The notes: a model not told the origin generated them from the letters alone. DNA of 64,000 bases from Macrostomum lignano (GCA_002269645.1 NIVC01000385.1:1-64000), one strand, 5' to 3'; shown: positions 1 through 64,000, counted from the stretch's first letter. Numbers and translations are program-made.

Positions 1-3000
1 GCGTGTTATTCTGCTTCCGTGCACTTGTATTTTGCACGCAGTCAGTTTCTTTAGACAAATAGACACGGTTTAAGCTAGAGGCGCAGTTGCCTTCTAATAA
101 CTACACCAAGCAGTCTCGCGCATGCACAGGCGTTCGAAAATACGCTCACGGCGTGTTATTCTGCTTCCGTGCACTTGTATTTTGCACGCAGTCAGTTTCT
201 TTAGACAAATAGACACGGTTTAAGCTAGAGGCGCAGTTGCCTTCTAATAACTACACCAAGCAGTCTCGCGCATGCACAGGCGTTCGAAAATACGCTCACG
301 GCGTGTTATTCTGCTTCCGTGCACTTGTATTTTGCACGCAGTCAGTTTCTTTAGACAAATAGACACGGTTTAAGCTAGAGGCGCAGTTGCCTTCTAATAA
401 CTACACCAAGCAGTCTCGCGCATGCACAGGCGTTCGAAAATACGCTCACGGCGTGTTATTCTGCTTCCGTGCACTTGTATTTTGCACGCAGTCAGTTTTT
501 TAGACAAATAGACACGGTTTAAGCTAGAGGCGCAGTTGCCTTCTAATAACTACACCAAGCAGTCTCGCGCATGCACAGGCGTTCGAAAATACGCTCACGG
601 CGTGTTATTCTGCTTCCGTGCACTTGTATTTTGCACGCAGTCAGTTTCTTTAGACAAATAGACACGGTTTAAGCTAGAGGCGCAGTTGCCTTCTAATAAC
701 TACACCAAGCAGTCTCGCGCATGCACAGGCGTTCGAAAATACGCTCACGGCGTGTTATTCTGCTTCCGTGCACTTGTATTTTGCACGCAGTCAGTTTCTT
801 TAGACAAATAGACACGGTTTAAGCTAGAGGCGCAGTTGCCTTCTAATAACTACACCAAGCAGTCTCGCGCATGCACAGGCGTTCGAAAATACGCTCACGG
901 CGTGTTATTCTGCTTCCGTGCACTTGTATTTTGCACGCAGTCAGTTTCTTTAGACAAATAGACACGGTTTAAGCTAGAGGCGCAGTTGCCTTCTAATAAC
1001 TACACCAAGCAGTCTCGCGCATGCACAGGCGTTCGAAAATACGCTCACGGCGTGTTATTCTGCTTCCGTGCACTTGTATTTTGCACGCAGTCAGTTTCTT
1101 TAGACAAATAGACACGGTTTAAGCTAGAGGCGCAGTTGCCTTCTAATAACTACACCAAGCAGTCTCGCGCATGCACAGGCGTTCGAAAATACGCTCACGG
1201 CGTGTTATTCTGCTTCCGTGCACTTGTATTTTGCACGCAGTCAGTTTCTTTAGACAAATAGACACGGTTTAAGCTAGAGGCGCAGTTGCCTTCTAATAAC
1301 TACACCAAGCAGTCTCGCGCATGCACAGGCGTTCGAAAATACGCTCACGGCGTGTTATTCTGCTTCCGTGCACTTGTATTTTGCACGCAGTCAGTTTCTT
1401 TAGACAAATAGACACGGTTTAAGCTAGAGGCGCAGTTGCCTTCTAATAACTACACCAAGCAGTCTCGCGCATGCACAGGCGTTCGAAAATACGCTCACGG
1501 CGTGTTATTCTGCTTCCGTGCACTTGTATTTTGCACGCAGTCAGTTTCTTTAGACAAATAGACACGGTTTAAGCTAGAGGCGCAGTTGCCTTCTAATAAC
1601 TACACCAAGCAGTCTCGCGCATGCACAGGCGTTCGAAAATACGCTCACGGCGTGTTATTCTGCTTCCGTGCACTTGTATTTTGCACGCAGTCAGTTTCTT
1701 TAGACAAATAGACACGGTTTAAGCTAGAGGCGCAGTTGCCTTCTAATAACTACACCAAGCAGTCTCGCGCATGCACAGGCGTTCGAAAATACGCTCACGG
1801 CGTGTTATTCTGCTTCCGTGCACTTGTATTTTGCACGCAGTCAGTTTCTTTAGACAAATAGACACGGTTTAAGCTAGAGGCGCAGTTGCCTTCTAATAAC
1901 TACACCAAGCAGTCTCGCGCATGCACAGGCGTTCGAAAATACGCTCACGGCGTGTTATTCTGCTTCCGTGCACTTGTATTTTGCACGCAGTCAGTTTCTT
2001 TAGACAAATAGACACGGTTTAAGCTAGAGGCGCAGTTGCCTTCTAATAACTACACCAAGCAGTCTCGCGCATGCACAGGCGTTCGAAAATACGCTCACGG
2101 CGTGTTATTCTGCTTCCGTGCACTTGTATTTTGCACGCAGTCAGTTTCTTTAGACAAATAGACACGGTTTAAGCTAGAGGCGCAGTTGCCTTCTAATAAC
2201 TACACCAAGCAGTCTCGCGCATGCACAGGCGTTCGAAAATACGCTCACGGCGTGTTATTCTGCTTCCGTGCACTTGTATTTTGCACGCAGTCAGTTTCTT
2301 TAGACAAATAGACACGGTTTAAGCTAGAGGCGCAGTTGCCTTCTAATAACTACACCAAGCAGTCTCGCGCATGCACAGGCGTTCGAAAATACGCTCACGG
2401 CGTGTTATTCTGCTTCCGTGCACTTGTATTTTGCACGCAGTCAGTTTCTTTAGACAAATAGACACGGTTTAAGCTAGAGGCGCAGTTGCCTTCTAATAAC
2501 TACACCAAGCAGTCTCGCGCATGCACAGGCGTTCGAAAATACGCTCACGGCGTGTTATTCTGCTTCCGTGCACTTGTATTTTGCACGCAGTCAGTTTCTT
2601 TAGACAAATAGACACGGTTTAAGCTAGAGGCGCAGTTGCCTTCTAATAACTACACCAAGCAGTCTCGCGCATGCACAGGCGTTCGAAAATACGCTCACGG
2701 CGTGTTATTCTGCTTCCGTGCACTTGTATTTTGCACGCAGTCAGTTTCTTTAGACAAATAGACACGGTTTAAGCTAGAGGCGCAGTTGCCTTCTAATAAC
2801 TACACCAAGCAGTCTCGCGCATGCACAGGCGTTCGAAAATACGCTCACGGCGTGTTATTCTGCTTCCGTGCACTTGTATTTTGCACGCAGTCAGTTTCTT
2901 TAGACAAATAGACACGGTTTAAGCTAGAGGCGCAGTTGCCTTCTAATAACTACACCAAGCAGTCTCGCGCATGCACAGGCGTTCGAAAATACGCTCACGG

Positions 3001-5993
3001 CGTGTTATTCTGCTTCCGTGCACTTGTATTTTGCACGCAGTCAGTTTCTTTAGACAAATAGACACGGTTTAAGCTAGAGGCGCAGTTGCCTTCTAATAAC
3101 TACACCAAGCAGTCTCGCGCATGCACAGGCGTTCGAAAATACGCTCACGGCGTGTTATTCTGCTTCCGTGCACTTGTATTTTGCACGCAGTCAGTTTCTT
3201 TAGACAAATAGACACGGTTTAAGCTAGAGGCGCAGTTGCCTTCTAATAACTACACCAAGCAGTCTCGCGCATGCACAGGCGTTCGAAAATACGCTCACGG
3301 CGTGTTATTCTGCTTCCGTGCACTTGTATTTTGCACGCAGTCAGTTTCTTTAGACAAATAGACACGGTTTAAGCTAGAGGCGCAGTTGCCTTCTAATAAC
3401 TACACCAAGCAGTCTCGCGCATGCACAGGCGTTCGAAAATACGCTCACGGCGTGTTATTCTGCTTCCGTGCACTTGTATTTTGCACGCAGTCAGTTTCTT
3501 TAGACAAATAGACACGGTTTAAGCTAGAGGCGCAGTTGCCTTCTAATAACTACACCAAGCAGTCTCGCGCATGCACAGGCGTTCGAAAATACGCTCACGG
3601 CGTGTTATTCTGCTTCCGTGCACTTGTATTTTGCACGCAGTCAGTTTCTTTAGACAAATAGACACGGTTTAAGCTAGAGGCGCAGTTGCCTTCTAATAAC
3701 TACACCAAGCAGTCTCGCGCATGCACAGGCGTTCGAAAATACGCTCACGGCGTGTTATTCTGCTTCCGTGCACTTGTATTTTGCACGCAGTCAGTTTCTT
3801 TAGACAAATAGACACGGTTTAAGCTAGAGGCGCAGTTGCCTTCTAATAACTACACCAAGCAGTCTCGCGCATGCACAGGCGTTCGAAAATACGCTCACGG
3901 CGTGTTATTCTGCTTCCGTGCACTTGTATTTTGCACGCAGTCAGTTTCTTTAGACAAATAGACACGGTTTAAGCTAGAGGCGCAGTTGCCTTCTAATAAC
4001 TACACCAAGCAGTCTCGCGCATGCACAGGCGTTCGAAAATACGCTCACGGCGTGTTATTCTGCTTCCGTGCACTTGTATTTTGCACGCAGTCAGTTTCTT
4101 TAGACAAATAGACACGGTTTAAGCTAGAGGCGCAGTTGCCTTCTAATAACTACACCAAGCAGTCTCGCGCATGCACAGGCGTTCGAAAATACGCTCACGG
4201 CGTGTTATTCTGCTTCCGTGCACTTGTATTTTGCACGCAGTCAGTTTCTTTAGACAAATAGACACGGTTTAAGCTAGAGGCGCAGTTGCCTTCTAATAAC
4301 TACACCAAGCAGTCTCGCGCATGCACAGGCGTTCGAAAATACGCTCACGGCGTGTTATTCTGCTTCCGTGCACTTGTATTTTGCACGCAGTCAGTTTCTT
4401 TAGACAAATAGACACGGTTTAAGCTAGAGGCGCAGTTGCCTTCTAATAACTACACCAAGCAGTCTCGCGCATGCACAGGCGTTCGAAAATACGCTCACGG
4501 CGTGTTATTCTGCTTCCGTGCACTTGTATTTTGCACGCAGTCAGTTTCTTTAGACAAATAGACACGGTTTAAGCTAGAGGCGCAGTTGCCTTCTAATAAC
4601 TACACCAAGCAGTCTCGCGCATGCACAGGCGTTCGAAAATACGCTCACGGCGTGTTATTCTGCTTCCGTGCACTTGTATTTTGCACGCAGTCAGTTTCTT
4701 TAGACAAATAGACACGGTTTAAGCTAGAGGCGCAGTTGCCTTCTAATAACTACACCAAGCAGTCTCGCGCATGCACAGGCGTTCGAAAATACGCTCACGG
4801 CGTGTTATTCTGCTTCCGTGCACTTGTATTTTGCACGCAGTCAGTTTCTTTAGACAAATAGACACGGTTTAAGCTAGAGGCGCAGTTGCCTTCTAATAAC
4901 TACACCAAGCAGTCTCGCGCATGCACAGGCGTTCGAAAATACGCTCACGGCGTGTTATTCTGCTTCCGTGCACTTGTATTTTGCACGCAGTCAGTTTCTT
5001 TAGACAAATAGACACGGTTTAAGCTAGAGGCGCAGTTGCCTTCTAATAACTACACCAAGCAGTCTCGCGCATGCACAGGCGTTCGAAAATACGCTCACGG
5101 CGTGTTATTCTGCTTCCGTGCACTTGTATTTTGCACGCAGTCAGTTTCTTTAGACAAATAGACACGGTTTAAGCTAGAGGCGCAGTTGCCTTCTAATAAC
5201 TACACCAAGCAGTCTCGCGCATGCACAGGCGTTCGAAAATACGCTCACGGCGTGTTATTCTGCTTCCGTGCACTTGTATTTTGCACGCAGTCAGTTTCTT
5301 TAGACAAATAGACACGGTTTAAGCTAGAGGCGCAGTTGCCTTCTAATAACTACACCAAGCAGTCTCGCGCATGCACAGGCGTTCGAAAATACGCTCACGG
5401 CGTGTTATTCTGCTTCCGTGCACTTGTATTTTGCACGCAGTCAGTTTCTTTAGACAAATAGACACGGTTTAAGCTAGAGGCGCAGTTGCCTTCTAATAAC
5501 TACACCAAGCAGTCTCGCGCATGCACAGGCGTTCGAAAATACGCTCACGGCGTGTTATTCTGCTTCCGTGCACTTGTATTTTGCACGCAGTCAGTTTCTT
5601 TAGACAAATAGACACGGTTTAAGCTAGAGGCGCAGTTGCCTTCTAATAACTACACCAAGCAGTCTCGCGCATGCACAGGCGTTCGAAAATACGCTCACGG
5701 CGTGTTATTCTGCTTCCGTGCACTTGTATTTTCACGCAGTCAGTTTCTTTAGACAAATAGACACGGTTTAAGCTAGAGGCGCAGTTGCCTTCTAATAACT
5801 ACACCAAGCAGTCTCGCGCATGCACAGGCGTTCGAAAATACGCTCACGGCGTGTTATTCTGCTTCCGTGCACTTGTATTTTGCACGCAGTCAGTTTCTTT
5901 AGACAAATAGACACGGTTTAAGCTAGAGGCGCAGTTGCCTTCTAATAACTACACCAAGCAGTCTCGCGCATGCACAGGCGTTCGAATTACGCT
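1..5993. repeat. 150-bp tandem satellite, 40 monomers (array truncated by window start), CpG-rich
   Basis: Unit GCGTGTTATTCTGCTTCC...GAAAATACGCTCACG starts at 1, 151, 301, 451, then 600+150k up to 5700, then 5849. Internal variants seen are single-base deletions in monomer 4 (~498) and monomer 39 (~5733); monomer 40 diverges at its end. About 11 CpG per monomer. Confidence 0.99.
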
Positions 5994-5997
5994 TTCT

Positions 5998-6150
5998 AAA
6001 TGTTATAGTGGTTCTGTTAACCTGTAGTTTGCTTGCGGTTAGAAGTCTAGGATAAAAAAGACACTGTTTAAGCTGGGAGGCGCAGAGTGTCTTTTAAGAA
6101 GTTTTGCAAGGAGTACCGCGCATGAGCAGGCGTTGGAGAAAGTCAGTAGG
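5998..6150. repeat. Diverged satellite monomer at the array edge
   Basis: Keeps the 150-bp register and motifs (TGTTAT, AGACAC.GTTTAAGCT, GAGGCGCAG, CGCGCATG..CAGGCGTT); roughly 65-70% identical by eye. Confidence 0.85.
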
Positions 6151-7596
6151 TCGTAGTAAGTCAGCATCCCGGTTTTTACTTTACGAGTAGTGCTTTGAGT
6201 GCCAAAATGAAATTGAGAAATCTTAGTTAGTCTGTTATTTGAAAGTCGTGGTGGAAGTACATTCACTTTATAGTAGCGACATGAGCGCGGCGGGTTCATG
6301 TGAATTTCCCGCAGACAAATTGCCTGTCGAGTTTGTCTCTGCTGAGTTTTCCAGCAGTTCATTTTTTGCGCGAGTGAACTGCCCGCTTTGCTTTTGCGTT
6401 GCCTTCCAATGCCCACGGTCGAAGTGTTAATAGAGATTAAGCTACATGACTTATGCATGAATTAATAGCTCAAATGTAGCCCTGTTTGCATAGGCAAATT
6501 GCACTGCGGGCAATTTTCATGCTCTCCATGAGCGAGCGCATTGAGTTGATTTGCCGAACTTTGTCAGCTGTTGTACGTAGCTATTGCAATCCGATTCAAA
6601 TGCAACGCCAAAAACGTTGTTAAAAGTGGCAGAGATAAAATGTCTTGAACATTTAAATAACATGAACATGCTCGCGGAGAAAACTTTGTACTTGGTATGA
6701 AAATTTTGTACAAGAGAAAATTTAAATGTTGTGGTTTTTATGCAGTAGCCTTGGAAAACATCACACGGTTCAAATTAAATGTGAACTTATGTACGCTATT
6801 ATTGTATGTTAATAAATAAACCAAACAGCCTTAGAGCGAGTCTTTTTGTTTTAGTAAGTTCGCACCGCTTTGAGTAAGTTTACTTTAGGTCTTGGAGCGT
6901 GGAAATAATTACTTCATATTTTGACGCTTATGTCGACAAAAATGTATTTAAAGAGAATGAAACGCGGACATTCACGATTAATAGTGTAAAGCTGATGGCC
7001 GAGTGTATGAGCTGGTAACACAGGAAAATATGAATTTAAAGTATAGCAAAGCTATTTAGACCGACGTTTTAGCGAGTTTATGAGACAATAATCTGTATTT
7101 CGAAATTTTGAAAGAAAGCTTTAAAACCATCTAAGCGTGAATTTTTAAAGCATAATGAAGTTACTTAAACAAGCATATCTTTATTCTAAGATGGAATTGG
7201 TACAAATGAAATATAACAGCATTCTTAGCAGTGCGTAGTCGTGTACGAAAGAGCAGTTAGTCAAAGTTAAAAGTGCAGAATGACGGCTCGGGCGTTTGTG
7301 ACTGTGGAATAATTCTCTCAACTTTACTTACTATCATGCTGTAATGCAGAGAGCCGTATGATCGACTATCGAGGGACTCATTGGCATTGTCTCCTTGCAG
7401 CCATACTGCGTGCTTTGGAACCTAAAAGGTAGAAGCAGCAAGGGAGGAAATGTGAATGTACCCACAAACACCTGATAGAGTTCATATAACGCCAAAAAGC
7501 TAACAATCTTCTTCGATTGGGCTCGCCCACAGATATGCCAATAAAACACTAAATGTGTTAACTCAGTATTAAAGAGTGGTCTCGCTCGATTCCACA

Positions 7597-7660
7597 TGTT
7601 TGTCGGTCTTTCTGTCTGTCTGGCTTTCTGCCTATTTGCCTATCTGTCTGTCTGTCTGAT
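7597..7660. repeat. Degenerate (TCTG)n microsatellite
   Basis: ctttctgtctgtctggctttctgcctatttgcctatctgtctgtctgtctg. Confidence 0.7.
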
Positions 7661-8232
7661 GCTTATAGAATATACCAATACGAGTACCATAGACATTCTA
7701 AGGGTAGAAGTATGGAGAATCCGAGAGCCGCGAAGCGGAGAAATGGCCCGAGGATTTCCATCTTTCTTCCCTTTCTTCTCGAAGGTCTACGATATCGCTA
7801 TTCCTACCCTAATTTGCAAGGGCAGGCAGAAACGCCATTTCTTGTCCGGTCTATGGTAAATCCATACTATTTGAGTGTGAATCTTTTCGAATTTTCATTT
7901 CCTGCCCGCTGCCGATGTCTATGGCAAAATTCACGAGTTGATGCTTCGTATACACCTCAAGTTTACTGTAATTTCAGTTTCTCTGCTAAATCTTGTGAAT
8001 TTTACGAGTATTAAACATACAAGTGTCAAATGCCTCTCCTTGATTTAAAATCGATTCACGGTCGATTAGTGGTTTGCATCATGACGAGATGGATTTCTTA
8101 AAGTTATTCGCTGGCCGAGGACGGGACGATTCATTGACCGTTCCGGGATTGCCTGTTCCGGGTGTTGGAGCCACCAGAGCATTGGGATTGGATGCTCTAC
8201 TGGAAGATCTGGCGGCATTCTCAAAGTATCAT

Positions 8233-8753
8233 CCGTTATTAAACTCTAAATTCGCGCTAAAATACGGGAAAACGTGGAAAACGAATAACAAAAAGCAGAT
8301 ATAACATGAAATAGCAATGCATAGCAAGAAGTTGTTTGTCAAGCATGTTTTTAAACATGTACATGTAGTTTAGCATGGATAATAGTGGCTTAATCCAGTA
8401 CAGAAGGTTCCCAAATGCGTTTTGTGGGTTCTGCTTCCGCAACAAAAACTCCTCCAGATGAGAGTTAAAAAAGTGCGGCACTTGTTCCACGCATGGCACG
8501 GAAACGAGCATTGCAATGGGCCCATGTGCCCTCAATCATGTTGGTGTGGACATTGTATGGTCCTGGGAATCCACAAAAATTCAAAAGATGGTTGACAACA
8601 GCGTGATTCTGGAGCTGATTGTAAGCTTGCAAGACGTCGGTTAAAATCCGTTTACCGAATTACCGGGAGAAAGTAGCGATTTATTAATCTTTTTTGTTAT
8701 TCGTTTGCCACGTCCTCCCGCGCTTTGGCGCGAATTTAGAGTTTAAGGAACGG
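8233..8753. repeat. Imperfect ~63-bp inverted repeat pair (8233-8295 / 8689-8753)
   Basis: ccgttattaaactctaaattcgcgctaaaatacgggaaaacgtggaaaacgaataacaaaaag is the reverse complement (~80%) of 8689-8753; no TSD seen. Confidence 0.8.
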
Positions 8754-8769
8754 TTTTTGAATCTTGCAG

Positions 8770-10064
8770 ATTTATCATTTGAACAAGCTCACGAACATGA
8801 CTTTCGAGAGATCAACGTACGACACTGGGATTTTTGGTATCAAAGATGTGGAGACGACTGCTCAAATGCAGTCAACTGATGTGAAGACAAGGCAGCACGT
8901 TGCACTGCTTAACAATTTTCTGCAGTCCAAGGGTCTTCAGGACAACATCAAAGGCATGCCAGAGCGATATCTGGTGCAATACCGGAGACTCTGGTTTGTT
9001 TCTCTTAAGCGTAAAAAACGGAATACCTACAGTCAACAGTCTGGTTGGATTTCGTGCCAGCATTCATCGCTATTTAAGACAGGAGCGCGAAATTGAGGTA
9101 ATAGGGAATCCTGCTGTGTTCCTCGCCTTCGAGCGCACGTACAAAAACAATGCTATCTGATTCCGTGAAGGCTGCACGTGTTGTTGCAGAGAGGACACTA
9201 GATTCCGCCAGATTGAGGATGTTGACAAGAAGAAACTGGCTGAGTACTTCGATCGCAGCAATCCGACGAAGCTGCAGGACGAGGTATTTTTTTGCATTGC
9301 CTGGCACTTAAGATTTCGGGGCCGCGAGTGGATAGGAGATTTGGCACCTGATGTTTTCGTGTTTGGCGTTGAAGGCGACAAAATTGTTGCTCTTTGAAGA
9401 TTAGTGGCAAACAGAAGACTACGAATGCTGATAAATCAGCAACAAATAAGCAAATCAAAATGTATGCTACTAACAGCAAGGAACATTTTCTAGTTGTGTC
9501 TGTATGACATGCTGTCGCCTGTATGACATTTCTGCTAGTGGACTGCAAGGTTTCCGAGACCTTTGACCAAATTTCCCCTGGAAAATGGTACAATCCTTCG
9601 CAGGTGAATGAAAAGAATACTCTAAACGACATGATGGCCAATATCTCTATGCGTGCTGGACAATCTAACAGGTATACTAACTACTGAATCAGACCTATAC
9701 GGTGGTTACATCACTGGTTGATAAGGGAGTTTCTGTGCAAGACATTCAGGCTGTACTGAAGACAAGCGTTACAAGCGTACAACGTTACACAAAGAGGATC
9801 AGTTCCGAGAAGAAGCAGAAGCTATCCAATTGCCTCATTGAGTGTCTTCAGCCAGAGAATCGCAGTGATAGTGTTCAGATCTGTGATGGCACGACCACGG
9901 TTCCGACTGTCAGTGTCAATCCGGAATCTCCCATCGTATCAGGTGGTGCGACGGCGGTGGGTACTCCAACTGGCCAGCCTCGACAGTTGGTCGGGCCTTT
10001 TAATGCTAGCTTCAGGCATTGCTTTACCATAGCCGACATCGTCTCGGAAAAACCTAGTCATTAA
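8770..10064 (+). pseudogene. Degenerate Crypton-type (DUF3504-like) tyrosine recombinase gene
   Basis: Stitching frames gives STDVKTRQHVALLNNFLQSKG...SLVGFRASIHRYL...KKLAEYFDRSNPTKLQDEVFFCIAWHLRFRGREW (R box ~9317)...GKWYNP...NTLNDMMANISMRAGQSNRYTNY*IR (decayed HxxR box, 9673-9693)...VVTSLVDKGVSVQDIQAV..SVTSVQRY (Tyr 9786). Several stops and frameshifts. Family recognised from memory of Crypton/DUF3504 motifs. Confidence 0.75.
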
Positions 10065-12208
10065 GTCATCCGCTTTTCTTCGTTTGCTCCTTGATGCCAT
10101 GACGTATAATTACGTTTCCGTTTCGTCCAATAAAACTTTAAATAAACAAGTTAAACTTGAATTATCAAGAATTTCTAATAAAAAAATAGGATTAACAATA
10201 TTCGCACTCGGCCATCGCCCACAATGAGCGCCTAGCCAATCCAGCGAAAGGGCGGGCCAACCGCAAGCCGATCCCATTGGCTAATTTGCTGAGTGGCCAC
10301 CCCGATATTTGATACTATGACTGTCCTCTTAACTTCCAGCTGCTCTCCTACCTGAATTTTCCTGTGCAATCTTCGTGCGATGTGTGTGCTCTGTCAATCC
10401 AAAAAATCCCCAAAAAATGAAATTTTTTGTTTTCTTCGCAATTGATAGACAAGTGGTGAGATGATGAAAGAGGAGATTCTGCCTTCACATTTTAAAAATC
10501 TGAAAAAGCAGAAGTGGCTCGATAGGAGCCACTGTAAATTAAAATGGAAATGTGAAGTGTTGTACAACGAAAGTATTACGAAGCTCAGGTGTTCAGGTAT
10601 AAATGTAACAATATTTTATTGATTTTCAGAGATTTTTTTCAAAATGAAGTTGATGTCCAAGAAAATTCAAGAATTCAAGACAGTCTGGAAGACATTCTGG
10701 AGGCCAGCAGCTTCAGCTACACAAGGGAATTATCCGAATTAGAAGAAACGGCTAGCCAATGTACTAGAGAAAGTGCAGCAGCGTGTCTTCACCCGCGAAG
10801 ATTGGAGAAGGGCCCCAGCCGTTATCAAATAAGGGTAAGCTGTTAGTCCAAGTTAAATTGGTGGGTCAGTATGTGGGTGAGTCAGTGGATGAGTGGTTCA
10901 GTGAGTAAGTTAGTCTTCCACATCCTCCTACTTATAATGAGGCAACTGGATCAGCCTGAAACACGATTTCTTTCAAAGCGATCCGGAGTCTGAGGTTGAA
11001 TTTATTGCCACGACGAATTCGAAAGGCTCTGCATTGCCGCCACATCCACCGGTATTTGCTGCTGCTAGAAAGGAAAACGCAGAGACCCCAGCAGTGGTGG
11101 CGGCAGCGACAGAGACCCAAGCCTCTACAAAGCGGCCGAAGCGGCAGCGGCGGAAGCAGCAGCGGCCGAAGGGGCAGTGGCGGAAGCAGCACAGGCGGCG
11201 TCAGCGAAGGCGGTAGCAGCGAAGGCGGCAGCGGCAAAAGCGGAAGCAGCAATGGCAGCTGCAGAGACGTCAACCGTTCAAAAAAACTCGATTGAGCACT
11301 AGTGCTTATTTATGCTCGCACATCTGCTGCTGGGACAGACGATCGGCCAATCCGCTTGCAGTTCGGGCCGGGCCCAATCAAGAGGCTGCAGGAGCAGTTT
11401 CAGTCTATTTCCTCCATGTGTATCAGCTGCGAGAGCTGGTCCGAGGACACTGAAACTCGAAGAAAGCCAGCAGCAGAAAATCAACATACTGGCTGGAAGT
11501 CAGGCCCGTCTGGATCAGCGGGCAGGGCAATCAGCCAGCTTGCTGTTTGAACCACTAAATTCACTGGCGGAGATGCTCGCTTTCTTACTGAATTGCCTTC
11601 TGAGCGAGTTCTGCCTTTGGTAAGTTTCAGCGTTATTCCATTCTGATTTTAAAATCCACCTACTTGCTACTGCTTATGAGGAGTCAGTAGTAAAAGTAGT
11701 GTAGTTCCTATATTAATCAAAATTAAGCTGGAACCCAATTTACTGTCACTTCCGTCCGTTTAATGATTAATCACCCCACCCCGTCTTTACCAGCGCGGAG
11801 ATTGGGCAACTGCAGTCACCGACATGGTCAGTGTCATCCTGACGCCTCGAATGCAAGCATTGGTCAATTTCAAAGCGTGCGGAACAGGATGTGCCCAGTC
11901 TTGTTTAGCCACAGAGCTATCGGATCGGGAGCTTGCGTTTCAATCCAAGTTTTTGGGCTACATCCAAGGTATGATATTCTGCGATTAACCTAAATGCAGC
12001 TAACCCTTCTTACAATCTGAAATCCATAAAACAATAGTAAAGCCTACTTTACACTAATATAGTCTTTTTATACCACACTCTTGTATAGTTATCAACCTAT
12101 ATGCATGCCTTGTTGGAATTGCAGATGCCGTCCCAGCAATTTATGGCACCATGCAGAGCGGAGGACGGCAGACCGTCTCAGGATCTGGTCGCTAGCCAAG
12201 TGCGGCAG

Positions 12209-12500
12209 GCACGCGAAGGTGTATTCAGCACGCCAGTGAAGTATGAGACAGACCAGGCCTAAGGGCTACGGTCTGCGATGCTTCACGCCTGCCCCTATAT
12301 TCAGCAGGTCAAGGCTGGAGAGGGAGGTCTGCACCCGCTATTTGCCACTGGCAGCCGCAGACCCCCCCCCCCCTCACGCTGTTTCACAAGTCGACCCAGG
12401 GTACTCGTCCCCGCGTGTGTTCAAGGCAGACCCTAGGGCTGCTGGACAGACTGGGCTCCGACGCTGGCGACCCATCCAGTGGCTTCGGCCGAATTTGGGT
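12209..12500 (+). ncRNA. Candidate HDV-like self-cleaving ribozyme at the LINE 5' end
   Basis: P1 GCACGCG(12209-15)/CGCGUGU(12412-18) with G1-U wobble; P3 GGG(12399-401)/CCC(12409-11); 7-nt L3 UACUCGU; P1.1 AC(12403-04)/GU(12419-20); P2 ACCCA(12394-98)/UGGGU(12496-500); J4/2 CGAA with candidate catalytic C12490. Two extra U between CGAA and P2, and the P4 closure is not clean. Confidence 0.7.
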
Positions 12501-12682
12501 ATGCGGGTCTGGCTTGCCAGCCTGCAGGCCGTGGTACTGCTTAACGTACCCCCTAATGCCTAAGGTGTTTGACCGTGCCGATGGGCTGGAAGGCCGGGGG
12601 TTGTCCGGTCGCTAGCGGTCCTTTTCTTTTTCTTCTTTCCTCTTTCTTTTGTGACTCAGCTCACTCCTTCCCGCTTTCAGCT

Positions 12683-14148
12683 ATGGCGTCATCCGCCTCT
12701 TTAACCCCCGCTGAAGCCGGGGCCCCGGCAACTCCGGCCGGTGACTCTGGCACCAGCGCCGCCCCACCGGGGGCAGATGGGCTTGCCGCCGGCTCGGCTG
12801 GTGACATGCCCGCACGCGCAACCGGGCCCTCCGCTGAAGCCCGACGCACCCGCAACCAACGCCGCAACGAGCGGCGACGGCGACTACGGGGTACTGCGGG
12901 CCGGCCACCGGCGGAGGGGAACCTAGGGAGGGCGAGGCTGCTGTTGGGCCGAAAGGAACCACAGCAACCCCTGCCCCCCAGGATACAACCCCCGCTGGTG
13001 AGCCACCCAGTATACCTGCTACAAGCGCGGCCGGGCCTTCGGGAACCGCCGCCACCAACTACGCCTCAAAGGTCAAGCTCCAACCGGCGGTCATCGTCTT
13101 CGGGGAAGAGCAGGACCTCACGGCCGACGAGCTCGACAGTGCCTGGCGCACCATCGATGCTGCGCTCATCGACCAGCTCCTGGCGGGCCGCCCTGTGAGC
13201 GTGGTCAAGTCTGCCAAGACCGACGGCTGCATCTTCATCTGGTGCAGCTCGGAGGAGAGCAGCCGCAATCTACGCGAGCTTCTGCCAAAGCTGAACTGGC
13301 CCAAGAAGCTCGGCAAGCTCGTCTTCGCCAGCGAGGGCGAACGACAGAAGACCCAGCGCTTTCGCGTCTGGATCCCGGCCGGCAGTGCCATTAAGTCCGG
13401 AGATCAGCTTAGGCAAATATTGCTAAAGCTGCACCCCGACCTTAAGGTCAACGGGCTCCTACACCACGCCACTTCCCGCAAGGAGAAGGGGGCTACGGTG
13501 ATCCTAGGGCTCTCTGATGACTGGGCTAAGCGCTTGCCGCCTAAGTCCACAATTCATATTGGTCTGACTCAGCTGACCATCCTCCGTTGCGAGGAGCGGA
13601 AAGCTGATGAAGCCAAGAATGCCAAAGCTTCCGAAACCGGAACTGGGGCCCAGGCTCCTCCGGCAAAGAAGCCGAGGCAAACGGCCGATCCTATGCCCGG
13701 TAAGGCAGTTCGCGCTGCTGAAACCGGAAATCGCAATCGCAGACCCGCCAGGAGCACCCGGAGGTCCGGCCTGATCCAGCGCGCGCTGGACCAGGCCAAG
13801 AACCTTCGTGCGCATCGTGAGCGGGCCCGCGCTTCTCGCGCTCCACCCCAACAGCCAGAAGGCCAGACTCTAAGCGGGGAGGCTCCGACCGACTGGTTCG
13901 AGTCTGTGACTCACCAGGAGGCTGGCGCCACCCGCATCGACCTGACCGACGAGGCAGAGGGGACGGGCAGTGACAGCACCGAAGCACGCAGGAGAGGCGA
14001 CGGTAACGTCCACGCTGGGCTCACGTCCGCGGAGGACTCCACAGCCACCCTAACTGCTGAGGACGCTGAAACTCCCATGGAGGTCTGCGGGTCACCCACC
14101 ACTGAAAAGGAGGAGGATGACCTGCTCAACGATTCCCCAACTGCGTGA
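12683..14148 (+). CDS. LINE ORF1 (DUF4780-like gag protein), ~490 aa, one 1-bp frameshift at ~12899
   Basis: MASSASLTPA...RRTRNQRRNERRRRLRG continues, after adding one G in a G-run, into PATGGGEP...NYASKVK...QRFRVWIPAG...LLKLHPDLKVNG...ATVILGLSDDW, which resembles R1/LOA ORF1. Confidence 0.8.
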
Positions 14149-14150
14149 TA

Positions 14151-17100
14151 ATGATCAGCAACCAGGGAATCCATTGCCTGCAGATTAATCTGCAGCACTG
14201 CGTCGCAGCCTCGGTCAACCTTATGCGTTACGCCGAGCTCGACAAGCCGGGGCTCATCCTCGTCCAGGAACCCTGGACTCTCAGAGGTAAGCCTCAAAAC
14301 GCCCCTGCTGGCTACAATTGTTTTTATACTTACCCTCGCGAGGCCAACCAGCCTCCCAGAGCTTGCATCTTTGCGAGCAAAACGCTCAGTGCGTGGCTCA
14401 GATCGGACCTGTCCAACAGGGACATCTGCGTCATCCAATCCGAGGACCTTCTTCCTGGGAAGACCACCCTCATTGCCTCGGTTTACCTACCAGGCGATGC
14501 TGCGGTCGTCCCCAGAGCCCTCGCTACGCTGGTAGAGCTCTGCTCTGCCAAAAACTACGAGCTCATGGTTGCCGGCGACATCAACGCCCACCACACTCAC
14601 TGGGGCAGCACTGGCATTAATCAGAGAGGCGAAGACCTCCTAGCCTACGTTGCCTCTACGACCCTCGAGTTCTGCAACTCTGGGTCCACCCCTACCTTTG
14701 ACAACGGACGGTGGTCGGAGGTGATCGACGCTACGCTCGCAACGCCCAGACTCTACCAGAGTATTGGGGCGTGGCGGGTGCTTCCAGTGTCCTCACTATC
14801 GGATCACAAGTTCATCTCCTTCAACCTAATGGCCGCGCGTAGCGCAACTCGTGTTATGTGGAGACGGAACGCCAGAAATACGGATTGGGAAACCTTCGGG
14901 CTCGCCCTGAAGGAATTCCATCGGTCTCCTGGCCAACCATCCACGATCACGTCGTGCCGAGAGGCGGATGAGTGCGCGACTGTTTTGACAGAGACGCTAA
15001 CCGCCGCCTTTGAGGCGTCCTGCCCTTTAAAAGCCTATAAAGGGAAAAAATCGGCGCCGTGGTGGAATCCCGAGCTCGGCAACCTCCGTCGCAGGGCTAA
15101 GAGACTCCACCGCAGAGCAACTAAAACTAAGAGCCCTGCAGACCAAACCGCCTATCATGAAGCAATTCATGAGTTTAAAAGGCAGGTTAGGAATGCAAAG
15201 GCTCAAAAATGGCGACAATACTGTGAGGAGCTAGAGGGCTCACGCCCCACCTCCAGAGTTGTGAAAGCGCTCACGCTGGACAAAATGTCTAAGCTCTCCT
15301 CGGTCAAACGCACCGACGGTACGTCCACGGACAACCCAGGGGAAACGCTTGATGTAATGCTCACTGCGTTTTTCCCTAACGAGCCAGCTAACCAGACCAC
15401 TCCGGATCACTCGGAGGGAGGTCACGCGCTGGCTGCATCTATCATCACGGAGGACCGCATTGTGAGAGCGGCAAATTCCTTCAAGCCTTTCAAAGCCCCA
15501 GGACCCGACGGCATTGTACCGGCCCTTCTAAGAGAGGCGGTTAAATGCCCAGGCTTCCTGCGCAAACTTTGCAGCCTTCTTCGGGCATGCATCACGCTTG
15601 GTTATGTCCCGCAGGCATGGACCGAGGCAAAGGTGATCTTTATCCCTAAGCCAGGCCGCCCGGACTACCATTCTATCAAATCCTTCAGACCGATCAGCTT
15701 GACCTCCTCCCTGGTCAAGCTGATGGAGAGACTGGTGCTTTGGCGCCTTCTCTCTGTTGAGCTGAAGAACAAACCTCTCAGCGAGAACCAGCACGCTTTT
15801 CGGGCGGGTCGCTCCACTGAAAGCGCGCTGCACGTCCTGGTCGATAAACTCGAGAAGGCCGTGCTTGGTAGTGGCTTTGCTCTGGGGATCTTCCTGGACA
15901 TCATTGGCGCCTTCGATAACGTCCTCTTTGAGGCGTTCCGAAGAGCTCTTTGTGAGAGGCTAACGCACTCACATCTCACCAGATGGATCATGTACATGAT
16001 CAGCCATCGCACGGCCACCGCCAGTCTGCTGGGCTACCAGAGGACGGTCCCCGTCTGCAAAGGTAGCCCGCAAGGTGGGGTGCTGTCTCCAGTTCTCTGG
16101 AATATGGTCATCGATGAGCTCCTCCGGGATGTTCGGCCTGACCCCATTCTGAAAGTTGGATATGCGGACGATGTCACCGCGGTGGCATCTGGTCCGTCCC
16201 CTGATACCCTCAGGGACCTTCTTCAGAACTTCATCTACGCTGCTGAGCAATGGGCGGACCGCTGTGGTTTAAGGCTCTCTGAGACTAAGACCGCAGCGAT
16301 CATGTTCACCAGCAGGACCAAGTGGCAGATTCGGCCGCTCACGCTTTACGGAAGGGAAATCCCCTTCTGCAAGCAGACTAAATGTCTGGGTATTACCCTG
16401 GACCACAGGCTGAACTGGTCTCCCCACGTTCAAACAAAAGCCAAAAAGGCCTTCGCAGTCCTCGCGCAATTGCGCAGGGCCGTCGGCACCACCTGGGGGC
16501 TCACCCCCAAGCGCCTCTGGTGGATCTACACTGCAATGGTTAGGCCCGCTATCTCGTATGGCGGCCTGATCTGGGCTAGCGCCCTGCAGATAAAGACCTG
16601 TCTAGAGGCTCTCAGGAGAGCGCAAGGGCGCGCTTGTCGCACGATCATGAGCGCCCCTCCGTCTGCTCCTTACGATGGCCTCAACGCCTTCCTCAACATT
16701 CCTCCGCTGGACATCTTTGTCCGCAGGGAAGCGGCTAAGACTGCCCGCCGTCTAGCTGACGCTGGCATTCGAATCCAGCCCCATAGGGCCATGGCTAAGC
16801 GCAAGCTTCTGCCCCACGCTGACCTCTGCCTCAAGGACTTGAGAGACAGCGGCGGGCTCCACGTCCTATCTGACGGCGAACCCCGCACTCTCAACCTCTT
16901 TCAGCGCTACAAGGTCACCATCCCCTCTAGGGATGCTGCCAATGACCACTGGAATTTCCAGGAGGTCCATTGCTACACGGACGGATCCATCAAAGACGGT
17001 CGCGCCGGCTTTGGGGTCTGCATCATCATCAACGGCCGCGTAATTGCCACGCATGCCCAGCACACTGGTAGACTCTCCACAGTCTTCCAGAACGAAGTCC

Positions 17101-17854
17101 TTGCCATCAGCTCTTGCGCTGCAGAGCTAAACGCCAAGGTTACGAGAGGAAAGACTATTGTCATCCACTCCGACAGCCAAGCGGCCTTACAGGCCCTTTG
17201 CCACACCACAACGAACTCCCGGACAGTCGCCGACTGCGCCCGGCAGCTCAACCTCCTGGCCAGAAGCAATACTGTCAGGCTGAAGTGGATCCCAGGGCAC
17301 GCAGGGTTTCCGGGGAACGAGCTGGCAGACACCCTCGCCAAGAGGGGCGGCTCTGGCTCTTTTTTCGGCCCTGCCCCCTGGTCCCTATGCCCTTGACAGT
17401 CATCAATCGTCAGATCGACGACTGGGCTGACTCCCTCCACAGGGACAGATGGGCGGGCACCCAAAACTGCCGGCAATCTCGTGCCGCGGTTCCTTGCCCG
17501 TCTCACAGGCTCAGAAACATCCTTCTGAACCAGAATCGGAAGGATATTCGAGCCCTTGTCATGACCCTTACCGGCCATGGCTACCTCGCCAGGCACTGCT
17601 TCCTCCGAGGCGACCTCGAGAGCGAAATTTGCCCCTTTTGCGAGTGCGACAATGAAGATGCTCAGCACTTTGTCTGTCACTGCCCTTTCTTTAACAGAGA
17701 CCGGCTACGCTACCTCGGGCCGAACCCGTCCATTGACGAGGTTTGCCAGCCCGACAGCATCCCACGGCTCATCCAGTTCCTTCGGGCGACTAGACGAGCC
17801 AGTCTCTTCCCAACGGAAGATCACGCTGCAGGACGGACCGGCGGACCACCCTGA
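14151..17854 (+). CDS. LINE ORF2: AP endonuclease + reverse transcriptase + RNase H + CCHC finger, one 1-bp frameshift at 17374-17378
   Basis: APE motifs LQINLQH, LVQEP, GDINAHH, SDH; RT motifs KAPGPDG, FRPISL, QGGVLSP, YADD; RNase H motifs YTDGS, SDSQAA, WIPGH, GNELAD. One extra C in the C5 run joins the frame to ...TLTGHG...CPFCECDNEDAQHFVCHC. ATG lies 2 nt after the ORF1 stop. Confidence 0.95.
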
Positions 17855-19508
17855 CCGGCCCCACGCCTCTGCCTGTCTGCGGGCCTTCAGGGGCTAGCGG
17901 AATGGGCGACCCTCGCCTCCCCGCTGTGTCTACGGACCACCCTGCAGCTAAGTCAAGTAAGTCAAGTGCGGCAGTATTTGAGGCACGGAGCTGACCGGAT
18001 CTCGGGGCGGTCGCATCGCCGCAACACAATCGGTGCCATGACGCCTTCAAATTCAATTCGCGCAAGCGCAGTCGCGACTCCACAAGCCAGCGGGCTTTCG
18101 CAGGCCACCACATCTGCTACCGCAGCGGGTCCAAAAGCGGCCAGTTCCCACTCAGCAGCAGAAGGCAGCAAAGCGCCGCAGAGTGAGCAGGGCTGTTCGA
18201 GAGACTGATGATTTGATGGGGTCAAGTGACGATGAATTTGGGTGTCCTACCGAATACAGTGACTGACATGTCAAATCCTAGGCTAATTAAGATGCTTTTT
18301 GTAGGATTGTGATTTTAGAAGATTTGCTGTTTAGTTTTTGGGGAAATATGCATAGGTCCGGTGTTTCAAGTCGGTAAAATAGGGTGAGTTCTCACATCGC
18401 TTTTTGCTCCTCTATTTGCATAAAAACTTTTGATACAGCTAGCAACCGGACATACATCAGAGAGGACGTGTGTAACATATTGACCATTGTACCCTATAGC
18501 TATGTCTGAATCATTGACGATGTCGACACTTACATGTGACAATAACATCCAGCTTTGCATTGCAATCTAAGTTCATTGCAATTTGCGTGCCAATAATGTC
18601 AAGGAGATTTGTCGCCCCAAATTTTCAGTCCTGGTGAACGAATTTCTTTATTTTCAAGGCTTAGATTCAGCGGATCCGTACGACCTTTGCGATGCAAGCG
18701 ATAAGTATGAGTACTACGAAATTTTCTGTGGTGACGTCGTCCGCGGACATTAAGGACCAGCTGTCCTCGAAGTTGAGATTCGTTCTGTGCGGACCAGTTC
18801 AGCCCGCTGTGTCGCAGTGTCGGATAGGCGCCCTGTATTGCTGGTTCAGTTTATCACTACAAGTTACTGTATGATGATATATTGATTTGCATGCAAACAA
18901 TTATTAGTCATAGGTCTGCTGAAAAATGTCTACTGCCGAGCAGAAGATTGACCCTCATGAAGGAGCGAAAGCTCCATGCTGTCATGGCAGTTGGATAAGC
19001 GACAGTGTCGTGAAACAGTTTGGAGTTAATAGCATTCGTCATGCAAAGCAAGAAACTTATTACGGTGGACCATCTGCGACTTGGAGAACGTGACAGAAGC
19101 CGTTACGAGTGATTCATAGAAGCGTAAGGTAGTCAGAGCTTGTTCTCAGGCACTTAACTGGGCGCTCCGATTGCCATTATGCTGGAACATTGCCTTGGGC
19201 GAATCCGTTCTAGAAGACATTAACGGACCTATCCAAAATCAGCCTGAAATCCCAGTCGTTGTCGCGATTCTTGCGTTCTCTGAATTCCTTCGACGAGGCT
19301 GCACGAACCCCTAAACATTTAAGCTCTCAAAACCGACTATTGAATTTCTCATTCTCTAAAATATGATACTGACTGTCGTGTGTTTTAAACCGGTTTCGAT
19401 ACGGGAACGTTAACCTACTACAATTTCTAAAACGCTTAAAGGCGCAATTTATATGCCCAAATGAGAGTATAGTCGATATCTTAAAAAATTTACAAGTGAA
19501 TATAGATA

Positions 19509-20046
19509 TCAGTATAGGCTAAACGAGTTTAAGATGGGCAAAATTACATCACTAGTGGTGTAGATCGAGCTGCCCAACTTCCTGTATGTTACAGAATCGC
19601 CACCGACGGAAGCCACGCGTTTGCAGATCAGCTCAGCATTTTTGGTGGGATTCACTGCGATTACAATGTCGCCTCTGTGGATGGAAACACAAAATAAGAA
19701 ATACCTTTGCACACAAATCGACATTTTGTGTGGCACTCAATTTCAACGTAAGTGCCATGTTTTGCCTTTTTAACTTAGCCGAAGGTTAAGCTATAGGCTG
19801 TTTTTAAATCGGTAATGTGTCTTACCTTGCAATCTGTTTAATAGAGACAGGCGCCACTCGTGTATAGACAATGGATTTATCGGGTATTGTTGGCTCCATG
19901 CTGACTCCATCTATCGTATATGACGGGTACATTGGCCAAATATGCAGATAAGTGAAAGTGGTAGCAACGGTAGTCGCTAAGCAGGTCCAGCCGGTATGTT
20001 GACTGAAAAACCTGTAACAACTACTGGCGCTCTTTAAGTGTGCCAT
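19509..20046 (-). CDS. Mitochondrial inner-membrane peptidase IMP1-like (S26) gene, two exons seen, C-terminal part not found
   Basis: Exon 20046-19826 (TM segment, GVSMEPT catalytic Ser box); phase-2 GT-AG intron 19825-19675; exon from 19674 (RGDIV, ICKRV catalytic Lys box). The GDN..S.DSR box was not found. Confidence 0.75.
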
Positions 20047-20141
20047 GCAAATAGTTTTGCTCTCGAATATATTATATCGAAGGAGAAGCGACACTATCTG
20101 TATGCTTAATCGTTCGAAGCAATATCTCGAAAAAGTAACTA

Positions 20142-20560
20142 TCTCTACCTATAAAAATCAAAACTCTGTGTGTGTCTGTGGCCAATTTGTTCGCTATGGA
20201 CTCCCAAACCACACAACCAAATTACACCAAATTTTGCACCCACCCTAAACTCACTACGGAGAATGTCTTAGGCTACCTTAAAAGTTCCTTAATTTGAGTC
20301 TTCCTACCTACAAGTGCAAAAAAATTGCTCAAAATTCGCGATTTTTTACTTAATCCTCCAAAGCGCCGCTCCAGTTTTACTAATCCACTTCAAATTTAAC
20401 ACAATCAATTTTCAAGTATTTTAACACGATCGTGTAAAATTTGGAGTCTCAAAGTCAATCCTAAACGGCACTGTGCACTTTTAAAGTTAGGCTGTTTTTT
20501 GTCAGCGTAGCAACCACCCTAACCTCCGTCTGCCTCTCTTTCCCAATAAGGGCCCAGAGG
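20142..20560 (+). mobile_element. Possible Helitron-like non-autonomous element, 5' end only
   Basis: A|TC start followed by TACCTATAAAAATC...CTGTGTGTGTCTGT...CGCTATGG...CACCAAATTTTGCAC, resembling metazoan Helitron-N 5' regions from memory; no hairpin+CTRR 3' end located. Confidence 0.35.
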
Positions 20561-20802
20561 GTTAATGGGTTTAAAAATAGACTATGCTCCATAGGCCCAC
20601 AGTTGGAGGCTGAAACCAAAAGTGGGAGTTTGGGTCATAGACAAACTAGCTTGAGGCAAAAGAAGGTACTTTTATTAAATCCAGGGAGATGTGCAGTGGG
20701 GTTTAAAAATTGACTAATTTTGGCTGCCATAAGTTTGTTTTACCCAAAAGCGATTGACTTCAAACTTGACACAATTCTTCATTGACTGATTTTCTGTAAA
20801 TT

Positions 20803-21435
<633 letters not shown>

Positions 21436-21875
21436 GGGCGCCTCCAATCTCAGGCACGGACGCGGTACATGTAAAAAGGACAAACAAGTCAAGTTGATTT
21501 AAGTTGCCGATATTTCGAATTAGGTAAATTCTTCGTCAGGGCAAGTGAAAAGTAGCGACAAGTGGTGTTGTAAAAGTTATTAAATAGGCGGGTTAGAGGG
21601 GAGAGAGAGTAGACAGGTAGATAGAGAGCGTACGGTATGTACACTTGGTGTGAGTCGATAAAACACTATTAGAGTTGAAAATGCAAAATAAAAAACAGTG
21701 CACAAATAAAGTGAACCGCACGTGGGCTGCAGCGATCCTACACACGAAATAAATTATGGAATGGTGCGACTGCACCGGTGTCTAAAAAGGGTGTCTAAAA
21801 AGAAAGAGTGACTCTAAGCACTTTACAAAATGGACCTCAATAAATAAAAAAGGTGAACAGGCCCTCAAAAACTAA

Positions 21876-21895
21876 AGAGAAGAGAAGAGATAAGA

Positions 21896-21983
<88 letters not shown>

Positions 21984-22061
21984 GGATCAGAGAGAAATGA
22001 GAAAAGAAAAGAGGAGAGGAGAGAGACAAAGGGAGGGGAGAAGAGAGATAGGAGAGAAGAG

Positions 22062-22137
<76 letters not shown>

Positions 22138-22340
22138 GGATCAGAGAGAAATGAGAAAAGAAAAGAGGAGAGGAGAGAAAAGAAGAGAGAAGAAGAGATG
22201 AGATAAGAGAGATGGAAGAGAAGAAAGATGAGGGAAGGTACGAGAGAAGAAGAGAGGAGAGAGGAGAGAAAGGAGAAAAGTTGAGAGGAGAGGAGAGACG
22301 AGGGACGAGAGAAAAAGAGGAAACAGAAGGGAAGATAGAA
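21876..22340. repeat. Purine-rich compound (GA)n block 2
   Basis: Same spacers as block 1 (GGATCAGAGAGAAATGAGAAAAGAAAAGAGGAGAGGA) with different (GA)n lengths. Confidence 0.95.
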
Positions 22341-22665
22341 GTTTCAAACGATCCAACGGACGTAGGGAGAGTCAGAGGCAGAGGCCAGAGTTTGCCAATA
22401 CATGTCAGACAGACATTGCCCGACATTCTGCGCAGCACCCTGCAGCCAACAATATCAACTGTTTGCCTCAAATCCTAATTTTACACGATTGTACTCCATT
22501 TTATGTTTACCTCTATCCTACTAACTATTAACAAGTTTTTGCCTGAGAATGGCCTCGGATTTCAGAATACATGCAAAAATAGTTCCACGGATTAGAATTT
22601 CCCGGGTTCAAAATCTGCGGGTTTCAACAGCTTGTCATAATATAAATAAGCTTTTGCAATCTATA

Positions 22666-23706
22666 CAGGGAAGCCTCTATGGTCGCTGCGCTCCCCAGGA
22701 AGGGACACTCACCCACCCCACCCCACTACGCTCTACGAGTTTAGGGGCATGGTATAGAATGAATGAAATGATGCTGCTGCTTATCGATTTCTAGCTAGAG
22801 CAGTTTGTACGCGAACTTTTGTAACACCTCTCGTATTTCATAGCTTGCTAACTGGAAAAAGAATATATACACAGCCAGAGCTTCCCCGAAAGTGGACAGC
22901 AGCAGAGTTGGAGAAGTTGTTGCGCAGCGATCCAAAGCACAACCGGATCTGCTCGCTGCATTTTTCGGAAAGGTTATTTGTAACAAACTCTCAGGACTCC
23001 AACTCCAGCTGTAAGCGCTCCGCATTTACAAATGCAGATCGACAAGAAGCAAAGAAGCTGAAAAATGGACGGTTGAATTCTGATGCCGTACCCAGCATCT
23101 TTCCAAACGCGCCATCCTACTTCAACAAAAGTGTTCCTGAGGAGCGATGATATCTGCTTAGACTCGGCGAGAGAGTGCTATGCATCGCTGCGAGGATGAG
23201 GCAGAAACATTTTGAAGTCAAAACTATCTGAGAAATGAGCTATAGCTCTGATGTATACCCGTAGTAGACTTAGCTTTTGTTTTATAGAGTCATACTCGTA
23301 CAAAGTGCTATTTTCATACAGCATGCCCCAGCACTTTTCTGCTCTGTAGGTAAGTTAATTTCACTCTCTTTTGCTAAAGTATCACCTAAGAGTAATGATT
23401 TCATTTTTTGTTTCATTTTTGTTGCATGGCCCGAAGGGTTGTAAAGTATTTTTCTCGCACTAACAAAACGAGAGTTTTTTTTAATAACCTTGGAGACCTA
23501 ATATAAAGTTCTAAATGTTTTGCGTTGAATAGTGCAAACCGTATATTTCTATGACTTTTTGTTAAAAAGTTATCAGTCAGAAATAAAAAACGTTGCATTT
23601 TCCTATTCATTCACTGCTTTCAAATTGGGGTTTTACCCCTAACTTGTATGCTGCCTAAACTAGTGTCCCTTCTTGGGGAGCGCAGCGACCATAGGAGGCT
23701 TCCCTG
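22666..23706 (+). mobile_element. Non-autonomous P-superfamily DNA transposon with THAP remnant
   Basis: 44/45-bp TIRs CAGGGAAGCCTC(C)TATGGTCGCTGCGCTCCCCA(G/A)GAAGGGACACT at 22666-22709 and 23662-23706; 7-bp TSD ATCTATA/GTCTATA (6/7); internal ORF 22845-23150 with RICSLHF...DAVPSIFP (THAP C-terminal half). Confidence 0.85.
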
Positions 23707-23946
23707 GTCTATATGACCCATAGAATTAGGCAAAACGCAGCCAAGACCCCTCGCAGGCGGCGTATGGAGGATTCTCAGTTTGGATGGCTTTTGGCTGACA
23801 AAAGCTACTGCCTTCTTTCAGTTCAAAAATACAAGCGCTCGATTTGGCTTGGCCGCAAGCACGACCATGCCCCTAAACTCTCATTGACTGACAACTAAAT
23901 AACATTGTGCTCCACATAATTAGCCATCATGACAATCTCGTATTTA

Positions 23947-24470
23947 GCTTTTGTCAGCCAAGTTAAGAATCAGTGGCGGATCTAGAGTTTCATTTGGGGG
24001 GGGGGGCGGTCCAAGTTTGGGGCGCCAACACGAGTATAAGGGGCGCCAATTTTTAAGCTTAGGGCGCAAAAAATGCGTGTAGGGGGAGAAAAGTCAAGCT
24101 TAGGGGCGCAAAAGTTTTTGGGGTAAAAAAACTAGTTTAGGGGGCGCAAACTTAGGTTTTTGGAGGGCGCAATATGTTCTGTCAAGCTATTTGGGGGGAG
24201 GGGCGCCCCCCCTAAATCCGCCCCTGTTGAGAATTAGGCCAACCAAGTTGAGAATTCCCACTGGCAAACTGCAGCAATCAGGCGCTGGCGATCTGCGAGC
24301 GAGGTTTCTGCAGGCATTCTGCGTTCATTCTGCACGGCTGCGGCTGATTCTCAATTTGGCTGGCTTAATTTTTATCAACTTGGTTGGCTTTTACTATCTG
24401 TGGATAAGGACTGTTGGCAAATGGGAATTCTCAACTTGGTTGGCTTAATTCTCAACTTGGTTGACAAAGC
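23947..24470. mobile_element. Small foldback/MITE with ~50-bp TIRs built of GCCAACCAAGTTGAGAATT units
   Basis: Left arm (after removing the nested hAT MITE) gcttttgtcagccaagttaagaattaggccaaccaagttgagaattccca is the reverse complement of 24422-24470; TSD not identified. Confidence 0.7.
23971..24226. mobile_element. hAT-type MITE nested in the foldback TIR
   Basis: TIRs CAGTGGCGGATCTAG / CTAAATCCGCCCCTG (13/15); 8-bp TSD TTAAGAAT/TTGAGAAT; internal GGGGCGCAA repeats. Confidence 0.85.
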
Positions 24471-25294
24471 AATACTAGAATGTATATGCGAATTTTGGCG
24501 AGTGAGATATAGCTGTTAGTATCTGCGGTTTCCCTCAGTTTTGGGGATGGGGGATGGTTGTCAGCCTCCTGATTGGTGGTGATTCTCACTTCATACTTGA
24601 TTCTCTCACCCTAGTGTTATGCCTACCGATTATATCGTCTTCAGCTGTCAGGTTACCGTTCATTTTCATATCGCTTTAAATGAACATCAAACATGATGCA
24701 TTCTCCCGGGACTTTTATCTAGTTGTTTTACGAGTACTATGAAAAGCTAGGCAAACAGACTAGATTTAGCTAATTTAAAAATAAGCTCAATGCTTTAAAC
24801 CCCTACTAGAGGTTACATTCAAACAATGTAATGCCATAAAGATTCGAATAGCCAATGATTTATAACTCACTAAACTAAGTATAAGCGAAAAGAAAAGATG
24901 AAAAAATGTTTATATATACTGAAAATTAATCTAAGCTTAATGATGAAGTTTATTTTGCATAAAGGTACGTAAACGTAAATGCGTAGGTAAGTATACCTAC
25001 GCAACAATCTTAATTTATTTTCGTTCAGGTGACATTATAAGAAAGAATGCTGTGCACAGCTAACTCAATTGTTACACATATTTTATACACTTTTTCCAGA
25101 CATACTCGTAGTTGAATTTCTTAGCAGTTGAGGCAAAGGCAGCGAATAATATAGCAACCAGAATATTGGTGCTTTAATGGTAGGTATATTATCAAGCAAG
25201 CAAATACAGAATGCTGGAATTAACTGTCTTGAATTAAACTTGAAGTTAAAGGTAATGCATTGATCGGTAATACATATATAGAAAATAACTTTTT

Positions 25295-28200
25295 TCAGAT
25301 TGGTTTGTCAAGGGCATCAATAATTAACTTTGCCAGCTGAAAGCGTGACCTTTTCGGCTGGGCAGAAGCGCATTCGTTTAAGTAGTTCCCAACCTGCTGG
25401 GAATCAGCGATCTGGTCATTTAATAGGCTGAGTCGCAGCATGCTACATGCATGCAGTAGGTTCCAGTCGGACAGCCGATGATCGCAGACCTCATCGACTT
25501 TGGCTTTGCTTCCATTGGTAGTGCGATGCTGCCTGCTGACGTCACTGTTCAGCTGCAGTGTGTCGACAACTATTACATTAGAAAGATCAACCAACGTCAC
25601 GGTTCGAGTGTCAGGGTAGACAGCAAAATTAGCAAGATCCCAGTCGTTGAGGTAAAGTGAAAAGCCTGTGTCACTCGCCGTGAGCTTTATGGCCAGCTGT
25701 AAAATGCGCATCGATAAAAGCAGACGCTCCGATAATGGGGCAGTCAAATAATCTGTGGCTGACCTGCCTCTGAAGAGTTTTAATATTTAAGCAAACGCTT
25801 GAGTTATTGAAAGTTTAGTCACAATTATATAATACAAGACAAAAATTACAATACTAAAATGTGCAGTGTTCTACTTCCCACAAAAAGCATAAAAAATGTT
25901 AATATACTAGCTCGTACTTACACATTTCATTCAGTAGGATAAGTATCAGGAATAAAAAAATTACTGAATCACATTCGTAATTTTGTCAACCAATCATAAG
26001 AAGGCACAAGTCATAAAAAGCTATTTTTGCAACCAACCAATCATGCGTGACCTACAGTCAGTTCGAAACCCCATCAGCGATTCATCATTCGGCCTGCACC
26101 GAATGAACCAATCAAAAGTAACCCAGGTGCGGTAACCAATCATTCGCTTTTACAGTAGACTAGTTGCTTAACTTTCTACCCTGTCATGCTTGACAGCAAC
26201 CAAAGCGTGAACCTTTGACATTTGACAAAGGTTTGACAAGAAAATGTCCCGACGACCTCATGTGAGGTCCGATTCTTTATAAATACAAGTGGTCCGAAGC
26301 GGACCGGAGCCTCAGAATCTTCCAGAGAGAAGGAGTTCCGAAGAGGAAGCCAGACTTCCTTCAGACCAAATCAACCAGGACTCGACTGAGTTATTTGCGG
26401 TAAGCCTTACTCATTTGCGCTGGTAGTTGAGTCGACTTAAATTGATATTGTGACTTAATCTGTTTGAGACTCCATTGGTTGTAGTCTCCAGAAGGACTAC
26501 CCTGATAGCCCATACAAGACTATCAGTGATTACCGCAGCTATACCTAGAGTGGATTTAGCCACTGCTAGAAGAAGAAGGCTTATTTGAAACCGCAGCGCA
26601 GTGCAGGGATCCCCGTCGTTAATTTGAAGCTTCCTATTGGTCCGAACTACAGATACCGGCCGAAAACGACTTCGTTGGAAGTAAAAAAGAACCTGGACCA
26701 GAACAACTAAATCAAGACGTCTGAACTGATTAAGATCGAGAACTACGCACCGGAATAGCTCTACTGATCAGGACTCAAGGTAATAGATACCTTCATTTTA
26801 TTACTGAGTTGCCTAGCAGTAGCTAGAAGTGGTTGTTTCTTGATTACTAAGAAAGATGTTTTGCATACTAAGTAAGGAACACATCAAAAGTTCAATTCAG
26901 AATGATGATATTGTAGAATAGAGTTGGAAATGTGGACGTTATAAACCACAAGACCGATGGATTTTGTATAATGAAGTATTTCGAAACCTTGGGATACGAG
27001 GCATACGATACAATTAATTAGTTTTACAACTAATATATCGCTAATCTTCAATTTTATTCCTAAACCAATGTAAAATAAGCACAGATGTGCCTCTCCCATA
27101 TACTTCAAATGCAAAGAACCAGCCTAATTTGCATTTTTCGTGTTTGGTAGTGCTAGAGTATTGAGAGTAAAAGTTGGGTACCCCGTTACTGTATGCCAAG
27201 ACCGAACTAGCAGGACTTTCTCTAAAATATTATTTACGATTTTCACAACGCGCTATTAGACTGACGATATGGCCCAAATACATTATATTATATAGCTCAT
27301 ACAGGCAATATCTGCTCTGATTTCGTTTCTTTTGGCCTCTGAGAAAACATATGCCATCGACGATGATTCAGAATTATTATCCTATTAATCCAGTAGCTTG
27401 GCCTGCATGGCTCACGATCTATTTATCTGGCTTTATTTAGCTCATTTATTAGAACGCTAATTTAGCGGGGTCAAATAAATAAATATCAAAGCATGTATAC
27501 AGAGCGTCCAAGTGAGCGATAAATTTAATTAACGGGCTCAAGGCTGGGTCCAAGCTGGGGATTAAAAACTCTATATCAATATTTACTACTCGCACGACCA
27601 GTTCCGTTCTTCCTTTGCTTCTTCTTAAGCAGTTTATTGGCGTAAAACGATATTTTAGACGACAATACAGAATATAGTGAATGATTTTTCAAGTGGGATA
27701 CGAGTACGCAAAATGATGTTTCCTTGTAAGAAAACTTTCTCAAAAAGTGTTCCGTACAATCACCAAACTATCACGCTCTGCGTCATAGAAAGTAGATTGG
27801 GTTGGACAGGTGCATGCTGCATCGTCCTTACTATATCTATGTGTGTAGCTCCTGGAAGTTTTTTGATTCTGAATTGAAAACCCGGAGTCAAATCGTTTGG
27901 TCTAATGGCTACCCAATAAGCTTGGTTGACAAGATTATCAATTCGCTTGATTGAAAAAGTTGCTCGGAATTCTGATACAGCATCCAAGAGACAAGTAATT
28001 CTGATGAAACGATTATTCTGCCATTTATTGGTGTTGCGTCTATTCAGTTCAAGTTTTAACTGCTTAAGAGCTTTTCTAAGAGCTTTTGACAGACATAAAA
28101 TTGGTTTATTTTTCGAAAATAAAGACGGTTGTTCCTCGTGCTCAAATGTGTCTCGTTTAAAAATTTTGCTGCTTTGGTAATCAGAGCGTTTCCTATGTCG

Positions 28201-30783
28201 GGAAAAACCAAAAGAAACATGCATCCCAGGGCTGGAGAACACTGGATAAAAAACTTTGCGATAAATGACCACTTAATTTGATTCAAAGATTTTGATTGTG
28301 AGCTCATTGACCTGTTTTGAACTATTTATCGTTGCAACTCTGACTTTAAACTTATATATTAGAGGCTTTTTGCATACTAAGAAGCTTAGTCCAAGCCTAT
28401 TGTAGTGACTGGCTGCAAACTAGTTATTTAGCAGCATTCACAGGCTTATCCGAAGGACTCTGTGTTCCGCTGCACAGCAGCCCAGTCCGCCTGATCTAAG
28501 AAGAGATACCCTGTGCTGGACCTGTGTTTACTGCCTGATGAATCATCGCCGGAGCAGGCGTGCGGGTAGCCACACACAATGTTTTCCCCACCCGCGCTGG
28601 AGAGGCGAAGCAGGATGACTCACCCGATGCTCTCCCGCGCGCGGAGTGTAAACTGTAAAGGCTGCCTAGAGGGAGTAAACAGGATGACACATCAGCTCAA
28701 ATCTATTTTTAGCACATAAAAGCACGTGACTGCGCATGTATATTGTGGCATCTGACCTTGCTTCACGCCACTGTTGCCTGACAGGATTGCCTTATTTGGA
28801 AGTTGGCCTTGAATCACACCTCTAGCATGACTCTGAGGTCCAAATAAGGAAGTTTCACGCGCTGACCGCATGAAACTCACTTGTTTTTTGGGGTCCACTC
28901 GGCTATAAATACGGAGCACCTGGGAGCTGTTTTTCAGAACTGCGTCCGAGTTTCCTCCCTGCCTCCACCTGCAAGAAGCTCCCCTCTCTCAGTTCAGGCT
29001 TAAAAGTTTTCAGGTTCGAGCAGCAATTTAAGGAACAATTCCGAACAACTGTCGAGAAATTTCCAGATTCGCCTTGCTCCGAGCAACTTTGTTATTTATT
29101 TCAGGTTACGGATAGACAACTTTTCCGACGAGTCGAGTCTACCAACCAAGTTGGCAGCAACCCTACCAAGTCTAAGGATAACGTTTTAAGTTATTCTCAG
29201 GCAAATAGGTAGTACTGCGGTACTATCTAGCAACTTCCAGAGCAGCGAGTTCATTTTAGGTACAGCTGACAGAACTTGGGAAGGAGTGTAACACTATCAC
29301 TTAAAGTCCGGGACACCTGCTAAAGGTTTTCTAATGAGGGTACTTGATTATATTTGCTTTTGACTCACTACTCACGTGAGTGACCTACGACTGATTTGAC
29401 AAAGCACCCTTTCAACCAACCGTAAATATATTTGTTGTGACAATGATTTCATTTCTGCCTATAATATGTACGACTTTAAAACTCTAATCTAGTGACTGTT
29501 TATTTTCAAATTATTTTCTTACTCTACTAATAAATCGTTCGCTCTATCGTCACGATTGCAGTCTTCAATTTTTTCAGCCAATAACTGCTTGAGAATGGTC
29601 AAGGAAGGCAGACCGAAACGCGTCGCAATAAATGTTGATCTTTAGTTTTTGATTTCTCTTATGGATTAGGCGAAGTTAAGTCCTAGAAATACTCGTAATT
29701 TTTTCTCATTAGCTAATAGAGTTCTTAAGTTTAAGATGAATGAAAAAATTACGTTAAATTTAATATTATTTTATTTAATTTAACTAACTAATTTAATTTA
29801 ATTTAATTTAACTTCAATTCGTACCTGTGTTCGACAACAATAAAACGACCGCAGGCGCCGTAATACCGCGGAAAAGGCCATCCCTTCTCGCTGGTGAAAG
29901 TCATGAGCAATAGTGGCTCTGGATTAACAAGAGCAGTGAATAGCAGAGACATTTCTTCGTTGCGTAGCAGCCGCTTGGGTTTTTCCGGATCCCGGAGACG
30001 AAATGCTTCTTTCACAGCATCTAGTAGTCGCTGACTTGGGCACCTAAATATTAAGTATTTGCTTGATAAGGTAAATTTTTTTTCAGTTTTTTCAGTACTT
30101 TATCAAAAACAACCCCTTATTTTGACAAAAAAACTGCAAAACAAGCTAAAAATAACAGTTTACCGAAAAAAATCGTTTTCACCTCGAACGTCGTACAGGG
30201 TGAGCGTGTCCTCACCCAGTGGCAGCCGCTTCCATAAAGCGTCGCGCATATTGCAACGATGCGATTCTTGTAGATCAGTGCTCTTGCACAAGCCGCGCTG
30301 CACTCTTTCTAGCTGTTCAGGCGTAGCCAGGCTTTTGATTACTACAGGCGCGCCTTTGTAGCGGCCTCGACGGCCCTCGAACACATGCTTGCTGGGATTC
30401 AGCTGGTGAGCGATAGGATATTGGTAAGCCCCAGTGAAGGTAACCTCAGAGTTAGTAAAATGATAGCAGAAATCATTTCCGTAACAAGCTGGGCAGGTTT
30501 CCATCCGAAGGAAGTAAACGTCCTCTGTATGAGGCGTAACAAAGGCATACCTGATCAGGTGCCAATAAAAGGCAAAGGACAACATTACACTAAGCAGCAG
30601 AACGCAACCGCCTTTAAAGCCAAGCCGGCGAATCCGAGTGCCTGCATCCAGCATGGCATCCTCAAAGTGACGCAGGGAAGCTGGCGTTCCTGTCAAATCT
30701 TGCGGTTTTGGATTGCCGTCTGCTGCTTCGTCGATTGTGTCTAAATCAGCCCTCTGAGCGGCCTGGCGTCGGGTAACATTCAT
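25295..30783 (-). CDS. DIPK2A: Divergent protein kinase domain 2A (DIA1/C3orf58)-like, 3 exons, ~437 aa
   Basis: Exons 30783-30164, 30043-29825, 25769-25295 join in frame via phase-2 GT-AG introns. Motifs: TM segment, CPACYGNDFC, RCPSQRLL, NPEPLLLMTFTSEKGWPFPRYYGACGR, LYLNDWDLANFAV...LVDLSNV. Confidence 0.9.
25984..26870 (+). mobile_element. LTR-like/promoter-like sequence inside DIPK2A intron 2 (boundaries uncertain)
   Basis: Four ACCAATCA boxes (~25988-26140), TATAAATA at ~26278 and a GTAAG donor at ~26400; no TG..CA/TSD pair found. Confidence 0.35.
28401..29293 (+). mobile_element. Solo LTR (893 bp), probably Gypsy-type
   Basis: Starts TGTAGT, ends TGTAACA; 4-bp TSD CTAT at 28397-28400 and 29294-29297; TATAAATA at 28904-28911. 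Confidence 0.8.
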
Positions 30784-31258
30784 ATTCGGTTATGTTTACG
30801 ATTATGTGGATTCTTCTTTACTTTCTCAAAACATGCAATATACAATGGGATAAGAAGCTTTAACAGCGTTAAAAGCGCTTCGTTAATTCGGCATTCTAGG
30901 TAATTATTAAAAAATTAGCCACCGCATTTTATTAGAAAGAACGATGTAAAGCCAATATTATTAAAAACTGTGCCAACAAGTTACTTTTACCGGTAGACAT
31001 TTTATTCCGCGTCGAGTGTATTGCGTAGACCCGCAAGACTTCTCAATATAGAGAAACTCATGACCATTGAATGAATGGGAGCAAATTAATATTATGTCCA
31101 TGTTATAGAGCAATAAGTCCATTAGTACAGATTAATCACTTAATTAAGTCATTTGCCATGTCCGATCAAAAAAGTACACATTCAAATAAGGACAATATTA
31201 GCAAAGATAAAAGTCTAAGTGACCCATTTTCGAATACAGAATACAAGAGGGTTGGAAA

Positions 31259-34037
31259 TCAGGACACACAAGCATGCAATGATACAATTTGGTTGGCATT
31301 GGCAATCATCTTCTCGCACTTCCGTCTCAGAGGCCGGATCTGCTGATCCAGCCACTCCTCAGAGCCTGCGGGAAGCAGCACGGAGTCGCAGGCGGCTTTA
31401 AAGGCAGCTTCTCCTGCGCTAAGCTCATGCCTATACCGATCAACTTGGCTGGAGATTTTCTCAACAACGGCAGGGCTGCTCAATAGGCGACTAGTGTGGC
31501 GTGCTGACATCCAGCCCTGAACCCAGTCTGAGTTAAGGAAGGTAAAAAACTCGTTGCGTAGCGCTTGGAACTTGTAAACGCACACATAGACCCGCCAGCC
31601 GGGAAATGAGAGCTCGTTAGTTGGTGGCAAGTTTCTGAGAGGATAGTGGATAGTGCATTGTGGTGAGCAAGATAATATAATGAAGCAATCTACGCACAAT
31701 CTACGGAAACAGAGTTTTATTTACGAGAGCATTTAAAAATAAATACCCAATTAAATGCTTATACGCTTGTTTATGGGTGGTTTAAAAGTGTGCAAAACAT
31801 GCCAAATATCATATCCTGGGGAAAAAAGAATTTTCAGCAAACTAACATTTAAATTTTTTAACGGATCCCCTTTTCACACCTGCCGGTCAAAGGGGAGAAT
31901 TCATCAGGACCATCAAAGAATCTATTAAAGTGCCACTAAGGTCAGGGGCAAGCTGCAGTAGAGAGATAAAACTTACTGTACAAACGGATTCCATGGTAGC
32001 AGATCTGGAAAGCCCATCTGCCTTGACAGTTTGGAGTGAATGTCCACTGTGAAACCGAATTCACGCACCGTAACCAAGCAAGTAAGCAATACTGGAACTG
32101 ACACTGGAAGCAATTCGCACAAGCACGCCATGTGATCGTACCGTTGCCAGCCTGTGAGTACAAATCCGGCAAGTTGTTTACAGTTTGCGCTTGCCTGCTG
32201 ATATTCGCGCATCACCCCTAGCCAGGCCTGCGTGTTTTCTGAATGATGGTAGAGCGGTGTGATCTGGAAAAAATAGAGCTCGTGTTAAATTGTACCACTG
32301 AACATTTGGAAACCAATAGAACCAAAAAGCTAGAAGCTGCAACTGTAAATGTGTAACTTACACGATGGCTATGTGTACCACATGCAGTTAGTACAGTAGA
32401 AAACGCTACCAAGTAAAGAAACCCGTTCATCTTTGGTATACTTTTATACTCTTCAGTAAAAATTATTCAATTTAGCATTCGATCAAAAGAGAAATTGTTT
32501 AGCAATGAACACGATTTGCTTCTTAAACAGGTTAGTAAAATGACTAAGAAAGTAGGCAGGGGAAACCATGGGTACGACTGCATAGATACACACTATGGCT
32601 AAAAGCCAGATAAGATTAGAGTTTTAAGGCAAAATTAGCCGCATTTATTCAAAATCAAATTTATTTATTTTTTACCTGACAATTAGCTGCTACAGAGCCC
32701 CGAAACGAGCCGGCAAACCATACTTGATCTGGTGGGAAGACACTCGCTAGTTTGTTGAAATACTCCGACTTCAACTGAAACTGACTTGCGTAATGCCATA
32801 CCATAGGTTGCGCCAGACTGGACAGCTTGCTAGCACGAATAAGCTCCGGGTCTACTTGACGTAACATGTCGTCCCACAGGATTGGCTGGAGAGAATGCTT
32901 AGTGACTATATGATTAGCAACGCGGGTCACATGGCTCAAAAAAAGTTGATGCTCCGTCTGGCCACTTGCGCGGCAATTTGGACATCGACGAAGAAAGTAA
33001 ACTTCGTCAGCACCAATATGGAAGTGACGCAGCAGATGGCTCTTAGAGCCTAGGCAAGCTTGGTGCAGTGCAACCACCTCGTCAATCATTGATAGCACAA
33101 GATCAACGGCTTCTGAAAGTAGTATAAATATTTTACATAGATATAGTTGTAGTCGTCCATAAAAATAAGTCAGATTGCCTATACGTATCGTATATATGTA
33201 AAATACGAATTACAGACCCGTTCATACGAAAGCAAAGTGCTTACCTTGAAGTATCGGACAAATATTGTTAGGATACTGGGCACACTCCCGCAAATGAAAA
33301 TACTTCTCGTGTTTTAGGGCGTACTGGAAATTGAAAAACAAATTTATTGATAGGTTTAATACTCTTACTGTACCAAGCAAGATATATGAATTAACTAAGA
33401 CTTACTTCCAAGTGACCGAAACACTGCACTAAGGGAACGACTGCGAAATCCAATTCACTGCACAGCTGCAGCAAACTGCGGATGTCCGATTCCCTATTTT
33501 GCGAAAACAATTGATATTCAGGTTGTTGTGAAGTAGAAAAATTAGTAGAAAAATTACTGACAAAATAAGAACAAAAAATAAAAGCCAAGTCCAAACCTGT
33601 AGTAAGCAGATTTATTTACTAAGAGCGACAGATCTTCCCCGAAAGGAAAAGTATCCTCGTACTCAATTAGAAGACCAGTGCATCCACACGACTTTAACAG
33701 AGGCAGTAGCTAAAAATTGGGTGACAGCATTAGTCGATTATATAGGAAAAACGTGTAAATAAATTTTAAACAATTATTTGCATGCTATTAAATATTTTAA
33801 AAAGCGATTTAATACCTCCTGCAGGTACTGAATAGTTGGCGGCGCCCCCTTCAAGTCCAGATGTACTAATCTGAAATGAAAAATCGAAATAGCATTTTGA
33901 TAAAGTTAGTAGTTACATTTTCTAAATATGGTTTTAAACCTAGTTTACATTATTAAAAACGATATTATGCATAAAAAATCGGCTTTAAAGCCAATTATTT
34001 GATTTTTATAAGCTTACCTGTGCTCCAAAACCGCCAT
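31259..34037 (-). CDS. HEXD: Hexosaminidase D (GH20), 8 exons, 484 aa
   Basis: Exons 34037-34018, 33870-33816, 33709-33597, 33493-33406, 33323-33245, 33112-32676, 32263-31977, 31634-31259 (1455 nt, all GT-AG, in frame). Motifs RLVHLDLKGAPP, LLIEYEDTFP, VPLVQCFGHLE, HIGADEV, LTGWQRYDH..CELLP. Confidence 0.93.
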
Positions 34038-36103
34038 TACAAAGTGCGAGTGTGCTTCGAGATTCCGAAATGCGGAAAAATTATCAAGACAGAACAATCA
34101 GAAGGAAAAAGCAGAAAAACTTTGTTACATACAGCCAAGGATCCTACGTAAACAAGATGGACCACTCATTAACAACTTATGTGGCCATATAAGCTAATGT
34201 GAAAAATGCTGCAACTCGCGACATTATGACAATTAACTACTGTACTCAATTTCGTCAGTAGTCTCTGCAGTGCATGCACTATTCTTTACTATTAATGAGT
34301 TTTTTCAAATTCTAAAAAATAGTGTTTATGTCCCTAAGCTACTGAACTTAAAATTTAAGCAACTTTTGTCGGCTTTTTTCGCATAAGTGACGAAAAACAG
34401 CGGTCGCACTTTCCCGATTGCCGCAATACAAAGTGACCTATCTAGGAATATAAGATCTATGCAAATAGCTGCAGTAGAAAGATGTGATTAGATACTCGTA
34501 GACACTCTTGCCTCAAGGCATTCTATACTGGACTACTCGTAAAGATCCAGCTTCATAGGTACGTCTAGAATAGCGTTTTTTACGCCCTATTTAACTAACA
34601 TATTTAAGTACCACAGCTAAATAACTACTTTGCTGTAAAAGAAAACAATACGGGTCTTCGACGATATCAAAGTCAGAGAGCTAAAAAAGCGCTCAACGTG
34701 TATTTATGAGAGCTAAGCAAAAATTTCGAGCGAGTCACAGCAAAGAACAACAAGAATTATCCTGAACTATGCGCTCGTAGGTTCAATAAAACTCTCCTGT
34801 TAATATAACCACAGAAAGTGTGAAGCAACTAAGATATTTTTTAAACTATACATCAAAACTTTATACGACCAATACATAAGGTTTATTATTAACAAACAGT
34901 ATGACTAAAATGTTTGAATAAAAAGAACCACAACTGAGTCAAGCAAAAGCAAAGCACCAAAAATTTAAATTGAAGTAACAAGTTGCAAACAACACAATCT
35001 TTGGCAAAGGAATTAGGAATAATAACGATGCGAGACGGAATTTATCCTCAAGTTTGATTAGGGCCGATACTTTATTAAAATCGAGTACTCTAAAAGATTT
35101 CAAAACGAAAAAGATTAATAATTCTATTCTAGCAAAAATATCGTGTACCACAGGGAAAGGAGCTGACCGTAAATTGCAAAACGAGTTATCAGTCGGAAAC
35201 AATTTCGATCACAAAAGCTAACGGGTAACAAACACAGGAATATATTATGCTCTTTGCTACTACGCAAATTTTAAAAGGAAAAATCTTGATTGATGCCAAA
35301 AATTATATGGTAATGAATTTTAAATTAAAATATTGCTGTGGAGCCTTCTGACAATAGATAATGAAATATTTGGTCTGACTCGTCCGAGCTACTATACAAG
35401 GAAGACTAACAGTTAAGAATGTTGCAGAGTAAACCTGCAAATAAAATAAAAACAAAGAGAAAACTTAAACTGACGCACGGGAAAGCATGTTTGCGGCAAA
35501 TAAGAAAAGGAATACTAAATTAAAATCAAACTGAAAAAGTAGACAATAAGTTCATGGATGACGCTTTTCTTGTATCTAATGATTGGACCACAGCCAAGGA
35601 TATTAAGTGCTATTGTGTAGGGCAATGAATAAAACACTTAAATAAAACTAACTACAGAAAGAGCTACAACCAATGACGAAATAACACCTAAACACAGCAC
35701 GAGCAGCTGTTATAATTATTCTTTAAGTACAAGTTTGAGTATAAGTAAAAGTACAAGTATTTTGATATGCGCTCTTATTGAGCCTTAACAGATAACACTT
35801 CAAAGAGCAATCTGATTCTACTAATCAGATAAAAAACATAGATAATTTACTCTTAAGTTAATTTAAAACCTTTTAATGCGAGTTAGTAGCCTAAGTTAAA
35901 GCTTATTTTCGTCATATAGACAGTTGCATTTAAATACTAACAAGAACTAGATACAACCTACCTTAACAGGGGAATTAAATACTCGTACAAAATTTAAGAA
36001 TGTCTGCTGTGCCCGCCCCTTTCAACGAAATAAAGTTGTCAGTCTTTCAGCATTGAGATATTTAACGTACAAGAATACCACTACCAGGGTTGTAGCCGAG
36101 TAG

Positions 36104-36420
36104 GGGGTTGCTGCCTAGTAGTTAGTGTCGGACGCACGACATGAAAGTCGGGGGTTCGATTCCCGATCCCACTGGAAAAATTTGTGTCCTTGAACAAGAC
36201 ACTTACTCTGCATTGCTTTAGTTCACCCAGCTGAAAAATAGGTACCAAGCATTAGCTGGGGTAATTGAGGGTGTGCGTGGCGACCCCCCAGTTCGTGGAT
36301 TGAACTGCCGTACGCAGCCTTCAGATGCGCCGCGCAATAGCTGCGGCTGAGCTGTCGGTTGCACATCTGGCCCGATCGGGGCAGTCGTAAGAAATTATTA
36401 TGATTATTATCATTATTAAT
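36104..36420 (+). mobile_element. tRNA-derived SINE with a CORE-like central domain
   Basis: A box TGCCTAGTAGTTAG, B box GGTTCGATTCC (36153-63), central GTGTCCTTGAACAAGACACTT...CACCCAGCTGAAAAATAGGTACC resembling the CORE domain, (ATT)n-like tail at ~36395-36420. Confidence 0.75.
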
Positions 36421-36968
36421 GTATACAACGGTTAAAAATAGGTCAGAAGGCTTGGTAGCTTCACTTTTAATGACATATACATACATCTAACTAAGAGCAA
36501 AAGTAAGAGGCAACTGCAACCACAGAGAAATCAAATAACTCTGCTCATTCAGCAGTAATCTACGACCCTGGCCTGCATAGCCTTTCATAAAAATGGGAAC
36601 TAATGGCGTTTTGCTTTGCAACAAACAATTATTGCTATGTGCATTAATGCCCCTCGCCTAAAAAAGAAGAGCCTAAATCTGTTCTTAGCAATCTCAGCAA
36701 TGAAAATCAATGAGCTAATGGCCTTTTAATGGAAGTACGACAAGGATTGTAATTTTATGGAATATTAGAGTAAAAGGATAAAACTATGCGATAATAATTG
36801 AAAAAAGTAATTCGCTAATAAGTTGATTAGCGGGCGAGGGCTTAATGTACGAAAAGTCTGCAATTACCGGATAACTAACAATTGATATTGTTTCGAAATC
36901 CCACTGGCTTAATCCGGATAAAAAACGCAGAATATACGTCAACTTAGCAAACCTAAAGATAAAAATAA

Positions 36969-39900
36969 CTATTCTGCCTGCGCTTCTGATGCAGTGTGTT
37001 GTCGCTGCTGGTGGGAAGAGCTAGTGTGCAACAGCGGATCACAGCTAGCGTCATCCTCTTCTTCCGAATTACTGGACGCAAGCGGTAGCTGCTGTTGTTG
37101 GCTTTCACTTTTGTTCAACTCGCTCTGGTGCATGCCATAGCCAAAGTAGATAACAAAGCCTGCACATGGCATCATGAAGGGAAGAAAATGTAGGTTTCTC
37201 ATTCTGAACTTCAAGCTTAATCTATTTTTTTCATAAACTACAAGAGTTATTGTTTGATTGCCTAAAAAACCTCTTTAACGTTCGGGACGAGTAGATGGAT
37301 AGCTACTCTGTAAATCTATAACTGCGATCCATTTATGGTTTTCTGGATACCAAAACATGTATCTTGGTCATTTTTTCTTAAAAAGAAAGACGGATTTTTC
37401 GCTATGAAGTTACGATCCCCACTACTGACACTTTATACTCTTAAACTCTTAAAAATCAGTCAATAACAGTAATACAACACCAACACAATGTCAACAATAT
37501 TAACAAAAAACAATGGAAACTTAGTGCACGATATGGGTGTTCATATAAGTCCATTCTGGCACATCGGAAATACACTAACCGCAGTGCTAATAAAACATTT
37601 GAAAATAAAATGACAGAATTCCTTACCAACAGCAAGCCACACAGCAAAGCGGATCCATGTGATGCGCGACAAACGAACCATAAGAAATACATTGACGGCC
37701 ACGGTAGCCGTTGGCAACAGGGGCACTAAAGGTACGCGGAAGTGAAGTCTCCTGGTAATTACGTTCTCCTGCGGCTGCAAGAAGATAACGACTAAGCAAA
37801 TAACCCAGCCAAGGGCCATAAGGCCGGAGGCTACATAAAGAAATTTTGCCGACCCTGGTTGAATAGATTCGGACTCTGCAAGAGTGAGCGAGCATGATGC
37901 AACGATTGCCTGAAGCCACATAAGCACAGTCATGACAATGACCAGGCGGTAGCTGCTGCTAGTTGACATTGGCCGGCGCCGAAAGCCACACAAATTCAAT
38001 GCGTGCTGACGCGACCGCTGTTTTTTCTTTCGATGCTGTTGGTTTTGCCGCTTTTGCTTTCTTCGCTGTTGCTGATTCGCATCGCCGTTCTTGGAAATGG
38101 CCTCCTCGTCATTGGCAGATTCATCGGAGGTTTTAGCAGCATTACAATTCTGTGCGTCCGATGTATTCTGCTGTTGCAAACTATCGCCCATTGACCTTAA
38201 TGGCACAGTCTCCTCTCTGTCGTCACCGACAGAAGCACCACAGGGGGCCACTTCGTCTTCCTGGCTACCGGAGCACTCGCTTTCATCAGTGTCTAATAGC
38301 AGGTCAGCGTCAGCCCACGGGGTAGGCTGATAGCGCAGTAGCAGTACACAGGTGCAAACTAGGGAATAGGCAAGCAGGGTTCCAATGCTCATCATTTCAA
38401 CCAGCTCGGTGAGGTCAATCAGCACGGCAAAGACAGCTGTGATTAAGCCAGGTACTACTGTCGCAATTAGAGGCGTCTCCGTGCGAGAGTTAACTCGACA
38501 GAAAAAGCGAAAAAGCAGGCCATCGCAGGCCATAGCGTAGATAATGCGTGGTAGTGGAAACTGCGAACCCAGAAGAGCTGCGCACAGACCAGAGACGGCT
38601 CCGAAACCGACCACCCACCTGCACCGGGTTGAGTAAATATAAATGAGAACAGAGAATAAAAGCTAAACTGTTAAATACTTAAACTGTTTTACGGGGTAGC
38701 CCAGTGGTACAGCTATCCCTAGCTACATCTATTTGGGGCTTGTGCACGAAAATTAGCTGGATTAGCCGGGATTCAAGTCACACCAATGAGGGCCAGCCCC
38801 AAGGCACAGAGTGTACATGCCTGACGATTAAAAAAACAGGGCCGCTTTACAAACTGTGAGCGTGTGCATCAGTACTTGCCTGCGTACAGTATCTATGCGC
38901 CTGTATCAGAGATGAGTCAGTCGATGGAATGGGCAGAATTGTCTCACAGCTGCCGTGGGAAGGGGGACGATGTCGCCGAAGGCGTTGCACCAGGGTTACC
39001 CGCAATACCAAGAAGATGGATCCTATCTTACTTAGTGCAACTCATTAGTGCTAACAAAACCATTAATGTAATATGAGTAAGTATAGCTTTTACTAGAAGT
39101 AATGTCTGACGATCATAAACTAGATTTTACTGCAATTATATCCACAAATTTATTTGACAGAAAACACGTCAAAATTGGCTCAATAGCTTTTCAGGTGTCA
39201 GACTTACAATACTGCTTGTAAAACAGACTAGAGACACCAATGACCATTTTCGTTTTCGATAACTTAGATGAAAGCGTAGAAAGCTGACTCACCTAGCCCA
39301 GTGAAATCCATGAAGATCCAATGACTCTATAAGCGGTGTTTGTGAGTGGATGGAACGGAATGGCAGCAGCATGGTGAGAACAGCAGAGACACCAACATAT
39401 AATGCCCAGCAGATAAGCAGGCTGACAGTCACTGCGGTAGGGATGGACTTCTCGGCAGAGCGAGCCTCTTCGCCAGTAGTGGCGAGAATGTCGAATCCCA
39501 CAAAAGCGTAGAAGCAGGAAGCAGCACCAGACACAACACCGTGAAATCCGGCGGGCGCAAAGCCACCATTCTCAGACCAGATGCTGGCGTCTGCTTTCAG
39601 AGATCCTACCACAATCACAAGGAGGGCGATACCACCGTTAAGAAAGTTAAAGACAGTAGACCATTGAGCGCTCTCTTTGACGCCTACAGCCAGCACAGCT
39701 GTGACCACCAGGGAAACAGCTCCAGACAGCAGATCTGGATAGGTATTTACATGCGGTAACACGCCGAAAGTCTCCCGGCTGTGGTTACTGATCCAGTAAC
39801 CAGTCATGTAGTCAATACTGGCACTAAGTGCCCTGGCATCAGCGGCAGTACCAATCATGTACTCGAGTATTAGATTCCAGCCTATGACATAAGCTATTAA

Positions 39901-40230
39901 CTCGCCAACTGTGTGATAGCTGTAGGCATATGCAGAACCAGTAGTATTGGGCACCCGACTGCCAAATTCCGCATAGCAAAGACCAGACATTAGGCTAGCA
40001 ATACCAGCTATTGTAAACGAAAGCACTACAGCTGGACCAGCAACATTAAGTGCCACATGACCAGACACGACATATATTCCAGCGCCAAGTATAGAGCCAA
40101 TCGCCAGGTTAGTGAGATCAAAAGTGGTCAAACACTTGTCTAGTTCTGTGCCATCCTGTCTCACAGGAGACGGCTTTTTAGTGCGCAAAAAAGTACGTTT
40201 TAGTATAGAACCAGTCTCTCTTAAACCCAT
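36969..40230 (-). CDS. Cationic amino-acid transporter (SLC7A1-4/slimfast family), 3 coding exons, 706 aa
   Basis: Exons 40230-39293, 38618-37627, 37159-36969 (2121 nt, in frame). Motifs GSILGAGIYV, LCYAEFGSRVP.TGSAY.YSY, FYAFVGFD, FPLPRIIYAMA.DGL, SIGTLLAYSLV, FRVPLVP, IYFGYG. Confidence 0.93.
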
Positions 40231-40691
40231 AGTTGTAAGGGTTAAGACAAAGCTGCAAAAACAACATATTGGAATGTGGATATTAACATGAATATATAAG
40301 GATGACAGAATTCCAACGAATTTTATCAAATTTTATCACTGCTTTAGACAATATAAACTTTTGTCTTAATGATTTTTACTAATTAAAAACGGTCTTTTTA
40401 ACACTGCAAATGAAAACATTTTTCAAACCTTAATTGCAAATTTTCATATAATTACTTGATAAGTTAAAAAAAAAAAACATGTTCTCATGTATTTTGTAAT
40501 TAAACTAGGACTTAACAGTTTATTAATATAGAAAAAGATTTTTTGAAGCTCTGGGACACAAGATTGAGCCTTGGACTTTTTAACAATGCAATTGATGCAT
40601 GCAAGAACTTCAAAATTTCTAGCTTTTTGACTAGCTTAATTGCTTTCTTAAATGTTTTATATTCTCTTTAGAGCTTACAATATATTGCATT

Positions 40692-41552
40692 CAGTGTTGG
40701 GCACTAGTCTGATAATAAGTGTTAATCCATTAATAAACATTAATAAGTGTTAAGATTTTTCTATAATGTTAATGGACTGCCGTTAAGAATTTTTTGCACT
40801 AACAGATTAACAAACTTGCATTAATAATTTTTTGAATTAACGACAAACTCATTGTTAACATTAATGACAATGTCAATGACCAAAGACACAAAGAAAGAAA
40901 AAAATATGAGTCTGACAAGAAGTTACAACATTGTGAATATATTCAAATTTACCTAAATGCCTAATACATTTTTTTATAATGATCATGCAAATATAACTTT
41001 AAAAATGAATTAAAATTGTGAACTTTATTGCTTGCGTGCGAGCATGGATTGCTTTGATTCACTTCTTTCCTAATCCTTTGTAACTTTCTGCTGCGCCTGC
41101 TAATGCTACTAAAACAACCTTCCTATTTGTATTTTACTATTTAATTATTATTTATTTATTATTATTTTTTAACTAAATTAACTTTTAAGTTTAAAATAAA
41201 TGAGTTACTTCTTTTACTATATGCTTACTTTTAGTAGTATTATACATGGAAGTTTTTAAAATTATTTTCTATTACTTTCTTAGCTTTTTCTTAGCTCTTT
41301 CTTAGATGAGCTTTATGATTTTGCTAAAAAGGTGGAAAATCAAAGACAGTGCATGGAAGTCTGTGTTTGGAAAAAAGTGCAAGATTTCTGTATTTTCTAT
41401 GTTAGCTTTAATGGATTAACACTTATTAACGATTATCAGTTAACTTTCAGTTAACTTAACAAAATTAAGAGTTAATAAATTAAGATTTTTTTAACACTAA
41501 CATTTTTGCCATTATTGGAAGTTAAGATTTTCATTAATGGTGCCTAACACTG
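40692..41552. mobile_element. hAT-type MITE A (861 bp)
   Basis: TIRs CAGTGTTGGGCAC / GTGCCTAACACTG; perfect 8-bp TSD ATTGCATT (40684-91, 41553-60). Confidence 0.9.
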
Positions 41553-41874
41553 ATTGCATTGCATAATATATTTTTTAAAACTTGTTTATGGGTTATTTTT
41601 ATTTAGGCTTTTCTAGGGTCTTAATGGGTTTATCAACTATTTATGGGATATAATGGGTTTATCAACTATATAAATATAGGTTCCTATGAAAAATGAGAGT
41701 TAATATTAGAAGTTAATAAAAAACCTCTGGGGGTTAATTTAACATAGATTAACTTTCCAAAAAGTAAATTTATGTTAATTAACCACTTTATACATTGTAG
41801 GTTAATTTTGATTAAAAACTTGGAAATTAATGTTAATTTACCCTTGTCCTCTTAACATTGCTCAAAGTAACATT

Positions 41875-41960
41875 AATTTACCTAAAATCATGTAAAGTAA
41901 TTAATTTACCTAAAATCATGTAAAGTAATTAATTTACCTACAATCATGTAAAGTAAATTT
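41875..41960. repeat. 28-bp tandem repeat, three copies
   Basis: (TAATTTACCTAAAATCATGTAAAGTAAT)x3. Confidence 0.85.
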
Positions 41961-42924
41961 ACGTTGAATCACTTATTGCGCAGCAGTAATTTACTGAAAT
42001 ATACCAAAGCTTGCTGACTATGGTGGGTTAATTTACCTAGAAACATGTAGGTAAACTTTCTTCAATTTACTTAACATGAGTGCAAATTTTACTTATATAC
42101 TTGCTAGAATGTGTGTGTAAACTGATCTGAATCTCTTCCTCAAGTCATGTGTAATACTACATGTACATGTTAATATGTATGAATGCATGGCACCTTTGAT
42201 GTTATGCGTATGATTTACAAGTAATTTTACACTTTCTTTATTTCAATAGTTTAATATTCAATTATTTTATCTGTTGGCAGCACATGCACTCACAGTGTTT
42301 GCCAGCCTACTATAATACTACTTATTTTAATTGTTTTTTGCCTGTGCTGGGCCTAAGAGATTTGAAACTTGAAAGTCTGCAACCAATTTGCAATATCTTT
42401 GCAGCTGATATTTGATAATGCTAATTGCATAAATTAAAGTGTCTCTGGAGTCTAGAGAGGCAGTTTTTGTTATAAGGTGTTTTTCATAGATAAAACAATA
42501 ACATGTAAAATGCTTGGTACTATGATTTAGCCTACACTTTATATATATAACTAATGATAATAATATTAATACTAATAATACTAATTAATACTAATACTAA
42601 TGATAACTAATGACAATAAAGTTTCACACACTTTATTTATGTATTTAATCTATAATACTAATCAGTTATGCCAAAAAGTCAACCAAATCACATGTGGGTC
42701 TCTAACTTGATTCATCATATGCTAAAAGTCAATAACTTATGGGCCATGGCATTCACTTTATCAGTTCCATACTATAGTCTACACTCTAGATCATAATAGT
42801 CATGCTAAAACTTACCTAAGCAAAAAAAATATACATATTCCTACTTTACTTTACTTTATTTATTATCTGTCCTTGTGACTGACTATGTACCCATGGCTTT
42901 ATGTTAGACCATAACCACATACAT

Positions 42925-43080
42925 GCGCAACCTTGGGAATCCCTCGGCCATTTCTATTGGCAACACACATATGTAAGTCACTATTGGACAGAATAGTACT
43001 CACGTGACTGCTCTCCACCAATAGCGACTTACATGTGTGTGTTGCCAATAGAAATGGCCGGGTGAATCCCTAGGTTGCGC
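42925..43080. repeat. 156-bp palindrome (63-bp arms, 30-nt spacer), MITE-like
   Basis: gcgcaacc..ggccatttctattggcaacacacatatgtaagtcactattgg pairs with 43018-43080. Confidence 0.9.
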
Positions 43081-45717
43081 CCAAGCATGCATGACCATGA
43101 TAAACTAGATCTACACATGACCACAGTATAGATATTCTATAAATCATTTTGAACTATAGATTTATAATATATAGCATAATTTTGTACTCATAGATTTGTG
43201 GCATGCATTTTATATAATGCTCTTATAGCATGTTTTTTATAAAATAATAGCATTTTATCTGGATAATTTTTCTAAAGATAATGTCTTATCAATCTAGGAT
43301 CTTTTCTCTTAGAAAAATCTAAAAGCAAGAAGTCTTCTAGTATATATATTAAGTATTACTTTATATTTTTGCTGTATGTTTTAGTATATATTCAACCAAA
43401 ACTTTTTTAAGCACTATATTCATGACTAAAAGTTTTATATAAATATAGCTATACTAGGTTAATTGACTTTTTAAATTATATTGTTATATATTATATAAAA
43501 AATCATAGATATATTACACTATGCTTTTGATCTTTGAATGCCTCTAGGCTATAGCTTTTGAATTACTGTTAATAGCTAAAAAACAAAATATATAAAACAT
43601 ATTGAATCAGGCAATTCAATTATTATATGAGAATAATTTAATAGTCAGTTATTAAGTTATATTAAATTTGTGTTCTGTTGCAACAAGTTTAACAACTATA
43701 ACTGCATTATTTGCATAAGCACCTAAAGTATTATGCCATCAATGTCCATGAGTTTGCTTTGCTCCTATTATGCACACAATGTCAATCATAAGGTAAAATT
43801 GGTAATTTATGATATGCATTTCAGAAAATCACCAAAATGTCAATTCAAAATTGCAGGGCTCTGTGCAGAGAACTACTGAGTACCAAGCATACAGCCTTAC
43901 ATAGAGCCATTGAATGCAGACTTAAGTCCAAAAAGTGCTATATACTATCAACTATAATTTGCTAGGCATCTTCACTATGGCTAAAGGCAATGACACCATG
44001 TTAGCAGATGACTATATAATGCCCAACAGCATCAATATTATGCTAGGAGGCCATTTTTCAGATTTTTAATTGGCTATATCTATTGGAAACAGAATAAAAC
44101 AAATACATTATTTTGAATTAGAATTGCAATACATTGGCATTGGCATTAATTGTTGTCTATACCTAATATATAATTATCATATTTGAATATTATAAATTTA
44201 AAAATGAATGAAAACAATGTGAAACTTCTAACTAGCTAATTAACAAATATCAACCTTAAAAAACTATAAAATATAGACTTTTAAACAATCCTCAATGCTT
44301 TATATATATTTGGTATCAAGTAATTATAATTTCAAATTTGTTTTGAGATAGAAGTTTTAAGATGCTCTCTTTCTGGTTTTGCTCATCTGGCCCTGTTTTT
44401 TGGGAGGCCATCCTGCATGGCATGGCTATAGACATAGAGGTCATCTATAGCAAACTGGAATAGGTTGCCTATTTGCTGCAATCTATATGCCTAGGGCACT
44501 GCAACAACATGCTCCTCTTTGACAGTATATAGCCTCACAAAGCAAGACTCACTTAGGCCAATCTGGCTAGCCTGGGCTTTAGAGTTTTGGCTTATCTACC
44601 ATATTTGCCAGAACTCTTGCCATGTAACTACCATGTGTTCAGATCCCTTCAAAGCTTTTACAATATATAATAGTTTGCTAACAAGCAACATGTGGAGTAG
44701 GCAATGCAGAAATGGATAGATTCAAAGCCTATAAGCTTTTGAAAGGGGGTTGAAGGCATTGTCAGCAAGATTAAGATAAGAGAAGATCAGGGCCATAAAT
44801 GGCAACTATATCATATTACTATAAACTGTTTGTTCTTAATACTATTTGTTACAGTTTTCAATTGTTTAAATTCTAGAAACTTTTGGCTTACCTTAATAGA
44901 ACTAAGAAGACTTCTAAGCTTAGTCACTTCTCACTTTGTCAATTGCAAATAGTGTTACCTTTATGGCTCTATCTAATAGTCACTTTGAAAACCATTTGAC
45001 AAAATGCCCATTGACAAAGTGACTAGCACTAGGGATGTCAACCTTAGGTAGTGCTCCCTAGGGCCCTGAGAAACTTGTTAAGAAATACTCCACAGGGAAT
45101 TGGACTGGGGACCCCAGGGAGAAAAAAATGCAGTTTTGACTTGATTTTTGACATTTAAATAAGAAAATGATTCATAAAAAGCTGATTGAAACTGTCTATG
45201 CTTTTTTCTATATAACTGCTTATATGAATGTATTAGGGCCTAATATATTATTTCATAAATCAAGCAAATTGCACATAGAAACCTATCATGAAAAAGAAGC
45301 CATACTAACTATTATATTGGTCTATATTGATGGCTTGACATATTTGATGCAAGCACAATGCTAGTCTTACATCAATCACTAATACATAGGGGATATCATA
45401 TAATAACAAAATACTCCTATTAGACAAGGACAAAATGGTGATTTATCTGCAAGAAATAAAAATTCTAATTATAAAAACAGTCTTATTCATTAATTAACCT
45501 CTTATGAGCGTAGCTGCTAAGCATACATTTTCCACCTTTGGAGAATGGACTCTTTCTAATAAAGATGCATGTACAATTTGGTGATGCCACATCGTCAAAT
45601 GTAGTTTTAAATAACGGAGTACTTATAGGCATGGTAGCCATGTCTATAATATTTGAGCTTATGGGCAGGTCAAAAATCATCGATATAAAACGCGTGTTCT
45701 ATAGGGCTTTCTCACAA

Positions 45718-45790
45718 GCAATTGGTGGCTCAGTGGATATGTCGATTGCCTTGTGATTTTGAGTAGCAGGGGTTTGAGTCTTTAATGGTT
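45718..45790 (+). pseudogene. Decayed tRNA-derived head (tRNA-Gly-like 5' end), ending at hAT MITE B
   Basis: GCATTGGTGGCTCAGTGG (A box) and GGTTTGAGTC (B box with CG>TG); cloverleaf not intact. Confidence 0.4.
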
Positions 45791-45792
45791 GG

Positions 45793-46629
45793 CAGTGTTG
45801 GGCACTTTTGTTAACAAGTAACTTGCAAATGATAATGCAAGTTACTTTTTTGTAAAGCATTCTTTACACAAGTTACTTTTTTATTTTAGTAACGGAGTAA
45901 TGGTAAGTTACTCAAATTTCGGAAGTCCATTACAGTTACTTTGCAACAATTGCAATATTTAAATTTAAAACTGAAATGCTTAGCTAGTATGCCAGTTGTC
46001 ACATGTTTTTGCATTTTTCATTCCTAAATTCAAAATTAAGTGAATTGTATCATTTGGTATTGCAATAAATAATGAAGAAATACTTGAAACATGTTTTACT
46101 TTGTTAATTTTGGTAAAATATTTTTGCCTTTCATTTTCGTTACTAAAAATTTTCAAGTTTGATTCAAACAAACAACCAAAGAAAGAAATTCATCTGTAGC
46201 CTCCACAAGTCCCTCCACTGGCACTGCAGTACACTACACCATTTTATAGAATTCTATTTATTTTACTCTATTGAATTATTGATATTTGTTTATTTTATCA
46301 TTTATAATTTTAATTATTGATTGCCATTGCCCATTGGTCCTTCTACTTGCCTCATATTGTGTCGCCAATTCTTGTCTCTGTCTGTAAATCGGATAATCCC
46401 AATGCCCAATGGCAAATTTCGGTAACAACAATGTAAAAAAATGTGCAATGTGAAAGAAGCAGAAAATTTTGTTAATAACATGGGTAACGGAAGTAAGTAA
46501 CAGACAGTAACTTAAAAGTTACCAGGTTTTTGTCTAAAGTTACTAGGCTAACATAAGTTACTTTTTAAAAATTGGTAACTAAGTTATAGTAATGCAAGTT
46601 ACTTTTTTTGAGTAACTTGCCCAACACTG
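45793..46629. mobile_element. hAT-type MITE B (837 bp)
   Basis: TIRs CAGTGTTGGGCA / TGCCCAACACTG; perfect 8-bp TSD ATGGTTGG (45785-92, 46630-37); subterminal GTAACT/AGTTAC repeats. Confidence 0.92.
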
Positions 46630-46964
46630 ATGGTTGGAGAGATTTTTTAATTTGAAATTATTTAGCAAATAGAAATTTTTTCACCTTGAATTTTTCAGGT
46701 TTTTAAATAAAATAGGGCCTAAAATAGTAAATTAAAATAAATAAAATTAAATTTTTTAATAAGAGTAGCTTGTAACACTTAATCTTTAAGTGTGGCTAAT
46801 ATGTATCGAAAGAATATTTCTCATTCATATGTAATTACGGCCACACTTTTTTAAGATTTTGTGTTAGACCTACTCTTAAAAATTTAATTTAATTTAATTT
46901 TTAAAAACTTTCAAGTTAAAAAACTCCCCTACAACTTTTCTCTTTTTTATCCGATCGATGATTG

Positions 46965-47285
46965 CATACATGGCAACCGTGCCTTTAAGCTCCAATGGTC
47001 CAATATTAGAGACACGGCCACCTACCGTGCCTCTAAGTGTGAACCTAGTCAATATTAATGACACGGCCACCTACCGTGTCTCTAAGTATGAACCTATTCA
47101 ATATTAATGACACGGCCACCATGCAAGTTTTATTGACATAGTGTCTATAATGCAAAAACTTAGAGACATGGCGGCCGTGTCTATAAGTATGGACCTAGTC
47201 ACTATTAGAGACACGGCCGCTGTGTCTATAAGTTTTTGCATTATAGACACAACATGGTCACCGTGTCTCTAAGTGTGGCATTGAA
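46965..47285. repeat. Cluster of ~51-bp repeats, partly inverted (GACACGGCCACC..CCGTGTCTCTAAG)
   Basis: At least five copies of GACACGG...CCGTGTCT, each forming a small hairpin. Confidence 0.75.
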
Positions 47286-47680
47286 ATAAACATTGTTTCA
47301 AGTTTTTACCCTTGTGCCTTGAACATGTAGTCTAAAGCTTAAATCAAAGTTTAAAAAATACCACTCAAGATCTAAGTTATCTGCTGTTTTTTTACTTTCA
47401 TCAAATTCAATATGGATGATTTATCAAAAAGAGAATAAAAAATAAATTATAAAAGAAAAATTGTTGAATTACTAATAATCAGTATCCTTTATTCTATTGA
47501 CAAGATAATAAAGAGAGGAGTAAAATTCTGATTTAGAATCTAATTTAGAATTTAGATCTATAGGCTAGCTAGGGCCTAATCTACAATTGTTATTATTAAT
47601 TATTATTAGTCATTATATAATAATAGTATATTATAAAAAAAGCAATGCTGCCACTCACAACAAAATTATTTTGAATACAG

Positions 47681-47778
47681 GACAGTTCGGTAACAGACAA
47701 TTAGGTAACAGACAATTCGGTAACAGACAGTTCGGTAACAGGCACAGCAAGGACAGTTCGGTGACAGCAAGGACAGTT
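47681..47778. repeat. 15-bp tandem repeat (GACAGTTCGGTAACA)n
   Basis: Four good and two partial copies. Confidence 0.85.
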
Positions 47779-48281
47779 CCTTGGTGGGGGTGGAGAAGAA
47801 AATAAAAGATAAAATTTGTATTTGGGTTTTTCGTAACCGATCGGCGTTGAGTTCGCACGAATGAATCCGGAAATCGCGCAGACGAATCACAACGAATTGC
47901 TTTCTCCTGTTTCACTCCGACAGCCGGGGTCCTCAATTTCAGGGGGGAAGGGTAGTCGTAATCGTAGCGGAGCGGTCTTGTAGCGGCGCGGTCGTTCAAA
48001 CGATAAAACACCGGAGATTCTGACACCGTAATTAATGTGTTGATTTTCTGAGCTGGTTACTTTCAGTAGGGTAGTTGCTGCCACCACCGTAATTTACGTA
48101 TTACGGAACGAATTAAATCTCAGAGCTTTCTTTGAGATGAGAAATTTGGTTATTTTACGCCCCCCGGGCAAATGACTCAAAAAATACTATGGCTTATGTC
48201 AACAGATAAAGGTGGTGTTTATATGTTTATTAAGTTTTGTTTATTATTTAGCCGGTTTATAAAGAAAGTTACTAACGCTAT

Positions 48282-49037
48282 TGTCACGTTATTTGATGTT
48301 GTCCGTGACCCTTAAAAGGGCCGTTTTAGTCCCAAATGAATCGAGTCAAGTCTTGATAGCGGATTTGCGTAGCGGAGCACTTGGCATACAAGGCCGGAAA
48401 CTGGCCGTAGTTGGTTATTATTGTTGAGATCAATATTCGATGCGGTTAATATCAATATAGAACTTATTGCGCTTTTGGGGCACTGGCGGCTGCAACAATG
48501 GTTTTGAATTGAAGGTGAGTTAGAGATTGTAGTTGAGTGGTAGGCGAGTGATGCAAGACGATGCAACGTGGTGAGTAACGGCGATGAGCACAACAGTGGC
48601 AGATGCGTAGTGGTGAGATTGGCGTTAGCCGTGGCAGACAGTGGCAGGCAGTGTAAACAGGCTGGTCCAGACAGAGAGAAGGAAAACAAGGCCGAGGACA
48701 GGCCGGGAGGAAGAGAGAAGCACAGACAAGGACCGGAGCGAGGAGTGCCGCCGCCAGGCGGGGGGTTTAATAAAGGAGCGCAGAGGGGGGTAGCGCGAAG
48801 CACGAGTGGTTTTCATTGGCTGGCGAGAGAACTTAAAATTATCGATCGTGCCAATTTTATACGGTCGCGAGAGAGGATAGCAAAATATACAGAGAATTAG
48901 AAATTGCCACAAAATCGTTGGGCTCTACTATAAGTAAACGTTAAAATAAACTATTGGAGAAATTAATATGAGAAATTACAAGGGAAAATATAGTCCAGCG
49001 GCCCTTTTCGGGACCACCTTAAACTGACAACGTCACA
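48282..49037 (-). mobile_element. Solo LTR (756 bp), minus orientation
   Basis: TGTCAC...GTCACA ends; 4-bp TSD CTAT at 48278-81 and 49038-41; minus-strand CCAAT (~48817) and TATTAAA (~48770). Confidence 0.75.
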
Positions 49038-49777
49038 CTATTACTAATTAGGACAATTACTGAGGTTTGCGTTAAATATGTTACGACGACAATGATTGCG
49101 GGCGCCGGTGCGCAAAACGAGTTTAAAAAAGTAAAATTGAACTAAACTTGGCAAACAAAAGAAAACTGAAGTGGAGGAGGAGAAGAAACGCATGAACCTT
49201 AGGCGGCTTTATAAAATAATGATGCATTTTATATTTATATAATGCATAAATTTTTTACAATATAATTTGATAGACGTGTAATATATTTTGAGAGACATTA
49301 ACACTGTTATAATTCATGCAACCATAACAATGCGGAGTTAGTTTATTTCGGAAGTTGCTAACTTTTGTTTGGATTTTTGTGATACACGGAGCTCGTCTAC
49401 ATTGATTTGAAAACAAAAGCAATTTGCAGAACATATTTAAGATACTGTAGCTACACTAAAATACAAGTATCGCTTGTAAAGTATGTATAATAATTGTTTT
49501 TTTAAGAACAAAGTATAACATATTGAAGCAAATACTCATACATGTACATAAAAGTTACAGCTCGTTCAAATACAAACAATTACACTGTACCACAAATGTA
49601 AAAAATGTAAATATTCATGCATTTTTCACAGTTACGCAATGCTCACGAAAGCAATTGGTCACTTGGCGACTACATACTTGGCCGCAGCACTTAGCAATTG
49701 AGCTGCCGTTTTGGTGCCTGCCTGGTACTTGGACCAATAACGCATCAGCTTGGCCTCCTTGGTGCGCTGGGCAAGCC

Positions 49778-51085
49778 TCAAGCCTTGACATCTAAGCATT
49801 CCCTCCAAGCCTTGACATCTTAGCAATTCCCCCCAAGAGTTGACATCTCAGCACTTCCCCCCAAGCCTTGAAATCGCAGCAATTATACCGAAGCCCTTAC
49901 ATCTCAGCAATTCCCCCCAAGCCTTGACATCGCAGCAATCACCCAAGCCTTGACATCTATAAGCATTCCCTCCAAGCCTTGACATCTTAGCAATTCCCCC
50001 CAAGAGTTGACATCTCAGCACTTCCCCCCAAGCCTTGAAATCGCAGCAATCCCCCCAAGCCTTGACATCTCAGCACTTCCCCCAAGCCTTGACATCTTAG
50101 CAATTCCCCCCAAGCCTTGACATCTTAGCAATTCCCCCAAGAGTTGACATCTTAGCAATTCCCCCCAAGCCTTGACATCTTAGCAATTCCCCCCAAGCCT
50201 TGACATCTTAGCAATTCCCCCCAAGAGCTGACATCTCAGCACTTCCCCCCAAGCCTTTACATCTTAGCAATCCCCCCAAGCCTTGACATCTTAGCAATTC
50301 CCCCAAGAGTTGACATCTTAGCAATTCCCCCAAGAGTTGACATCTTAGCAATTCCCCCCAAGCCTTGACATCTCAGCAATTCCCCCTAAGCCTTGAAATT
50401 GCAGCAATCCCCCCACCCCCAAGCCTTGACATCTTAGCAATTCCCCCCCAAGCCTTGACATCTTAGCAATTCCCCCCAAGCCTTGACATCTTAGCAATTC
50501 CCCCCAAGAGCTGACATCTCAGCACTTCCCCCCAAGCCTTTACATCTTAGCAATCCCCCCAAGCCTTGACATCTTAGCAATTCCCCCCAAGAGTTGACAT
50601 CTCAGCAATTCCCCCCAAGAGTTGACATCTCAGCACTTCCCCCCAAGCCTTGAAATCGCAGCAATCCTCCCAAGCCTTGACATCTCAGCACTTCCGCCAA
50701 GCCTTGACATCTTAGCAATTCCCCCAAGCCTTGACATCTTAGCAATTCCCCCAAGAGTTGACATCTTAGCAATTCCCCCCAAGCCTTGACATCTCAGCAA
50801 TTCCCCCTAAGCCTTGAAATTGCAGCAATCCCCCCACCCCCAAGCCTTGACATCTTAGCAATTCCCCCCAAGCCTTGACATCTTAGCAATTCCCCCCAAG
50901 CCTTGACATCTTAGCAATTCCCCCCAAGAGTTGACATCTCAGCACTTCCCCCCAAGCCTTTACATCTTAGCAATCCCCCCAAGCCTTGACATCTTAGCAA
51001 TTCCCCCAAGAGTTGACATCTCAGCAATTCCCATTAGCCTTGAAATATCAGTAATTCCCCCCAAGCCTTTCTAGAAATCTTAGCA
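49778..51085. repeat. ~26-28-bp minisatellite (AAGCCTTGACATCTTAGCAATTCCCCCC)n, roughly 45-50 copies, with higher-order structure
   Basis: Variable C-run; diagnostic variants recur at ~420-bp spacing (TTGAAATTGCAG at ~50393 and ~50814; CCTTTACATC at ~50537 and ~50957). Confidence 0.97.
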
Positions 51086-51681
51086 ATTCGACTATAGAAT
51101 TTCGTTTTTACATCTTGACATCTACACGTAAGCGAAGGGCAATACAATTGGCACAAGTTTTAAAACAACTTTCTAGTGCAGAAGCAACTTAAATTGGAAA
51201 CGTGTCTTGACCAGTTAAAGAGACAAAAAGAGGAATAGCAACAATTTTTAGTCATAACTATGAGTGAAGTTCTTAGCTACTTGAAATTCGTCCTCTAGAA
51301 AATGAAAAGAATTTATCTCTCTTCAGTGGCACGTCAGAACCCTTCTTGCCTTGTATAGCTACACCACTAATGCAGTCGTGCTTTTGGATAGAAATTGTGA
51401 ATTTTTGCGTACGCCAAAGACATAAGATGAATTTAAAACGCAAAGCGACCCCGAATTCGCTCAACTTCTACGGCGAGACTATACAGCACTTGCTCATAAA
51501 GCACAGTCACACGGCAAGCCATTTCATATTGTCTTGCCATCCTACCCATGCATTCTATCTCTTTGGTGGAGAAAAAATACAAAGCGCGCTCTGCCTTTTT
51601 TGACTTGCCAATTATTTCTTACTGAGGCATTAATTTTTAGAGCTTCTGCTGAATGCTCTACTGAAGAGGTGAAAAAACTGC

Positions 51682-54022
51682 ATGGAGCAACAGATTTATC
51701 AGCAGACGGTGGTGGCCGCGCCAGTGGTTGATCGCCAGTTCAACGAAGAGTGCCTTGAAGCACACAATGTCTATCGAGCGCTGCACGGTTGCCCCCCGCT
51801 GGTTTTCTCCGCCAAACTTGCTAGACAGGCTCAGAAATGGGCGGAGCAGCTGGCTATCGCTGGCTACCTGAAGCACAGTCCCAATGCCGCTGGAAACTTT
51901 GGTGAGAACGTGGCCTTGAAGATGGCACTCCGGAGTCGCGACTATCGCGGCAGTCAGGCTGCAGCCCAGTGGTACTCGGAGATCGAGATGTACGACTTCG
52001 ATGGCAAGGAGAATCAATCCAGATGCGGTAAGCAGTGAAATCGAGAAGATTGAAACATTAAAAAACAATAATATATATTTTTAATTTACTGAGAGTATTA
52101 CATAATTGCACATCTTGTTCTAAAATTATTTCTTGCTCAATAAATCGATACTCCGTTAGATATGGATGATCAAATTTTAGCGAGCAATAGCCCTGGTCTT
52201 TATTAATTTATCGATTCTCTTACTTCAGGGCACTTCTCGCAGGTCGTATGGAAGTCAACTCGCAAAGTTGGCTTTGGCAAAGCAGTGTCGGAAGAAGATG
52301 GGAAAATGTTCGCGGTGGGACACTACTTCCCACCTGGCAACATGCTGAACTGCTGGGTAGCTAATATCCCGCAGCCTCTATCCGGACAGATCAACATACC
52401 CAGCCACGAAGACATAAGTGAGACTTAAACTTGTTTTTGGCAATAGACAATTAACCTATTTTTGTTGAAACGTGCTGCAACATGACACGCAGCTTAATAT
52501 TAAACTTAAATTTTACGCTGCCAATTCATGACTCGATTTTTAGTGGGTGCTGACGTGTCCCAGTCCGCTACGAAGGAGTTCAGCTCCAATCAACCGCTGG
52601 TGGATGACTCGAACCCTGCAAGCCGTCTTCTACTCACAGCATCACAGGAGTTTGGCGATTTGACGCAATTTGAACCCAAGCCAAAGGATTCGCAGGATCG
52701 GCAGGTTGGCAGCTTCTGATCAGATTCTTTGAAATTTTTTGGAAATTAGTTTAACTAGGAACGCAATAGTTGAAGTAACGGTAGTGCACGGGTTGGACTT
52801 GTAGTTTTTTGCCATAAAGTGATACTGATAATTTCAATCGATTTCATACTATCCTTCTTTAGATCGGAAAATCCACAAAAACGCGAATACTAAACGGCGA
52901 AAAGTCTTTGATTATCACCGTGACCTTCATGCGTCCCGACGGTAGTCGCTACCAAGTTACTGATCAAATTGCAGTACAGGATTCCTCGGGGCTTATACCC
53001 ACTGGCAGCCGCCACCACCACCACCATGAGGCTTATGACGATGATAATGACGGCGAAGACACCAACTGCGCCGGATTCTCGCCCAGTAGATTTGCAGCCG
53101 AGATGCTCCAGGCGCACAACAAACTGCGAGAGCAGCACAAGGTGCCTGAGCTGCACCGTTCCGACTCACTAAATAGCCTGGCTCAGAAATGGGCTGAGCA
53201 GCTGCTGCTGGACGGAAATTCGCTTCGCCGATGCGAGTCAGCTGAGGCCCGCAGTCTAGGCCAGAGCGTGGCACGGCGTCCGGGCAGCTGGACAGCCCTG
53301 CGGCCAGCTCCGCCTGGATTGGGACCGGCTGCTCAGCTGGCGAGGCAGTGGTACAGCGAGATGAAGGGTTTCGACTTTTCCAGGCTTGGCGACGAGACAC
53401 GTTGCGAACTTAATGGAGGTGATTTTTCTTGCATTTTTCTTCTAAACGTATACCTGTACAATTAGATGGATGAAATCTGTCCTAAATCCTAGCTTTGTCA
53501 TCCATGCATGTTTTCAACGACAATTAGCAACCTAATTTGCTACAGAAAATTCTTTTTTTCACAACTGTATTTTATTTAATTTTAAGTAAAACAGGACAAA
53601 CCTGCAGACTCCAAAAACAAAAAACGGTAGGCGCGAAAAATTATAGCTATAATTACAGGCGTTTAATTTCTATATTTCTATTCAAGAGAATTCTAGTGGT
53701 TTCTGGGATTTATTTGCCATTTATTGCACTTTTACGTGTGGGTGGTGTTTTTGCTGCGTCTTCAGACTTTTTTACTCAACGGTACAACCAGGAAAAACTT
53801 GAAGACTTATTAATTTTGTATTTGTATTGATCTTGTAAAAAACGCAACAACATTTTCACTGCAGGTCACTTCACTCAAATGGTGTGGCGGGCAACCAAGA
53901 AGCTGGGCGTTGGCTGTGCAGTTGACGCCAACACCGGGAACGCATGCGCCGTGTGTTTCTATCACCCCTGCGGCAACATAGCCGGCCAATTTTCCGACAA
54001 TGTCCCTCCTCCATACGAATGA
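51682..54022 (+). CDS. Two-domain CAP/SCP (GAPR-1/GLIPR2-like, group-2 VAL-type) protein, 5 exons, 469 aa
   Basis: Exons 51682-52027, 52229-52417, 52544-52704, 52863-53418, 53865-54022 (1410 nt, in frame). Each domain has AHN..R..H, QWYSE, GHF.Q.VW, G.G, Y.P.GN; no signal peptide. Confidence 0.9.
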
Positions 54023-54854
54023 GGAATGATAATGGACTTGATAAAGGACTTTCAACTCCGGAATCTTGACATTACTCGTTACTTTTTTCAGGTTTCCAAG
54101 CTATCTCCAGAAGTACATGTACGCTCGTATGCTCACTAAATTTGAACTGAAAACAGTCAATAATTAATACCAACTTTTAACCTGATATAGAATGTACATC
54201 TATACATATGGATGGAAATTATCATTTGCCTATACATGTATAGCCTTATAATTACGAGCGTATATAATTTTTACTCACTGAACCTGCGCTAAAGTCTGCG
54301 CTGATATATTTCTACGCTGGCGCCGGCATTGGCCGATTGTGTGAAATTCCTTTCATGCCAAGCGCGTCACCTAAACCGAAACAAATTATTTTTAAAGCAT
54401 AAATAAACTTAAAAAATACTATTATATAGTTCCCTCTATAATTCAATAGTATAATCTAGGCCATAAATCATCTGACTCAAGGTAATAAATGGAGATCGAT
54501 TTTGCGTGTAAAATAAATTAGCTTTTTTAATTGGTGCAAGTAGAGAGCACGATCAGAACGATTGATCCACACCAATATGGACACGCTCCGTAACCTGCGC
54601 GAAACACATTCACTACTGAGAGCAGTATGTAGCATATGTCACGCAATTCTGCCATGGCCTCTTTGACCCTTACTGGGAGTGCGAAAACAAGAAAGCTTAA
54701 TTAGCCACTTTCCTCCTTCATTTTGTTGAACTGCATGCTTTCTGCCTAAGCATATATAAGTCCTTTGTCTGCACTCATTCGGATTATGTAGTTAAAAAAA
54801 AGCTTACATCCTTATAGCTAATCGACAATGTTGAAGATTAAACTATAATTGCAG

Positions 54855-56335
54855 TTGGGTTTGGACAACCGCCATGACGGTATTTTGTCATTAAGGCATG
54901 CAGCTGGCTAATTCATCGGCTCCCACCCGCGGAGCATCATCTGACCCAAGTATATATATAGCGCTATATATATATAGCGACGCAGAGAGTAGCACGGACA
55001 AAAGAGAGATCTAGCTGGACTTTGCGCGGACGCGTTCGCAGAACAACCGAGAGGGGCAAGTCATGGCGGACTGGGGGTTGAGCCCGATGGCCTGCAAGTC
55101 ATTCAGAAACGTATCATTTAGCGTCACAGTTCGGCCTTGGCCACGGCGCAGGCGCTCAGTGGGCTGATGCAGGAGAGCCAGCGCCAGAGGATTTTGATCG
55201 CCGCGGCTGTGGCTTCTTATATTAGGCAGTGGCCAAGTAACATCTGACGACGTTTACGGATAGTGCAGCTGAGCACGGGAACACCAGCGCGAGTCATCAG
55301 GTCCCTAGTCGGCACAGTATCAGGGTAGTGCACGGCCAGGGCATAGCGGAGCAGCGACCTGTAGTGAGCATCCAGGGCTTGCTGCCGCGTCGCAGTCATT
55401 GGCACAGCCTCCATGCCATATAGGAGAATCGGCTCAACGACAGTGCGGAAAAGGCGCATCTTTAGATCGTCGCGAGCGGTTGAATTGAAGACGCTCCTGA
55501 GCATGCGTGCCGCACGCCAGGCCCGAGTCCTCCTGTCAGAGACAATGGTGTCGGGGCTAAGACAAGGGAGCCGAGGTAGCGGAAGTCCTCGCACACCTTG
55601 ACGACTTCTCCATTTGGAAGAGCTAGCGCAGGGGTAGTTGCAGTGCCCACGTGGAGCACCTCAGTCTTTGATGCGTTGATCACCAAGCCAACTCGGGTGC
55701 CCTCTTCGTAGAGTCTAGACAGAGCCTGTTGGGCAGCAGCCGGATCGTGACACAGAAGGGCAATGTCGTCAGAATAGGCGAGAGCGAGAGACGGCGGGAT
55801 GTCGGGAGCATAGCCATCATCTTCACGCAGGCATCGGCGAAGAACATAGTCTACCACAACAATGAAGAGTAGTGGAGCCAGCGTGTCGCCGATGATTATT
55901 AAAATTTATAATCCGATCACAGAGGTCTGTCAGTCTCATTCAGAAGAAGGAGAAGGTAGGCAGGATCGTCAACTTTCCGTTTCAACAAGAAGAGCGTGGA
56001 AACTGCTGCAAGGACTGATGGCCAACCGAGCTTCTTTCAACGAAAACTCAGAGGATCAGGACGCTGAACAAACACAGGAAACGGAACTTCATCCCCCAGA
56101 CATTATGCTCGCCTGCTTCCTGTGCAGTGACAAGGAGCTGCAGCAAATCCTGTGCCAGCGGCTATTTACTTGCAATATCGCTTTTCCCTTCGTCTACCCT
56201 GGAAGCGACGGTCGACTCCTCGCGTGCAGGAACCTCTGGAGCATGAGAGACATTTTGGTCGAGTACCGAGATGAGAGCGACAAGCACGTGGAAGTAATTA
56301 AATCTCGTGTCAGAAAGTCACTCTTTGGTCACTAA
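54855..56335 (+). pseudogene. VLIG/GVIN1-URGCP-like GTPase gene fragment split by an RTE insertion
   Basis: 55892-56335 encodes AWKLLQGLM...LHPPDIMLACFLCSDKELQQILCQRLFTCNIAFPFVYP...LWSMRDILVEY, resembling the URGCP/GVIN1 N-terminal region. An AG-preceded segment 54855-54901 (LGLDNRHDGILSLRHA) joins it in frame if 54902-55890 is removed. Confidence 0.65.
54902..55890 (-). mobile_element. 5'-truncated RTE-like non-LTR retrotransposon fragment
   Basis: GDTLAPLLFIVVVDYVLR...LAYSDDIALL...GLVINASKTEV...FRYLGS, frameshift, then LKMRLFRTVVEPILLYGME...; truncated inside the (Q)GD motif. The 3' limit (54902 vs ~54950) is uncertain; no TSD. Confidence 0.88.
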
Positions 56336-57499
56336 TCTGCTTTGCTAGAGTCGGAGAACTAGTGGTCCTTGGCGGGATGTCGGGAGCTTCGGCGTGAGAC
56401 CAGGCACATAGCTGCATGGTGACCACCACCAAGTACATGTGAATTTAGCTCTCGCGGCAGGGCTCACGCGCAGTCACGGGTTGTTCTGATCGAGTTTCGC
56501 AGCATGCATGTTGTATTACATGCATGTACTTGATGCGCCAAGCAGTCGGATCCTCCGGCTAAACGTCGGGTAATGATCGGTATGCAGACGTCTCCCAATT
56601 AAGCTTAACATCTGCCATGCCGGAATATTAAATACAGGTAAAGAGTCGACTCGGCAATTGCGCCAATACATATATGTAGATATCGATGAGCAAAAAAATG
56701 GGTGAGCAGGGCGCTTAATGACTGAGCTTATTCGGGAGAAAAGCTGCATGCCTTCTAACAGATTATAGGCAGTTCACCCTTGACATCTGACGAGTGCGCA
56801 ACAGCATCTGGAAAATATGAACTGATTCACGAACTTGGAACTATTCCTTTAACTTCTGCTAAATTTTCTGCAACGTCAACAGAGAATTTGTCTCAATTGC
56901 ATCGAGTAGTAGTTGGACCTGAGGCTCCAACAACTTGCCTAGACGATTGCCACCGTTTCGCAGGCGACGTACCAGCGCTATGCCGGAATGGTCAGTCTAT
57001 CAAATTAAAAGGTTGAATTCTGGGGCTGATGTTGCTCCTCCGCAACAGTACTAGTTGCAAAAGAAGCTATGGACCAAACTGATGCTTGTTGGACCAAATT
57101 AAAAGCCGATGTGCCAGCCTTGCTCCCTTACATTGGAAAACGTATCTTGGGTGAAATTCAATGCGCGTAAGCCCAAATGGGCCGCAAAAATAGCTATATT
57201 GATTCTGTCTGAGCCATAGAACCTAATTGTTTTCGTTAATAACGTAACAAAGTGTTTATAGTTTTTTAAAAAATGAAAACAGTTATCTCGACGGTCCGAG
57301 AGCTTAACGTCAATCTCGTCCACGTTTGTTAATCACATTTATATGTAGCTAATTAATTCTGTAAGCTAAGATAAAGATATTCAATATTTTAATCAAGTTT
57401 TGTCTATCGTCTATAGACAAAAGGGAAAAGGGAAAGGGACTAAGACAAGTAATTATTTTCAGAAGTTTTATATGCTTGAAACTACACTATATTAAATAT

Positions 57500-58185
57500 G
57501 GCAGTGCTTATTTAGCCGGCACCGGTCGAATAAGTTCGCTACTATTTAGCCGGCACCGGTCAAATAAGCCCGTCACTATTTAGCCGGCAGTCCTGCCCCA
57601 CTGCCGGTCAAATAAGCCCGTCACTATTTAGCCGGCAGTCCTGCCCCACTGCCGGTCAAATAAGCTCGTCACTATTTAGCCGGCAATAAACAAATTTAAT
57701 GCTACGATTCGTAGCAACTACGATATAAGGATATAAGGAACTACGATTCGTACGACAGAAACTAAAGTGTCTGTAGAAGTGTCTGAATAAGTGTCGGCGA
57801 ATGTTTAATACGTCCTAGTTGTGGGCCCTGGCCATACTGTACATGTATACTGTCTGTAGCACACGAGAGGGCAAGGATCGCTTGGATGAATGGGTTATAG
57901 CTTATTAATTTGACCGGCAGTGGGGCAGGACTGCCGGCTAAATAGTGACGGGCTTATTTGACCGGCAGCAGGACTGGGGCAGGACTGCCGGCTAAATAGT
58001 GACGGGCTTATTTGACCGGCAGTGGGGCAGGACTGCCGGCTAAATAGTGACGGGCTTATTTGACCGGCAGTTGGGCAGGCCTGCCAGATAAATAGTGACG
58101 CGCTTATTTGACCGGCAATGGGGCAGGACTGCCGGCTAAATAGTGACGCGCTTATTTGACCGGTGCCGGCTAAATAAGCACTGCC
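57500..58185. mobile_element. Mutator (MULE)-type foldback MITE with 48-bp modular arms (686 bp)
   Basis: TIRs GGCAGTGCTTATTTAGCCGGCACCGG; perfect 9-bp TSD ATTAAATAT (57491-99, 58186-94); 48-bp unit repeated in opposite orientation in the two arms. Confidence 0.93.
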
Positions 58186-58545
58186 ATTAAATATAGCATG
58201 CATGATGCTGCATAAAGGCCTAATCATTGATGTATAGATTTGATGCGATTCGAATTGGCCTATTTATAGGCCTAATTTAAGCCAGAGTTTTATTTTTGTA
58301 GGTATAGATTGATTAAGTTCAAGGCATACTTTTAAATTTAGTATTGCAATGGATATTCAAGCAAAACAGACTTACGTTTAGGCCTAGTCTAAAATAACTT
58401 GATAGGCTTATAGTAGTAAGGCCTATCTTCCACAAATAAAGTGCCAAATGATTTGATTTGTACTATAGCTACAGTACAGGGTAGGCCTTGGCCTAGGCCT
58501 AGCTGAAATAGGACATTTTATAAATTATATGGCCTAGGCCTATCA

Positions 58546-60236
58546 GCATTCTTTCGGTTTACAATCTTTTTTCAACCCACATTTCGGTTCACAATCCCCA
58601 TGTAATTTTTCATATAAATGATCATAGCTTGCTTGAAATAACAAAAATTGTTAAACTGAGCTTATTTGTTACATTAGAAAAAACTGAATGGAATAGGCCC
58701 TAGCCAACAAATGGTTTCTTTCATAGCATGGCAATGACAAGGATCCTATAATCCATTTCAGTTTAAACAATCATTTAAATGGAAGCAATACATGTAAATG
58801 ATTGTGAACCCAAGCTAGCGTGTGTGTAAGGGCATTAATGCATGAATTCAATTTCCAAAAATGAATCCAAAAAGACAATCCTATATATCTATCTACTTTG
58901 GTTTACAATAATTTAAATAGAAGAGATACATATAAATGATCGTGAACCAAAGCTAGCATATGTGTGTAATGGGGTTTTGGTGTTTTACAAGCTCTATCTG
59001 AAATCGATCACAATCTCAATTCATGGCTAGCTTTGGTTCATGATCATTTACATGTATTTCTTCTATTTAAATGATTATGTACCGAAGCTGAGGGGGTGTC
59101 AAAGACATGTAGTCATATATATTTATTTGTTTGACTGGGACTTGTTGGCAATTGAAATTTCATTTTGAGTTAACGTGCGTTCCTAAGTAACTTGATGCTT
59201 TATTATTCCCTACATGCTACCATCCCCCTTAGCTTTGGGTTACAATCATTTAGATGTAAGCTATATATATAAATGATAGCAGTTGTTATTTGTCCAGTGA
59301 CCGGACGAATAGTGATGTGGTTATTTGTCCGGTTATTGGATCTTGACCATGCTTTCCTATTCATCCGGTTAATATCAGACAAATAGACATTTTGTTATTT
59401 GTCCAGTTAAATTGATAATGCTAAAATATCTAGTTCATAAAAACCACAAGGGTAAATATATTCAAAGACTTCTTACTCATATCTTGATTTATTATATTGT
59501 TATACTAGTGTGTGTCTTATACACCAAATTATGCCGAATTGAATAATATACTGCTTTGCTTAACACTCTATATACAAGAAAATATTAATCAGTATACAAG
59601 AATAGGTCTTAAAAATCTAGAATATTCATCACGAAACAAATAAGATACTTGTGTTAGCAATTTAACCGGACAAATAGCAAAAAGGGTATTCGTCCAGTCA
59701 CCGGACAAATAACAACTGCCATAAATGATTGCAAACCAAAGCTAGCCATGTATTGAGATAGTGATTGATTTCAGATAAAGCTTGTAAAACACTAAAACCC
59801 TATTACACACATATGCTAGCTTCGGTTTACCATCATTTACATGTATCTCTTCTATTTAAATGATTGTAAACCAAAGTGGATATATAGGATCATCTTCTTG
59901 GATTCATTTTGAAAATTGAATTCATGCACTAACCCCCTTACACACATGCTAGCTTCAGTTTACGATCATTTATATGTATTGCTTTTGTTTGTAAACTGAA
60001 GTGAATAAATAGGATCATCTTTGGATTCTTGGATCTGTGAAATGGATCACTATAACCTCTTTACCTTCTTTTTTCATTTGAACATGCAGCTAACATGGAT
60101 AAGTAAAAAGGATTGGAGTGCTTGTCTACTATTATTTTTTGCATTTTGATGAAATAAATAAAACAATTTTGTATCTTCCCTATCTCTCCAATGGGGATCG
60201 TCACTAATTTCAATGATCATAAACCAAAGGAATGCC
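58546..60236. mobile_element. Old MULE-type foldback element (~1.7 kb) with long inverted arms
   Basis: Termini GCATTCTTTCGGTTTACAATC / GATCATAAACCAAAGGAATGCC; TSD GGCCTATC(A) (8 or 9 bp) at 58537-45 and 60237-45; ~265-bp inverted arms 58785-59050 / 59722-59982. Confidence 0.8.
59278..59720. mobile_element. MULE-type MITE nested in the foldback element (443 bp)
   Basis: TIRs (G/A)GCAGTTGTTATTTGTCC.GTGAC; perfect 9-bp TSD ATAAATGAT (59269-77, 59721-29). Confidence 0.88.
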
Positions 60237-62414
60237 GGCCTATCACAATTAGAAATATTACATTTTATTTTAAGCCTCTTTGACTTAAGCATAGGCTAGG
60301 CCTTGGCCTTGGGTCTACAAATGGTTAAAAGCTACATGGTTATGCATTACATACATCTATATTCTAGTCCAATTTATATTCATCTTAACCTAGCTAAGAT
60401 AAGAGAAAACTAAGATAAGATAAAAGGGTCAAGCCAGTCTAAAATATTATAAATATTTTGATTTTTAGCAAATTGAAATTAAACCTACAAAAAATAATGC
60501 AAAATTTACATTCTTAGCAATTATTTATACTAATTTTATTTATTGTTAGGCTAATTTTAAAAAAAAGCAGAAAGTTTATCACCAACTTTCTAGACTATAC
60601 AAAATATCCATTATTTTACATAAAAACATTAATTTACATTACAATTTTCATGCATAGCATGAATTTATTCACCAAAATTGGTATGCCAAAAAATTGGCAT
60701 CAATTTGTCTACCAAAATTTGTATGCTAACTTTGAAAGGGGTCATTTGTATACGGGAAATTTTTCGGCTTATATGTAACCCGGAGTCTGGCACTGTAGCT
60801 TTCAGCATCATTAGGTAACAATATTTTGAAGTTATACTAGTTATACTAGATTGAAAAAATCTATTTCATTTCCCTTTCTCTTAGACTTTAGTATCTTAAT
60901 CTCAATAGTTTAGTATCTCAACAGTTATATAAAATATTTCTTCTATTTAACTTGTCTTTATTAATAAAATTATTGGCTGTATTATCTAGAATTGTTTATT
61001 ATTAGTTTTTTGCTTGAATTTGATTCTTTTTATAATCCAAAAATATAAAACAAGTAGGGCCTAAACAAATTAATAGTTTAGCATATATTAGCTACAAAAT
61101 TGCCTTTATAGTTATAATCGCAACATTATAATATATCAATATTTAGGTAATAGTATGACTAGGTAATTTTATCTAGGATATATCTCTAACATTTAGGTTT
61201 GTGTGCTAATATATTAGAAATGCTTTACAATGTTTTGGCAAAGTACTGTAACATTTTTGCAAATTCAAAAAATGATATACTATATATAGAAGATTAAGAC
61301 TGCTCAACTACAATATTTTAATTACCTTTCCCTGGAACTGAGGACCCACAGCAGATGGAGTAAACAATGTAGAATACATTGTATTAAATTAATTGTTAAA
61401 CTATTAATTTGTTCACTTGTTTTATATTTTTAGATTCTATAGTATAAAAAAGAAAAGGATTATATTCAAGCAAAAAATTAATGAATAATTCTATAGGATA
61501 GCCAAATTACCTATGTTATATTCAATCTTTAATAATTCTTGAGATTAGAACTCATAAAGCTATAAAGGTTAAAAGTAAATCAAATGGTTCAAGACAAGTT
61601 GCCTTTTTTCCTTAAACTTTATGTGTATATATAGACTATAATAAAATTTTATTTATTTTAAAATAAATAAATTCATTTTTTTCTTAGAAAAGAAGTATTA
61701 CTTAACTATAAAAATTTATAGTGTTAGAATATCTTGTAATGTTAGAATAAGGGCTTTTCTTATATATATATTTTTTATATTTAATATGTCATATTTTAAA
61801 CATTATATAACTTGCACTTTGCTGTGTCATCATTATGCTAAAAGCAATTGTTACACTTAGGATCAAAAAGTATAAGCCAAAAAATTGGACATGCATTGGC
61901 CTTGCATACCAAAAGTTAGGTGTACACACCTAGTGTGCACTATGCACTATATAAAATCATGTGGAAAAGTTAGTGTTAAGTCGAAAAAAGATTGAAGAAA
62001 TTATTTTTACACAAATTTTTAGCTTTCTAGTTTTTAAGCTTATAAAAAGCCATTTAAACAATTGTTGCATATTGATTTTCCACTGTAAATAGTATAGGCA
62101 AAAAGATAAATAACCAAATTATAAGCAAAAAAGGATCTTTTATGCAATATAAAGGGGGTAATTTACTGTTGCAATGCAAAAAGTTATTTATTGTTATAAT
62201 ACCAGCTCAGATTTAGGATGTAAGCATGCACTCAATTTATTTGGCATGCAATTGTCCCTAATAAATTTTTGTTTAGGTGTAAACCCATCATGATTGAGAC
62301 TATAAAGAGCAACTGCGCTATCTATATTACATATGCTAAGCTAAGGTATTGGCCTTAAAAGGCTTCTATATGCCAGAATTTTTTAGACACAGACATTGGG
62401 TCTATAAGGATTTT

Positions 62415-63290
62415 TTTCAGGAAAATAGCTTGTCAAAGTTTGCTTGCAAGAGGATTGCTTATCAAAGTTTGCTTGTCAAAGTATCTTCATGCCAAAATTT
62501 GCTTGTATGAAGTTTGTTTGCTTGCTTGTAAAAGATTGCTTGTAGGAATTTTGCTCACCAAAAGATACTTATAGAAGTTTACTCGCCATACTTTTGTTCT
62601 ATTTTGCTTGACAAAGTTTTTGCATTATTATTTAATTGTAAAGATAACTATGTGGAGTTACAACAGCATAATCATAATCCTCATTATGATTGTAAGTGTA
62701 TTTAACTGCAGATTACTTAACTGACGACATCAATTTTTTTCTATTATGCAATATTTTAGATTGCTTAGTGCAATTTAATTAACATAAGCATAACAAATGC
62801 ACATGAAAAGTTAAAAACTACATGAAGTAGCAATCTTACAAAATATAATGAATAGTTTTTGACAATCATATTATACTTCTAACTAATATTTTATTACATT
62901 TCTAAGAGATTAAAATAACCTAAGTATTTAAAAATGATTTGAATATTTTGTCTACTTTAATATAGTATTGTGGCAAAGTCATAAGCTAATAAAATATGGA
63001 AAACTATGGTGTTACTCAAAGTGAATGTAATTGAAATGCTGCTGTAAACTAAAAATTGTGTGTCCTAAATTGTGTGTTGCAAAAATCCTGCAAACAAAGT
63101 ACAGTAAGCAATCATCATGGAAGTACATTTTGGCAAGCAAATTTTAGCCAGCAGATTTCAGCAAGCAAACTACTGCAAGCAGACTTCAGCAAGCCAACTT
63201 TGGCAAGCAAAATTTGTCAACCAAACTTCGTCAAGCTCAGTAAGCAAACTGTTGCAAGCAAACTTTGACAAGCAAAATTTGTATTCCCAG
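62415..63290. mobile_element. Decayed MITE with inverted arrays of TTTGCTTG(T/C)AA units
   Basis: GCTTGTCAAAGTTTGCTTGCAA at ~62424 is the reverse complement of TTGCAAGCAAACTTTGACAAGC at ~63251; no TSD seen. Confidence 0.6.
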
Positions 63291-64000
63291 AGATATTATC
63301 CCAAATGTGGCTAGGCCTTAATTAATATTAATATAAATAAGCTATACAATATATAACAAGGTTCTTATCAAGATAGACATGTAGGACTATTATATGTTTG
63401 TATATTAAAGAATCATTGTACTATATGATCAAACTTATTCTTAGTCTTTAAGATCATATTTTCATATAAATTCAGCTAAGTTAGCCTTATTTTCTAAACA
63501 AACTTTACTCTAGCTGGTTTCAACTTTTCTTGCTATCAAAAGAAAGATTTATAACCAAAGATCATATATAAATTTATTTATACATAAAAAGAGATAAGAT
63601 TAAAGAGCCAACTAGATGGCAAAAAGATAGATAATAATAATAAGATTAAACTAGACAAAGAGAGAGAAAACAGAATAAATAGATACAAATTAAGTTTAAT
63701 TAAAGAAATGACTAAGTTGCAATAATCACTATCTATTGAGTGCTATCCAAAGGGTATTTTTATCCTAGAGGCTAGAGGTACCATCACAAGGATACTATTT
63801 TTATCCAAGGGATGCTGTCCTAAGAAGACTATTCTAGGGTATTTATAAGTGCTAAAGTTGCAAAAGAGGCATAGTATATATTCGGTTGAAGGGAAAGTTC
63901 TCTCCAATTTTAAGAACTTAAATCGTACTAAGTTTCTATAGAACTGAAACAACTTTACAAAGTGAAGTAATTGCCATCATATTCAATGACTTTCTGCCAT

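What the first reader, a model, noticed from the sequence alone, without database searches (positions are those of the whole stretch)
12209..12500. HDV-like ribozyme fold starts at the first nucleotide of the LINE
Seen: the base right after the TSD begins GCACGCG, which pairs perfectly (G1-U wobble) with CGCGUGU about 200 nt downstream. That strand is preceded by GGG-UACUCGU-CCC (P3/7-nt L3/P3') and followed by GU. The usual CC/GG P1.1 is replaced by a compensatory AC/GU pair. UCAA follows (GCAA in HDV), and CGAA..UGGGU lies ~70 nt later, pairing with ACCCA. The ~180-nt J1/2 folds into nested hairpins. Established: HDV-like ribozymes define the 5' ends of R2 and several other non-LTR elements. 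Inference: this flatworm-type LOA/R1 element cuts itself out of read-through host transcripts. Caveats: P2 is 2 nt out of register, which could reflect homopolymer deletions like those in both ORFs, and P4 closure is imperfect.
Basis: partly seen in the sequence, partly recalled or inferred. Interest (0 to 1): 0.85.

Follow-up and report, generated by a model that had tools for sequence, protein, structure and literature searches.

The report
Self-cleaving ribozyme fold heading flatworm LINE

Summary
The core observation holds. A 5,754-bp LINE (12209-17962; APE-RT-RNase H) is flanked by a perfect 12-bp target-site duplication. Its first 7 nt pair with 12412-12418, directly after a 3-bp/7-nt-loop hairpin (GGG-UACUCGU-CCC), and are followed by a 2-bp P1.1.

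- **Related elements:** two diverged elements from other samples carry the same architecture. L001 has 62% ORF2 and 34% ORF1 identity. L088 has 60% ORF1 identity. The helices show compensatory changes and almost no broken pairs. The L001 contig starts at the position homologous to 12209.
- **Chance level:** a strict descriptor hit only these 5' ends plus one chance site in 1.06 Mb.
the 3' half. The CGAA...UGGGU at 12490-12500 belongs to a conserved local hairpin, where it pairs with ACCCA 12470-74, and it cannot form P2 in L001. The conserved P2 3' strand is 12452-12462. P4 is the hairpin 12421-12446, and J4/2 is 12447-12451, so the best catalytic-C candidate is C12447, not C12490.
- **Weak points:** J4/2 is non-canonical in two of three sequences, Rfam models do not hit, and cleavage is untested.

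Verdict: probably a genuine large HDV-like ribozyme, a new member of a known kind. Interest is moderate.

The parts
12197..12208 (+). 5' copy of the target-site duplication CAAGTGCGGCAG
   Evidence: Exact 12-mer occurs only here and at 17963-17974.
12209..17962 (+). Non-LTR retrotransposon (LINE), 5,754 bp. 5' UTR 12209-12682; ORF1 12683-14148 (frame change near 13195); ORF2 14145-17854 (frame change between 17114 and 17396). Protein-dead copy.
   Evidence: ORF list. Pfam Exo_endo_phos, RVT_1 and RNase_H in ORF2. Closest named proteins are from Macrostomum lignano, up to 99% identity.
12209..12215 (+). P1 5' strand GCACGCG. The predicted cleavage site is the 12208/12209 phosphodiester.
   Evidence: 7 bp with 12412-12418. 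First base after the TSD. The L001 contig starts at the homologous base: both have 32 nt from nt 1 to the conserved GUAUGAGA.
12216..12389 (+). J1/2 peripheral domain (174 nt): a closed multibranch fold joined to P1 by AAG and to P2 by AA
   Evidence: MFE -70.9 kcal/mol, z = -3.5. Same architecture in L001, with 6 compensatory pairs and none broken in the consensus.
12390..12398 (+). P2 5' strand: outer GUCG 12390-93, bulged A12394, inner CCCA 12395-98
   Evidence: Pairs verified. Conserved with compensatory changes in L001 and L088.
12399..12411 (+). P3 (GGG/CCC) with the 7-nt L3 UACUCGU
   Evidence: [quoted passage not shown]
12412..12418 (+). P1 3' strand CGCGUGU
12419..12420 (+). P1.1 3' nucleotides GU, pairing with C12404 and A12403 of L3
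   Evidence: Both pairs change on both sides in L001 (U-A, C-G).
12421..12446 (+). J1.1/4 (UCAA) and the P4 hairpin
   Evidence: RNAfold of 12421-12451. A hairpin sits at the same place in L088 (GGCAGACC/GGUCUGCC). L001 has an unrelated 10-11-bp hairpin sequence there.
12447..12451 (+). J4/2 CAGAC. C12447 is the best candidate for the catalytic cytosine.
   Evidence: It is the only C that aligns across the three J4/2 strands: GGA-C-AGAC, AG-C-UGC, GAA-C-GUG. This assignment is inferred, not shown.
12452..12462 (+). P2 3' strand: inner UGGG 12452-55, 3-nt loop CUC 12456-58, outer CGAC 12459-62
   Evidence: Predicted by RNAfold once P1'/P1.1 are masked.
12463..12509 (+). Conserved stem-loop just 3' of the ribozyme (ACCCA 12470-74 / UGGGU 12496-500, capped by a cUUCGg hairpin).
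   Evidence: Consensus fold of the three homologues.
17963..17974 (+). 3' copy of the target-site duplication

Best explanation
The 5' terminal ~254 nt of this Macrostomum lignano LINE (12209-12462) encode a large HDV-like (nested double-pseudoknot) self-cleaving ribozyme.

- **Shown:** the helices, their covariation, and their position at the exact 5' end of the element.
- **Inferred mechanism:** when an active copy is transcribed from any upstream promoter, the RNA folds into P1 (nt 1-7 with 204-210) and a structured 174-nt J1/2 domain that brings P1 and P2 together. It also forms a bipartite P2 (4 + 4 bp here; 6 + 4 bp in relatives), P3/L3, a 2-bp P1.1 and a P4 hairpin. A cytosine in J4/2 (most likely C12447) then catalyses scission of the bond 5' of G12209.
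- **Inferred consequence:** cleavage removes host sequence and leaves a 5'-OH element RNA that begins at nt 1, so full-length daughter copies start at exactly this base.
- **This copy:** it has broken ORFs, so here the fold is a relic of its parent. Its ribozyme sequence looks intact.
For: 1. **Position:** a perfect 12-bp TSD makes 12209 the first base. The L001 contig (62% ORF2 identity) begins at the homologous base, with the same 32-nt offset to a conserved motif, while its 3' end runs into unique flank.
2. **Pairing:** all pairs of P1, P2, P3 and P1.1 are standard in the window and in L001.
3. **Covariation in P1:** in homologous register, window versus L001 shows 2 compensatory pairs, one G-U to G-C change and none broken.
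4. **Covariation in P2/P3/P1.1:** across three sequences, 97.6% of cells are paired against 33-52% when partners are slid. Five pairs change on both sides.
5. **P4:** a hairpin of unrelated sequence occupies the same place in L001.
6. **L3:** U-N-N-N-C-G-U in all three, as in the validated drz-Agam-2-1. The R2 literature names a conserved C and G in L3.
7. **Chance level:** anchored descriptor p of about 6.5e-4 and 1.3e-3. The strict descriptor gave 2 true hits and 1 chance hit in 1.06 Mb.
8. **Overall architecture:** P1, a 3-4-nt A-rich linker, a closed J1/2 domain, an AA linker, then an extended and interrupted P2. drz-Agam-2-1 has the same layout, and there these features accelerate cleavage. 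Silkmoth R2 ribozymes have J1/2 loops of 216-498 nt.
9. **Selection on the RNA:** the structure is conserved although ORF1 is only 34% identical between the window and L001.
Against: - No Rfam HDV-family model matches, at gathering score or at E <= 10. A 174-nt insertion inside P1 may explain this, but it is still a failed test.
- J4/2 does not keep the canonical C-N-R-A. The window has CAGA(C), L001 has C-U-G-C and L088 has C-G-U-G, so the adenosines expected after the C are missing in two of three sequences. The catalytic C is therefore only a guess.
- The window's inner P2 is only 4 bp.
- Only three homologues exist, and the P1 5' strand is present in only two. The L088 contig starts inside J1/2.
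- P1-like strands recur inside J1/2, so other pairings are possible.
- There are no RNA-end or cleavage data.
Confidence: 0.72

Rival explanations
1. One reading: P2 is ACCCA 12394-98 with UGGGU 12496-500, P4 spans 12421-12489, and C12490 (CGAA) is the catalytic base.
For: The 5-bp P2 pairing exists, and a textbook C-G-A-A sits just before it, preceded by a cUUCGg-capped hairpin. L088 could form the same P2. The strict descriptor picks this P2 in the window because it asks for 5 contiguous pairs.
Against: - L001, which has intact ORFs, has no complement to its P2 5' strand (CUCAGA) at the homologous place (GGCUAAAC-CGGGU).
- In all three sequences that (U/C)GGGU pairs with a local ACCC(A) in a conserved stem-loop.
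- The fold needs 2 extra nt in J4/2 in the window and a 2-nt gap between P2 and P3 in L088.
- C12490 is paired inside the GGC-UUCG-GCC hairpin.
- The alternative P2' at 12452-62 fits all three sequences and covaries.
Confidence: 0.08
2. A conserved, pseudoknotted 5' UTR structure that does not cleave, for example part of an internal promoter, an IRES-like element, or a binding site for the element's own proteins. The 5' end would then be set by transcription initiation at nt 1.
For: Covariation proves selection on structure, not catalysis. J4/2 lacks the canonical adenosines in two of three sequences. No Rfam hit. The first J1/2 hairpin is conserved at sequence level (88% over 41 nt), which hints at a job beyond spacing. 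L1Tc shows that promoter and ribozyme can share one 5' segment.
Against: The full set of HDV-specific features is hard to explain by any other known function: P1 starting at nt 1, a 3-bp P3 with a 7-nt U-N-N-N-C-G-U loop, P1' abutting P3', a 2-bp P1.1 to L3 positions 2-3, and P4 followed by a C-containing joiner into P2'.
Confidence: 0.15
3. The productive P1 uses one of the internal P1-like strands (window GCACGC 12228-33 or CACGC about 12377-81; L001 CCUGC about 143-147; L088 GCUCGC 76-81). Cleavage would then be internal, not at nt 1.
For: These strands can pair with P1' over 5-6 bp. One lies just 5' of P2 in all three sequences.
Against: The terminal strand gives the longest helix: 7 bp in the window and 6 bp in L001. 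Internal cleavage would delete the conserved J1/2 from the transposition template, yet the TSD-flanked copy and the L001 contig both keep it and start at the same base. A 5-mer match in 170 GC-rich nt is expected by chance about half the time (my own estimate).
Confidence: 0.03
4. Chance resemblance in a GC-rich 5' UTR.
Against: Anchored and strict descriptors are rare by chance. The fold recurs with compensatory changes in two independent relatives.
Confidence: 0.02

Closest known systems
drz-Agam-2-1 and other large HDV-like ribozymes with a structured J1/2 domain (Anopheles gambiae; Webb et al. 2016, PMC4908430)
   Same: 7-bp P1, then a short A-rich linker, a closed J1/2 (P1.2) domain and an AA linker leading into an extended, interrupted P2. 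3-bp P3 with 7-nt L3 U-N-N-N-C-G-U. 2-nt P1.1. A-rich J1.1/4. P4 hairpin.
   Different: J1/2 here is a 158-174-nt multibranch domain, not a single hairpin. J4/2 is CAGAC / GCUGC / GAACGUG instead of C-U-A-A. No sequence homology. The host is a flatworm. Activity is untested.
R2 retrotransposon 5' ribozymes (Drosophila, silkmoths, many animals including a planarian; Eickbush et al. 2013, PMC3774820)
   Same: An HDV-like ribozyme at the 5' end of a non-LTR element that frees it from a co-transcript. P1 6-7 bp, P2 >= 5 bp with tolerated mismatches, variable P4, J1/2 of up to 216-498 nt, conserved C and G in L3.
   Different: R2 is site-specific for 28S rDNA, has a single ORF with a restriction-like endonuclease, and often cleaves upstream in the 28S sequence (-28). 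This element has two ORFs (APE-RT-RNase H), inserts at a non-rDNA site, and puts P1 at its own first base.
L1TcRz of Trypanosoma cruzi L1Tc/ingi-clade elements (PMC3185411, PMC3383444, PMC4035085)
   Same: An APE-RT-RNase H type LINE whose first nucleotides form an HDV-like ribozyme cleaving immediately upstream of +1. It defines the element's 5' end and leaves a 5'-OH.
   Different: L1TcRz is compact (77 nt) and doubles as the internal promoter Pr77. Here the ribozyme spans about 254 nt, and promoter activity is unknown.
Other non-LTR elements whose HDV-like ribozyme cleaves at the 5' junction (R4, Dong, Baggins, as named in PMC3774820)
   Same: Cleavage at the element's own 5' end.
   Different: I could not obtain their sequences or place this element's RT in a tree, so the relationship is unknown.
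Twister-variant ribozymes in Schistosoma mansoni non-LTR retrotransposons (PMC8501958)
   Same: Flatworm LINEs that use a self-cleaving ribozyme in their life cycle.
   Different: A different ribozyme class (twister rather than HDV-like) and a different flatworm lineage.

Membership tests
HDV-like self-cleaving ribozymes | Nested double-pseudoknot strand order P1-J1/2-P2-P3-L3-P3'-P1'-P1.1-P4-J4/2-P2' | tested here: met
   All helices are present in this order in the window and L001, and the core from P2 onward in L088.
HDV-like self-cleaving ribozymes | P1 of 6-7 bp whose first nucleotide follows the scissile bond | tested here: met
   7 bp in the window (G-U at position 1) and 6 bp in L001, with 2 compensatory pairs and none broken. 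The cleavage site itself is inferred.
HDV-like self-cleaving ribozymes | 3-bp P3 closed by a ~7-nt L3 carrying the conserved C and G | tested here: met
   GGG/CCC with UACUCGU, UCUCCGU and UUCUCGU. Same U-N-N-N-C-G-U as drz-Agam-2-1. The conserved L3 C and G are reported for R2.
HDV-like self-cleaving ribozymes | P1.1: the two nt after P1' pair with L3 positions 3 and 2 | tested here: met
   Window C-G and A-U. L001 U-A and C-G, both compensatory. L088 C-G plus a U-U mismatch.
HDV-like self-cleaving ribozymes | P2 of at least ~5 bp abutting P3 | tested here: met
   L001 and L088 have 6 bp, a 1x3 loop and 4 bp. The window has 4 bp, a 1x3 loop and 4 bp. Three pairs are compensatory. The R2 literature tolerates mismatches in P2.
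HDV-like self-cleaving ribozymes | Catalytic C at the start of J4/2, followed by N-R-A with a constrained A | tested here: inconclusive
   One C aligns in all three J4/2 strands, but the following nucleotides are AGAC, UGC and GUG. Only the window fits C-N-R-A.
HDV-like self-cleaving ribozymes | Match to a curated covariance model of the family (Rfam) | tested here: not met
   No hit at gathering score in the window or 20 related loci, and none at E <= 10 on 12150-12650. The 158-174-nt J1/2 inside P1 is a likely cause, but I could not test a J1/2-deleted construct.
HDV-like self-cleaving ribozymes | Mg2+-dependent self-scission giving 2',3'-cyclic phosphate and 5'-OH ends | not testable with these tools
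   Needs transcription and cleavage assays.
5'-terminal ribozymes of non-LTR retrotransposons | Ribozyme +1 coincides with the first base of the element | tested here: met
   The TSD places the 5' end at 12209. The L001 contig starts at the homologous base.
5'-terminal ribozymes of non-LTR retrotransposons | The host element is a non-LTR retrotransposon, and the fold is conserved among its relatives | tested here: met
   APE, RT and RNase H domains. Fold conserved in L001 and L088. Not found in relatives with 27-41% ORF2 identity.
5'-terminal ribozymes of non-LTR retrotransposons | Element RNA is made as a co-transcript with upstream host sequence | not tested
   No expression data. The flanks show no recognisable gene.
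   No reference LINE set was available. APE-RT-RNase H order is shared by several clades. ORF1 of more distant relatives carries DUF4780.

The most novel reading that the evidence does not exclude
This is the first-seen lineage of large HDV-like ribozymes in free-living flatworm LINEs, and it has a non-canonical active-site joiner: a C that lacks the two adenosines normally following it. Its 160-175-nt J1/2 domain is conserved between elements whose ORF1 proteins are only 34% identical. That domain may have a second function, such as an internal promoter, an IRES or protein-binding site, or a folding switch that uses the P1-mimic strands found just 5' of P2.
Probability: 0.25. Interest if true: 0.55.

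Novelty: new member of a known kind. Interest (0 to 1): 0.4.

Why it matters
HDV-like ribozymes are an established way for promoter-less LINEs to free themselves from host transcripts. This would extend that strategy to a two-ORF, RNase H-bearing LINE family of Macrostomum, a regeneration and germline model. I found no paper linking Macrostomum to such ribozymes.

- **Genome annotation:** it gives a precise rule for the 5' end of this repeat family.
- **Ribozyme research:** it offers a natural large-J1/2 variant with an unusual J4/2, which could test how strictly the active-site adenosines are needed.
- **Limits:** it does not open a new class of mechanism.

Tried and rejected
- **Rfam scans:** no HDV-family match in the window, the 5' UTR or 20 related loci. 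The only sub-threshold hits were meaningless miRNA-like matches to the G/C-run hairpin on the minus strand.
- **Loose unanchored descriptor:** too many chance hits to be evidence. I replaced it with anchored and strict versions.
- **More homologues:**
  - The ORF2 search gave mostly relatives below 50% identity.
  - Contigs of P0002, P0007, P0012, P0013, P0016, P0038 and P0075 either lack the 5' UTR or have unrelated ones.
  - The L001 ORF1 search gave nothing new.
  - The window ORF1 search gave L088.
  - DNA-pattern scans of metagenome, genome and viral collections found nothing.
  - 80 metagenome loci with 27-41% ORF2 identity have no such fold, by strict descriptor and by a covariance model of the core.
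  - There is no second copy in the window.
rejected as the conserved fold (see rivals).
- **My own first P1 count:** it gave 5 compensatory pairs but used a shifted, non-homologous register. In homologous register the count is 2 compensatory plus 1 wobble-to-Watson-Crick change.
- **Host-gene context:** ORFs across the joined empty site look like nothing recognisable.
- **Viral yardstick:** I did not compare with the viral HDV ribozyme letters. I used a mosquito ribozyme from a paper supplement instead.

Full report
**What is at the locus**

The window carries one LINE. A perfect 12-bp direct repeat, CAAGTGCGGCAG, occurs only at 12197-12208 and 17963-17974, so the element is 12209-17962.
- ORF2 has endonuclease, reverse-transcriptase and RNase H domains.
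- ORF1 and ORF2 each change frame once, so this copy is dead as a coding unit.
- The closest named proteins are Macrostomum lignano gene models, up to 99% identical. The host is therefore that flatworm or a very close relative.
- No second copy or fragment of the 5' UTR exists in the window.

**Checking the observation**

A script confirmed the following:
- G12209-G12215 pair with C12412-U12418: 7 bp, with a G-U wobble at position 1.
- GGG 12399-401 pairs with CCC 12409-11 around the 7-nt loop UACUCGU.
- G12419 and U12420 pair with C12404 and A12403.

Significance depends on how the question is asked.
- With P1 anchored at the first base, which the TSD justifies in advance, only 13 of 20,000 dinucleotide shuffles of the 5' UTR matched.
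- A strict descriptor required a 3-bp Watson-Crick P3, L3 = U-N-N-N-C-G-Y, P1 >= 6 bp, P1.1 and P2 >= 5 bp. Over 1.06 Mb (the window plus 87 related loci, both strands) it found three sites: this one, the 5' end of L001, and one chance site.

**Relatives**

The ORF2 search found few close relatives. Two carry usable 5' regions.

L001 is a 6,492-nt Logan contig.
- It has intact ORF1 and ORF2. ORF2 is 62% identical and ORF1 only 34% identical to the window.
- Its 3' end runs about 540 nt into unique flank past a 3' terminus like the window's.
- Its 5' end stops at GCCUGC. Both sequences have exactly 32 nt between their first base and the conserved GUAUGAGA. The contig therefore begins at the base homologous to 12209, as expected if many copies share that 5' end.

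L088 is a JGI metagenome contig found through ORF1, at 60% identity.
- It begins inside J1/2, so it lacks the P1 5' strand.
- It has the whole core from P2 onward.

More distant relatives (27-47% ORF2 identity, about 85 loci) have unrelated 5' UTRs or none. They show no such fold by descriptor, by Rfam, or by a covariance model built from the three cores.

**The conserved fold**

| Element | Window | L001 | L088 |
|---|---|---|---|
| P1 | 12209-15 / 12412-18 (7 bp) | 1-6 / 189-194 (6 bp) | 5' strand missing; P1' CGCGAGC 108-114 |
| P2 outer | GUCG 12390-93 / CGAC 12459-62 | GCCG 165-168 / CGGC 241-244 | GCCG 84-87 / CGGC 156-159 |
| P2 internal loop | A / CUC (1x3) | C / CAA (1x3) | A / CAA (1x3) |
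| P2 inner | CCCA 12395-98 / UGGG 12452-55 | CUCAGA 170-175 / UCUGAG 232-237 | CCCAAA 89-94 / UUUGGG 147-152 |
| P3 | GGG / CCC | GGG 176-178 / CCC 186-188 | GGG 95-97 / CCC 105-107 |
| L3 | UACUCGU | UCUCCGU | UUCUCGU |
| P1.1 | C-G, A-U | U181-A195, C180-G196 | C-G plus U-U mismatch |
| P4 | hairpin 12421-46 | 10-11-bp hairpin, unrelated sequence | hairpin 121-139 |
| J4/2 | GGA-C-AGAC | AG-C-UGC | GAA-C-GUG |

Covariation:
- In homologous register, P1 differs between the window and L001 by two compensatory pairs (A-U to C-G, C-G to U-A) and one G-U to G-C change. No pair is broken.
- On the three-sequence alignment, the 15 pairs of P2, P3 and P1.1 are 97.6% paired, against 33-52% when partners are slid by 1-3 columns. 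Five pairs change on both sides. The only unpaired cell is the U-U in L088's P1.1.
- RNAfold recovers the bipartite P2 in both the window and L001 once P1' and P1.1 are masked.

**J1/2**

J1/2 is 174 nt in the window and 158 nt in L001.
- It folds into a closed multibranch domain: -70.9 kcal/mol, z = -3.5 in the window.
- The consensus structure has 33 pairs. 24 are unchanged, 3 change on one side, 6 are compensatory and none is broken.
- It joins P1 through AAG or AAUG and joins P2 through AA.

[quoted passage not shown] In that ribozyme a stable J1/2 domain with short linkers and a long P2 speeds cleavage by orders of magnitude. Silkmoth R2 ribozymes have J1/2 loops of 216-498 nt. The size is therefore not an obstacle.

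- In L001 the homologous stretch (GGCUAAAC-CGGGU) has no complement in the P2 5' strand.
- In all three sequences this (U/C)GGGU pairs with a nearby ACCC(A) (window 12470-74). Together they form a conserved stem-loop just 3' of the ribozyme, capped in the window and L088 by a cUUCGg hairpin that also sequesters C12490.
P2 now abuts P3 in register, and P4 is a properly closed hairpin.

**Weak points**

- The joiner J4/2 is the main one. One C can be aligned across the three sequences, so C12447 is my best candidate. Only the window then reads C-N-R-A. The relatives lack the adenosines that normally follow the C (drz-Agam-2-1 has C-U-A-A; the R2 literature speaks of a catalytic C and a constrained A).
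- Rfam models do not hit. I could not submit a J1/2-deleted construct to them.
- Only two sequences show the P1 5' strand.
- P1-like strands recur inside J1/2 (window 12228-33 and about 12377-81; L001 about 143-147; L088 76-81). They could form alternative pairings, possibly a folding switch. Individually such 5-mers are expected by chance, and cleavage there would delete a domain that daughter copies clearly keep.
- Nothing here shows RNA cleavage, host co-transcription or the clade of the element.

**Comparison with known systems, and verdict**

HDV-like ribozymes at LINE 5' ends are established.
- They are known for R2, R4/Dong, Baggins and L1Tc, where they release the element from co-transcripts and define +1.
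- A planarian R2 is among the predicted cases.
- Schistosoma LINEs use twister variants instead.
- I found no paper tying Macrostomum to such a ribozyme.

The locus meets the topological and sequence criteria of the family, with two exceptions: the J4/2 motif is inconclusive and the Rfam match is not met.

My assessment is a probable genuine large HDV-like ribozyme (0.72), a new member of a known kind, of moderate interest. The practical corrections are the ribozyme's 3' boundary (12462, not 12500) and the residue to mutate (C12447 first, with C12442, C12451 and C12490 as controls).

Noticed in passing
window 12463-12570: Between the ribozyme and the ORF1 start (ATG 12683) lie further stem-loops conserved in L001 and L088. 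One is ACCCA/UGGGU with a cUUCGg cap. Another is a GGCUUGCC-type hairpin. They may be a structured leader for cap-independent translation or protein binding.
   Followed up: partly
window 12228-12233 and about 12377-12381; L001 about 143-147; L088 76-81: Short copies of the P1 5' strand lie inside J1/2. One sits just 5' of P2 in all three elements. Conversely, the 5' strand of the J1/2 closing stem can pair with the terminal P1 strand (local hairpins GCAC/GUGU in the window, CCUGC/GCAGG in L001). This could be an alternative-conformer switch, or chance.
   Followed up: partly
window 12365-12376: A run of 12 C in J1/2 pairs with a G-rich strand (GGAGAGGGAGG). L001 has only 6 C here. The run's length may be unreliable in the assembly. 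It also produced spurious miRNA-like sub-threshold Rfam hits on the minus strand.
   Followed up: no
window about 13195 and 17114-17396: One frame change in ORF1 and one in ORF2 make this LINE copy non-coding. The relative L001 has both ORFs intact (525 and 1,232 aa).
   Followed up: partly
window 17860-17962; L001 5860-5957: The 3' UTR is conserved between the two elements (GG..UAGCGGAAUGGGCG ... CCCUGCAGCUAAGUCAA). It ends in short AAGT(C)-type repeats rather than poly(A). This is likely the RT recognition region.
   Followed up: no
window 20814-22312: Long impure (GA)n / AG-rich microsatellite arrays. They explain the strong GC and AT skew at 20-22 kb.
   Followed up: yes
window 49779-51069: A minisatellite with a 28-bp unit (CAAGCCTTGACATCTTAGCAATTCCCCC), about 46 copies at 84% match. 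It explains the negative GC skew at 50-52 kb.
   Followed up: yes
L002, L003, L005 (ORF1 genes): ORF1 of the more distant relatives (31-38% ORF2 identity) carries Pfam DUF4780. The window's ORF1 gave no Pfam hit, and none is on record for L001's.
   Followed up: no
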